Positions 1 through 64,000 of a stretch of 64,000 nt of DNA are shown here, piece after piece. Every line of letters begins with the position of its first letter. The stretch's first letter is position 1. The stretch lies in NCBI RefSeq assembly GCF_009914755.1, contig NC_060942.1. One strand, written 5' to 3'. The DNA is from the human T2T-CHM13v2.0 reference genome, Homo sapiens. Both the position numbers and the translations under genes were made by a program. The notes beneath the pieces are model-generated. The model was not told the origin of the DNA. It made no database searches and saw only the letters and a program-made list of their open reading frames with translations.

Positions 1-145
1 GTCTGAGCTGGGAGGTCACAGGAACCCAGGAGGCTGTAGTGAGCTATGCTCATGCCACTGCACTCCAGCCTGGGAGACAGAGTTAGACCATTTTTCAAAA
101 ACAAATTATAAATTAAATAATAAAATAAGGATAAATAAATAAAGA
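1..145 (+). mobile_element. Alu right-arm fragment (old, AluJ-like) with A-rich tail, cut by window edge
   Basis: gcc actgcactccagcctgggagacagag followed by an A-rich tail. Confidence 0.8.
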
Positions 146-759
146 CATGTAAACTGTGCTCCTTGTAAATGATAAATCTATGCTCCCTTAGTGAAGAAGA
201 TGAGAATAATGGATATAGCAGGGAAATGGACAGAATTGGCCACATTAGACCACAATGAAAGTCATAATAGGCACCCCAAATCGGTACCATTAAAGCCACA
301 TAATGTGACCATAATGCAGGCAAATTGTGACCAATTAAAACAAACTGACAAAAAAAAAAAGGGTATCCTGGAGCATACGAATTCTAAATCTAAATTGAAT
401 GGAACTCAAAGAAGGCTTCACATTGAAAATAAAACCATGGGTATGTAAGTGAATTGTAACAAAGCTACTACATAGCAACATTAAGGTGGCAGAGCAGAAA
501 GGGGGCTAAGACAGCTATCTGTCATTTTATACCATTTTTTTTAAGAAAAGAAAAACTATAAAATTATGAATTTGGGTTCTAATTGAGAGATAAGACAATG
601 ATAACTGCAACAACTGTTAACATTTACAGTGCTTCAGTCCTGCTATGTGCTCATTCATGCCCAATAAGTGAAGAGCTGGAACTGAAAGCTTTCTTATATT
701 TATTCCCATTGTAGTCTCCCTCCAGAGTGCGGAATCATGTGTAACAAGAGGGGTAAGTG

Positions 760-1826
760 TTTAAAGAGGTCTTTTCTACATTTTTTACTTCCATAAGCAG
801 TCTCTGCAGTGTGAGTTCTTGTATGAACTACAAGTCTGAGGCAACACTGAGGCTTTTTTCATGTTCCTTGCTTTCATAGCTTCTCACCAGTGTGAGAACA
901 AATAGCTACTCAAGATGAATGAAGATGAATGAAAGGCTTTCCATAGAGTTTACCTTCACAGGGTTTCTTTTCACACTACTGTAAGATATGAGAGTCCAGG
1001 AAAGATGTTCTCATGCATGTTAACTCATTGAGCTCCCTTCCAGTGTGTCCTCCTCAGTATGGTGAAAAATTAATGATGATTTTCCACCTTTCACTCACAG
1101 GGCTTCTCACTATTGTATCTCTTAAGGTGGCTTTTAATTCTGATGACTTTGCAAAGTCTTTTCCACATTTGTCACATTTATAGGGTTTCTTTCCAGCATG
1201 ACTCCTTATATATGCATGTTTTGAGGCTTGCTGAAGGTTTTCCCACATTCCTTACATTCATAGGGCTTGTCCAGAATGTTCATTCTTAAATGTTTATTAA
1301 GGTGTAGGGAATATCTAAAGCCTTTGCCACTTTTGTCATATTCATAAGATTTCTTTCTAGTGTGAATTTTCATATGTCTCACAAGAAATCACTGGTAGGT
1401 AAAGGCTTTCCCATATTTGGGACATGTATGGCTTTTCTCTCCAGTAGTACTTCTGCTGTGTGAACCAGAATTTGGAGCAGGGGCAGAGGTTTTTCCACTT
1501 TGATGATTCTTATTCTTTGTCTCTACAGTACAGGACTGCATCTGCACAGCATGGACTGAGTTATTTCTGAAGAAATCTTCATATTGAATAAAGTTATACA
1601 TTTTCTCCCTAACATGAGTTATGTGGGCCCTAAGGCATACATCTTCACTGCAGGTTATTCCAAATGGACGCCACTCATGCATGTTTGCAGTTGTATTAAT
1701 TTTACTATGTATATGATGGACATTGTTCTGACTGTCTATCCATGTGTTTGATTTTAGCTGTTTTTCTCCCATATGAAACCCAGTGAATGTTGTACCTCAA
1801 GACTATCATATTCATTGTTTTCATAC
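760..1826 (-). pseudogene. ZNF114P: ZNF114-like C2H2 zinc-finger pseudogene fragment (last coding exon plus decayed fingers in the 3' region)
   Basis: ORF 1389-1772 (KSNTWIDSQNNVHHI...APNSGSH..TGEKSHTCPKYGKAFTYQ) and ORF 1054-1248 ([23 protein letters not shown]) match recalled ZNF114 (KSSTWTGSQNTVHHI...[53 protein letters not shown]). Stops and frameshifts present; no KRAB exon seen. Confidence 0.85.
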
Positions 1827-1829
1827 ATA

Positions 1830-2342
1830 TCACTTTATTTCAATAGTTTTTGGGAAACAAGTGGTTTCTGGTTACATGGAAAAGTTATTTGGTGGTGATT
1901 TTCTGAGATTTTGGTGTATGCACTACTCGAGTCATGTACACTGTACCCAATGTGTAGTCTTTCATCCCTCATCCCCCTAACCTTCCCTCCGAGTCCCCAG
2001 AGTCCCTTATATCATTCTTATGTCTTTACACCCTCATAGCTTAGCTCCCACTTATAAGTGAGAACATACAATATTTGTTTTTTTATTCCTGAGTTACTTC
2101 ACTTAGAATAATCATCTCTAACTCCATCCAGATTGCTGCAAATGCCATTATTTCATTCCTTTTTAGGGCTGAGCAGTATTCCATGGTGTATCTATAACAC
2201 ATTTTCTTTGTCCACTCATTGGCTGATAGACATTTAACCTGGTTCCACATTTTTGCAACTGCAAATTGTGCTGCTATAAATGTGTGTACAAATGTCTTTT
2301 TCATATGACTTATTTTCCTCTAGGTAGATACCCAGGAGTGGG
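1830..2342 (-). mobile_element. L1 3' end fragment (L1PB/L1MA-like)
   Basis: ORF 2083-2304 encodes an L1 ORF2 C-terminal-like peptide (FIAAQFAVAKMWNQ..MEYCSALKRNEIMAFAAIWMELEMIILSEVTQE); cccacttataagtgagaacat motif. Confidence 0.9.
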
Positions 2343-3049
2343 CTAATACAAATTTAAATAGAGATAATTATAAAATAAAGTAATCACCAAGTGAAAATTA
2401 CTATTTCTAGTAGTAAAACAAAATGCATTTATTGAGTAAAATTTGAACATATTTCTGCTCACATAAAGAATATGTAGCTTCTGTATTTTGTATAAATGAT
2501 ATGCTTCATCTCACTAGACTCATCCTGTGGTTAATTTGTGGGGGAGGGCAGGAGAAAATAACATATCTTTAAATTTAGCTTCTTGATTCACATTTTTCTT
2601 CAAGTTTCAATAGCTCTATTTTAGGAAAATGCCTCCAAGAAGATATTCAGATGCTTTGGGCTTTCTGTGGCCTCAAGGCAAAGTGAAAGTGAGTCTCAAG
2701 TCTCTTATTGTCTTCATGCTGTTCTCTGGATCTCTGCTTTCTCTGTGGCAGAGGGTCTCTCTGGTCTGATCGCTGAGGCCATTGCATTGCTTTTCTCTGA
2801 GATGAAGCTTGTACTCTTGAATCAGAGTACCGTGGAATTCCCTGCCTCCTGTTGGCTTGGATAAGATCTTCAGATCTCTCTGAGTTTCAGCATCCTTCTT
2901 CTTCCACAGTGTGTCTGGAATTGTCACATGTGGCCTTTTTGGCCGGCTCATTTTGCCCCTTGGTGCAGTGGCCCCATGTTATGTATGTTAGTTTTCAACT
3001 CAGTTAAGTTGCTTCCTATTTACCTCTATGACACTTCCACATTGCATAG

Positions 3050-3510
3050 ATTCATAGGTCTAGCAAGAGGTTTCTTTATATAAACCAAGCTGCCAGAAAC
3101 AGAAGAATGCTCACACAGTAGGTCAGATAAACCAAATTTATTACTCACAGAGGAGCCGGAAGAATCAGCAAAAGCCTAAGTTCTATGGCAAGCCTGACCC
3201 TTGAGGTCAGAAAAGTTGCCCAGGGTTGACAGAGTCTCCTCTGCACATGCTCCACTGTGTACTGCCGCTGAGGAACCCCTGAGTGCTCTGCCCTAGGTTT
3301 CACACCCCAAGTGCTACTTGGCTCTTTGAGTTTAAGAGTTGCCGAAATATCCTGTTCTAGGAACAACAAGGGCAGAGCCCAGACAATCCCAGACAGTTTC
3401 TCTCTATCTCAGGATATTGTCTTCTCGGAACATTCTAAAATTATTCTGAGAACCAGGAGGTACATAAAGCTGAGTTGGTCAAGGCCATTCAGGTCTTGTC
3501 CTCCTGATCA
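3050..3510 (-). mobile_element. Probable old solo LTR (family not assigned)
   Basis: tttattactcacag (reverse-strand polyA signal context typical of LTRs) and LTR-like size. Confidence 0.35.
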
Positions 3511-4148
3511 CATAAACAAAGTAGGCTATAAAACAATAAGCATTAGCAGAAATAATCATATTGCATTATCACAGCCATTCTTTATTATGATAAAAAGAAT
3601 TTATCCACCAAAAAGTTTTCTGAATTCTAAATCTGAATGAACCCAATAAAACAGAGATTTGGGCCTGTTGTTACAATTTAATAAAGGATTTACTAAACCA
3701 AAAAATTTACTTAAATACATAAACTCTGGAAGGAGTATAAAAATCATAAAGATTCATTTCAATAAAGGCTGGTATGCAAGGTTATCAGACATGTGACAGA
3801 GTAGTAGAAAATGTTGACAATGCTTAGGGCACAGTGAATATCATTGATTTTCAAATGAACAAAGAAGATAGTCAACTCAATAGAAAGATGGGCCAAAAAA
3901 TTCCAATACATTATTAACAATATGACAGATGCAAATGTGCACAATAAAATGAGATCTGTATTTTCACCACTCGCTTAGAAAATTAAGAATCCTAGATAAC
4001 ATTGTGTGATGAGGATATGAGGATAACAACCTTTATGGGCAATGGATGGGAAATTCAATGGTTTTAAACATTTCAGAAAATAACATGACAGGATCCATTT
4101 GAAAGTATGCATACTCTACAACCTGTCTCAATGACGGTCACATATACC

Positions 4149-4800
4149 TGATATAGTTTGTATGTGTGTCCCCTCCAAATCTCATGCTGAAATGTGATCC
4201 CCCATGTTGGAGGTGGGGCCCAGTGAGAGGTATTGGATCATGGGGTGGATCCCTTATGAATAGTTTAGCACAGGAATGTCCAACTTTTGGCTTCCCTGGA
4301 CCACAATGGAAGAATAATTTTCTTGGGCCACACATAAAATACACTAAAAATAGCTGCTGAGCTAAACACACACACACACACACACACACACACGAAGTCT
4401 CTTATGTTTTAACAAAGTTGACAAATTTGTTTTGGGCCACATTCAAAGCTGTTTGACCTGCATTCAGCCTGCAAGCTGCAGGTTAGACAAGCTTGGTTTA
4501 GAACCATCCCCTTGTGAGTGAGTTCTTCTCAGTGAGTTCATGAGAGATCTGATTGTTAAAAACAGCCTGGGACTGCCCCCTTCTCTCTCTTACTCCCTCT
4601 CTGACCATGTGACACACTGGCTCCCCTTCACCTTCTGCCATGATTGTAAGCTTCTTGAGGCCTCACCCAGAGCAGATGCCATTGCTTCCTGTGCAGCCTG
4701 CAGAACCCTGAACCAAGATAAACCTCTCTTTTTAAAAAATAAATAAATAAATTACCCAGCATCGCGTGTGTCTTCATAGCAATAGTAACAGACTAACATA
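4149..4800 (+). mobile_element. MST-type MaLR LTR, split by MER30
   Basis: tgatatagtttg...ccaaatctcatgctgaaatgtgatcccc start; ttctgccatgattgtaagcttcttgaggcctcacc; aaattacccagc end motifs. Confidence 0.85.
4271..4495 (+). mobile_element. MER30 (hAT-Charlie MITE) with internal (CA)n
   Basis: caggaatgtccaacttttggcttccctgg ... ggttagacaagcttg; 8-bp TSD gtttagca/gtttagaa; (CA)n at about 4367-4393. Confidence 0.85.
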
Positions 4801-5546
4801 GACCCTGACAAATTGTGACACATGACCAAAAAGTCTTTTCATAAGAATACCACAAGGAAGTGAATATTTCAGTAGCAGGATATCAGTGTGAATTCTACTG
4901 CAAGACTGGATAGGGAAAATGTGGTTGATTCATTTTGTCCAAAACTATGCAGCAGCTACAGGGGAATAAACAACCAAAAATAGCCTACAGCAGTGTGGAA
5001 ATACATGAAGGATGTGATGCTCTGTGAAAAAAATAGAAATAAAATTAGCTTTATAGCACGATACTCTTTAAGAAAAATGTATACACTTGTGTATATACAC
5101 ATACACACACTCAGAAAACAACCTTCTTATCTTGTAAGAATTCTTTAAGAGTAAAGAACTTATATCAAACACATTTGCATGCCTGTCTGTGACAAGGGAT
5201 AAAGAATAAAAAAATTGAATAAGTAAAACCAGAAAGAAACTTTTAGGAAACAATAATAATAATGTCTCATGAAGTAAAGAATATGATTAATTTTTTGCAA
5301 CTGTGGTATAAAAACAGAAATTGTCAAAATCACATGTAATGAGGTTTAGCATAGAGCTTATTGTAGGGCAAAAATCAAATTTTAAAGACTTAGTTTGCAT
5401 AGTTGGATGGAGGAATGGTCTCCTATGTGAAGTAGTAAGATACACGAAACAATCCCATGGGTGTATGGGAAGAAAATACTCAAAATGCTACTTATATTTA
5501 TCTTTCACTCATTTTCCCAACAGTTTAGTATCTAAATGCTAGAGGA

Positions 5547-5850
5547 GGCCAGATGTGGTGACTCACACCTGTAATAGCAGTGCTTGAGGGTGGGGGGCAA
5601 GGCAGGAAGAACACTTGAGGCCAAGAGTTCTAGGCCAGCCTGGGCAACATAGTGGGTTTTTGTGTCCACACACAAAAAATAAAAATTAGCCAGGCATGAT
5701 GCTGTGCACCTGTAGTTCTATCTACTGGAGAGGCTGAGGCAGGAGGATCACCTGAGGGAGGAGTTTGAGGCTGCAGTGAGCCATGATCACTGTACTGCAC
5801 CATAGCCTGGGTGACAGAATGAGACCCTGTCTCTTAAGTGAAAATAAGTA
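5547..5850 (+). mobile_element. AluJ
   Basis: Diverged dimeric Alu; ttgaggccaagagtt, gaggctgcagtgagccatgatc. Confidence 0.9.
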
Positions 5851-7949
5851 AGAGTTGGAGACCACATGATCTTTCTAGTTTTCCGCCCCTATTGCAGTTC
5901 CCTGTAGATTATTTTGCTTATTCCCAATGTTCCAGGTGTCTCTGCACATTGTAGCCTTGTCCTTCTACCTAATCAAGGCCCCAGATCCAGCAAATGTCCT
6001 CAGAGATGGGCTCCGCTGGTAATCTGTGATCACCTAGGAAAGGCTTATTTTTCTCTGAAATTTAGTTCATTGTAACTTTAGGCCCATAGTGTTTTGATGG
6101 CTTTAAACAAAAAAAAAAATTTTTAAGTTCATCCAATGTCTTCTCATTATGGCAGGAGAAATTGCCCCGGTAACTATTTTAATTGGAAGAAGAATTTCTA
6201 ATGTAGGCATTGTAATGAGGTTTTTGGTCTTTGGCCTTACTGGAGCAGTTAAATTCAAGTCTATTTCCTATATTATGCATGTATTGAAGGATCAAATGAG
6301 AAAATATATGTAGAGCGTATAAAGTGTCTAATGTACACTACTGATATACAGTTGTATTATGACTACACACTGAAAACACATAATCAACCAGATTGCTTCC
6401 TGAGACCTAGAGCCAGGCCTTTCCAATGATACTTAACGGTCAAATAATTCTATTCAATTTTTCATGGGACTTGGGGTTTGGTCCATGAAGTGTTGCCATG
6501 GTATGCAAATCAATTATGGCAATAAGCCTGCTAGTTTATTCAGCAAATATATTCTTGTAGCAATAGTTACTCAATGAAAGAACTAATATATTTAATTTCT
6601 AGTAGAAGCTACTTTGTCATTGTGAACTGGTTACAAACCTTGAATGCTCTAGCTATTTTGAGGAGCATTAATAGGCATTACCCAAAGAAGATGATATATT
6701 CCTTAGACAGCAAGAACTCTTATTCTTGTTTATCTTCCTTTTGATGAACTCTACAGTCTCTTGGTAGTAAATCCAGATTCTGTCGGATGTACAAAACAAT
6801 CCCCCATAAATTTAAATTTATGCCTATGATCATGTGTAATGAAATTAGCCCTCAAGAGCCAACTTGAGACCATGTTCAGAACAGAAGCTTCAGAAACCTA
6901 TGGCACATGAATATAAGACCATTTTAGACACAGTCCCCAAATTACCTCTGAATTCAGTAGGAAAAAAGTGACAAGGAACAATATTTAGGGCATCTAGGAT
7001 AGTGCTACATTCTCATGCCTAACATAAGCAAATTAAAACCTCATACTAATGCTCTGAAGCCTAATAATAACTAGTAAGGTTCATGTCTGTCAAAAAGCCA
7101 CTGCAGGCTACTGTTAAAACCAGCTACACAACGATCTGAAAGCCATTTGCCTCCCTCTAGTTAAAAACAGTCCCATGTCTACTGATGATGTAGTTAAGGC
7201 TGTATCAAGATCTATCTCTCAGCAGGGACATGTTGCCCAAATGCTAATGTTTGACCAACAAAAGTTTTGCAGCCAGAGCTTGTGCAAGTATTGGTAGATA
7301 GAAAATACAAAATCAAACCATTTCTCATGAATGATTAAACAATTAAAAAAATGAATGCAAGAAGCTTGTGTGCATGTGCATGGGTGTATGCATGTGTGTG
7401 TATATTCAGCTTTGTTAAATTTATTTAACTTTATTAACTTTGTTTAAAATTTAATTTGAAAATTAGATTGGGGAGCAAAATATCATTCTTTCTCTCTCAT
7501 CATAAAACTTTTGGCTCATGGGATTATGACATTCTGCCATGCTTGGAAAAGTTGGATTTATGAAACCAGTAGCTGGACTGAGCCTGCCTATGCAGCTCTT
7601 ACACAAGTGCTTCCTATTTTGTGCACAAGCAGCCTCAAGAGCCCAAAGATAGTGATTGAGAGAGACAGGCTCTGAAGCCTTTTTATTTCAACTTCTTGGA
7701 ATCACCACCTTGCTAATAAATATCAAAATCTTCGGTGTCATTTATCAGATTAATTACTTTTTCCATAAAAAGAGTGAGTTGAGAAAATAACAAGCAAGAA
7801 ACTCCCTGTCCCTTCTTCATCCTGAAAACAGGAGAATCAATATCTTAACCCTGTTTTTGAGAGATGAATGGGTAGGTCAATATTGCTTGGCTATTTGTCC
7901 TTCCACTTGGGAGAGATTACTGCTGCATTTTCCCCTCAATCTCTAGAAT

Positions 7950-8800
7950 CATGGCTTATAGAAAACAATTATGTACTGAATTACTAATTGCATCAAAACT
8001 TTATTAGACTTCTTATCAAAGAGCATGCTCAGATTTATTTATTATTAATAGTAATAAAAATATAAAAATTTAAAAACAATATTATAAGTAACAGAGAAAA
8101 CTATGCACTGTTATGAAAGCCTTTCATATTTAGGGATATCAGGTAAGGCTTCCCTTGGTGGTGAAGATGAAGAGCAAACTAAAATAAAAGTAAGAGCTAA
8201 TTATATAAATCTGGGATGGTAGTGGGAAAAGCATTTGAATAAGAAGACCAAAGTCCAGAAGGCAAGAAAAAATATATCTGAATCATTTAGCTCAATAATG
8301 TTCCTGCCACAAGATGGGGGAGAGAGAAAAGAAACAAATTTTGTACTGCTTGAACCCATTTTTTGACTCTTGATTGGACTCCTAGTACCAATGTGAAGTC
8401 TTTGGGAATTTTTAAGCCAAGCAATTTACAATGTAAATTGTATTTACATTTCAAGTAAGTCATTTTGCATATAGCACAGAAACATTTTTGGAGAGAGAAT
8501 CAGGGAGAGCACTTTAGAGGTGCTCACTGTAGCCCAGGTGAGAGAGTGATGGGGTGGAATCCATAATGGCAATGAAGACAGAAAGAGAAAAATTCATTCA
8601 AGAAATAGAGAGAAGGTAAAATCTGACAACACTTGGCGACTGAAAATGGAAATGTGAAGAAGAAAATGTCAAGAATTACACTGAGATGTCAGGTGTAGGT
8701 AGAGGTCGACATCACTTGCTGGAAAGAAAAAACCCAGGAAGAATACCACTTTCAGTGAAAGAGACATCTGGGTTGCTTAAAGTATCATGAAATGGGACTT
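7950..8800 (-). mobile_element. L2 remnant
   Basis: Purine-rich L2-like motifs (agcccaggtgagagagtgatgg; gaaggtaaaatctgacaacacttgg). Confidence 0.5.
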
Positions 8801-10281
8801 TTCCAGTTCCAGGCAGGTAAGTTAGGAGGGCTCAACCTTGAGGCACAAAAGATGGTGATGGTGGTAACAGTGGCCTTGAGACCAGGACCTATACCAGACT
8901 CCAGAAAGATTAGTGTGATTTGGAGTAGCTACAGACCGGAATATTTCAGTGAAAAACAAAACAAAACATTCATACTTATTCTTGGAATCTTGCTTTATTT
9001 GAAGGAGTAAATAGTTGGGCCTTACAGCTGCAAGTTTTGGTAAGCCCTAAAATGAAGAGAAAATTGTATAAAATGGAAGCAATTCACCAATTCTATTCAC
9101 TAAACATTTAATGATTTTCTTCCAGGTTTAAGTATTATGATAGACATTGTACAGTAATTAATTTATTGACCATCTTCTCTGGTGTTTGTATTAATACACA
9201 AAGAGATATAACTTTAAAAGTATAGTATTGCTTTCAGCTTACACCAATCATTACCCATTATCCCAATTCATTAAATCAGATTGTTTCAGTGATAAGTTAC
9301 ATTTTGAAGTTAATGAAATACTTAAAAGGCTGTGATGTTGTAACTGCAGATGTAGTATGCAAAACACGTTTGATTCATGTTGCTCAACACAATTTCATCA
9401 TAAAATCTTATCTATAAAATAATATTTTTACACATCTATTATTATTCTCTTGCTTTATGTAAACTTTATATCTATCATTTATCTCTATCAAATAAAGTTA
9501 CATTTCTAGTTTTTTATTCCCAACTATAAATGACAGCATTAATTTTTACAAACATTAATGATGAACTATACTCACTCATAACTATTTATGTCTAAGTTTT
9601 CTTAGAGTTATTGAACAATTTCTGAGTAACTAATGGCTAGCCTTTTATTATTCTATGATGATAAATATTTTTCAGTATCCAGGCTTCAGACATATTTTTG
9701 AAAACTTATTTCTCTATGGGTCAAAATTTAAATCAGTTGTAATATGTGATCCACTCACAAATATCTTCTCCAGGCTGAGCTATTAAAATGAAATACCAAA
9801 GTGGCTCCCCAAGACACCCATTTATAGTCTATACGTGCAGTGCAGGGTTCCTGAACCAAGGCACAGTGTAATCAGGGAAATTTTATTTTTTGTTTTCTTT
9901 TTCTTAAGATGTTTCTTATTCCCAGTTATATAAAAATGTATATTACAGGCAAAGAAAAATTAACATGAATGGAAGTAAATATAAAGTATATTCACATTAA
10001 TATCAGCTTTGCTTTATCTATTAAAGTATATGACAAGCTTGCGGTTTTCAGGACCTTGTAACTCCTGGTTCATTGCAAAGCACAGAAATTCTTCAGAGCC
10101 TCAAGAGTTGTGTTTAATGCACTATTTAAATAGTCTCCAACCACTAGTTAGATAGCTTAGCGGTCAAATAGCCTTTGAAATCTCTGTAGACTCACCTCAA
10201 TTGAGCAGTCCTGATAATTTACAGAAGTGTGTAGTGCACTAAGAGATCCCTGATGTATGATGTCTTTGCCTGTAGAGTGTT

Positions 10282-10430
10282 TTCTGTGTTTATCCACTGA
10301 AGTGTGTGTGGGGGTGTGTTTCTGTGTGTAGGTGGGTGAGTATGGGGGTGTGTGTGTGTCTGCGTGTAGGTGGGTGAGTATGGGTGTGCACGGGTGTGTG
10401 TGTGTGTGTTTATATTGTGGTGTGTGTCTG
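10282..10430. repeat. Degenerate (GT)n/GT-rich compound microsatellite with a duplicated gtgtaggtgggtgagtatggg unit
   Basis: Directly visible. Confidence 0.9.
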
Positions 10431-11689
10431 TTGGGGTGCTGCCATCAGGGATTTGGAAGACTGAGAACCATAAACTTGTAAACACTCCTACATGTCTGCT
10501 TCATAAGAAGTGTATTGAACATGGCCAAAAGTAACTAAACTAAGTAAACAAATTAGACATTAATTAAGTTTAATGTTGGGCAGGAAAGAAGTATTAAGAC
10601 GAGGTTAAATGAAGAAATATAACCAAATGAATGAAAATTTTAAATTGATTAGTAGAATGAGACAGGAATATTTTTTAAAGTTTATAATTTCTAATGAATA
10701 TCAGTATACAAAACTAAGAATTATATGGCTGTCAATTGACTAAAAACTGTACTTAAGATTTGAGCTAGTGAAACAACCATATATGATCTTCTAATTCCAC
10801 TTTTCTGTCTCAAGAAGGACTTGTTAAAATGATTTTTTTTGAAATTTTACATTCTCATCTTGAAAGAGCATCACAAAACTTACATGAGAATCTGGATTGT
10901 CATAAGAGGTCTGATTTTTTAATGGTATGTTTGTATTTCTATTATGTACATCATGTCAAGCATTCATTTCCTGAGCTGTTCTCCAGAACACAATTTAACT
11001 TGTAATGGACACTCAATAAATGGTCGGTTGGATAATCAAATCAACACCTTAGTTCCATCAATTTTCATTTCATATAAAAATCACTGATCTTCTATACTCA
11101 TCAAAGAAACAGAGAGATGAAGGAGGGAGAGGAGTTGAGACTGAGAGGATGACAAGCAGACCTCATTCTGCACTTCTGAATGCTTGGAAACACTTGCCTT
11201 CCCCAAAAAATTGGTATTTCCTAGGCAGCAAATGGGAGTTAAAGAAAGTCCATATTTCTGTATTACAATAACTTACACTATAATACACAGATGACATACA
11301 TTTCTAAGCTATTCAATTCATAGAAAATGTAGATAAATTTAGGTGAGCAAGGTGTAGGAGAAGGGTTAGTAATCCAGCTGAGTGTGATTGTGAGATTAAA
11401 TCTAATATTATCTTATACAATTGTTGTATAATTGTATCAGTTGACATATCTGTTGAAACAAAAGGTGGGAGAGTTTTGCATGAGCTTCTGAAATTTACAG
11501 GATGATGTTAGGAGAGAGGTTGGTCAATGTGGCTAGGCCAGATGTATTTACTAATTGAGGCTTAAGAAAGTTAAGTTCCTAACCTCTCCCAGAGACTGGG
11601 AGATAGAGGCGCTAAATTGTATAACATTTATATTTAATATATATTTAATAATATATATAAAGTCTTAAAATGCCAATTTTGAGTCTTTT

Positions 11690-13008
11690 CATTTTCTTCT
11701 TAAAAACAGAGGTTTTATTGTGTTTGGTCCACAGTTGGTATTTCACATTATCTCATGGTCCAGGGTCCCTGGGTGGGGGGCCCCGTGCAGTACTTGGCAG
11801 GGCGTGTGGTGGGGGGAGATACAGCAGTAGACCTGGTCAGGCCCGGAAGGGGAGAAGGAGGGCTGGAGCTCCTTAAAACCTACGGAGGGGCTGGGCGTGG
11901 TGGCTCACACCTGCCATCCCAACACTTTGGGAGGACGAGGCAGGCAGATCACATGAAGGCAAGAGTTCCAGATCAACCTGGCCAACATGGTGAAATCCCG
12001 TCTCTACTAAAAATACAAAAAATTAGCCAGGCGTGGTGGCACAGGCCTGTAGTCCTAGCTACTCTGGAGGCTGAGGCAGGAGGATCGCTTGAGCATGGGA
12101 GGCTGGTGCAGTGAGGCGAGATTACTCCACTGTGCTTCAGCCTGAGAGACAAAGTGAGACTACATCTCAAAAAAACAAAAACAAAAACAATCAAAAAAAC
12201 CCTACTGAGGGCCACGGGGGTAAGGGGACTAGTATGGAGAAGGGTCAGGCTTAACACTAACAACGGAGAATTCCACTACCTTGTACGGGCCTGTTTCCTC
12301 ACCGGGCCCCAGCGTAGGTCTGAGGGTCTGAGTTCTGTTGGTCTGAGGGTCCTAGGGAAATCCAGCCACTCAGGAGCCTGAGATATTTTAGCATCCTGGC
12401 CGGGCCCCCTGTCCCAAGGGACTGATTTCCCAGCACCCACTGTCCCCGCCCCATTCCTGGGGGAAAAAAAAATTTTTTTCTTTTGTTAATACTTCTTGAA
12501 ACTTTTGCGGGTACAGAAACCACAAACTGATCGGTTGACAAAAGGGGGAAGAGGACAGGCAACCGGAAACCTTCGGGGACCGGCTCCCTCCATGCCCAGG
12601 TCTCGTCTCCCCAGCACAGCTAGGCCCACAGCCTGGACGCGCCAGCGGGGAACCTCACCCTACACGCATCGGGATACGGCCTTGATCCCTTCCCCCACAG
12701 CCTGGTGGCTCAGTCCTGCAAAGGAACGAAAGCAACGGGGAAAAAAAACCCTGCTGCCTGATCCCACGCTGCTACTCAACAGACGCTCTGTTGACTGGCA
12801 GCACTGAACAGGTTAAAAAAAAAAAAAAAGAAGAAAACACAGAAAAACCCAAACACCCAGATGGGGAGACCATGTGGGGAGAGAGCGTGCTGGGAGCCTC
12901 AGTAGCTCGTCTCCTCTTGGTAGTAAGGGAGATATTCAGGGGCCTCCGCTGGCCCCGGGCCATCGCCTGCACCCGAGGGAGCCCTGTGGGCCACTGTCCC
13001 TTAGCACA
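11690..13008 (-). pseudogene. CNN2P: CNN2 (calponin-2) processed pseudogene: last ~35 codons plus 3'UTR
   Basis: Minus strand 13006-12899 reads GTVAHRAPSGAGDGPGPAEAPEYLPYYQEETSY* versus recalled CNN2 C-terminus GTVADGAPSGTGDCPDPGEVPEYPPYYQEEAGY*; AATAAA at 11714-11719 (minus) with a decayed T tract. Not in the supplied ORF track. Confidence 0.88.
11889..12196 (+). mobile_element. Alu (S/J age) inside the CNN2 3'UTR copy
   Basis: Full dimer; TSD aaaacctacggagg (11875-11888) / aaaccctactgagg (12197-12210). Confidence 0.92.
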
Positions 13009-13979
13009 GCCTGTAATGGAGTGTGGAAAGGAGAAACCAAAAATTCTCTAGAAAGAAATGGCATCAAAATTGAGGCTTAAAGGTCTATCTTTAAGCTATC
13101 TTTGTTGCTATCTTTTTCAAAAGGAAGAGATTGGTAGAAAAGAGAAAAACCTTTTTTTTATTTCTGTTGTCCTTCCACTAGTATTTATTATGGGAAATCT
13201 GTGTCTACTGCTTCTTCAGAATTCATTACACCTGGTGAGTCCCACGGGCCAAGGCCCCCATATAATTTCTATGTCTTTGCTTAATTAAGACACTGTGATA
13301 GACTGGGCAGACATTTCCTGGCAATTTATGATCAGCTGGAGGAGCTTAAGTCTTAAAGCAAAGCTGTGAAAATATGCAGTTATGTTTATATAAAAAGTAG
13401 TGAAATTATAACTTTTCATGTCTTAGTCAGCTAAAAGTTGAAAAGGCACATTGTTGTGGTTGACAAGCTGCATTTATACTTTTTGTTCTTTTCCTATTCA
13501 TTAAAAGCCATTCACAAATAAACAGGAAGAAAGAGACACACACTCTGAGTTTGACACTTGCTCTTTTTTATTAGGTATTTGGAATCCAGGTCAATGTGAA
13601 GAACTTCCCTAAGACTCATTGCTGGCTAACACTGGGATTAGTTACTCAAAGAGCTTTGTAGTGTGACCATCATTAAGACTTTTACAGATGTCTTTATTTA
13701 ATCACATAGGTTTAGCAGAGTTCAGCCAATAGACTGTGGAATGGACAGAATGAGCCCAATGCTTGTCTGACAAAATATGTTGAATTTGTCAGTTCTAAGT
13801 GTAACACTTGGATCTTCCACAGCTATCACCATGTAGTACAGTGTTATTCACCTATCCAAGTTCATAGAAGATTCCATTCCAGGCTCTGCACCAAGTATTT
13901 TCCATCTATAACAGGGATAAAGTTTTAGATATATTTTCTAAGTTTTCTTACGGTTGGGCTGATTTCTGTCCTTGCACCC

Positions 13980-14343
13980 TGCTAGGGTCTGACTGTTTCT
14001 GCCTTCTCAGAATTTGTATGTTGAAATTTTAACTCCTAAGGTGACGGTATCAGAGGGTGAAGACTTAGGGAGGTGATTAGGTCATGGGGGCAGATCCACA
14101 TGAATGGGATTAGTGCCCTTATGAGGCACTCAAGGAAAAGCCCTCGCCTCTTCCACCAATGTGAGGACACAGTGAGAAAGCACCATCTATGAACCAGAAA
14201 ACAGGCCTAAGCAGACATGGAATTTGCTGGTGCCTTCATCTTAGACTTCCCAGACTTGAGAACGGTGAGAAATACGTTTCTGTTTTTTATAAGCTACCCA
14301 GTCTATGGTAGTTTGTTGTAGTAGCCAGAATAAACCAAGATAC
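13980..14343 (+). mobile_element. MLT1A-type MaLR LTR
   Basis: gtatgttgaaattttaactcc, gaatgggattagtgccctt, gtgaggacacagtgagaa, ataagctacccagtctatggta. Confidence 0.85.
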
Positions 14344-15099
14344 AGCCAATTTCATCATTTGGGCTGAACTTTGAGAGTGAAATCTTAGAGGAATGAGGAG
14401 CAAATGATATAGGACAGTTGCATTCAGACAGGAAGGGAAAGTAACAGGAAAGCTTACCCCTTCCCATCCTGTCAGATAATGGAGGCAGAAAAAAAAAGTA
14501 GAACAAAAAGGTTCCTATTCCCACATAAGAATCATACATCAAATGCAAAAGTCTTTTAGGAACATAGAAGTATGGGGCAATACACAAATATCAGAGCAGT
14601 AGATTATTTTCCAAGGCAGAGTCTGCAGGCCCCTAGAACAACTTGTGCCTTCAGCTGGATGCCAGATCCATCATGGCTCCAGAGCAATTCTGTGGGAAGA
14701 CTGCAGAATGGGTTCAGGTGGTGAGTCCACTATGGAGCCTGGCTCTCCATTGTCTGCACTTGTTATGACAGGGATTTAAGATTTCCCAAATGCTCCAGAA
14801 GGGATGTGGAAGTGTTGAGAAAGGAGTGGGCAACTGTCAGAAGCTTGGGGTCAGAGTGGATAGGATAAAGTCGGGGTGGACTTGAATACACACAAATGCC
14901 TGAAACCTTGGACTCCAGGAAGCCAAAGCTTCACTCCAAAAGGATAGGCAGAGCTAGACAGAGCTCAGCAATCCTCAGACAAGGAGAGGTGGACCAGCCT
15001 GTCCACAGCTGGGCATAGAGGGCATCTAACGATTCCACATGATCTGAATTTTTTTCTCTCCACTATCACAAGGACACAGTAAACCCCTCATACAACTTG

Positions 15100-16810
15100 G
15101 TGTCATTCCAGGGAAGTTCAGGAGTAGGAGACAGAATATGAAAGTCTGAAAAGCATCTAAAACAGGCAGCCTGGGAAGGCTCAGGGTGCTGGGCCCCCGC
15201 CTGGGAGCTGAGAGTGGTCCTGCTCTGCACTTCCCAGACACCCCCAGTGGGGTGCACCACCATACCCAGCCTGCCCAGCCCTGCTGCAGGACATGGGCCA
15301 GTGAGGCCCCGCAGAGCACTGGGATGGGGGAAGCTCAGGCAGGGGGAGCCAAGCTGGGCCTCAGGGGCCTGGGGACGCACCACCCCCTTGCTTTCCACAA
15401 CTTGAAAACAAGGACTGATCAGTCACTGATTCACAGTCCAAAAACCAACCCCCAAATCCCAGGGCTTCCAGCAACAAAGAAGGACCTCTCTCACTTCCGG
15501 GTCAGCAAGAGCTTCAGGGCTGGGCCCACTCCACATCTCCTCCCTGCAGAAGGACCCTCTGCTCTCCGCCCCCAGAGCAATGCAGTGGGCTGCCTGGGTT
15601 TGGAGCAGCTGGGTAGGGCGAGGGCAATGGGTGGGGTAGGGGGGTGCAGCCCAGGGGTTGCAGACAACAGGCGAGGAGCAGACTGAGGGCCTTGCCAGGG
15701 CCATCTGTGTCCCTGGTCACTGATGGTGGCAGGGGAGACTGAAAGGGAAACAGACTCCCAGGTGGGGAGGGCCCCGAGCCAGCCCCCACGGCAGCCCCTG
15801 CAGGCCTCAGTGCTCCTGGATCCCACCAGGGCCGCAGCAGGAACCGAGGCTGAAGCAAATCAGGGCAGCTGGTGGCACAGCTTGGGCCACACCCAGGCAC
15901 AATTCCTTCCCAACACAGCCAGGAGGCTATCTTGGGGGCACCAGTGCCTGCACGGGGATGGACTTGGGGCCTCCACAACTGCAGTCCCCACAAACCCTGT
16001 GCACGGTCCACCCTGACTGCGTGGGGGCTGGGGCCCCCAGTGGAGGGATGTGGCTTGTTGTCCTGAGGAAAGCGGGGGCAGCTGTCCCAGGGTGGGCCCA
16101 GCCCTGTGAATCAGGGAGCAGCTCATGGGAACGGCCCTGGGGGTGCAGGGGAAGTTCACAGAGCCATTTATTGAACCCCACAACCGACCAGAAGGAAGGG
16201 CGTCCACCAGGCTCAGGCCATGGTCCTTGAGGGGCCGGTGCTCTCTACTTGGCCCACACATGTGTCCTGAGGAGTTGTGGCATGCCCACTGCCCTGGTCA
16301 GAGCTGGCCGCCATCTTCCAGCTGCATCTGCCGGGCCAGCGTCTGCCCGATGGCCACCAGGGTGCTGGCTCTGTAGGCCGGACTGGACAGCAGCTCCTGA
16401 AACCGGGTCCTTCCTTCCTCGAGAAGCTGCTGTCTCTGGGCTGCGCTCATCCGGCTGAGCTCTGAGGGCCAGGGCTTGTTGCTCTCCCTGCTGCAGGCTT
16501 GGCGCCGGCTGCCAGCCTCGAGCCCCAGCAGCTCGGGCAGGGCATCCCTGAGCGGGTGCAGGTGCCCCACCACCACCGTGGCCCTCCGCCTCCGCTCCTC
16601 CCTGTGCTTCTGCTCAGCCAGTTTTATGGCTTCGATTTTCTGCAAGCATTGCTCACGTCTCAGCTTCATTTTCTCCTTCTTGGGCAAAACGGTCTTGGCC
16701 TCTGCACCTCTCCTGATGGAAGTGACGCTCCTCACATCCAGCTCCAGCTTCTGCACCAAGGCGCTGGGGTCTATCTTGGTCCTGGCAAAGATGTTGGTGT
16801 TGATGAACGG
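15100..16810 (-). pseudogene. FAM207A-like (SLX9P): SLX9/FAM207A processed retrocopy (5'-truncated) with 3'UTR and a GC-rich 3' extension; low-coordinate boundary uncertain
   Basis: Intronless FINTNIFARTKIDPSALVQKLELDVRSVTS...QMQLEDGGQL* matches recalled SLX9; AATAAA (minus) at 16167-16172. Confidence 0.9.
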
Positions 16811-16909
16811 AGGTATAATTCTTATTAGCCCTGTTTTTATAGATGAAGACAATGAAAGAGCTATTGCAAACTTATAACTGAGAAAGAGATCTGACCTAAC
16901 CAACTCCAT
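16298..16909 (-). CDS. Open 203-aa chimeric ORF: LTR8/MIR-derived N-terminus fused to SLX9 C-terminal ~170 aa (expression unknown)
   Basis: True ATG at 16909-16907 inside LTR8; no stop until the native SLX9 stop. Confidence 0.3.
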   Translation of the reverse strand: MELVRSDLFLSYKFAIALSLSSSIKTGLIRIIPPFINTNIFARTKIDPSALVQKLELDVRSVTSIRRGAEAKTVLPKKEKMKLRREQCLQKIEAIKLAEQKHREERRRRATVVVGHLHPLRDALPELLGLEAGSRRQACSRESNKPWPSELSRMSAAQRQQLLEEGRTRFQELLSSPAYRASTLVAIGQTLARQMQLEDGGQL

Positions 16910-17655
16910 CTGCTTTTAACCTCCAAGCTGTCCTTGTTCATTCCTGGGTGTAGGGTGAACTAACTTTGGGAGGAACTTACTTTATAGTGTGAAACAAAGA
17001 TATTAACACCCCTTTCTCAAAACAAACCTCCTTCTTTCCTGGGGACTAGACTGCCTTTGTAAGACTAACAAATTAGCTACAAAATTAGAAATTGTGGTTT
17101 AGGAGTCATGCAGCTGGAGGCTACAAGATTCTAATCCTCCCTAAACTGCTCCTAAGATCAGTGCTTGAGGTATTTTGCAGACCCGGCACTTGATGGATCA
17201 GCTGGCGCCCAGTTTATTGAAACACTCAGATCGATAAACTGGCTCATCTGATCTTGTGGCCCCCACCCAGGAACGGACTCAGTGAAAGAGGACAACTTCA
17301 ATTCCCTATGATTTTATCTCTGACCTAACCAATCAGCACTCTGGACTCACTGGCCTTCCTCCATGCACCAAATTATCCTTAAAAACTCTGAAAGCTCTGG
17401 GAGATGGATTTGAGAAATAATGAATCTCCAGTCTCCTGTACAGCTGGCTCTGTGTGAATTCACTCTTTCTCTATTGCAATTCCCATCTTGATTAATTGGC
17501 TCTGTCTAGGCAGTGGCCAAGGTAAACCCACTGGACATTTACAACACTGAGGCACAGACAGGTTGAGTGACCAACCCAGAGTTTCACAGGACACAGTAGA
17601 GTCAGGATTTGAACACAGACATTCTGACTCCAGAGTCTATGCCCTTAACCACAAC
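16812..17655. mobile_element. MIR split by LTR8 (pieces about 16812-16852 and 17544-17655)
   Basis: ttattagccctgtttttatagatgaagac | actgaggcacagacaggttgagtga...ggatttgaacacagacattctgactccagag. Confidence 0.75.
16853..17543 (+). mobile_element. LTR8 solo LTR (ERV1)
   Basis: TG...CA ends; ctaaccaactccatctgcttttaacctccaagctgtccttgttcattcctggg..aactaactttgggaggaactta matches the recalled LTR8 consensus. Confidence 0.85.
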
Positions 17656-18089
17656 TGATACTAATTCACTTATGTTTTTTGTCCATGTTTTCATTTATTT
17701 TCTTTAATCTACAGTAAAACTTTGATTTTTACACTGGCTGAGGATGAAGTAAGAATGTTGCAAATAGAAAAATGTTAATTGAAAGACACAATTTATCTTA
17801 TTCTATCACCAAAAATGATCAGGCCTATTTTGACCATGAATCTCGCAAGCTGTGCTCTCTAAACTTTTGGATGAGAGGGTGTGGGCTCAGAGTCTGGGAA
17901 CGCTCTCTCCCTCACTCCCTCTACTAAGTAGGTTCCATGCTCTATTCAAGTTTGAGAGACTCTGCTTGGTTGGGGCCTGCATTTATGTTACGCCTATTCT
18001 TTATACTTGGCACATCACAGACCGTGAAAAAATAATCTGGTGGAAATGGCAACTTTGGATTTTTAATCTCAGTTGTTAAAATTTTTCCA

Positions 18090-18312
18090 AATGAGAACAC
18101 TTGGACACAGGGCAGGGAACATCACACCATAGGGCCTGTTGTGGGGTGGGGGGAGGGGGGAGGGAGAGCATTAGGAGAAATACCTAAGGTAAATGACAAG
18201 TTAATGGGTGCAGCAAACCAACATGGCACATGTATACCTATGTAACAAACCCGCATGTTGTGCACATGTACCATAGAACTTAAAGTATAATTAAAAAATT
18301 AAAAATTTAAAA
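18090..18312 (+). mobile_element. L1PA 3'UTR fragment (5'-truncated)
   Basis: aatgagaacacttggacacagg...G-rich tract...gaacttaaagtataat; approximate TSD aaaattt(tt)ccaaat. Confidence 0.92.
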
Positions 18313-18559
18313 AAATTTCCAAATATATTTATCTTTTGAATAATCTAAGGCCCTTATCCCCCTAAGGTTTACATGGCATAGTTCATACTGCTTTTACTTT
18401 TCAAAGCCGTTAATCTTTTGTAATAACATTTTGTATCCAGTTATGTTCCTTTGCTTAGTTTTCAACTTTGTTATTCTCCAAGCTGATTTTATTAATTAAC
18501 GCAGAGAGAGTCAGGAGCATCTGAATTAATTAGGTGATAGTGAACTAGGAGGAAATCAC

Positions 18560-18770
18560 AGGCCTCAGTGTGAGATAAATCTGGATTTAAATCCTGGCTC
18601 TAACTCAGTCCATGACCTTGAGGAGGTCAGGTGGGTTCACTGGGCTCAGTTTCCAAATCTCTAAAATGGAGATGACAAAATCCACCTCACAGAATTGTTG
18701 AAAGGACAATTACATGTTTGAGAACATGTTACTGTAGTGTCTATAACCTATCAAGTGTATAGCAAATGAT
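18560..18770. mobile_element. MIR
   Basis: ctggatttaaatcctggctc...tgaccttg...ctcagtttccaaatctctaaaatggagatga. Confidence 0.7.
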
Positions 18771-20196
18771 GATGATGATGATGCTAATTTAAAAAATATC
18801 TATTGAAGGTCCCAGAAGTTTTACTTTAACATGTTGATTTTTGTCCCATGGAAAGGCATATGATTTGGTGGAAAATATAACCCCAAATGTTATTATGCAT
18901 TGCTCTGTAAGATATTAACAAGTTTTATATATAACCCAAATATCTTAACATTTTAAAATTAAATGGTCTATAAATACCTAGCTCCTCAAATATTGTTTGA
19001 ACTGGTCTTAATATCTAATTGTTTCCCCACCTAATTAATGAGTTGAACAAAATCCTTGCCATATATTCATATTATATTTGCATCAGTGTCCTAATTATAT
19101 CGTTTGAAATTATACTTTAGCAATAAGAATAAAAGTCATAATCAAAATGTTAGCACTTAACATGAGAATGAGTCTATCAGTCAGAGTTTAGTCAAGAAAA
19201 ACTGGTTGCTCTAGATAATCCAAATTAAAAAGGTTTAATGCAGATGTCAAGAAGCCTATACAACCATTGGAAGACTAGGGGAAGCTGAGGTCAATGAAGC
19301 CACGGTGGACAACCTCAGCTCAGCTCCCAGCTGAACAGTTTCCTGTTCATTGTCCATTGTCCTTGAACTTCTAGATATTTCTCTTCAACCATCACAGTCT
19401 GCAGCGATGAAGGGAGTGGCTTTCTGGTGGAGCCTCTTAGAATCTCATGGCTGTCCACATTTCTGCCTTTAACCCCCTTTAGCCTGTCATTCGTTTCAGC
19501 CTTCCAAATCTTCAGCAAGGGAAGGGACTTCTTGGTAAACCAACCTGTAACCATATGGGAAGGGCATTCTGCAAATATAGCTCCCAACTTTTCTGAAAGA
19601 CAGAGGAACCCTTAGAAGGGAGAGTTGGTGATGCCAAATTGGCAATAAATAACCCAGGACTGCAGCTCAGCTCAGCACCTAACTCCATAGGGCACTCACT
19701 CACTTCAGGAAGGGTGCATTTACTCAGTAAGACAGATTAAAGGATCACTTGGTTCATATGGACTCAGACAAAAGTGGGCTAAGTGATCTTTAAACAGATT
19801 TGACCAAGCTGAGAAATACCAAAGACTTATGATTTTTCAATCAGAAAACACAGCATGGAATAGCAGAAAGAGTACCAGACTGGAAGCCAGAGAACCTGGA
19901 ATCCAGCTCAGCCTATACTGAACTTGCTAGCTGGGGAAGCCCTCAGGGCGGTCACTTCACCTCTCTGTAATTCAAGTTTTGTCTTCTATGAAACAAGGAA
20001 AATAGTATCTGTCATGCCTCAGAGAATCACCACAAGGTTAACATATGTGGAAATATTTTAAAGTGTACAAACACCATATCAACATTAAAGTCCCCATATG
20101 AACATGAAGACCTAAGGTTTTCTTGGTTTAGTCTGAAGAAGCTTCCAACACAAGGCTGGATTAGGAAAGATGAAAATGAAATAAAAGTTGGACCGG

Positions 20197-20485
<289 letters not shown>

Positions 20486-20724
20486 AGTTGGACTGGGAAC
20501 CTTACAGAGTTCACACATATTTGTAACATTCTTCAGATGTCATGTGCACAAATTGGAGTTATTAGTCCAATATTTATAAAGAAAAATCATATTTTGAATG
20601 TAGCCAAATAACTTCCTAATTAAAATGATATGATCCTTAGAAGGTTTTTGGGGAGGAGGTAATGGAGAGAGGATCAGAATTAGGAGGATCAAAGTAGAAT
20701 GCATATACTTGAAAGTAAATATAA

Positions 20725-21033
20725 GGCCAGGCGCGGTGGCTCACGCCTGTAATCCCAGCACTTTGGGAGGCCGAGGCAGGCGGATCACCTGAGGTCAGGC
20801 GTTCAAGACCAGCCTGACCAACATGGAGAAACCCCGTCTCTACTAAAAATACAAAATTAGCCGGTCATGGTGGCGCATCCCTGTAATCCCAGCTACTCAG
20901 GAGGCTGAGGCAGGAGAATTGCTTGAACCCGGGAGGTGGATTGCAGTGAGCTGAAATCGGGCCATTGCACTCCAGCCTGGGCAACAAAAGCGAAACTCCA
21001 TCTCAAAAAAAAAAAAAAAAGAAAAAAAAAGAA
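20725..21033 (+). mobile_element. AluSp-like
   Basis: cagcctgaccaacatggagaaacc diagnostic; approximate TSD aaag(t)aaatataa. Confidence 0.9.
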
Positions 21034-21259
21034 ATATAATATTTGGCCAAAGAAAAATAGAAGCTCTACCTAATCAGTCTGTAGAAATGCCTAGAAAATA
21101 AACCATCTTCTAAGTATATCAGCGATTTTAAAGATGATGAAGTATGAGGAAGGGGGGGAGTTGTCTATGAGAAAAAGTATATAATTTTACAACATTTTAT
21201 GTTTATTAAAAGGGAGCATGGGTTAAAACCACCATGAGAATTAGGTCATCAAACCATGA

Positions 21260-21632
21260 ACAATAGACTAATATTCCCCCAAAATTCCTACGTTGAAATT
21301 CTAATTCCCAATATGATGGCATTAGGAGATGGAGCCTTTCATAAGTGATTAGTGATTCATGAATTGGTGAATGAGATTAGTGCTCTTATCAAAGACATGC
21401 AAGAGATCCACTGCAAGAGAAATCAATTGCAGGAGAAGACACAGCGAGAAGACAGCCATTGTCTGTGAACCAGGAAATGGTCTCATCAGATACGGATTCT
21501 GATAGTGACTTAATCTCAGCTTTCCAAGCCTCTAGTAGTGTAAGAAATAAATTTATGTTGTTTATAACCTACCCAGTTTATGGCATTTTTGTAACAAAAA
21601 TTTCTGTAACAGCCTAAATGGACTAAGATACC
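21260..21632 (+). mobile_element. MLT1A-type MaLR LTR
   Basis: ccccaaaattcctacgttgaaattctaattcccaat ... aatggactaagatac. Confidence 0.8.
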
Positions 21633-21942
21633 ATCTCTAAGTAGAACAGTCATCCTAAAGTAGTTACAACACAGCAAAAACAAGGGGAAGACTTAATTGA
21701 AAAATTTCATTCATGAGATGTAATAAACCAGGTGAATTTAGTAATGGGAAATGATTCTGCGAGGGACTTTTAGCATTCTCACCCTCCAGAAGCATGTCAG
21801 AAAAATCTAGCACATTATTCCCTGGGTGGGACAGATTTGGGAGAATGCATGCTACCATATCAGCTTTCTGTCCCTCCCTGGGAGACTGATGCTTCCCAAT
21901 GCACAACTCAATTCAAAGCAGCAATATACTCTGAAATTTCAT

Positions 21943-21943
21943 C

Positions 21944-22007
<64 letters not shown>

Positions 22008-22165
22008 TTTCTCTTTCTTTCTTTCTCTTTCTTTCTTTCTTTTCTTTCTTTCTCTTCCTTCCTTCCTTCCTTTCTTCCTTTCTTCCTTTCTTTCCTTTCT
22101 CTTTCTCTTTTTTCTTTTTTTTTTTTCCTTCCTTCCTTCCTTCCTTCCTTCTCTTTTCTTCCTCC
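21943..22165. repeat. (TTTC)n/(TTCC)n polypyrimidine tract, an expanded Alu tail
   Basis: About 220 bp of essentially C/T only, adjacent to a minus-strand Alu. Confidence 0.95.
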
Positions 22166-22537
<372 letters not shown>

Positions 22538-22644
22538 TGAGAATAAAAATGATTAATTTTCTAAATAAAACATATTCTGTTATTTTACAACTTTTCTCAA
22601 AATGGAAGGGTTTAAATTGTGATTAAAAGTAGTAGGTAGAGTGT

Positions 22645-22731
22645 ACACTTATGTTCATAGCAGCATTACTTACAATAGTCAAGATTAGAAACTACTCAAG
22701 TGTTCATCTACAGATGAATGGAAACAAAATT

Positions 22732-22767
<36 letters not shown>

Positions 22768-23140
22768 TATTATTCAGCCTTAAAAGGGAATGAAACTCTG
22801 ACACAATACTACAACGTGGAGGCATCTTGCAGACATGCTAAGTAAAATAAGCAAGCCACAAAAAGACAAATACTATGAGTCCACTTACATGAAGTGTCTA
22901 AAGTAATAAAATGCATAGAAATGGAAAGTAGAATTATGGTTGCCAGGAGCTGAGGAGAGGGGAAAATGAGGAGTTGTTTAATGGGGATAGAGTTTCAGTT
23001 ATGACAGATGGAAAAGTTCTGGACACTGATTACGCAACAATGTAATTCACTTAACACTATTGAACTGCACACTTAAAAATGGTTAAGATGGTGAATTTTA
23101 TGTTATGTGTATTTTACCACTATTTTAAAAATTAGTTGAA
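22645..23140 (+). mobile_element. L1M (L1MA/MB-like) 3' end with internal (TA)n at about 22734-22764
   Basis: atgttcatagcagcattacttacaatagtc; cacaaaaagacaaatactatg; cacttaaaaatggttaagatggtgaattttatgttatgt. Confidence 0.88.
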
Positions 23141-24638
23141 AAATAGTAGGCCAAAATTTGTTTCTAACTATGGCTTCCCACCGCCATTTAGGGGGAGTTT
23201 TGTTGTGAAATTTTAGGCGATTTACTTTGTCAAATTTTACTGAGTCATGGGTTTGTTTTCCCATGGAAAAACTACTAAAATAAGGGCATGTGGAAATACA
23301 TAACACTTAAGTCACTTCCAGGAGAGGTATTGCAAAGGTGTGTCCATAAGACTTTTGACTTTGATGAGATAAAACCTAGGCTGCCTTTTCTTCCTTCTCA
23401 CTGCATCCCATCTCCTAGGGCCAGCCTGTTCCTCAAAAGAGTGAAAAACATAGGAAAATTACTGCCTTAACTATCCTGATCTTCATTTTTTTTCCTGTGT
23501 AAAATGAAGACATTAATAAACAATGCCTTTCTTGTTAGAAATGTAAAGGTCAAACATAAAGAAACGTGAAATCCTAAGTCCTGCATGCCTTCTACCACTG
23601 GTCTAGTCACGTGTGCCAGCTGAACATTCCCTGGGCTGCAAGTGATGTGACTGATGGTTTTATCCCTGGTTTTCCCAGGGAGAAATCTAGACACAGAAAT
23701 CCTGAAAATGCCTCTGCGGAAAGGTGGATCCAAAGTGGGTCTTCTAAGGGAAGCTGCAGAATGTTTCTCCCTCAGCCTATAGCTTGACAGAATGCTAAGA
23801 TATCAAGATGAAACTCTGAAAACCCGAGGATTTTTCATGGATTTCATTATTCTATTGAAGACCTACAAAAAAAAGTGGCTGATAAATATATTTTTAGAAA
23901 TTGCTTTAGTATGATTTTTATTAATTTAAATTAACATTTATTTAATTAACTACATAAAATCTGTGTATAAAAGAGGCAAAAGATTATTCTTGCTCTCAGC
24001 CAGACAGTTGCTGATAAGGTAGTTTCGACAGGAATCTCATAGAAGAAGAGGGCCCTGACTCAACAACCATCAATATGGTTGGAATGTGGTATTTGCTCTT
24101 CCTGGAAACAATGCTTCCCACTTATAGAGTTTATATTCAATGTGGTGTTAATACATAGACCTCATCCAACTATCTCTCTGTGAAATCTTAGTTCCTACTC
24201 AAGTCAATATCCTGTAATATGCTAAACAAAAGACCTCCTGTATTAGTTTCCTGAGGCCACTGTAACAAAGTACCACAAACTGGGTGGCTTAAACAACAAG
24301 GATGTATTCTCTCACTGTTGTGAAGGTCAGAAGTCCAAAATCAAGGTGTTAGCAGGGACACCCTTCCTTGGAAGGTTGCAATCCTTCCTTGCCTCTTTCA
24401 TCTTCTTCTGGGCCTTTGCATTTCTTGATCTGTGGCAGGATAACTCCAATCTCTGCCAGAGGTTACAAATGGCCTTATACCCTGTGTCTCTGTATTTTTC
24501 CCTCTTCTCATACAGACACCAGTCATTACACTAGATTTTTGTATGCACTGTAAATCCAGGGTGGTTTTATCCCAGAATCCTTTTTATATCCCAAATATAT
24601 CTACAAAGATTCTCTTTTCAAATAAGGTCACATTCTGA

Positions 24639-25320
<682 letters not shown>

Positions 25321-26223
25321 GATGCGTATAAATTTAGGGAAAAATTATTCAACCCACTATACCTCTTTCCCTTTCACTAATTCCTATTTGATTAATGGTG
25401 CCTGTGGTTTATTTAGGGACAACCATATCTATGGTCAATATGTGAGATTCTCAGAAAAGGAAATGTAGCCATCAGCAGCCAACAGAAAGCGGGAGGCAAT
25501 GGAAAACCTACCTCATTCCCCATGTTAGAGAAAAAAAATCAATACATGAAGACATGAAATAATGCTTTGTGGGTCTGTTTTCTTGTAGCTTCTGTATATG
25601 TCAATCTTTTATGCTCAGCTTTCTTCATATCTTATTTTTTAATTTTAGTATAAAAATAAATGTTTTATTGCCTTCAATTTACCATTATTATTTTTTACAT
25701 CAGTTGTTCTTCGTGTGTGTGTATGTGTTGGATTTACTTTTCTGGAGTGTGAATACATGTGGTATGTGTGTATGTGTGTGACCTAAATAAGTTTTTCTCC
25801 TGAAAAGAAAACAACATCAACATTTAAAGATGAGGTTAACAGAACTCACTTTATTAAATGCCTGCTATGTGTCCAGGCCTTGAGCTAAGGAATAAGAACA
25901 ATGATGAATAAAGGCCATCCCTGCTCTCAAGGTGTTTGTAGACTACAAAGGAGCCTGCAACCTTGCAGCAAAACAAAAAAGTAAAGAAACACAAACCACG
26001 GAACATGTTGCACTCAACAGAGGTTCATTCTCACCCATTGTGAAGATGCTGGGAGTAACTGGAACTTTGTTGAAGAAAACAGGGAGATCATTTCTGTTTT
26101 GTCTGTGTAGCACCGTGACTGCCTAGCACCATGGAGAAAGGGACCCCCTTTCAGAGCACAAACTCTGACCACAGAGGCCCTTGGTCTATCCTTTGTTTTA
26201 CTCTAAACTTTTCTCAAAATAAT

Positions 26224-26537
26224 CATGGATGAAGCTGGAAACCATCATTCTAAGAAAACTAACACAGGAACATAAAACCAAATATCGCATGTTCTCACTC
26301 ACAAGTGGGAACTGAACAATGAGATCACATGGACACAAGGAGGGGAACATCACACAATGGGGCCTATTATGGGGTGAGGGGCTAGGAGAGTGATGGCATT
26401 AGGAGAAATACCTAACATAGATGATGTGTTGATGGGTGCAGCAAACCACCATGGCATGTGTATACCTATGTAACAAACCTGCACATTCTGCACATGTATC
26501 CCAGAACTTAAAGTATAATAAATAAATAAATAAATAA
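26224..26537 (+). mobile_element. L1PA 3' end with (TAAA)n tail
   Basis: catggatgaagctggaaaccatcattct...gcatgttctcactcacaagtgggaactgaacaatgag. Confidence 0.92.
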
Positions 26538-27929
26538 CCCTTTGTGAATCTGTACTTCTGGAGAAAAACCCACACAACTCTGGGACATTAGTATGCATCA
26601 CAAGTAAGATTTTAAAAATAATGTAAAAAGTGTTATTTCTGTTTTTGTTACCTTGTCATTAAATAAGGTTTCTATCTTCCTTGACCTCTCAAGATCAGTG
26701 ATTTAGCTACATGTAAATGCCTTCTTGCATTGGATTCTTCCCATAAACCAGACTCCTCATTTCTCTCGTGGATTGGGCCTTCTATGACTGCACTTATATA
26801 GCTGCTTCAGAATAGAAAGCTACTTTCTCTCTTAGCAAGGTATGGCTTTTCCAATGTCCCCTCTTGCTTTGCCAAGTTGAGTTCCAAAGTTGTGTTAAAT
26901 CTCAGCTAAATCAGTGTATTTGCCTTTCCTGCTTATGGCATTAATTGCACTTTACCCGTGCTATTATTTTCCATTTAACTTCTTAGACTTCCTAATTCCT
27001 TCGTGTATTCTGGGATACCATTTGGATATGGAGATATTATGCAAATGATGTAGAAAGGGAATGAACTTCAGCACTCCAGGTCAGAGTTACTTGGCTACTT
27101 TTAAGTATTTTTTGCACCTTATTTTTTGGTCCTTGGGAACCTTGGACAATAAGCTGTTATCCACTTACATTTCTGAATTATACTTACATGAATCTGGTGC
27201 CAGAGAAAGTTCTATGGTAAAGAATTAAAAGCAATGATCCCACTGTTTACAATCAGAGCTGGTGACTAACGAGGGTGCCTCTACTGACTCCTATCCCTGT
27301 TGCTAATCTTCCTCAGAGGAGTAAAGTTCATTGAGACTGAGTATCTTCCAGACTCCTATTTTCTTCCACATAAAACTATATATTTTGTGAAAAAATTGGA
27401 TCAGGGATTTTACTCTCTCAGGCATTAACTAGTAATTCACTTTAAGAAAAGTGCAAGGAGAGGGGACAGAATGAAAATTGTAAGCTACCCTTTGGATGGG
27501 CTTATGAAAGGCCCATTTACTCACAGACTATAAGAAATGGAATGTGTATATTATCAAAAAGCAAACTGGAATCAGCCATGAAGTTGTGAATGTAAAAGAG
27601 TGGATTCTCCATCTTATTGTGTTTTTCCTTTTAACTTAAGAGCCAATTTTGCTAAGGAAGCCAAAATCCCTGTCTGCCTGGCCCATCATACTCGGATGTA
27701 TGTAGAAGGTAGACAGACAAGGCACATGACAATGGCACAGATGCTTTTGGGTTTATGTCTGTCAAAGGGGGAGAAATTGTTCTTTTAAGATCCAGATTTT
27801 GAAGGCAAATAAACAAAAATTTCAGTCCCAAACCCACCTCCTCTTCATTGTGTGGTCTTTAGTAAGTTTCTGAAAATGTTTAAGCTTGGCTTTGTCAGCT
27901 AGAAAGTGGCAATAATCATTTAACCCATA

Positions 27930-28420
27930 AGTACCAGGTCCTGGCTGGATCAGTTGGCATGCTAAAAAAAGGATAACTGAAGAGGGTTTAATCAAGAGTT
28001 CATTCAGGGTATGGACAAAGCTAAGGAACCCACTAGAAGCAGTGACGCACCCAGGGACTAGAGGTGGTGAAGGCCATTCCTACCATCAGTCCTGTAGGGA
28101 TGGGGGAGGTGGGAGCTCTTATCAGAGCACTGGGGAACCTGCACATGGGAGATACTACCCAGCAAGAGCTGCTTCAGTGAGGGATGCTGCCACCGCCACT
28201 GCCACATCACTGCCAGGCCAGGTGGGGGTGGAATAAACCCCACTAAGGCTCTTTCCTCTTGCTCTCCAATCCCATGGCAATGTGCTCCATTGGCTGCACT
28301 TGACATAAAGTCAGAGGACAAAGGAAGAGAGTGGCCAAGGAGGTGAGCTTCCTTTGCACAAAATCAGGTTAGAAAAGGATGAAGAGTGGATATGGAGGAG
28401 CAAATAGATAATTTTCAGCA
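27930..28420 (-). mobile_element. Probable ERVL-type (LTR33-like) remnant; similar sequence at about 19170-19650 and 28880-29290
   Basis: Diverged resemblance only. Confidence 0.35.
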
Positions 28421-29495
28421 TCTCTCTGTATTAGATGACTGTTGTTTGCCCAGTATCCCTTCTTTTGAGTAAATGCTATGCCTCGCTCCATAAAACTTGA
28501 ATGAGGCTGAAATAACATTTACCCCTCTCCAATGACCAGGACCAGAGAACTTCATCACCCTACCCTCTAGCAAATCAATCAAATTCAAATTTGAGATTTA
28601 ATACAGGGTTTCTGGAAAATAGATAATCTCTTTTTCATCTGGATTATGAGCCATAAGGATGTAGACTTGGGGCAAGCAACAGTCATCTTTCCAGTTATAC
28701 AGAAAGAACTAGCCTGACAGCAAAGACAATGCAAAAAGAGCACAGAAGAGTCCAGGAATAGGGAGAAAGAGGCAGGTCCATGGTGACTTTGTTTGAGGCC
28801 CTTTGTTTAATTATATCTAAAGGCAGTTATGCTTTTTAACATTTCAGTAATATGCTTTTTAATATCCTATTTTGGAAGAGTGGAAAAAGTTAATAAGGAA
28901 ATGTGAAGCACCCAGAGGTTAGCAACAACAGAAAGTCTCTATGATATCAGAAATGGAGCACAAAGGGAGGCAATGGCACTACGGGATTCTCTGAGTTGGG
29001 GCCTCAGTAGGACCTGGAATCATGGAGAAGGAACTGCTTAGGAAATGCCAAGGCTGCCAAGCTGGAAGCATGGCAAAGACTGCACAACAGGAACCGAAAC
29101 CAGAGAAGAGATGCTACCTCAAGTACAGAGAGTGAGAAGAAATAGTCTGGCTTCTCCTTCCCTTCCACCCTTTGGATGCCTGCTCCTCTGCCTTCACTTA
29201 GCTAAACCTAATTGTGAGACTAACATTCAGAGCTGAGCAGAAAAAGGGGCAGGGTATGGCTTTCAGAGCAAATGAGTAATACACGTGGTCAGGACATATT
29301 CATTCTGCTTTCCTCTTTCCTTCCAAAATGCATTCCAAACTTTAGTGAAGGATACACAATTTTTTTCTCAAATCTCAGAGAATGGGGGTCAGGTTATTTT
29401 CTGCTTAGAAACTTGAGTGGGTTACTACATAAGACAAGGCAATTTGGTCTGATATTCAAGTTCATTTAGACTATTGCCATAATTTATGGGCATGA

Positions 29496-29866
<371 letters not shown>

Positions 29867-31427
29867 TGCTCTTTTTGATTAGAGTATATTTTCCTGCACT
29901 TGCTAATAATATTCCTTCTGCCAGGCTTACCATCTTCTTCCCCATTTTTCTTTACTGAGATTTTATCTTCACATCACAAATTAAGTGCTATTCCTTCAAG
30001 AAACATACTGGCTTGCCCAAACTTTGTTGTATCTCTCCCTTCTTAAACTCTTATATCATTCTCATGGCACTTAACACTTTAGATTTTGTGTTTTAGATAT
30101 TGAAATTTCTATCATATGCTTTGATAATAGATTGTGGTTTCTGCAAAGGCAAAGAGTGCTTTCCTCAACTTTGTATCCTTTGGGGTGGGTTTAAATGATC
30201 TCTTATACCTACTAGGTGTTTGATAAATGTTTGTTGTAGCAGATGAACACCTGAAACAGTAATTCAGAACCTTAGGTTCTAGTATTTTCTATGTCACATT
30301 AGTGTGACTTGCAGAATGGCTCAGCTTAGCTTTTCCTATGTATAATGATTTCAGACTAGATGAATTCCAGGGTCCCTCCTGGCCCTTTCAATTCCCTAAT
30401 TTCAAGTAGAATTTAGAAGAAAAAATTTGTAAGCAGCAATTTTATAGTTCTATTATGGAATTTCTACTTGGGGAAAGCTAACATTTCATGATCTCATTCT
30501 TGCTGGATTCTTTCTCAAGATTTTCCATGGAGCTGAAATTTACCCATGACCTTGAGAAAGAAATGCACATGCTTCATGATCCTCACTCCACTTTCTTGTC
30601 CTTAATGCTTTTCCTCTGATGATTGCTCATTTCACACCCCAAAAGCAACTCATTTTATAAACCTTTTACAGCGCAGCAAGCAGTAAAGAATAAGAAATTA
30701 CAAAATATTATATCCTATGAAGAAACACTCTCCTAATGCATCCACAAAGAATCAAGCTCATAATTGCTGGTTTGTCAATTATAATGGTAAAATATGTATT
30801 TATATAATACATATGATATGTTGGATGCTATTGGAGTGAGTTTGGCATATTTATTTATTTATTTTTTATGGTACTCATCCATGTTTCTGTTCATATATAG
30901 GATAACAAATTCAGAAACAATGGGAAAGTAATATATGAAACCTTAATAGAAAATACAATAGAGATTACAAAACACTACCATTTGATTTTTTATGCAAATA
31001 CTTCAATATTCCAATATTTTTACTCACTTGCTAAATAAAGCACATGACTCGAAATGCTAAATAATTCTGTTAGTCTAAATCTTTTAGATAAAATGTTGGT
31101 GAAAAACCAAAATTGTTTGTAAGGTATGTATGACCTTGTTTATTATCTATCACAGACATCAAGATGATCATAGTTAATACCAATTTAAGCTTTATAGAAT
31201 ACTCTTTTAGGCCCAATATTGATATATTAAATGAAGGTATCAGAGAATCTTGTATTTATGGCATCAGGTTATAAAGATCTACTCAAAACCATTTTTGTCA
31301 AAGTTTAAGCACTGGAACAAAAGTCAAATTCTTTCTAAATGAGACACAAATGATTCTTGCTAATAGTACAAATTTTGTCCCATGGGCAATACTATTGTCT
31401 TTTTCTTTTTTAAAACAATTATTTCGA

Positions 31428-31610
31428 TTTTTTTTTTAGATTCAGGGAACACATGGGCAGGTTTGTTAGCTGGGTGTACTGTGTGATGTTGAGGTTTAGG
31501 GTATGGATGATCCTGTCACCCAGGTAGTGAGCAGAGTCCCCAGTAGGTAGTTTTTCAGCTCTTGTTCCCGCTCCCCACCTACCTCCCCAGTGTCTGTTAT
31601 TCCCATGGGT
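31428..31610 (-). mobile_element. L1PA/PB 3'UTR fragment within the TERF1 3'UTR copy
   Basis: ttttagattcagggaacacatgggcaggtttgttagctgggt...gatcctgtcacccaggtagtgagc. Confidence 0.8.
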
Positions 31611-31815
31611 CCTCAGGTATTACTATTTTCAAGTTTTTTTCTTTACATGAAACTACTGAAAGCGAAAGTATGTCACGCTTATAGGTTACTCTGTACATTT
31701 ATCATTCTATTAATAAACATCTTAAGTAATTAAGTAGTATATTAAGGCCATAAACCAAGTCATTATCTCCTGTCAAAGGACTACTGTTATTCAATTGTCT
31801 AGAAAATTCATTTTA

Positions 31816-32115
<300 letters not shown>

Positions 32116-32470
32116 TTAATGGATTATGTTACAGTGTTGAGGTCAGCCTACAGACACAAAATAGGTTAACTGAATTTTTTTTTCATAACAGGTTTTAATT
32201 TTTTCATTGGAACAGGTTTTGGGGGTGGGGATACTAAATGTGGCAGGGTTCAACAAACTTACATTTTATCAAAATAAAGTTCTTAAAGAATACAATGATA
32301 GCACATGCTTTAACTCTTACAGCACAAACCCTCATATTAATTGATGGTCACAGAAAAATACTGTAATGCTTTAAACAAAAGTTTTAAAATACATCAATGA
32401 CACAAGTTTCAAACAAAATACAGTGATCAAAATACTTAACTGTCCTTTCATCAAGCTTTTACAAACACAA

Positions 32471-33688
32471 TCAGTCTTCGCTGTCTGAGCAAATCAGTTT
32501 TAGTTTCTTCGTGGTCCTCCATCTGTCTTTTAATGTGACACTTGTCCGGTTGTTGAATTTATAATGCAATAGTATTTTAGACCAGTTTCCCTCTCCATAT
32601 TTCCTCACGCCAGATCTCAAATTCTTGTCTTCTTCCTGAAGCCATGCCTGTCTTTTTCTAGCTTGATGTTTTTCAGGAGTTACCGGTTGACTCTTTGAAA
32701 CAGGTATTCTGCTTTCAGTGGCTCTTCTGCTTTCTTTTTTCTTTTTTGTACTTTGAAGAGTTCCTACTCTTCTTTCTTTCTTATTAAGGTCTTGTTGCTG
32801 GGTCCCATGTTGCAACTTAGATAAGAAAAGATTCTTATGAGACCTTTTTCTTGTATCCAAACTAGCTTCAGTTTCCATTTCAACATAATTACCATTAAGT
32901 TTATCTTGAGAAGTTATTGTTCTTGTTCTTTTACTTTCTACTACTTTTGCTGCTGCCTTCATTAGAAAGGTTGATGATTTTTCACTTAGCACATAATTCA
33001 CATAACTCTTAATTTTCTCCATCATGTGATTGTAGCTGAAGTGTTGAAAAAAGGAATGAAATGTATCTTTCTGAGAGATTATCATAAGCAATTTGCTTTT
33101 GAGAGGCATATAAGAATTTGGATCACCAAATAGTCTTTCAAAGACTTCTTCTGCTTCTTTAAAGTTGCCATTTTCCATACAAACAGCTATAGCCTGTATT
33201 TTAATTAAATTCTGTATTTCTTCTTGAAGTTTGTCATGTTTCTTTTCAATTGAACCCCAAATTATCAGGGCCGATTCCAAGGGTGTAATTCGTTCATCAT
33301 TTTCAAACTGTGCATCAAGGGTTTTTCCTGCTGCAATTCTTGTCAAAAACTGACATATGTATATCGTTCTCAACTGGTAAGCTGTTAGACTGGATAGTCC
33401 ATGAATAATAGCCTCTGCGCTGTTGCGGGTCCTGCAGAAGTCCTCAGAGCGGCCGTCGCGGAAAGCTCGGCAAAGAGAGAAACAGAGGAACTCGAGCATC
33501 CAGCCGGCAGCCACGGCCTCGGCCTCGGCCTCGGCCACCAGGCCCGCGTCCTCCTCCTCCTCCTCGGGGGCCCCCACCTGCACCTGGCACTTGAGCCGTT
33601 CCTGGCATTCGAACTGCTCCTCGTCGTTTCTCTCTGTTTCTGCCATCTGCTCCTCGGTAGGGTCGGCATCCCTACCATCCGCCGGCAT
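32471..33688 (-). CDS. TERF1P: Intact 405-aa TRF1/PIN2-like ORF (acidic region, TRFH, Myb domain); expression unknown
   Basis: No stop or frameshift from the TSD-borne ATG (33688-33686) to the native stop after ...ICSDSED. Confidence 0.5.
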   Translation of the reverse strand: MPADGRDADPTEEQMAETERNDEEQFECQERLKCQVQVGAPEEEEEDAGLVAEAEAEAVAAGWMLEFLCFSLCRAFRDGRSEDFCRTRNSAEAIIHGLSSLTAYQLRTIYICQFLTRIAAGKTLDAQFENDERITPLESALIIWGSIEKKHDKLQEEIQNLIKIQAIAVCMENGNFKEAEEVFERLFGDPNSYMPLKSKLLMIISQKDTFHSFFQHFSYNHMMEKIKSYVNYVLSEKSSTFLMKAAAKVVESKRTRTITSQDKLNGNYVEMETEASLDTRKRSHKNLFLSKLQHGTQQQDLNKKERRVGTLQSTKKKKESRRATESRIPVSKSQPVTPEKHQARKRQAWLQEEDKNLRSGVRKYGEGNWSKILLHYKFNNRTSVTLKDRWRTTKKLKLICSDSED

Positions 33689-34559
33689 ATTTATTACAAT
33701 TTATTTTTATGAAAAAAGATTAAAAAGAGATATGTCTGCTCTAAGCAGTTACGTGAAAATGGATAAATACAAAAGCAAGCACAAGAGTATTCAGTAGAGA
33801 ATTCTGAGCCTGAACAATCAAGTTTCAGGCAAATCTTGTGTGGTTCATAATTTTAGCCCTTTATTATGCAAACCTGCCCATTCAATTTTCCAATGCAAGA
33901 ACTGTTTGGGGTGATTATCAAGTTATATTTACTGTTCTGTGGATCTACTAAAAGATGCACTATCTTGAAAGAGTCTGTTCAAATTACCTTGGAACACACT
34001 TTTAGATCCTCTTTTGTAAGCAAAAGTTGACAGACTAAAATGTATTCTTTTTTAACTGGCATCAGCATGTGAGACTTTAGAAAAATTGGTAGAGCAAATA
34101 ATGATTCTGTTGCAGAGCCAGACAAATAACTTCCAAATCAACAAATTCAAACAGAGAAAAAAAGTTGCTGATCTTAGATGAATTGCCACGTTGCCACTTC
34201 CTTTCACATGTGTCTTGGTAGAAAAACTCTCATATAGAATTTTTCCCACCCATCAGAAGAAAGTAGTTATTATCTCAATTTCCTATCTCCTCTTCTGCAT
34301 CTCACCTTCTGAGGAGATAAATATTAGAATCTCAAAGTATCCACTGCTAAAACCCAGAGAGAAGGGGTTGGGATGCAAGTTGGAAAAACTGGGAAAGTAT
34401 TAACTTCTGGACTTATCTTCCCCCTCTGGCTTCTCTCATCTCTCTCAGTCTGTCTGTCTGTGTCTCTCTCTATCTTCCTTCCTCTTTCTAAAAGAAGACC
34501 TTGAAAGAGTTTTATGTATATGCAGAATCAAATTTCTCTCATCTCTTCTTCTCTCTTCA

Positions 34560-35400
34560 GTGCACTCTGTTTAGGCTTCTGTTGTCATCTCTCCACCAAA
34601 ACTGTTTTAGTCAACATCGTCGATGACCTCAATGCCACTAACACCAAAGTTCTAGTTTCAAGCTTTGTCTAACTCAACTCTAGCAGCATGAAACACAACT
34701 TATTACTCTCTACTCCTTGAAGCATTGTCTTGTCTTCCAGGAATATACACTGCCAGTGTTCCTTCTCTTATTGCCTGCTCTTTTTCAAGGTTCCTTGCTG
34801 GCTCCTCTTTTTCTTTCTGACAAATAGAAGTATTTCATGGCTCAGGCCTTGAAACTCTTCCCTTATCCATCTAACTATCCATTCACACTCACTTTCTTCA
34901 TGAGTTCATTTAGTCTTGTGATAACTTCTAAATACATAACTTTAGTCTCAGCCTCTTTCCTGAGATATAGACTCAGAGATCCAGCTGACTACCTGATGTC
35001 TCCACTTGAATGTTCAATGGCCATCTCAAAGTCAACATGTCCAGAACCAAGCTTCTATATTCAATCCAGCCTCCCCAAATTTGCTTCTGCTCAGCCTGCC
35101 GCAACTCAGTGGATGGTGATACCATTGATCCAGTCAGGACTAGGACAAGAGTGAAGTAAGCCAACCACTTAGGCACAAACTTTAAGGCATTCAGAGCACC
35201 AAGGAAGTGCTGACCTTGCTTTTGCATGGCTATGCAAGGGCCTCCTTAAATTGTATGCCCTCAACATCTCACTTGGCTCACCCTAGTACCAGCCCTGCTT
35301 CTTCTTGCTCAAGCCAAAAACTTCAGCATCATCCTTTATGCCTCTGTTTCTCTCACTGTCTCTTCCAATCTACCAGGATATCCTATTGGCTCTACCTTCA
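34560..35400 (+). mobile_element. L2 remnant containing a MER96-like hAT MITE (about 35131-35297)
   Basis: L2 motifs ctccacttgaatgttcaatggccatctcaaagtcaacatgtccagaacc; MITE ends caggactagg.../ccctagtaccagccctg. Confidence 0.65.
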
Positions 35401-35579
35401 TTAATATTAAAGTGTTTGATCCAGTTATTAAAGAAATAATTAGATATATCAAAAGTAATGGAGGAGTTATTATAAAAATATAATTCTTGTCCTAAAGAAG
35501 AAAAACCAAAAGTCTGCTCTTATTTTCACAAAGGCAGGGAACTAATAGAAGATAGACATACTGTTTCAAGGTGTTTAAA

Positions 35580-35890
35580 AAAATTAATAGACTTTGATTT
35601 TTAGACCAGTTTTAGGTTTTCAGAAAATGTGAGCAAAATATATGGTGTTCCTGTATACTCTCTTCCCCCACCAGCCTCTGGTTTTTCCTATTGTTAACAT
35701 TTTGTGTTGGTGTGGCGCATTTGTTACAACTGATGAACCAATATTCATGCATTATGATTAACTAACATCCACAGTTTATATTAGGATTTAGTCCCTGTGT
35801 TGTACGGTTCTATGGGCTTTGCTAAATGCATTATATCATATATTTCCCATAACAGTATCTTAAAGAATAATTTCACTGCCCTAACAATCT
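35580..35890 (-). mobile_element. L1MC-like 3' fragment
   Basis: atagactttgatttttagaccagttttaggtttt; catttgttacaactgatgaaccaatatt. Confidence 0.75.
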
Positions 35891-37090
35891 TCAGGGGCTT
35901 ATTTCCCCTTAGCTAGCAGTGACGTCTTTAGGTACAAGTACACACCACCTATAACAACTTAATTTATTGCCTTCTAGGCAAGCCAGGGCAGGGACTGAGG
36001 ACAGTGACAATGTCACCTATCTTCCATTCAGGAGCCTGTGTTTGGTGCAGAGCCCAGGGTTCCTAGGTCCAGCCTATATGCTCCAACGGTGGTTTCCTAC
36101 ACTCAAAGACAATGAACTTGCAGACACATCACAAATGCCCGGTGCTCTGCAAAGCTGTCCTGATTCCTCCTAGCAACATGAGTTGCCACATTTTCTTTAC
36201 TCTAAGATGTCAGGCACATGATCATGGTATTCATCAGGCTGTCTGATCCTCTGATTATATGTCAGTCTCCCAGACTAGATCAGGGGCTTTTCAAGGGCAG
36301 AAGCTCCGTCTTAGTCATCTGTGTCTTCCTCAGGGCCTGTACTTGCCATTTGTTGATAATATGAAAAGAGTTGGGGTTGTGAGGGGGAGGAAGAAGGATA
36401 GTGGAATGAATAAAGGGAAAAGAGGGAAAGAAAAAAGACATGGAGATAGGGAAGGTGTTTGTGCCCATGCCCTCGGTCATAGGTCACTATGGGTGGGCAC
36501 AGGTGTTCAGCACCAGAATGACAGGAAGATGAGCAAGAGAGGGCATCTCTGAGTCAGGGCTGGTGCATTTCTCACACCCAACAATCCAGCTACATCACTG
36601 ACGAATCTGGGATGTTGTACTTTTCCCCACCAGCAGCCCTAGTTGCACATGACAGGCTATCGCCTGCTATTGCACTGACTTCATATAGTCCTAGGACCTC
36701 AGGGTTAATGAGTTCTCAGTTACGTGGAACAGCTTTGTTTGATAGGTTACTCTAGTTTTATATGTAAGAAAACTTGGCGTTCTTATATTATTTAATATAT
36801 TGATTTGCTACATTGTATAAAAAGACAAATAAATGAGACTTCTTTAAACTGTCTTAGAAGAAGTCTCAAGTCTCCTGTGGCTCTCAAACCTCAGTGCGGA
36901 CAGGCACTTCACGACATTTGTTGTCCATAGTGTACTTGTTTGGACAGTTTCTCAATTTCCAAACAGCAGTGATGTTTTTTGCAACAAATAAATTACAAAA
37001 CAAAATATTTCACGTTTTGTCCTCCCTCTGATAGAAATCTTTGTGGTCCTAAACAATTAAAGCTCCTTAGTTTAAATTGGAAGTATTATT

Positions 37091-38482
37091 TTATTTTATT
37101 TATTTTATTTTTTTTTTAATTGATCATTCTTGGGTGTTTCTCGCAGAGGGGGATTTGGCAGGGTCACAGGACAATAGTGGAGGGAAGGTCAGCAGATAAA
37201 CAAGTGAACAAAGGTCTCTGGTTTTCCTAGGCAGAGGACCCTGCGGCCTTCCGCAGTGTTTGTGTCCCTGGGTACTTGAGATTAGGGAGTGGTGATGACT
37301 CTTAAGGAGCATGCTGCCTTCAAGCATCTGTTTAACAAAGCACATCTTGCACCGCCCTTAATCCATTCAACCCTGAGTGGACACAGCACATGTTTCAGAG
37401 AGCACAGGGTTGGGGGTAAGGTCACAGATCAACAGGATCCCAAGGCAGAAGAATTTTTCTTAGTACAGAACAAAATGAAAAGTCTCCCACGTCTACCTCT
37501 TTCTACACAGACACGGCAACCATCCGATTTCTCAATCTTTTCCTCACCCTTCCCCCCTTTCTATTCCACAAAACCGCCATTGTCATCATGGCTCGTTCTC
37601 AATGAGCTGTTGGGTACACCTCCCAGACGGGGTGTTGGCCGGGCAGAGGGGCTCCTCACTTCCCAGTAGGGGCGGCCAGGCAGAGGCGCCCCTCACCTCC
37701 CGGACGGGGAGGCTGGCTGGCCGGGGGGCTGACCCCCCCACCTCCCTGCCGGACAAGGTGGCTGCCGGGCAGAGACGTTCCTCACTTCCCAGACGGGGTG
37801 GCTCCTGGGCGGAGGGGCTTCTCACTTCTCAGACGGGGTGGCTGCCGGGCGGAGGGGCTCCTCACTTCTCAGACGGGGCGGTTGCTAGGCAGAGGGTCTC
37901 CTCACTTCTCAGACGGGGCGGCCGGGCAGAGACGCTCCTCACATCCCGGACGGGGTGGCAGGGCAGAGGTGCTCCCCACATCTCAGACGATGGGCGGCTG
38001 GGCAGAGACGCTCCTCACTTCCCAGATGGGATGGCGGCCGGGCAGAGACGCTCCTCACTTTCCAGACTGGGCAGCCAGGCAGAGAGGCTCCTCACATCCC
38101 AGACGATGGGCGGCCGGGCAGAGACGCTCCTCACTTCCCAGACGGGGTGGCGGCCGGGCAGAGGCTGCAATCTCGGCACTTTGGGAGGCCAAGGCAGGCT
38201 GCTGGGAGGTGAAGGTTGTAGCGAGCCGAGATCACGGCACCTCGGGAGGCCGAGGCTGGTGGATCACTCGCGGTTAGGAGCTGGAGACCAGCCCAGCCAA
38301 CACAGCGAAACCCCGTCTCCACCAAAAAAATACGAAAACCAGTCAGGCGTGGCGGCGCACGCCTGCAATCGCAGGCAGTCAGCCAGCAGGCTGAGGCAGG
38401 AGAATCAGGCAGCAGTACCGTACAGCTTCAGCTCGGCATCAGAGGGAGACCGTGGGGAGAGGGAGAGGGAGAGGGAGAGGGC
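37091..38482 (-). mobile_element. SVA (probably SVA_C/D), all domains present but compact
   Basis: Short (CCCTCT)n at about 38455-38481, Alu-like domain about 38160-38450, VNTR about 37610-38160, SINE-R about 37120-37610, A-rich tail; perfect 18-bp TSD taaattggaagtattatt 37073-37090 / 38483-38500. Confidence 0.97.
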
Positions 38483-39409
38483 TAAATTGGAAGTATTATT
38501 AAGGAAAGTTGAAATTTTATGAAAGTGATTAAATTGAAGATTCAAAAATGTGTCTACATTTGGGAATATAGATTATGACTTTAATGTTAACTTTTTTGAT
38601 CTGATACCATTTCCAAAAATTTAGCCTACAGAAATACTAAAACATATGTGCAGTTATAGGTTAAAAGAATATGATGAAATTATTTGCAGTAGGACAAAAT
38701 TTAAAACAATTCAAATGGTTTTAAAAGGGGATTAAATAACTATATTTAATGATGAGTAAGTAGTAGGTTAAAAAACGAATTATTCTGAATAATAAGAAAA
38801 ATAAAGATTCTAAGATACGTATTCAGTGAAGAAAGTTTCAGGATCACATGTTTGCTATTATTTCATTTTTGCAAAACAAACAAGAATAAAACCAAAAGCT
38901 ACACAGGCACGCGTGCACGCACACCCACACACAGCGCAAGACACTTGTGAATTGAAGGGGGTAATGTTAATATTCACACAGGAACCATCAGCATGATATA
39001 AGAGTGTCAAGAAAACCAGGATCTATAACCACCTTAATTTAATGGACTTTATATTCTGTATTATACCTTACTATCTATAAGAATAAAATTAAATTTTCCA
39101 TACTTAAAGTATCTATAAAAAAAATTGAGTAAATTGTAATCTTGGATCTCAAGTCCAGTTCCTTTAGTTCTCTCAGAACTATCTCCCTTCATTTCAAAGT
39201 TCATGGATTGATTTTTGGTTTTCCTAAAATGTACCACTGTATTTTAAATTTACACATCACCAGGGCATTCTTTTTTCTTGTTCTCTTATTATTAGAACAT
39301 ACATTTAACCCCTTCTGACAATCTAGTCATTGTAAACCTCCCAGCTTTATCAACTGTCATCTTCCAAGTACTCACAGTGCAGATTTCTGGTATTACAATG
39401 GCCTTAAAT

Positions 39410-39900
39410 TTTTTCCTTTGGATTTTTTTGAAAATAAATTACGGTGTCTATTTACATGGATAAAGAGTGACCACTGTCTTTGGCTGGTTCCTGTTGATAA
39501 TGAGGTCAAGGCAGGGGCCTTCACTGAATTCCCACATGTGCTTGGTTGCAAGCCACACTCAGGTGACAGACAGTCTTGCAGTTGGTGCTGCTGGTCACAT
39601 GAAGACTGGGAAAGAAAGTGCATCAGATCAAAATAAACTTATTTCTCTTGCAAAAAATAACAACTTGAGGCACATGCATTATGAATATTGGGTCAGAAGC
39701 ATTATCTTCATATTCAAAGACTAGCATATAATTATCAAGAACAGAAATGTAAAGAACATAAACAGCTTGATGATAGAATTGGTACACGTTTATTATTAGA
39801 AATTCTATTTGAAATCCAGAGAAGAGTAACTGAACGGAGAAAAACACAGATATTAGATGACAAAGCATATGAGAAAATTTCAACTTTTTTTTCCAATTGA
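39410..39900 (+). mobile_element. Possible ancient RTE-clade LINE (L4/MamRTE-like) remnant
   Basis: FENKLRCL...DNEVKAG and a downstream AGHM resemble the RTE post-RT motifs FENKCLRRIL..TNEEV..RAG and WAGHV; frameshifted. Confidence 0.3.
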
Positions 39901-40290
39901 ATTTAACAATGTTTTACTCCATAGTTGACTGATTGATTTGCCTCTGCCGGGATGTAAATTCTCAGAGATATTCTTTCTGCCATTGTGCCAATCTGTGACA
40001 CAGCTAGCCTAGGATTTATATGCAGTGCTTGTCAATATCCTTCAGAAATGCCCAGCAGAACACAGGCACATACATTCTCCTTCAGCAAACACTCATGGAA
40101 TGTGAAATCAGACTTCTACTGGTACTGACTCATCTGGAGGGCTTGTTATGAGGCCTCATTCAGTATGAGGCAAAGGTTGTGAAGTTTGCATTTAAGTTTT
40201 TAAAAAGCTATGTATAAAAAGTGGCCACCATGATGATTAAACACATTATATTGTACCCTTATAAAATTTGAACAAAAACCACAAACTTCA

Positions 40291-40344
40291 ATGACAATAA
40301 GTAATTGGTCTTACTTGGTCTGCTCATTCTGAAAAAACTGAGTC
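40291..40344 (+). repeat. 54-bp dispersed direct repeat, copy 1
   Basis: atgacaataagtaattggtcttacttggtctgctcattctgaaaaaactgagtc. Confidence 0.95.
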
Positions 40345-40964
40345 TTGTCCTATGCAGCAGGGCTGGAACAGTTGCAACATGCGTCAGTTGGAAAATGTTT
40401 AGAAGCTAATGGATAGCATTGGTTTACATTTCATATAAGACAGAGTAAATTAAGGACACATTTCTAGTATCTTCAGATATTCAAACAAGTAAATATTTCA
40501 TATATCTCAGTTTGCTCCATTGCCAAACACATTTTCATTTTGATAAAAATGTCGCAAAAATGCCTTAATAATGTGTGCTTTGGTGAGGGAAATTTGGAAA
40601 TAATGAACGTGAGCTAATCCTCTCTCTTTGTGACTGAAGGGTCCTCACATGAAATCATCACCTTTGGAGCTGTGCTTTTATAATGTGATGCTCACTGGAT
40701 TTTTGAGATATAATGCCTGTCCCTAAACTGAATTGCCCCAAACTGCTTTATAGTCGTTGATTTCACTGCCAGTGTCCTCTCCTTCACTCTTATTTTGCAT
40801 TTCAGTGTACCAAATTTACAATGTTTTTGTTGGTTTTGTTACCAACAGAAACATCAGGTGAATTAAAAGATACCGAGATAAGTTCTCATCAAACTAAAAA
40901 GTAAATGCAATTAGATGTTATTTTTGCCAGAGGGTGGGTGGGCAAATTTACCATAATGCATTGC

Positions 40965-41147
40965 ATTAGTTGTCAGTATGGAGCATGCTTCAGCGTCATC
41001 TGGAAGGCTTGTTAAAATGCAGGTTGTTGGGTTCCACCCCAGAGCTTCTGATTCAGCAGATCTTGGGTGAGGCCTGAGAATGTGCATTTCTAGCAGTTTT
41101 CCAGTGGATGCTGCCCATCTGAGGACTACACATTGAGAGCTACTTGC
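40965..41147. mobile_element. MER5A
   Basis: cttgttaaaatgcagg...ccaccccagagcttctgattcagcagatc...ggcctgagaatgtgcatttctagcag. Confidence 0.8.
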
Positions 41148-42698
41148 TGCAGAGAAAAGTGGAATGGGGACAGTTTAAAGAATCAGTAAGAGTTTAAGGT
41201 TTCAGGAAATGTTTGGAAGTCTGCAAGTAGAAAAAGGGGAATGTTAATTTTCTCTTCACATATTGGGCATTACATTTATGGAACTCTAACACAAAGAGGG
41301 AGAGCTGTGGGAAAAAATCAAGGGATTTGTCTGAAATGATAGATTAGAGTTACATGTTAGTTCACAAAATGATTTTGGGAAGATATTTTAAATAATTCCA
41401 ACACTACAAACTGATACCACATCGGGCAACCTCGCTCTCCAAAATCCTCTCATGTTGCTTTTGCACTAGGCTGGCCTGGATGGAGCATTGGTTGGACCCC
41501 ATGTGGCATTCCTAATGTCTCTATATTCTAACCCATTGGTTGCCAATAAAGTGCTTTGCCAACAGATTTTGTTCTGAGATAGTGCACAGCGCTGAAGAGA
41601 AAATAACTTTGCAAATCCAGTGATTTCATGGGCCACTAGGCTCTCTGGATTCTCTAATACCCAGTTTATCTTTTGTTCATTTAATGCATCGCAAACAACA
41701 TTGAATTAGTTTGTTGGACGATTAGGTAAGACATTAAACTAACGATATACATATAAATATGTCAAGTCATTATTTTAAGAGTACATCTGTAAGTCATAGT
41801 TGGAGAAGGCTTTTTCTTGTGAACCCTGTAAAGGCTTTTCCCCACAACTCTAATTGTTCAACAGGTACCAACTTTTATAAATAATACTTCTTTTTCAGAG
41901 GTGTTCACAAGTGAGAAAAAGAATTTTCTATAATGGATGTTTAAAAAAATCAGTTCCAAGGAAATTAATTCTTGTAAACCTCCCAAAATAAACATCAGGA
42001 AATTAAATTGGTGTTGGTTTGTTAGTAGAATGAACATCCCCAAAGAAATCCAAGATTGCAAATGTTTTAGCTCAGACCTAGTTTCTAGTCTCTGAAAGAA
42101 CCTTCCTTCCTGAGCTATGACCACCTACAGCCTTCCTGCAGCTTCACCATTGCCTTGACTTTCAGCACGAATCCTGCAATGATGCTAAGGAGATTTACGT
42201 GACTACGTGTCTGCCAGCTGTGGTTTCATCATTTTTCTTTGTCTCTGAGCTAATGCAGAGACAATACCCTGGGTCTGGTAAGTGGATCTCAGTCTGTTCC
42301 TTAGTCTCCTCTCCCGGCACCCAAGTCTGATTTCTGAGCTTCAGCTTGATCCTTTTTTGTTACCTGTCATTGTCCTCAGGAAGGGGTTCCCCAGTCCTGG
42401 ATCCTGGACCATTGTCTTGGACCCTCCTCTGAAATGACAAATATTCCTAATTCCAATTTGCTATCTTTCTTGTAAGGATAAATTGTCTTGTACTGCATCC
42501 ATCTGTTTGGACAGGTCAACACTTCATTTGCCACCCTTCGTGGATATCTACTTACCTGCACTACAACCTGCTATCACTCGATCTTGTTGGACACACTACT
42601 GTAGTCTTGCTTTACATCTGTGATGGAATCCATCCATCCGGATCCTATGCAGTAATAGAGCCTTTTCTCAAATCCCAGCCCTTTCTCATCTGAGCTAC

Positions 42699-42752
42699 AT
42701 GACAATAAGTAATTGCTCTTACTTGGTCTGTTCATTCTGAAAAAACTGAGTC
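42699..42752 (+). repeat. 54-bp dispersed direct repeat, copy 2
   Basis: atgacaataagtaattgctcttacttggtctgttcattctgaaaaaactgagtc; 52/54 identical to copy 1. Confidence 0.95.
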
Positions 42753-42858
42753 CTTACTGAGTGGAGTTTCATAAGGACTGAGTTCTTATGGAACCATGTT
42801 ATGCATGGGAGTGATGGACATGAACAAGGTACAATTTCTCTCTTGAAGAAACTCACTC

Positions 42859-43164
42859 TTTTTTTTTTTTTTTTTTTTTTTTTGAGACAGAGTTTCACTC
42901 TCTCACCCAGGCTGGAGTGCAGTGACATAATCTTGGCTCACGGCAACCTCTGTCTCCTGGGCTCAAGCGATTCTCCTGCCTCAGCCTCCTGAGTAGCTGG
43001 GATTACAAAATTAGCCTGCCACCATGCCAGACTAAGTTTTTTTTAACTTAGTAGAGACAGGGTTTTGCCATATTGGCCAGGTGGGTCTCCAGCTCCTCGA
43101 GTGATCCACCCACCTCAGCCTCCCAAAGTGCTGGGAGTACAGGCATGAGCCACCACACCTGGCT
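42859..43164 (-). mobile_element. AluS-like
   Basis: T25 tail followed by gagacagagtttcactctctcacccaggctggagtgc. Confidence 0.9.
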
Positions 43165-43204
43165 CATTTTTGATGACAGAGCAAACAAGCAAACAATTGA
43201 AATG

Positions 43205-43429
43205 CAGGTTGAGTATTCCTTATCCAAAATTCTTGGGACAAGATGCGTATTGGATTTTTAAAAAATTTTTCAACATTTGCATTAAACTTACCGGTTGACA
43301 CCCCAAATTCAAAAATTTGAAATCTAAAAAGCTTTAATGAGCATTTCCTTTTGAGTATAACCTTTGAACATTATGTCAGCATTCAAAAAGTGTGAATTTC
43401 AGATTTTTGGATTAGGAATGCTAAACCTA
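43205..43429. mobile_element. Tigger4/MER46 (Zombi) MITE
   Basis: TIRs caggttgagtattccttatccaaaa ... ttttggattaggaatgctaaaccta. Confidence 0.8.
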
Positions 43430-45139
43430 TACAATACTTTAACCATACATTCTGAGAACCTTTCTCAAAAGTGTATAGTAGAAGAGGTCAGACAATCATC
43501 CTCCATAAACATTCATTCTATCATTTGCTCAAACCCCACTGTGTTTCAGGCATTTTGTTAATGTATCGGGAATGGACCCAGAGGGCCTTTCTGAGAATTG
43601 TGAGTTAGACCCAGGTACTCACCCAGGGCCAGATCATCCTTGACCTTTTGCCTTCAAATACCAATGATAATTTGTCTTGTGGTCCTAAGATGTTAATCGG
43701 AGCTGCTTATAATAGACAGCCTCTGAAACTGTCTTCTCTCCCCGGTAGCCCCAGATGGTCTACCCTGGACCCTGATGACATTAGGTTGGGGGATTGTAAG
43801 TGCAGTCACTTTGTTGCCAGGTCCACTTTCTTTCCAGAACCTCTGAATCAAATGTCAGCCTGTTTTCATTGTTCCCTACCTGATTAGCTGGAGCTGGATA
43901 TACTGAAGGAATGAAAGTTTTCTGAGCTGACTGCACTGATAAACCTAGAAGGAGACCATAGTGATAAATGCTTCATAATTTTCAGAAGTCAGCATTAACT
44001 GCTGAGTAGCAGAGTGGACTTAAATTTGTGTTTTCAGTGGAAATGATCACCGTGATGTCCTTACTGCCTCCTAACTCATGAAAGGAACAACTGGCTGGTC
44101 CCTGGAACTCCCTGCGTGACTGGTGATTGCCCATGGACTTCTAAAACACTCTTTACTCTGAGATGTGAATGTTGCCCACGGCCTTCAGCTGGTGGATGAT
44201 ATCTGGGCCTGAGATGACAGTATCAGGTATTTCTGAAGACATCCTAGGGAAATGTGAGGATTGCCATGGTGCCTCTGAGCTTACCTTTAGAACAGACACT
44301 TTGATAAGTGCTTTTGCTTCTTTCTCTGAATTCTAAATCAGCCCTAGAATGCTGGATGATAATTCTGAAACAAGCCCTACCCAGTCGATTTTCCTGAAGT
44401 TTCATGAGGCTTTTGAAGAGTGGTGACAGTTGTGGGACTAAAATAAGGGAGGAAGGCCGAAGTGAGGAGAGCACTCAGAGACAGTGGGTGGACAGACATC
44501 ATCCAGAGACTTGCAGAAAATAGGACCAAAGCCATGGCCCCCGACAGGAGTGGCAATCCTAAGTGCAGTTTTAGTTGCACTTTTGAGATAATGAAAGTAC
44601 AAAATCAGTCACTTAACCTCTTTTAACATCAGTTTATTAATCTGCAAAACATTGACATGCTACCTCACAGCATTCTTCACATATAATAAGAAACAGCGTG
44701 TTAAAATACTAAACAAAGTTTAAGAAGTGATGCAAATATACTGTTAGGGTAGATTGTAGATTATAGTTCTATCACTTATCTCTTTCTTATTTTCTGAGAA
44801 GCTCTTAGGAACATTGATTTAATTATTTCTTTTCCCTCTTTATTTATGAGCGTACATGTCTTATTCAAGATTTAAAATATCACTTGGAAATTAACAAGGG
44901 GTTTCACAAATATAGTCATATTCCTTATTTGTTCACAATATTTTGTCCCAAAATGTTGCTTTTAAAGAAATAAAAGAACTACTTCTAAAATTGTGGTAGA
45001 GTCAAGGCCGACTATAAACAAATGCTCACCAGCCAACAGAAGAAATCTATCCTGCAATATGAGTGACTTTCCCAGTGTACCATGATAGTTCCTTAAAGCT
45101 GTTATGAATTATTCCATAAACCTGTATTTAGAGACTTTT

Positions 45140-48100
45140 TTTTTCAAATATCTTTTTAATGACTTAAACACCAGTGCAGAGACTTGCGATGTAAACAGCC
45201 TCATTTCTCTGCTCTGTGCTTTGGGAGGGACAGGGACGCCATTTCCCTCCTTGGCTGAGATAAAACCTGTCTTGTAAATTAATAAATAATTTCCTAACTA
45301 ACACAGCAAAAAAAAAAAAAAAAGAAAAAAAATCCAAACGAGACCTAGTTTCCATCCAGGGACAGGATGTTTCTGGACACCCCCGGTTGCTGCTCCTCCT
45401 AAGGGCCTGGCTGTGGCTACTGCAGGGAGGATGTAGTGAGAATGGCTTCCCTTCTGCTGTTTGCTGCTGTCTACACCGGCCAAGAACCTGCTCCCGTCTG
45501 CCCGGGCTGATGGAGTCTCACTCTTGAGAAAAATCTTGCTGGGGCAGGTCCTCTGGCAGCCCCAGCACCTTACCCTGAGTCATGGGAACTTGAGACTTTG
45601 TCCAAACCTTGGCTGGAAGGCTGGTCTTGGCACTCAACGTCTTAGCTAGTGGATTTTTCACATTAAGACTGTACCTGGGCCTTTTTCATGATGACTTGGG
45701 TCCCAATCCTCGGAGCAGCTGAAAAAAGAGCTAGCGCCACCTGTGGATGCACCCACAATGAAATCAGAGGCCACGTGAGGTTTGCAAGGTGGAGTGGCCT
45801 GTAGTTTTAACTCAGGCACTATGGCAATGCAGACCCAAACCAATTGTGCCAGTTCTTGCTGGGTGGCAAAGTGTTGTCAGGCTTTGTGGTCACTCCTGAT
45901 TTCTGTTTGGAAGCACAGTTCTCTTTCCAATGAGAATGGAAAATTGGAAAGGCCTGTAAAAGGCCGTAGAGTGGAGATGTATAAAAATGTATGGTCACCC
46001 ATGTTTTAGGGGTCGACACCATGGACTTTTATCTCGCTCACCAACTTCCTCACACATACAGCTCACTCCCTGTGGCCTCAGCCATCTCAGGCACTACAAA
46101 ATCCTCACTGCTTGAAATTCACTTATGGAGTCCAACAAACAACTTTCTTTAAAAAAAAAAAAGGCAGTAAAATCTCAGAATTTCTGTGCAATGCTTGCAA
46201 CCTTCCCACTTATTAAATAAACAGAACACCAAACTAACCAAAAGCTATGCAAGTGGCAGGCTGCCCTGAGCAGAGCCCTGCCTGTCTGCCAGGGACTACG
46301 GTGGCACAGGAGCAGGTCGTGATCATGCTGGAAGAAATGAGAGGTGGTTTCATTCCCTGACTTTCAAACTCTCATCTCGGGAGCCCCCAGTCCTAACACT
46401 GTATTCAGCCGCTGGAGTTACCTGGCCATGTAAAAGGACAAGGGAAGGCAGACCATCCTCAACTTCTTCCTGTGTTTCTAGCAGGGAAGGAAAGCAATGG
46501 CTTTAGTCCCTCCGCCTCTAGGTAACAAGGCAAAGGCCTCCGTAACCCAGGCAGACAGGATGTGGGGAAGGTCTTGTGTCTTTTCCTAACTCAGAATTTC
46601 TGAGTCAGTGGGCTCCCGGAGAAAGACTGTCCTCTTGGCATGTGACCCTGAAGGCTTCTAGCACCAAAGGCTCGCTAACACCTCAGAGCCTGTCTTCAGG
46701 TAAAGGGGATGGGAGGCAGAACCCTTCTCCTGATTGGTGCCTGAAGGAGGCAAGAACGAGCATCTGCTATACCCCAGCCTGATTTCCCCCGTCTCAGCAG
46801 GAGAGGGGAGAGGTGAGGGTGCAGATGTTCTGGGCAGGTCAGTGCAGTTCGATGAATGCCTCTAGATCTTCCGGGATGAAGCCCTTGTAAGGGATCTTGT
46901 TCTTACCCAGGGCCTGGGCTGCAAGGCACTGCAGGGTCACATAGCTGAAGGGCTGCATGGTACCCCTGGCCAGCAGCTTCTCTTCCAGCAGCGTGTAGGC
47001 CGTCTTCTTGAAGGCGTTGGTGGCGTCCATGTGGGCCCCTGCTTCAATCAGGGCATTCACGATGGCCGGGCAGTTGTTCTGGGCTGCTATGTGTAGCGGG
47101 GTGTTGTTGTCAAAATCCCTGCTGTCCCGGTCGGCCCCGCAGTCGAACAGCACTTTGACCACGTGCAAGGAGGGGAATCTGCCCACGGAGTAGCGGCCCA
47201 CGTTTGTGGTGTCCTTGTCCACAGCCATGTGCAGAGGGGTGAAGCCGTTCTTGCCCTTGGGTGCGCACTTGAGCGGCGGTAGATAGTCTGGTGCTTCAGG
47301 TGCTCCTGGCTGGGGGTGCACTCCACTTTCTCCAGCAGGTAGAGCAGGTGGAGGATGATGACCAGCGCCTTGTTGAACTGGGCCGAGTCTCTAGGCTCCC
47401 TGAGCAGCTGCAGGGCCCATTCCACTTCCCGGACCCCTTTGGTGAGGACCCCCATGAGGTCTGCAAAGCCGATCTGGCTGCCCAGGCTGCCTTTGGCAGC
47501 CCGGTCCTGCAGCACGTAGGAGAAGAGTTCGGCGAAGGAGAGGAAGCTGCTGGCGGTCATGGGGCTCAGAGGCTCCAGGTTGCTCTGTTGCATGTCCAGG
47601 GCATACTTCCACAAGCGGATGTAGCACTCGATATTGCCCGAGTCGGCGTACACGGCGCCCCTGTAACGGATACAATAGGAAGTGTCGGGGTGCGAGGGAC
47701 TGAGGATGCGCTCCCGGATCAACAGGGCCTGCATACGCATCTCATCGGGGTCGGTGATCAGCGCCTCCAGCTCCTCGGTGGTGTTGACCTCCCTGGAATA
47801 GTCATAGGCCAGGACCAGCTATGGGGGCTCCAGTTTGGGCAGGTACTCACCCCCCTGGTGACGCAGCTCCATGGCCCGCCTCCAGTGTTTAAGGGCCCCA
47901 AGCAGATCTCGTTTCTTATCCACATACGTAGATCCCAGCAATTTCAAGGCTTCCACGGCAGCTTCCCAGCTGGTGGGACAGCAGCTTTGGTAAGATTCCC
48001 CCGTTCAGTACCTCAGGGGAGAAGATGCAGCACGGAGCCCCCTGAGGCTGCGTACACCCCTGGCTGGTGGAGGAGCCTTCTTGGGGCAGCCCAGGCTGAG

Positions 48101-48954
48101 CCTCTACCCCTGTGACCCGCTCCTGGCCGGGCTGCTCTTGGATGAGGTACTCCACGATGTTGGTGTGGCCCGTCACGCTGGCCGGGAGCAACGGGGTCAT
48201 GCCGTAGCTATCACGTTCCATGCTGGCCTTGCACCCCAGCAGCAGCTGCAGGATCTCCAGGCTGCTGGTCTCGGCACAGTTGTGCAGGGCCGTGTTGCCC
48301 TTGGCGCTGCGCCAGTTCACCTGGGCGCCCTGCTCCAGCAGGTAGCGGGCGATCTCACGGTGGCCCTTGTAGCACGAGATCATGAGGCACGTGTGGCCGT
48401 GCCGGTTGGCCAACTCCAGGTTGGCCTGGTGCTTGCCGACCAGGTAGCGCACCACCTCCAGGAGGCCCTCGAAGCAGGCGGCGCGGAGGGGCGTGGAGTT
48501 GGTGCGCGTGGTGCGGTTCACCGAGGCCCCGCGGCGCAGCAGGCTCCCCACCACGTCCAGGTGGTCCGCGCCCACAGCGGCGGCGCACCCTCCATGGTCT
48601 CGCCATCGAAGTGCACCGAGCCACCGGCCTCCACGCTCGCGCCGCACGGGTCCACCAGGTACTCCACCACGTCCAGGTGGCCGTAGCAGGCGGCGATGAG
48701 CAGAGGCGTCCCCCCGCCGGCCACCTAGCCAGTCAGCTCGTCCAGTTCCTCCCGGCTCCGGCCGCTGAGCAGCTTCTGGAGCAGCTGCAGCTTGCCGTCA
48801 CGGGCGGCGTTGTACACGGCGGTGCGGGGGTCTTTGGTTCGGGCCTGCGCCAGGCCATGAGCCGGCCGCAGAGGGAGGGGGAGACAGAGGATCACAGCCC
48901 AGACAGGCGGGAGCCAACCTTCACGGTCTCCCTCGCCGCCATCTTAGGGTGTCC
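45140..48954 (-). pseudogene. FEM1AP: FEM1A processed pseudogene, full length (5'UTR, CDS 48835-46839, 3'UTR), disabled
   Basis: Ankyrin-repeat peptides match recalled FEM1A through to ...EDLEAFIELH*; TSD tagagactttt 45129-45139 / 48955-48965; ATTAAA near 45155-45160; ATG changed to AAA (48835-48833); TAG at 48727-48725; frameshifts near 48570, 48000 and 47280. Confidence 0.96.
48100..48950 (-). promoter_or_regulatory. CpG-island-like 5' part of the FEM1A copy with a YY1 motif (gccgccatctt 48935-48945)
   Basis: High GC and many CpGs visible; motif matches CGCCATNTT. Confidence 0.45.
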
Positions 48955-51900
48955 TAGAGACTTTTAAATATGCAGATTATTGACCTGAGAAACCATTTCG
49001 TCTCCAAAGGAACATTTGCAGGCTGTCATGCAAATCTGCACTTGAGCAACTTTCACATTATGATCTTAGTGAATTCTTGACCAGATGGACTTGAACAGCT
49101 GCCACCCATGCTTGGGAAGTCCCTTTACTCGAGAAGAGAAAATAGCTCATTTGTTTGCAATTCTTTCCTGAAAGTACATAAGGGCAATTTTCTACATTGT
49201 GACTAGTATCAGAGCAACATTTTCCCTGAAAGACCATAGTTCATTATACTATTTAGGAACAAACAAACAAAAATATATACAAACATTTTTTGGGGAGTTT
49301 TATAATTTGTGCCCAGAAGGGACAAGTTTCTTTTCAGATTAAGTTTTAAAAAATGTTCCTTTATTCAAGCTGACATGGAGGTTATAACTGAGAAAAACCT
49401 CCCTCTGAAATTAGAATGCCTTACATTTGTATAACATTTTATACTTTTCAAAGTGCTTTCAGGCACATTATTTCATCTGATCTTCAAAACAGCTCAGTGA
49501 GGCAGGTAAAATGGGTGTTTTTATTCCTTACTTTTTAGATAAGGAAATAGGTTCAGACTACAGATATTATCTGAGTATCTACTAACTTCATTGTATTGTG
49601 CTAGGTGTCATAGAGGATAAAATAACATGTATTCCTAAAAGAAGAACCTTGGTTTTAGATAAGACATAACAACACAAAGCTAAATAATACATAAATGTAC
49701 AATATGGTCAAAAGATGACAAAAGACAATATATGGTCAAAGTATTAGAAGCACAAGCAAACTGTGTTCTCAGATTAAGGGAGACTTCTTAAAGCAGGTGC
49801 CACCCGAATATATATGCCTGGAAGGAGGTTTGGAATTTGTGGAATATTTACTCTTTGGCATCAAAATCACTTTCTCATATAACCTTAGAATGTAAGAGAT
49901 TTTGGCATTCATCTAGTTTGTTCTGATACTCGATGTTGGCACTCCCTATGGCCCCCTAAGCAAAGATGTTGGAATAGCTATGAGTCTTAACAATTCTATC
50001 TATATGCAGCTGCAATCTCCATTTCTATAATTCTACCCTTTGTTGACCAGAGTAAAACAAGACTAATCTATTTTCTCTTTCTGTGGAAAGCCTTTGCTAT
50101 GTCTGTAGTCAGCATGATAGCTTGATCTGCCTTTAGTCTTTTCTTCTTTTCATTTAATCTTAAAGCTTTTGGAGATACAGTCATTATTTTACTGCTGAGC
50201 CCCTATTTTATTTATCCAAATTATCTATAACTTTGGCCATCCCAAATTGATACACTATTGTAGATATGCGGATTTGAATGAGGCTCTAAAAACTATTGTT
50301 ATCTTTTTAATTCACTGCCAGCATGTCTGTTAATACTGCTAGTTGTGAACATTTCTCAATATAAAGTAACTTTTGTGTAAAAGTTGCATAATTAATATGC
50401 CTGGAATGAGTTATGAATGTCTTCCTAAAGAACAAAGGCCACCTTCATTGTGATGGCTTTTTTCTTTTTGTTTTGTATTTTTGTTAAGCCATTCATGATC
50501 TGTGCATGCCTGCACAGATGACACTTGCTTAAGGAACTAACACCAAAGCTCTAATATAGTAATAATCTTTGGTATTTTGTTTCTCATCTTTATTACTGGG
50601 AAAGTAAAAATTAATCACTCATGTAAATTAATAATCCAATACTGACCTCTGGTGTGTAATGACGAAATTGCTTACTGGATGAACTAGTGGATGCTTGGGA
50701 AGAGTTTTATGTTTTAATATAAGAACATCTTTCTCCAAGCAAAGAAGCTTCCTAGGCTATAATTACAAATGTGGAAATTGGGAAACGTAAAACTAACTAA
50801 CTGAATGTAAAGAATGTATCTACGGTAGTTTATAGTAGTGGGTAAGTAAAAAAGGAAAAGAGAGAACAACTGACACTAGAACTGCCCCATTCAAAAACTT
50901 TTTTTACAATTCGGCCATCTTTTAAGAAACTAAACACAGTGAGTTGAGAATGAATGATGTACCCTCCCTCACTTGACTATATTTGACTTGGACTTAAAAA
51001 AAAGAGGCTGTTTTGAATTTCTGTGAGTCATCTCCTCAGGTGGTAGATGTGTTTTCATTGCCTGCCACTCCCCAAAGTGCCTCTCCATTTACTTCAGACA
51101 CAAGGTCCCAAAGTCATAATTTTCTAGTCTTATTTGCTCATCTTTATGATCTTGTAATTTTCTAAAGCCATACCATATGCCTGCTTTATAATTCAAAGGC
51201 CTAATATTTGTTAGGCTGGTTCTTGATTCAGGTTTCTCATTCTCCTTCCTATTTTCAGTATGTGTCCTTCCCTCACACTCTATGCTCAAGCCAAATTATC
51301 TATCTAGCATTTCCCCCATTGGCAGCTTCTGAGCAGAGGTACTGCAGAGTGCACAGATAGGGCTGGAATGAGTCAGTCACTTTGCAGACAGAAGTGTAAG
51401 CCATGCAGGTTTAGGCCTCTACTGCCACCAGCGACCCTATTGCTGGCCTAATTCCTCCTGTAGCTGTGCTCATAGAACCTTAGAAATTCGTTACCTGTTG
51501 AGAGAGTATCGCTGGGCCAGTGGTCAATGAACCCCGATTCCAATTTAATCCTGGCGCTGCCCCTGACTTGCTATGGGACTTTCTGCAATTCAGTTCAACT
51601 CCTAGGCTATGAGATTTCTATTTTCTAGTCTGTAACAAAGGGTCACTAGATTAGACGATTTCTGACATCCTTTGTAGTACTCCAATTCTACAACTCTATA
51701 TGTGTGGATTTAGGAGGCTAGCTCAAACCCTGGGTTCTTCACTTCTTACAATGCTCTCTCAATTCCCTTCTTCTCCCATCCTCTAGTTTGTCCAGATGTT
51801 ACTGTACTTGTGTACTTCCTATGTATACTAAGCCATTATATGGACTACACTCTACTGTATCTATTTGTCTATCTTTTTTCCTTCATTGAACTGAGATATG

Positions 51901-52192
51901 GTCGGCTGTTACTAGCTATCAATGGAGTGAATGAGAAAAGACTGCATATCTTGTCTTTATCCTGCAGGTCTGTCTCTGCCACATATTTCTGAGGAGATCC
52001 TGGGCCTGGGAAACTTTGGAGTCAACAATGACCTTTTATCCTGGTTCTATAAACCAGATCACATGCAAGAATGTTGCCTCTTAAAAATTTTCAAAAGTGA
52101 TGAATAGCTATAGTCCACGCTAAAGGAAAATGGAGAACACCAGGTTGTTAGTGAGAGCTGAATCACTCTGAGTTATGGAGTGAGAAGTTTTA

Positions 52193-52272
52193 TTAGGCTG
52201 GTGCAAAAGTAATTTGTGGTTTTTGACATCAATTTTAATGGCAAAAAGTGCAATTACTTTTGCTCCAACTGA
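52193..52272. mobile_element. MADE1 (Hsmar1 MITE)
   Basis: 80-bp palindrome ttaggctggtgcaaaagtaatt...aattacttttgctccaactga flanked by TA. Confidence 0.9.
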
Positions 52273-52570
52273 TAGTTCCCAGAGTCAGGTAGACTAGGAA
52301 GTGGCATTCAGAAAGCAGAGACTGGGAAGGTGGAGAAGAGTTAGTGGAATGATTTGAGTTTGGAGACAATGGGGTGAAGGCCCAAGGAGAGTTCCACACT
52401 CTTGGGGTGGCCATAGGAAAGCATTAAAACTCAGAATTTAATTTGACTAAATTTGTTTGCCAATTCAACTCTCAATTTCTAATTTTCAGTAAACTTTTCT
52501 ATCCTCACAAATGCTTTACATGGGTAGGTTTTTGTGGAAAACAATAAAGGTGATGAACATTATATCTGGG

Positions 52571-52740
52571 TCAATGGTTCTTGATCTTCAGGATGCTTTA
52601 GAATCACTTGGGGAACTTTTGAAATCTGGATGCTGATGCAGACTCCTGAGTGATTACAACATAATCTCTGCAGGTGGGACCCAGGAATCGGTATATCTTA
52701 AAAGATCCCAGGTGAATCCAATATGCAGCTTGCTTTGGAA
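52571..52740. mobile_element. MER5-type MITE
   Basis: caatggttcttgatctt...ttagaatcacttgggga...ggtgggacccaggaatc..ttaaaagatcccaggtga. Confidence 0.7.
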
Positions 52741-55450
52741 TGAGTTTTTGTGAAACAATAGACTACAATGATCAACGTGAACTCATCTGAGAGACTCCTC
52801 GGCAATCATGTCTCCTTTGTTCTTTAATCAGTTCTATTTCATCTTATTGGAAACAACTATTTTAATTTTATAAGCCTCCACTTTTCTCAAAACTTCCAAC
52901 TCCAATGCCATGTATACTCTCAACTAATGACTTCCCTTCTACCTTTCGGAGATAATTGGAGCTCAACATGAAAAATTTCTTCATTTCTTGTCACCAGATC
53001 TGTAAATGTGTTTTTTCTGAATTATGTTTCACTAGTGCCTTTCTATCAATATTTGACCATCCAAAGTCATCCATCTCTAGAAAGTAACAATACAGAAATA
53101 TAGGCCGTGTGTTTGTTGGAAATAAAATAACACTAACAAAGACCTCCCTGAACCAACATAGAAAAGAGAACACAGTTTATTACTACATGAACATGGTCAG
53201 ATTTTTATGCATGTAGGTACTACAAAGTGACTAAAATGAATAGGCAGACTTTCACATAATTTATTTAGCAAAGCAGAAGTAAGAATAACTTCTCATCTCC
53301 TCAAGAGACAAAGGGCTACATCCTAAGATAGTCCTCTTGTGAAAAACTCCCAAGTAAGTTTTGGAAGCATTTGTTTACAATTCCAAGGGTCAGAAAGTCC
53401 CCATTCTTCCATTGCAAAATCAAAAGCGTAAACCTGTTATTTGGACCTATTAAGATTTCAAGGAAATACTCTAAGGAAGACAGGATGGAGAGATAGTGAC
53501 CTCCAACCTCAAAAAAGTCATCATTTTACCCTTATGGTATGCTTTGCTTGGTATATGCATATGTATTTCTTAGCTTTGTAAAGTGAAAGAATCTAGAAGC
53601 AATGACACCCTAGTAGAACACCTAGCCTCTAGACCTTTGTATCCAAACACTATTTCTCCACGAAAGAAACCCACGCTCTTTGGGGAAATGATTAATTTTT
53701 AGAATAGGGAAAAATGGTTAATTCCTCCATCTACAGAGGAAGGCTGCCTCATTTGGATTGAAGCCACAACTGAGTAAGGGCTTCAATGCATGTAGGTGAC
53801 CCACGTGGGGTGTCAGAATCAAAACAAGGTGAGGGAGCATCCAGACAGAAGTATTATCCATCACCTGGTGTCTAAATCCCTCAGGCTAGTGGGAAGAGAA
53901 CACCCATGTAAGGCAGTGGCACAGAATGGGATAAAAAGGATTTGCATGTAGAAGAGTCAGGTCACTGTGGGATTTTCTGGTGTAAATAGACTGAAAGGGG
54001 CATCTGTATAGGAGGGCTCCAAGGTTTCCAGGTATCAAAGCCAAAGAACAGGAGAAGGAGTCCACACAGAAGTGGTGGCAGAACCCAAGCAAGATGAAAA
54101 GGGCATCACCACAGTGATGTAGCAAGGTTGGAGTGTCAGAGCCTGACTGAGCAGAATGGGGTGAGCACCCATGTGGGTTTAACCCAGGAAGGATGAGAAG
54201 AGTGTCTACGTGAAATGGATGATAATCTAGGGAGTAGATCAGAGCCCAGGGATGGCATCCAAGAATGATGGTGGCCAAGCATGAGGTGTTGGAGTCAGAG
54301 TAGAGTGAAGAAGGTAACTATACCCAGGGGTAGCTTAATGTAGAGTGCCAGGGTCTTGAATGGGGTCTGAGGATTAGACAGTAACAGGGTGTTAGTGGGA
54401 ATACAACCAATGCTGATAGTTGTGTTGTGAACACGTAGGAGAAACCTGTTTGTAAGGAATAAACCCCAACATATTTGGTGGTAACTGGGAATCAGGTCAG
54501 TAACTTATTCTCTAATGGTTCAAGAAATTTCCTTCTGTATTTTACTTGTAAATTTTGTCTAAAGCTCAATATATAAATATATATACTTTTATGAACTGGC
54601 AAAGAGCAAATTCATTCTTAGGTGTATTCTCAATATAAATGTATACATACTGAAAAGCTTCCTGTTTGGATGTTTGAAAGGAACCACCACATTCCATAGA
54701 ACATATTTACATGGGGCTTTTATTTAAAGGCAAACAATACGGTGCAGCAAGTGAAAGAGAGTGCGGGCATGGACTGGGAGTCTGAAAGACATCCCAGGTT
54801 GAAAGCTACCCAGGGCTCCAAGTATTCACAGACACAGAGTGTGCATTCTGTCTCCAGTGTCAACCACCAAGATTCTGTGCTAGGAATCATGCTTTCAGGA
54901 GGGCTTCGAGGAGAAATTCTCAACAAGCCTTTTATGTCTCCTTGTCCATGTAATCAAGCTAGGTTTGTCAAACCAATTAGGCCAGTTGTAACCCATCAGT
55001 GAAAAACTGACCCTGTAGGTTACCAAGAGGCATTTCCTGACTTTAAATCATACATGATAAACGTCATTGCAGTTATCTTCACCAAGAGTAAAAAATCCAG
55101 ATATCCAGGTTAAAAGACAAAGCTTTTTCTGTTCAGCTATAAATCTGCACATATTTTTACTAAAAAAAAAGAATATTTAAAGCATCATATTCATAATAAC
55201 AATAACAGAAGCCAACCCAAATATATCTATTAAGAGAAGAAATAGCAAATAAATTGTGATCTATTTCTACATGGAACACTATGGAACAATGAATAAATAT
55301 GCATTATTGTTACATAAAATAACATAGATCAATATGGCAAATAATGTACTGATAGTCCCTTTATATAAAGTTCAACACCCAGGCAAAACCAATCTCTTGT
55401 GTGAGAAATTAGGATATCAGTTGCCTTTGGGGTATTAAAAAAGAGTAATG

Positions 55451-55846
<396 letters not shown>

Positions 55847-56345
55847 TCATCAAGCTTAAAATTTGTTCTTAGATGTGCATATGCAATATTTCAATAAAAG
55901 TGATTTTAAAATACTTTATATAGGGTTGCACACATACACACACACATGTGCACACACATACTCGACATTTATACCTGCTTTTGGAGTCTTCTCAACAAAT
56001 CCATTTAACTTAACACTGAGTGGGTAGTGACATTACAGCATGTGTTTCTTTATTCTCTACCTTTTAAAGTTTTCTTCTATTATTTCTGTGAGTATTTGTT
56101 TTCATTTTTCATCTTGTATCTCTTGGTGACTCATTTAGATGGATATCACAACTTATGAATTCAAATTCCATTTCACTTAATGTTTCCCTATTTTTCATCT
56201 TTTTACATATTTTTAAATTTATTTTATGAAAATAGCTGAGGTTGATCCTCAAATTCAATTTGAAGGCAAAGGATGTTCATGCATAAAGTACTAGGCAGTT
56301 ATTTTTAAAAATGAGACAGATTTCAGTCTTGTACATGTGCTATAA

Positions 56346-56666
<321 letters not shown>

Positions 56667-57677
56667 CATATTTTTAAATTAAAAAATAGTACAATTTATG
56701 TAGTACAAGACCTTTAAAAATAATCTCTCCATGTGTATGTGGTCTGTGTGTCTTAAAAATGAGTGCAGGCAAATGTATTTCTAGAAACGTACTTTATTAG
56801 TTGGGTGCATTGGGTTGCAGGTAACAGAAAACATTCTTATAGTGACTTAAGCAATAAAGTCATCCAATTTTTCTACATAGCAAGACCTCTGGAAATGGAG
56901 ACTAACAGATTTCCTGCAGCAGCTCAACAATGTCAATCACCCAACTTCTTTCTGTTCTGCCACCACAGCACATTCCATTTTCATTCTATGTAATTCCTCA
57001 CAGTTATAAGATCACACACAACTAACACAACTTAAATAATTATGTCTTTAAACAATAAAAACCAAAGAAAGAAAAAATTTCATATATTTGGCCATCATTT
57101 TCATTAGAGGTCAAAATCCTACTAATAAGCTCCCTCCTTTGGCATTCTTCCTAAATACATTGTATTACCTGGAAACAGGACAAATATTCATCTCTAAATC
57201 AATGACAAGCAAAGGAATTACATTAACGTTTGTATTAGTTTGCTTTTGCTCCAATAATGCTTAAGAAACATGACAAGAAGTTACTGACCAATAACAGCAA
57301 GCATTTACTCCTTGCTCATGAATTTTGCGAATTGGTTGCAGCAGTTCTACCTTAGACTACAGATGAGAGTCAGGTGTGCTCCAGGTGTCTCTCATTCCTG
57401 GACCCATGTTGAAGGACACAGACTACTTAGGGCATTTGATTTTTATAATGCTTTATATATATTGATTTTTATAATGCTTTATAAGCAAGAGTTGAAGAGG
57501 AGAAGCTTCTTTAAAGTTCTGCTTAGTTACTTCTATTACTATTAACCTACCCAAATTCTATTGGGTAGAGCAGTCACATAGCCAAGCCCAAAGTCAGTGA
57601 TACAGGGAAATATTCTCTTTCCTCATTAAAAAAAGGTAAGGATGGGGAGGGAACAAGAATCATCTTTTTAAATTATT

Positions 57678-57966
57678 TTTTTCTGAGACAGAGTCTTGCT
57701 CTGTCATCCAGGCTGGAGTGCAGTGGCACAATCTTGGCTCACTGCATTCTTCGCCTTCTGGGTTCAAGTGATTCTCACTCCTCAGGCTCCCAAGTAGCTG
57801 GGATTACAGGTGCGCACCAGCGTACCCAGCTAATTTTTTGTATTTTTAGTAGAGAGGGGTTTTGCCTTGTTGCCCAGGCCGGTATCGAACTCCTGAGCTC
57901 TGGCAATCTGCCCGCCTCAGTTTCCCAAAGTGCTAGGATTACAGGCGTGAGACACTGCACCTGGCC
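57678..57966 (-). mobile_element. AluS-like within MLT1-like remnants (about 56790-57660)
   Basis: Full dimer, reverse orientation. Confidence 0.9.
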
Positions 57967-60482
57967 AGAGAACAAAGAATTATGAACACACAATACAATC
58001 TACCACAATATTCATGGCCTAGACCAACCATGGCTCATCCTCTCAGATTGGGAGAGGAATCCATTGTCTGTGAACTTGTTGCAACAATACAAACATAAAC
58101 AATCTATGGTCATTGTAAACAAGAAATAAGGAATTGTGGCTATTGAGTAGACAACAGTTCAATGTTGACTTCTCACTATTTAAACAAATTAGACTTTTTT
58201 CTAATTGAGAAAACACACAAACTTGAAGAAACAACTCCAATATTGATGAAAATAGCAGTGATTTATTTATTAACTAAATATTTTAATTCAACAATTTAGA
58301 AAGAGAGTTTTTAATCTTCCACAAACAATTCTACCTTATTTTAAAAAGGCTGCAATTTATATATATGGGACATTCATGTCACAGTATATCAGACAACTCT
58401 CTGACACCTTGGGTGCCCAGTTTTCTTTCAGGCAGGACATCAATATTTATCCTCTTTTAATTCTGGCCCATCCACTGGCACAGACTGGTCCCTTATGTTA
58501 TTATCATGAGCTAGTGATACAGGAAGAGAAGCATTGCTGATCTGTGAAACTGGACAATACATTTAATCTGTCTTGGTATTTAAACCACAGTAGGCACCAT
58601 GTTTAATTGGGTTTATGAAATGACATCTTGTTCAGGGCAAGGGTCAGTATTGAAGAGGAGCTATATTTAATGCTAAATTAAGTGCCCAAGTTAAAGCTAA
58701 ATTGTTACACACACAAGTCAGTAATTTCAGAACTATGACTTGCAAATAAATCACAAATTGACCTCTTTGAGCACACTGCAGGAAATACTTTGTGTGACAT
58801 TATATGGCACTAATTGTAAAAGCCAAATCTGACTTCTTTCCAATTATATGTCCAAAAATCATAACTGAGAATTCTCTCTCTTTGGATTTTCTGACATTCT
58901 TTCCTTAGTATTAAGGTAATGAATGGCTTCAAAGCTAAAGTTATGGGAAATGCAAGAGCTTATCCAATAGTTAATATCTGAATCTTAGGGTTTATCAACT
59001 GTAGCATATCTAAAGACACAAAACCCACCTTCGCTGATTTCCTGGATGCTCTAGATGTGCAAATACAAACCTCACTGCACATGGAAGTGCCCTGTCAGGC
59101 ACAATTTTCATAAAGGGAATTTAAATAGCTATTTTAATCTCTAGACCAGACTGTGCATTCCAGGAATCTAAGACTAATGAGCCACTTTCTCAGATAATCA
59201 CTTCTAAATAAACAAGATCTTTTGCACTGACCCAGGAATCTGCATTGTAGCTGAAAAATTAATTATACCAATATTATACTAGGCATATCTACAACAATAC
59301 AAAAGAATGTTCTCTCCATCTCCAAAGTTAGATGTTCATTCAGATGAAATGCAATTTATTCATCTGGAAAGTTCTAAATGTTTTCCTTTGCACCTCTAAA
59401 TGAGCAGAAAGATATTTCCTTTTAAGAAGAAAAGAGAAAATCCATGATTTTTACTTTTTCTTTAATATATATATATAAATCAATAAATTCCCAAACTAAA
59501 TTTCTCCCCTACTAATTTAATTTGGAATAAAATTAGAACCAATCGTTATGAGCAAAATGTTTTCAATTAAGACATAATTAATTAAATGTGCAAATGCAGA
59601 ATACATTTAGATGGGCTATCAGATGACTGATTATACTGGAAATCTAATTTTACACATAAATTGCCAGCCACACACTTCATCTTGAGCTGTTGATCCATAG
59701 CAAGTTACCGTAAGTTAAACCTTACCTCTGGAGGAAGCAGCCTCAGTGGACAAATTTTTCCCGCAGTAATTCTATGACCATGCCATAGTATCTGTCTTTA
59801 GAGGGTAATCAGAGGTATCTTGCATGAAGGAGCTTCATTCTTGCCATCCTCCTTGTTTTTCAAACAGCATTTTTTTTTATTTTAAATAAGTAATGCATGT
59901 CTTGGCAAATTGTGAAAGAAAGGCCTTTTACTCTTTTCTACTTACTAACCCTTTTCTACTCACTCTTTAAAAGGAAGTTGATAATCAAAGTATTAATGTG
60001 TGAAAAGGTACTGAGCTTTGAACAATTTTTGAATTACTTAATATTGCATTTTAAACTGTCTAAATTATAGATACAAATGTCTGAATCTATACTTGCTGTT
60101 GGTGTTTATGGGTTAAGTGTATCCTCAAACTAACCAGGATAATGAATTTTATTGCCTCAGAGATAGGATGATTTAGCAAGGTTCGTAATTGATATGCATC
60201 CATGTTGCTCTAAAAAATGAAGAGATTCCCATCCCATAGTTTAAAAAATGTATAGGTCCAAAAATTGGCTACAGTCAATAAGTCTTCTCTAAATCTGATG
60301 TTATTTAAGTTTCCTGAATATTTGAAAAATTTGTAAGATTTTTTCAAGGATTCTAAAAAGTGGGTGATTGAGGAGGAAAGCAAAAGTTGTCAGTGAGAAG
60401 CATTTGTTGAATGTCTACCATGTGCCAAGCAGTGCACTTGGTATTCTCATGTGTCATGTCTTTGTGTATCAATTACTAATCC

Positions 60483-60563
60483 ATAGGTTGATGCAAAAGT
60501 CATTGCAGTTTTAACCATCATTTTCAAGGGCAAAAAATCACAATTACTTTTGCACCAAATGAA
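60483..60563. mobile_element. MADE1 (diverged), apparently inside a MIR
   Basis: ataggttgatgcaaaagtcattgcag...caattacttttgcaccaaatgaa. Confidence 0.85.
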
Positions 60564-61160
60564 TATCATTTCTCAGTCCCAAGCCAATGCTTCTATACCT
60601 GTTTTTTTGCAATGTTTAGTTGGACATCTATAACGGCCTTCCATGAGGCAGCCTACTGTCTCCCAGAGCATGATAAGGAAGTTCCTTGGGTTAGATATCT
60701 TTCTAGCCTGAAATATTACAATTTGCATTTCAGCCCATTGAATTAGACATTTTTGTCTTCAGATAATTTCTTTGGAAATGCAAATGTTCCTCAAAGTGTA
60801 GCTACCTATTGGGTCACTGAAGCTTTAATATTAGCAGGTTTGCTGGTTCGCTTTCTTCAAGAATAGTGGATATTTTGCCAAAAAGGGAGAATAGGAAGCC
60901 AGAGTGGAAAGAGGGGAACAAAAACAGGGATGGATACAAGGGAAGGAGATAGATGGTATTAGCATTTACTACCCCATCATTATATGTACCTTGATTTGTT
61001 CCTGGAGTTGCTGAAGGATGACTCAGTTTCCCTTTTCTTGTGTAATTCTTTGATTCAGTTGTAGTCTGACTTTTGAAAGCTGACTGTAGAAAGAGGAATA
61101 TTTCGAAAAATAGGCAAAGTGATGTTACGGTTTAAAATCATCAAGTGGGAAATCCAAAAC

Positions 61161-61300
61161 CACGGTTCTCAACCTTAGCTACTCATGGAAACCACCTGGG
61201 AAATTTTTAAAAATACTGATGGATGGGTTCCATGCCCATAGACTTTTAAAAAATTCTTCCAAAGGATTCTGACATCCTAATCAGGGTTGAAAGCTACTGC
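61161..61300. mobile_element. MER5-type MITE
   Basis: cacggttctcaaccttagct...accacctgggaaatttttaaaaatactgat. Confidence 0.65.
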
Positions 61301-62039
61301 TCCAAAGAGCTTGACATAATCAAATGAACATTTATCAGGTGTTCACAAGGTTTAGGAAGGCCCAGCACAAAGCAAAACCATAGAGACGTTGAGTACTCTT
61401 TTGCTTCAGCATTCAGCATCCAATTCCAACTCCATGCTTTTCCTTACTTCCAACTTCCATTTTTGCCCCGAGCAACCTGTGCAGGAAACCATCAGTTTCC
61501 CTGCTCCACTGGACATCTAAAGACTATGGTGGTGATAGAAAATGAGAGTCATCAAAAAGGTCCAAGTTTAGTGAAGATGCGCAAAGGGAACCAGCCCTTC
61601 CCAAAGAATTCAGTGAATGAGCCAAGATTCTCCAGAAACCGCTCAGCTTTGCAGTGATAATTTTCTGTGAAGACATAGACTGAAATGGGAATAAGAGATA
61701 GAAAGTTGAAAAAGAATTTTCTCAGAATCCACATGTAACCTTACAGAAGGCAAACAGAAGGGTTAGTGAGATAAATGGAATCACGTAGCTGAGGTGAGAC
61801 AATGTAGGAAAATCAAGCATGAGACAGGAAATCAGGATATTGTGCTTCTTTGTGAAGACTCGGTTCCCTCTAATTGCTCGTAAACCTAAAATCTCTACTT
61901 CATTCTTTGTAACATTTTTCCTCATTTCTTTCTGGAATTTTTGGATTCCATGCTTTTTAAGATGGCTTGAGAGAAAGACTTATCAGAGTCAACCTAACAG
62001 GCATTTATTAAGACACTACCAGGGGTGAGACCCTGAGTA

Positions 62040-62211
62040 AATGATTGTCAAATTTGAATATGTGGTTAGAAACACCTGAAGGACTGCTGGGCCCCACACC
62101 CAGAGTTTATGATTCATTGAGTTTGAGCTGGGACTTGAGAATTTACATTTCTAGCAAATTCCCAGATGATACTGATATTGCTGTCTGGAGGCCACACTTT
62201 GAAGACCACTG
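62040..62211. mobile_element. MER5A
   Basis: ctgctgggccccacacccagagtttatgattca...gagaatttacatttctagcaaattcccagatgatactgat...cacactttgaagaccactg. Confidence 0.8.
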
Positions 62212-63391
62212 CCTCTAGGAATGGGAAAAGAAATTAGATACCAGCAATCTGTCCTTAATGAGATTGCTTAAGGCTTTGTATTAGGGATGTACTTTGTCAT
62301 GGAACATGTCATATAAATGACAAACTGAGAACACTGGCAACATATTTTAAAAGTAAAATATAGTACAATACACGCCAGAAGTTCTGAGAAGGATAAATAA
62401 TTAAGTAGTGGTGAGGCAGAAGAGGCTAATTAGAGATGACAAAGAATAATACAAAAACCATGGGCCACAGAGCCAGGGGTGGCCTGGAGCTGAGCTGAGC
62501 TTATTAGGGGACAACTGCATAGGTGGACCTAAGGGCAAAACTGAAGGTTTTAAATGCTATGAAGCGTAGGGCCATGCTGCTGGTGCTAATTAAGCACTGA
62601 GAACTACCTTTCATACAAGGCTGAGATCTGTACATGAGAGCTGAAACAGCCTCTTGCTACTTGATCATGAACATCTTCAGTTAGATCCAGAAAGGGTCTA
62701 GTGAGGGTAGGTGGGTTACTCAAAATCCCTAGTGTTTAATTAGTTTTAGTTAGTTGAGACTGATTGTGATGAAACACAACATTTAACTTTGCTATCTCCT
62801 AGGCAAGTGCTGCCAGAAATAAAAAGTCTCCTTTTTACAGAAAAGAGAACATGGAAAGGCGGTCCAGAGTTCAGTCTCAAAGGCAATGCTGGGCAGGGAC
62901 TGACAAAGGGTTGAGGAGTGTCCATTAACCTGGGTATTGGTGATGGAAAGCATATCCTGAAATTGGAGATAGCAAGACTCTTGGTGAACTGTTGAGTAGA
63001 CTGGGTTGAATTCAGTGAAGGATCTAAAGGAAAAATAAAAATATTAATGCTTCTATGTAGTTTTAAAAGTTGTGACCATAAGATAGCAAGTATAATCACA
63101 CACCAAAAAATGACTTTTCTGTCCCAAGTGAGTGGTAGGCTTCAATGTAGTCACCCAGAAAACATTAAATATTTGTCATATGTTCAAGATACATTTTGAA
63201 ACATCTAAGGAAATAGAAATTATCACTTTGTTACATGTGCATGTAGGTGCACACACAGAGTATTACTCAGCAAATTTTTTCAGCTTTATTCTATATAATT
63301 ATATATTTTTTCCAGCCTTATTCTGCCTGACTATCCAGATTTTACACTGTTTAGATCTGGCTGTTTCCAAATTGCACAAACTGTCTTGAAC

Positions 63392-64000
63392 TGAAATGGA
63401 CAGAAGGCAGGCAAATACTGGTAGAAGAGGGCAGGATCTTTGGCAAGGGCTCCACCCACAAGCCTGGACCCACAGCCCAAAGTGAGAACTATCCCTGTTT
63501 TCCCACCTGATTGTTGCCTTTTGGCCCACCCCACACCACCCCCTATCCTGTGCCCATAAGAATCCCAAGCCCCAGACTCAGTGGACACACACACAGAAGA
63601 GAGAAGTGTCTGGATATTGAGATGAGAAGAAGCAGCTGGAGGTCAGGGACTATGGTCAGAGAGGAGTTCAGCTGGAGACATCTGGGCTTCAGGGGAAGAT
63701 TATCTTCCTGCTCCATCCCCTTTCCAGCTCCCTTTCCTACTGAGGCCCACTTTTACCACTCAATAAAGTCCTCCACATTCACCATCTTCAATTTGTTCAT
63801 GTGACCTGATTCTTCCTGGACACTGGATCAGAACTCAGGTACCAAGACAGCAAAGTGTAAAAGGCTGTCACCCTCACCTTCCACTGAGCTGGTTAACACT
63901 TAGCCATCCACAGACAGCAAATGTTAAAGGAGCACTGATTGTAACACAGGCCCTCTGGGGCTCTGGGGGTCGCAGACAGCCCCTCCCAGACCGCAGAGCT
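63392..64000 (+). mobile_element. ERV1 LTR of the LTR1/LTR27 group, cut by window edge
   Basis: tgaaatggacagaaggcaggcaaatactggtagaagagggc start; actcaataaa polyA signal; gagctggttaacacttagccatcc. Confidence 0.75.

What the first reader, a model, noticed from the sequence alone, without database searches (positions are those of the whole stretch)
32471..33695. TERF1/PIN2 retrocopy rescued by a start codon inside its own TSD: an intact TRF1 lacking the tankyrase-binding motif
Seen: the copy is 5'-truncated, yet the target-site duplication (minus strand aataaatATGcc) plus one extra G puts an ATG in frame (A at -3). This gives a 405-aa ORF with no stop or frameshift. Known: parental TRF1 begins MAEDVSSAAPSPRGCADG, where RGCADG is the RxxADG tankyrase-binding motif that allows PARylation, release from telomeres and degradation. 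Here it reads MPADG, so the essential Arg is lost. The TRFH domain (AAGW dimer helix, AQFEN TIN2-docking Phe), the IISQ and SKSQ sites and the Myb recognition residues (ARKR, V.LKDRWR) are kept. Inference: if expressed, this would be a tankyrase-insensitive TRF1 able to heterodimerise with the parent and alter telomere length or sister-telomere cohesion. Caveat: I count roughly 20-25 amino-acid replacements against the recalled parent, so chance survival of a neutral ORF is plausible.
Basis: partly seen in the sequence, partly recalled or inferred. Interest (0 to 1): 0.85.

Follow-up and report, generated by a model that had tools for sequence, protein, structure and literature searches.

The report
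TERF1P2: open but neutrally decaying retrocopy
This is the annotated TERF1 processed pseudogene on chromosome 18: it does keep a 405-codon open frame that starts at an ATG in its insertion-site duplication, but its substitutions look like those of broken sister copies, so it is most likely an ordinary young pseudogene.

Summary
Window 32471..33688 (minus) is an uninterrupted 405-aa ORF. Its ATG (33688-33686) lies in the 5' copy of the target-site duplication. The ORF reads MPADG, so Arg13 of the tankyrase-binding site RGCADG is gone. Pfam finds TRF and Myb domains.

The functional reading gets no support.
- **What it is:** an L1-type retrocopy of the exon-7-less (PIN2) TERF1 mRNA. An unfilled paralogous site on chr2 proves the insertion.
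- **Spread:** it was later copied by segmental duplication to chr13, where the same 405-aa ORF is open, and to chr21, where it is broken.
- **Selection:** on the lineage to the chr18 copy I count 17.5 replacement and 7.5 silent changes. Three disabled independent TERF1 retrocopies give 70:35 (Fisher p=1).
- **Conserved residues:** two Myb-domain methionines identical in TRF1 and TRF2 are replaced in this copy.
- **Chance:** with about 25 substitutions, an open frame survives in roughly 10-15% of cases.
- **Start codon:** an in-frame upstream ATG before any stop occurs at 27% of random positions in this window.

Expression, ape orthologues and human variation could not be tested. Interest is low.

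The parts
33684..33695 (-). 5' copy of the target-site duplication (aataaatatgcc). It contains the ORF's ATG at 33688-33686. The G at 33683 probably belongs to it, making the duplication 13 bp.
   Evidence: the unfilled chr2 site has a single aataaatatgccg.
32471..33688 (-). 405-codon open reading frame including the stop. Codons 1-2 (ATG CCG) come from target-site DNA. Codons 3-405 correspond to TRF1 residues 16-439 without the 20-aa alternative exon.
30867..33682 (-). Body of the retrocopy (RefSeq TERF1P2 30865..33682). It is colinear with 9 TERF1 exons on chr8, has no introns, and runs to the parental 3' end ...gatgagtaccata.
32924..33502 (-). Part coding the TRFH (dimerisation and TIN2-docking) domain, ORF residues 63-255.
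   Evidence: PF08558, E=3.5e-38; TRFH crystal-structure chains.
32510..32653 (-). Part coding the Myb DNA-binding domain, ORF residues 346-393. It carries W385Q and M419T. R376Q and M427T lie just outside it, and S434C is an ancestral state.
30867..32470 (-). 3' UTR of the retrocopy. The Alu at 31816-32123 and an L1-like piece near 31440-31620 (my reading of the sequence) are inherited from the parental 3' UTR and are not later insertions.
   Evidence: the chr8 last exon aligns unbroken to 32649..30979 (95.2% over 1682 columns). One search covers the last 110 nt.
30856..30866 (-). Short degenerate A-rich remnant of the poly(A) tail (aaaaataaata).
30844..30855 (-). 3' copy of the target-site duplication (aataaatatgcc). 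The next base, 30843, is A where the 5' copy and the unfilled chr2 site have G.

Best explanation
This is TERF1P2, a processed pseudogene.

Shown: an mRNA of the exon-7-less (PIN2) isoform of TERF1 was reverse-transcribed and inserted, with all the marks of an L1-mediated event. The cDNA stopped, or the mRNA began, 45 nt into the coding sequence. The target happened to carry ATGCC(G) in frame, so an ORF of 405 codons opens two codons upstream of the truncated TRF1 sequence.

Shown: the block holding the insertion was later copied by pericentromeric segmental duplication. It now lies on chr18 (this window), chr13 and chr21.

Shown: since insertion the three copies have taken replacement and silent changes in the same proportion as disabled TERF1 retrocopies elsewhere.

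Inferred: the ORF is still open on chr18 and chr13 because the copy is young, about 2% diverged from its state at birth, not because a protein is maintained. I expect no function. If it were transcribed from a promoter in the flank, the product would be a TRF1 variant without the tankyrase-binding site and with a damaged Myb domain.
For: Retrocopy hallmarks:
- 9 of 9 coding exons of the PIN2 form on chr8 are joined without introns.
- Homology ends at the parental 3' end, followed by an A-rich remnant.
- There is a 12-13 bp target-site duplication.
- A paralogue on chr2 has flanks 87-93% identical to both sides of the retrocopy. There the flanking matches lie 159 bp apart instead of 3000 bp, and it holds a single aataaatatgccg.
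- The antisense target reads ...tatttatt/aaaatg. This fits the L1 endonuclease preference TT/AAAA, a consensus I recall rather than tested.

Segmental duplication: the chr13 and chr21 copies share the duplication, the junction and at least 300 bp of each flank.

No constraint:
- Replacement:silent counts are stem 5:0, chr13 16:4, 18+21 branch 3:2, chr18 9.5:5.5 and chr21 10.5:4.5.
- Disabled independent copies (chrX a, chr4, chrX b) pool to 70:35. The parent branch has 6:6.
- The chr18 path versus disabled copies gives odds ratio 1.06, p=1. The two open lineages pooled (33:12) reject a parent-like 1:1 proportion at p=0.0012.
- chr21 has CGA>TGA at codon 147, a 3-nt deletion and a 22-nt deletion.

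Conserved residues lost: M419 and M427 are identical in TRF1 and TRF2 in this genome, and both are Thr here.

CpG decay: the chr18 copy has lost 4 of 30 CpG sites, against 21 changes in 1142 non-CpG sites.

Chance:
- P(no stop and ATG kept after 25 substitutions) is 0.27-0.36.
- In the disabled copies, frameshifting indels in the coding part run at about 4 per 105 substitutions. The CDS:UTR ratio of indel events is 5:11 there and 4:12 in the duplicated family, by my reading of the event table.
- Together these give about 0.09-0.16 for one copy staying open.

Annotation and print: RefSeq lists the locus as a curated pseudogene without a transcript (hub table). No paper in the library holds 'TERF1P2'.
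Against: - Two of the three duplicated copies keep the full 405-codon frame. By my rough arithmetic the chance that both of these lineages stayed open is only about 2-3%: 45 substitutions, about 1.7 expected frameshifts, and no stop.
- If the indel rate of the 3' UTR were applied to the coding part, one open copy would have a chance of only 0.011-0.015.
- The only indels in the two open copies are in frame: a 6-nt gain each, in the GAGGCC and GAG repeats.
- Counts are small. For chr18 alone, a parent-like proportion of replacements is only marginally rejected (p=0.054), so weak constraint cannot be excluded.
- The first 300 nt of the copy are still CpG-island-like: GC 0.63, CpG observed/expected 0.79.
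- Ancestral states were inferred by majority among five lineages, without a likelihood model.
- No expression, ribosome-profiling, proteomic, ape or population data could be consulted.
Confidence: 0.9

Rival explanations
1. One reading: the chr18 ORF, perhaps with its chr13 twin, is an expressed retrogene. It would make a TRF1 variant that cannot bind tankyrase. That protein would dimerise with TRF1 through the TRFH domain and alter telomere length or sister-telomere cohesion.
For: - The 405-aa frame is open on chr18 and on chr13.
- The TRFH and Myb domains score well.
- Loss of the RGCADG site is real. Engineered TRF1 with a mutated site binds telomeres but fails to recruit tankyrase 1 and leaves cohesion unresolved (PMC7335080, passages read).
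- The joint survival of two open frames is only a few percent by my estimate.
Against: - The replacement:silent ratio is the same as, or higher than, that in disabled copies.
- The Myb region takes more replacements per codon than the rest of the ORF. M419T and M427T hit residues identical in TRF1 and TRF2.
- The chr13 twin has lost the SKSQ site and carries 21 replacements to 4 silent changes.
- The chr21 copy is broken.
- There is no annotated transcript or nearby promoter feature (hub table). The flank upstream of the ATG is AT-rich, ordinary target DNA, also present at the unfilled chr2 site.
- No paper was found on TERF1P2.
Confidence: 0.04
2. The locus acts as RNA rather than protein. 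A transcribed pseudogene about 95% identical to TERF1 mRNA could compete for microRNAs or give antisense or small RNAs that modulate TERF1.
For: - Identity to the parental mRNA is high over the whole 2.8 kb, including the 3' UTR (95.2% over 1682 columns).
- A related TRF1 pseudogene, LOC283523, appears in a cerebellum RNA-seq table and in an exosome proteome list. With short reads or shared peptides, these may be cross-assignments from TERF1.
Against: - There is no annotated transcript here (hub table).
- The 3' UTR accumulates substitutions and indels freely.
- In the siRNA screen, the LOC283523 phenotype was ascribed by the authors to two siRNAs that also match TRF1 (PMC3121770, passages read).
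- Nothing links those reports to the chr18 copy.
Confidence: 0.03

Closest known systems
L1-mediated processed pseudogenes (retrocopies) of human genes; specifically the curated RefSeq entry TERF1P2
   Same: Intronless copy of a spliced mRNA, 5' truncation, A-rich tail, 12-13 bp target-site duplication, AT-rich target and neutral substitution pattern. The coordinates agree with RefSeq (30865..33682).
   Different: The coding frame is still open and has picked up a start codon from the target site. This is unusual enough to notice, but it is expected for some young retrocopies.
Human TRF1 / PIN2 (TERF1, chr8), isoform without the 20-aa alternative exon
   Same: Same domain order: acidic N-terminus, TRFH, linker, Myb. 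There are 22 substitutions against the 439-aa protein over the aligned part. F142, S219 (IISQ), S367 (SKSQ), R380, V418, K421, D422 and R425 are kept; these residue roles are recalled from the literature.
   Different: It lacks residues 1-15, including Arg13 of the tankyrase-binding site. It carries R376Q, W385Q, M419T and M427T in or next to the Myb domain, and D80E, L84F and R99C in the first TRFH helices. Six of the 22 differences are changes on the parental lineage, not in the retrocopy.
Engineered tankyrase-binding-site mutants of TRF1 (TRF1.AA, TRF1.G18P; PMC7335080)
   Same: They lack a working RGCADG site. This shows what a TRF1 without the site does: it binds telomeres, does not recruit tankyrase 1, and telomere cohesion persists (passages read).
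   Different: Those are otherwise wild-type proteins expressed from TERF1 or from a vector. This ORF has 16 further lineage-specific replacements and no known expression.
Mouse TRF1
   Same: A natural TRF1 without the tankyrase-binding motif (PMC9688111, passages read).
   Different: It is an orthologous, expressed, essential gene under constraint.

Membership tests
L1-mediated processed pseudogene (retrocopy) | Colinear with the spliced mRNA, with introns absent | tested here: met
   Nine chr8 exons with GT/AG borders join without gaps in the window copy.
L1-mediated processed pseudogene (retrocopy) | Ends at the parental polyadenylation site, followed by a poly(A) tract | tested here: met
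   Homology to chr8 stops at ...gatgagtaccata. An 11-nt A-rich remnant follows. The tract is short and degenerate.
L1-mediated processed pseudogene (retrocopy) | Target-site duplication flanking the insert, with an unfilled site elsewhere | tested here: met
   There is a 12-nt exact duplication. The chr2 paralogue has flanks 87-93% identical and one copy of aataaatatgccg, and is about 2.84 kb shorter.
L1-mediated processed pseudogene (retrocopy) | First-strand nick at a TT/AAAA-like site | tested here: met
   The antisense strand of the unfilled site reads ggcatatttatt/aaaatg. The consensus itself is recalled, not tested.
Functional retrogene | Open reading frame of near-parental length | tested here: met
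   405 codons, against 419 in the parental isoform.
Functional retrogene | Purifying selection on the retrocopy lineage (fewer replacements than neutral) | tested here: not met
   The chr18 path has 17.5 replacement to 7.5 silent changes, against 70:35 in disabled copies (p=1). The open lineages pooled, 33:12, reject a 1:1 proportion (p=0.0012).
Functional retrogene | Own promoter and transcripts | not testable with these tools
   No RNA data are available. RefSeq lists no transcript (hub table).
Functional retrogene | Open frame conserved in orthologous loci of other species | not testable with these tools
   No primate genomes are held. Among the three human duplicates, 2 of 3 are open.
TRF1-type shelterin protein | TRFH domain | tested here: met
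   PF08558, 132 bits against a cut-off of 25. TRFH crystal chains match at E=1e-123 to 1e-132.
TRF1-type shelterin protein | C-terminal Myb/SANT telobox domain with conserved core residues | tested here: inconclusive
   PF00249 scores 45 bits. However, M419 and M427, identical in TRF1 and TRF2, are Thr, and W385 is Gln. Binding was not tested.
TRF1-type shelterin protein (human form) | Tankyrase-binding motif R-x-x-(P/A)-D-G in the acidic N-terminus | tested here: not met
   The ORF starts MPADG and the Arg is absent. I saw no other R-x-x-x-D-G in the translation on reading it. The motif definition comes from PMC7335080 and PMC9688111.

The most novel reading that the evidence does not exclude
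The pericentromeric duplications of chr18 and chr13 each carry an open 405-codon TRF1-like gene born from a truncated retrocopy and a start codon in its target site. If either is transcribed, for instance in germline, early embryo or tumours with demethylated pericentromeres, it would supply a TRF1 subunit that tankyrase cannot remove. That subunit could poison or stabilise TRF1 dimers at telomeres. This would be a hominoid-specific modifier of telomere cohesion and length.
Probability: 0.04. Interest if true: 0.6.

Novelty: already known. Interest (0 to 1): 0.12.

Why it matters
As it stands, it matters little. The locus is a curated pseudogene, and its open frame is what a young neutral retrocopy sometimes keeps.

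Three practical points follow.
- There are two near-identical open TRF1-like frames, on chr18 and chr13, about 95% identical to TERF1 mRNA. They can capture short reads, siRNAs, guide RNAs and shared peptides meant for TERF1. A published siRNA screen was misled in just this way by a TRF1 pseudogene (PMC3121770).
- The family of retrocopies preserves the ancestral TRF1 sequence. It shows six replacement changes and a Glu-run expansion on the parental lineage since the copies were made.
- If expression were ever shown, the tankyrase-blind variant would be of real interest for telomere biology.

Tried and rejected
- **Cap-derived G.** I considered that the G at 33683 was untemplated or copied from the mRNA cap. 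I rejected this as the first choice because the unfilled chr2 site has G after atgcc. It is not excluded, because all three filled copies have A at the 3' copy.
- **Alu and L1-like piece in the 3' UTR as later insertions.** Rejected: the chr8 last exon aligns straight through them.
- **Plain Nei-Gojobori pN/pS.** It gives 0.59 for the chr18 path, which could be misread as constraint. I rejected that reading because clearly disabled copies give 0.39-0.59 by the same count, owing to transition and CpG bias. I used them as the neutral yardstick instead.
- **Applying the UTR indel rate to the coding part.** Rejected: the disabled copies show the same CDS:UTR deficit, 5:11 against 4:12 events (my count from the event table).
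- **Divergence.** The figure of 56 in 1234 includes about 45 misaligned 5' flank columns, so I did not use it for dating.
- **Literature.** 'TERF1P2' is in 0 papers. Other TERF1P names and LOC283523 appear in 11 papers, 10 of them listed. None of the passages I read (3 papers) concerns the chr18 copy.
- **Not run.** I ran no structure or complex prediction. A close relative of solved TRF1 structures would pass by likeness and would not bear on the open question.
Full report
**1. The observation**

The minus strand of the window holds an uninterrupted ATG-to-stop frame of 405 codons at 32471..33688. The 12-mer aataaatatgcc occurs at 33695..33684 and again at 30855..30844. The ORF's ATG (33688-33686) lies inside the 5' copy, with A at -3 and C at +4.

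Pfam finds a TRF domain (PF08558, E=3.5e-38) and a Myb domain (PF00249, E=1e-11).

Against the full-length human TRF1 chain in the PDB (8ox1_L, 439 aa), the ORF aligns from TRF1 residue 16 to the C-terminus. There are 22 substitutions, a 3-residue gap in the Glu run and a 2-residue insertion (EA). The 20 residues of the alternative exon are missing.

**2. The parent, from the same genome**

A DNA search of the window's own assembly found 18 matches:
- the locus itself;
- two copies matching the whole query, junction included (chr13:17894370-17895594 and chr21:12120379-12121572);
- three further near-full copies (chrX at 73.76 Mb, chr4 at 139.68 Mb, and chrX at 82.18 Mb in two rows);
- two older partial ones (chr2 at 190.4 Mb, 92%; chr18 at 12.2 Mb, 80%);
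- nine exon-sized matches on chr8:73437969-73475186.

The nine chr8 pieces have GT/AG borders. Joined in a script, they give a 419-codon frame starting MAEDVSSAAPSPRGCADGRDADPTEEQMAE. The window copy is colinear with them and has no introns.

Homology begins at 33682, which is nucleotide 46 of the coding sequence. The ORF therefore reads M-P-A-D-G, and the Arg of RGCADG is gone. That RGCADG (residues 13-18) is the tankyrase-binding site of human TRF1 is stated in PMC7335080 and PMC9688111 (passages read).

**3. Proof of retroposition**

- Homology to chr8 ends at ...gatgagtaccata (30867). An 11-nt A-rich remnant and the 3' duplication copy follow.
- The Alu at 31816-32123 and the L1-like piece in the 3' UTR are parental, because the chr8 last exon aligns straight across them (95.2% over 1682 columns).
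- Both flanks of the retrocopy have a paralogue on chr2 (138.36 Mb) at 87-93% identity. There, the points matching window 33800 and 30800 lie 159 bp apart instead of 3000 bp.
- That stretch reads ...cattttaataaatatgccgaacccactc..., with a single copy of the duplicated 12-mer.

The ATG therefore pre-existed in the target. The chr2 site also has G after atgcc. Its 3' counterpart is A in all three filled copies, a CpG transition if G was ancestral. The direction of that change is inferred.

**4. A duplicated family**

The chr13 and chr21 copies share the duplication, the junction ...atgccggcggatgg and the flanks. One insertion was therefore spread by segmental duplication.

- Translated from the same ATG, the chr13 copy is also open for 405 codons.
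- The chr21 copy stops at codon 131 of its frame (CGA>TGA at parental codon 147). It also has a 3-nt and a 22-nt deletion.
- The copies on chrX (two) and chr4 have other flanks. One includes the 60-nt alternative exon. All carry frameshifts.

I used the chrX and chr4 copies as independent, disabled controls.

**5. Test for constraint**

I inferred the mRNA state at the time of copying by majority among five lineages: the parent, the three independent copies and the family consensus. I then placed changes on branches.

| Branch | Replacement : silent |
|---|---|
| Family stem | 5 : 0 |
| chr13 | 16 : 4 |
| Shared chr18+chr21 branch | 3 : 2 |
| chr18 | 9.5 : 5.5 |
| chr21 | 10.5 : 4.5 |
| Disabled controls pooled | 70 : 35 |
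| Parent branch | 6 : 6 |

- The path to the chr18 ORF (17.5:7.5) does not differ from the controls (odds ratio 1.06, p=1).
- The path to the chr13 ORF (21:4) is, if anything, richer in replacements (p=0.14).
- The two open lineages pooled (33:12) reject a parent-like one-to-one proportion (p=0.0012). chr18 alone does so only marginally (p=0.054).
- Plain Nei-Gojobori ratios are below 1 for every pseudogene here (0.39-0.59 for the controls). This is because of transition and CpG bias, so the chr18 path's 0.59 is not a sign of constraint.

That leaves 16 residues altered in the chr18 copy.

**6. Where the replacements fall**

The last 70 codons, the most conserved part of TRF1, carry R376Q, W385Q (two steps, shared with chr21), M419T and M427T.

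The last exon of TERF2 from the same genome reads ...AVMIKDRWRTMKRL.... Both methionines are therefore identical in the two paralogues, and both are Thr in this copy. W385 corresponds to Val in TRF2 and is Gln here. The chr13 copy has SKRQ in place of SKSQ, and A382S. This is the pattern of relaxed constraint.

**7. Chance**

- With 25 substitutions placed at random under four mutation spectra, the frame and the ATG survive in 27-36% of 6000 trials each.
- In the coding part of the disabled controls I count about 4 frameshifting events per 105 substitutions. This gives about 0.8-1.0 expected for the chr18 path, and a 9-16% chance that one copy stays open.
- The coding part has fewer indel events than the UTR in the duplicated family (4 against 12) and equally in the disabled controls (5 against 11). 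The deficit is therefore a property of the sequence, not of selection (my count from the event table).
- Against my reading: the chance that both open lineages survived is only about 2-3% by this arithmetic. With the UTR indel rate, one copy would survive about 1% of the time.
- An in-frame ATG ahead of any stop is found upstream of 26.6% of 200,000 random frame positions in this window, and within five codons at 8.1%. The 'rescue' is unremarkable.

**8. Age and state**

The chr18 copy differs from its inferred birth state at 21 of 1142 non-CpG sites and has lost 4 of 30 CpGs. chr13 lost 6 of 31, chr21 lost 8 of 30, and the chrX a copy lost 14 of 30.

At an assumed 0.5-1 x 10^-9 substitutions per site per year, this puts the insertion some tens of millions of years back. 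That is an inference. The insertion came after the split from the chr2 paralogue and shortly before the spread to chr13, chr18 and chr21, because the stem carries only 5 changes.

The first 300 nt remain CpG-island-like (GC 0.63, observed/expected 0.79). I note this as weak evidence against full silencing. Transcripts starting inside that stretch would miss the ATG.

**9. Literature**

- No paper in the searched library holds 'TERF1P2'.
- Searches for other TERF1P names and for LOC283523 found 11 papers, 10 of them listed.
- In an siRNA screen, a 'TRF1 pseudogene' LOC283523 gave the strongest telomere-damage phenotype. The authors ascribed it to two siRNAs that also match TRF1 (PMC3121770, passages read).
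[quoted passage not shown] It also appears in an exosome proteome list (PMC3407643, table read).
- I could not place LOC283523 on the genome with these tools. My recollection that it is the chr13 copy is unverified.
- Supplements of these papers were not opened.

**10. Verdict**

The sequence description is correct and slightly sharpened. The duplication is probably 13 bp, an unfilled site exists, the copy derives from the PIN2 isoform, and there are twin copies on chr13 and chr21.

The proposed function is not supported. The locus behaves as a young, neutrally evolving processed pseudogene that is already curated as TERF1P2. What remains open is expression, ape orthologues and human variation.

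Noticed in passing
G000:C13:17894377-17895594 (+), locus L002: The chr13 segmental-duplication copy of the same retrocopy also has an intact 405-codon frame from the same target-site ATG. It has 21 replacement and 4 silent changes since insertion, and SKSQ has become SKRQ. The chr21 copy (L003) is broken by a stop and a 22-nt deletion.
   Followed up: yes
G000:C2:138359815-138378189 (L021 holds 138368250-138368800): A chr2 paralogue of at least about 18 kb of the window, 87-93% identical, lacks the TERF1 retrocopy. It is the unfilled site, and probably the older source of the pericentromeric duplication.
   Followed up: partly
L004 (chrX 73.76 Mb), L005 (chr4 139.68 Mb), L008 (chrX 82.18 Mb): Independent TERF1 retrocopies lose homology to the parent at nearly the same point, about 21-24 nt inside the coding sequence (...GGCCCCGAGCCC). 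Two of them have a G where the parent has C just before it. This may mark a germline transcription start downstream of the annotated ATG, with a cap-derived G. The target-site duplications of these copies were not worked out.
   Followed up: partly
chr8 TERF1 exons (L009-L018) compared with all retrocopies: Every retrocopy agrees against the modern parent at 12 coding sites. Six are replacements: Y118C, Y207H, L210F, N279S, L345P and C434S. The parent's Glu run is 9 nt longer than in 5 of 6 copies. The retrocopies thus act as fossils, showing fairly fast change of TRF1 on the parental lineage. Site 974 (L>P) is shared by the parent and chr13 only, which is unexplained.
   Followed up: partly
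window 29557-29869: This Alu is 96-99% identical to many loci. It is absent from the chr21, chr13 and chr2 paralogues, whose alignments skip query positions 8762-9068. It is therefore a young, chr18-specific insertion.
   Followed up: no
window 37090-38483: A block of about 1.4 kb is absent from the chr21 and chr2 paralogues. About 1150 bp of it is 86-95% identical to some 40 listed loci. It is followed by a 250-bp part and a 36-41-nt unit that is tandemly repeated on chrX. It looks like a composite retrotransposon of the SVA type; that name is my recollection and was not tested.
   Followed up: no
G000:C18:12202830-12203105 (L012) and G000:C2:190406623-190407127 (L007): There are two older, partial TERF1-derived fragments: 80% identity on chr18 at 12.2 Mb, and 92% on chr2 at 190.4 Mb with two TGA stops in the Myb part.
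   Followed up: no
window 33388-33688: The first 300 nt of the retrocopy keep CpG-island character (GC 0.63, CpG observed/expected 0.79). Only 3 of 24 ancestral CpGs there are lost on the chr18 copy, against 6 of 24 on chr21 and 10 of 24 on one chrX copy. The difference is not significant at these counts.
   Followed up: partly
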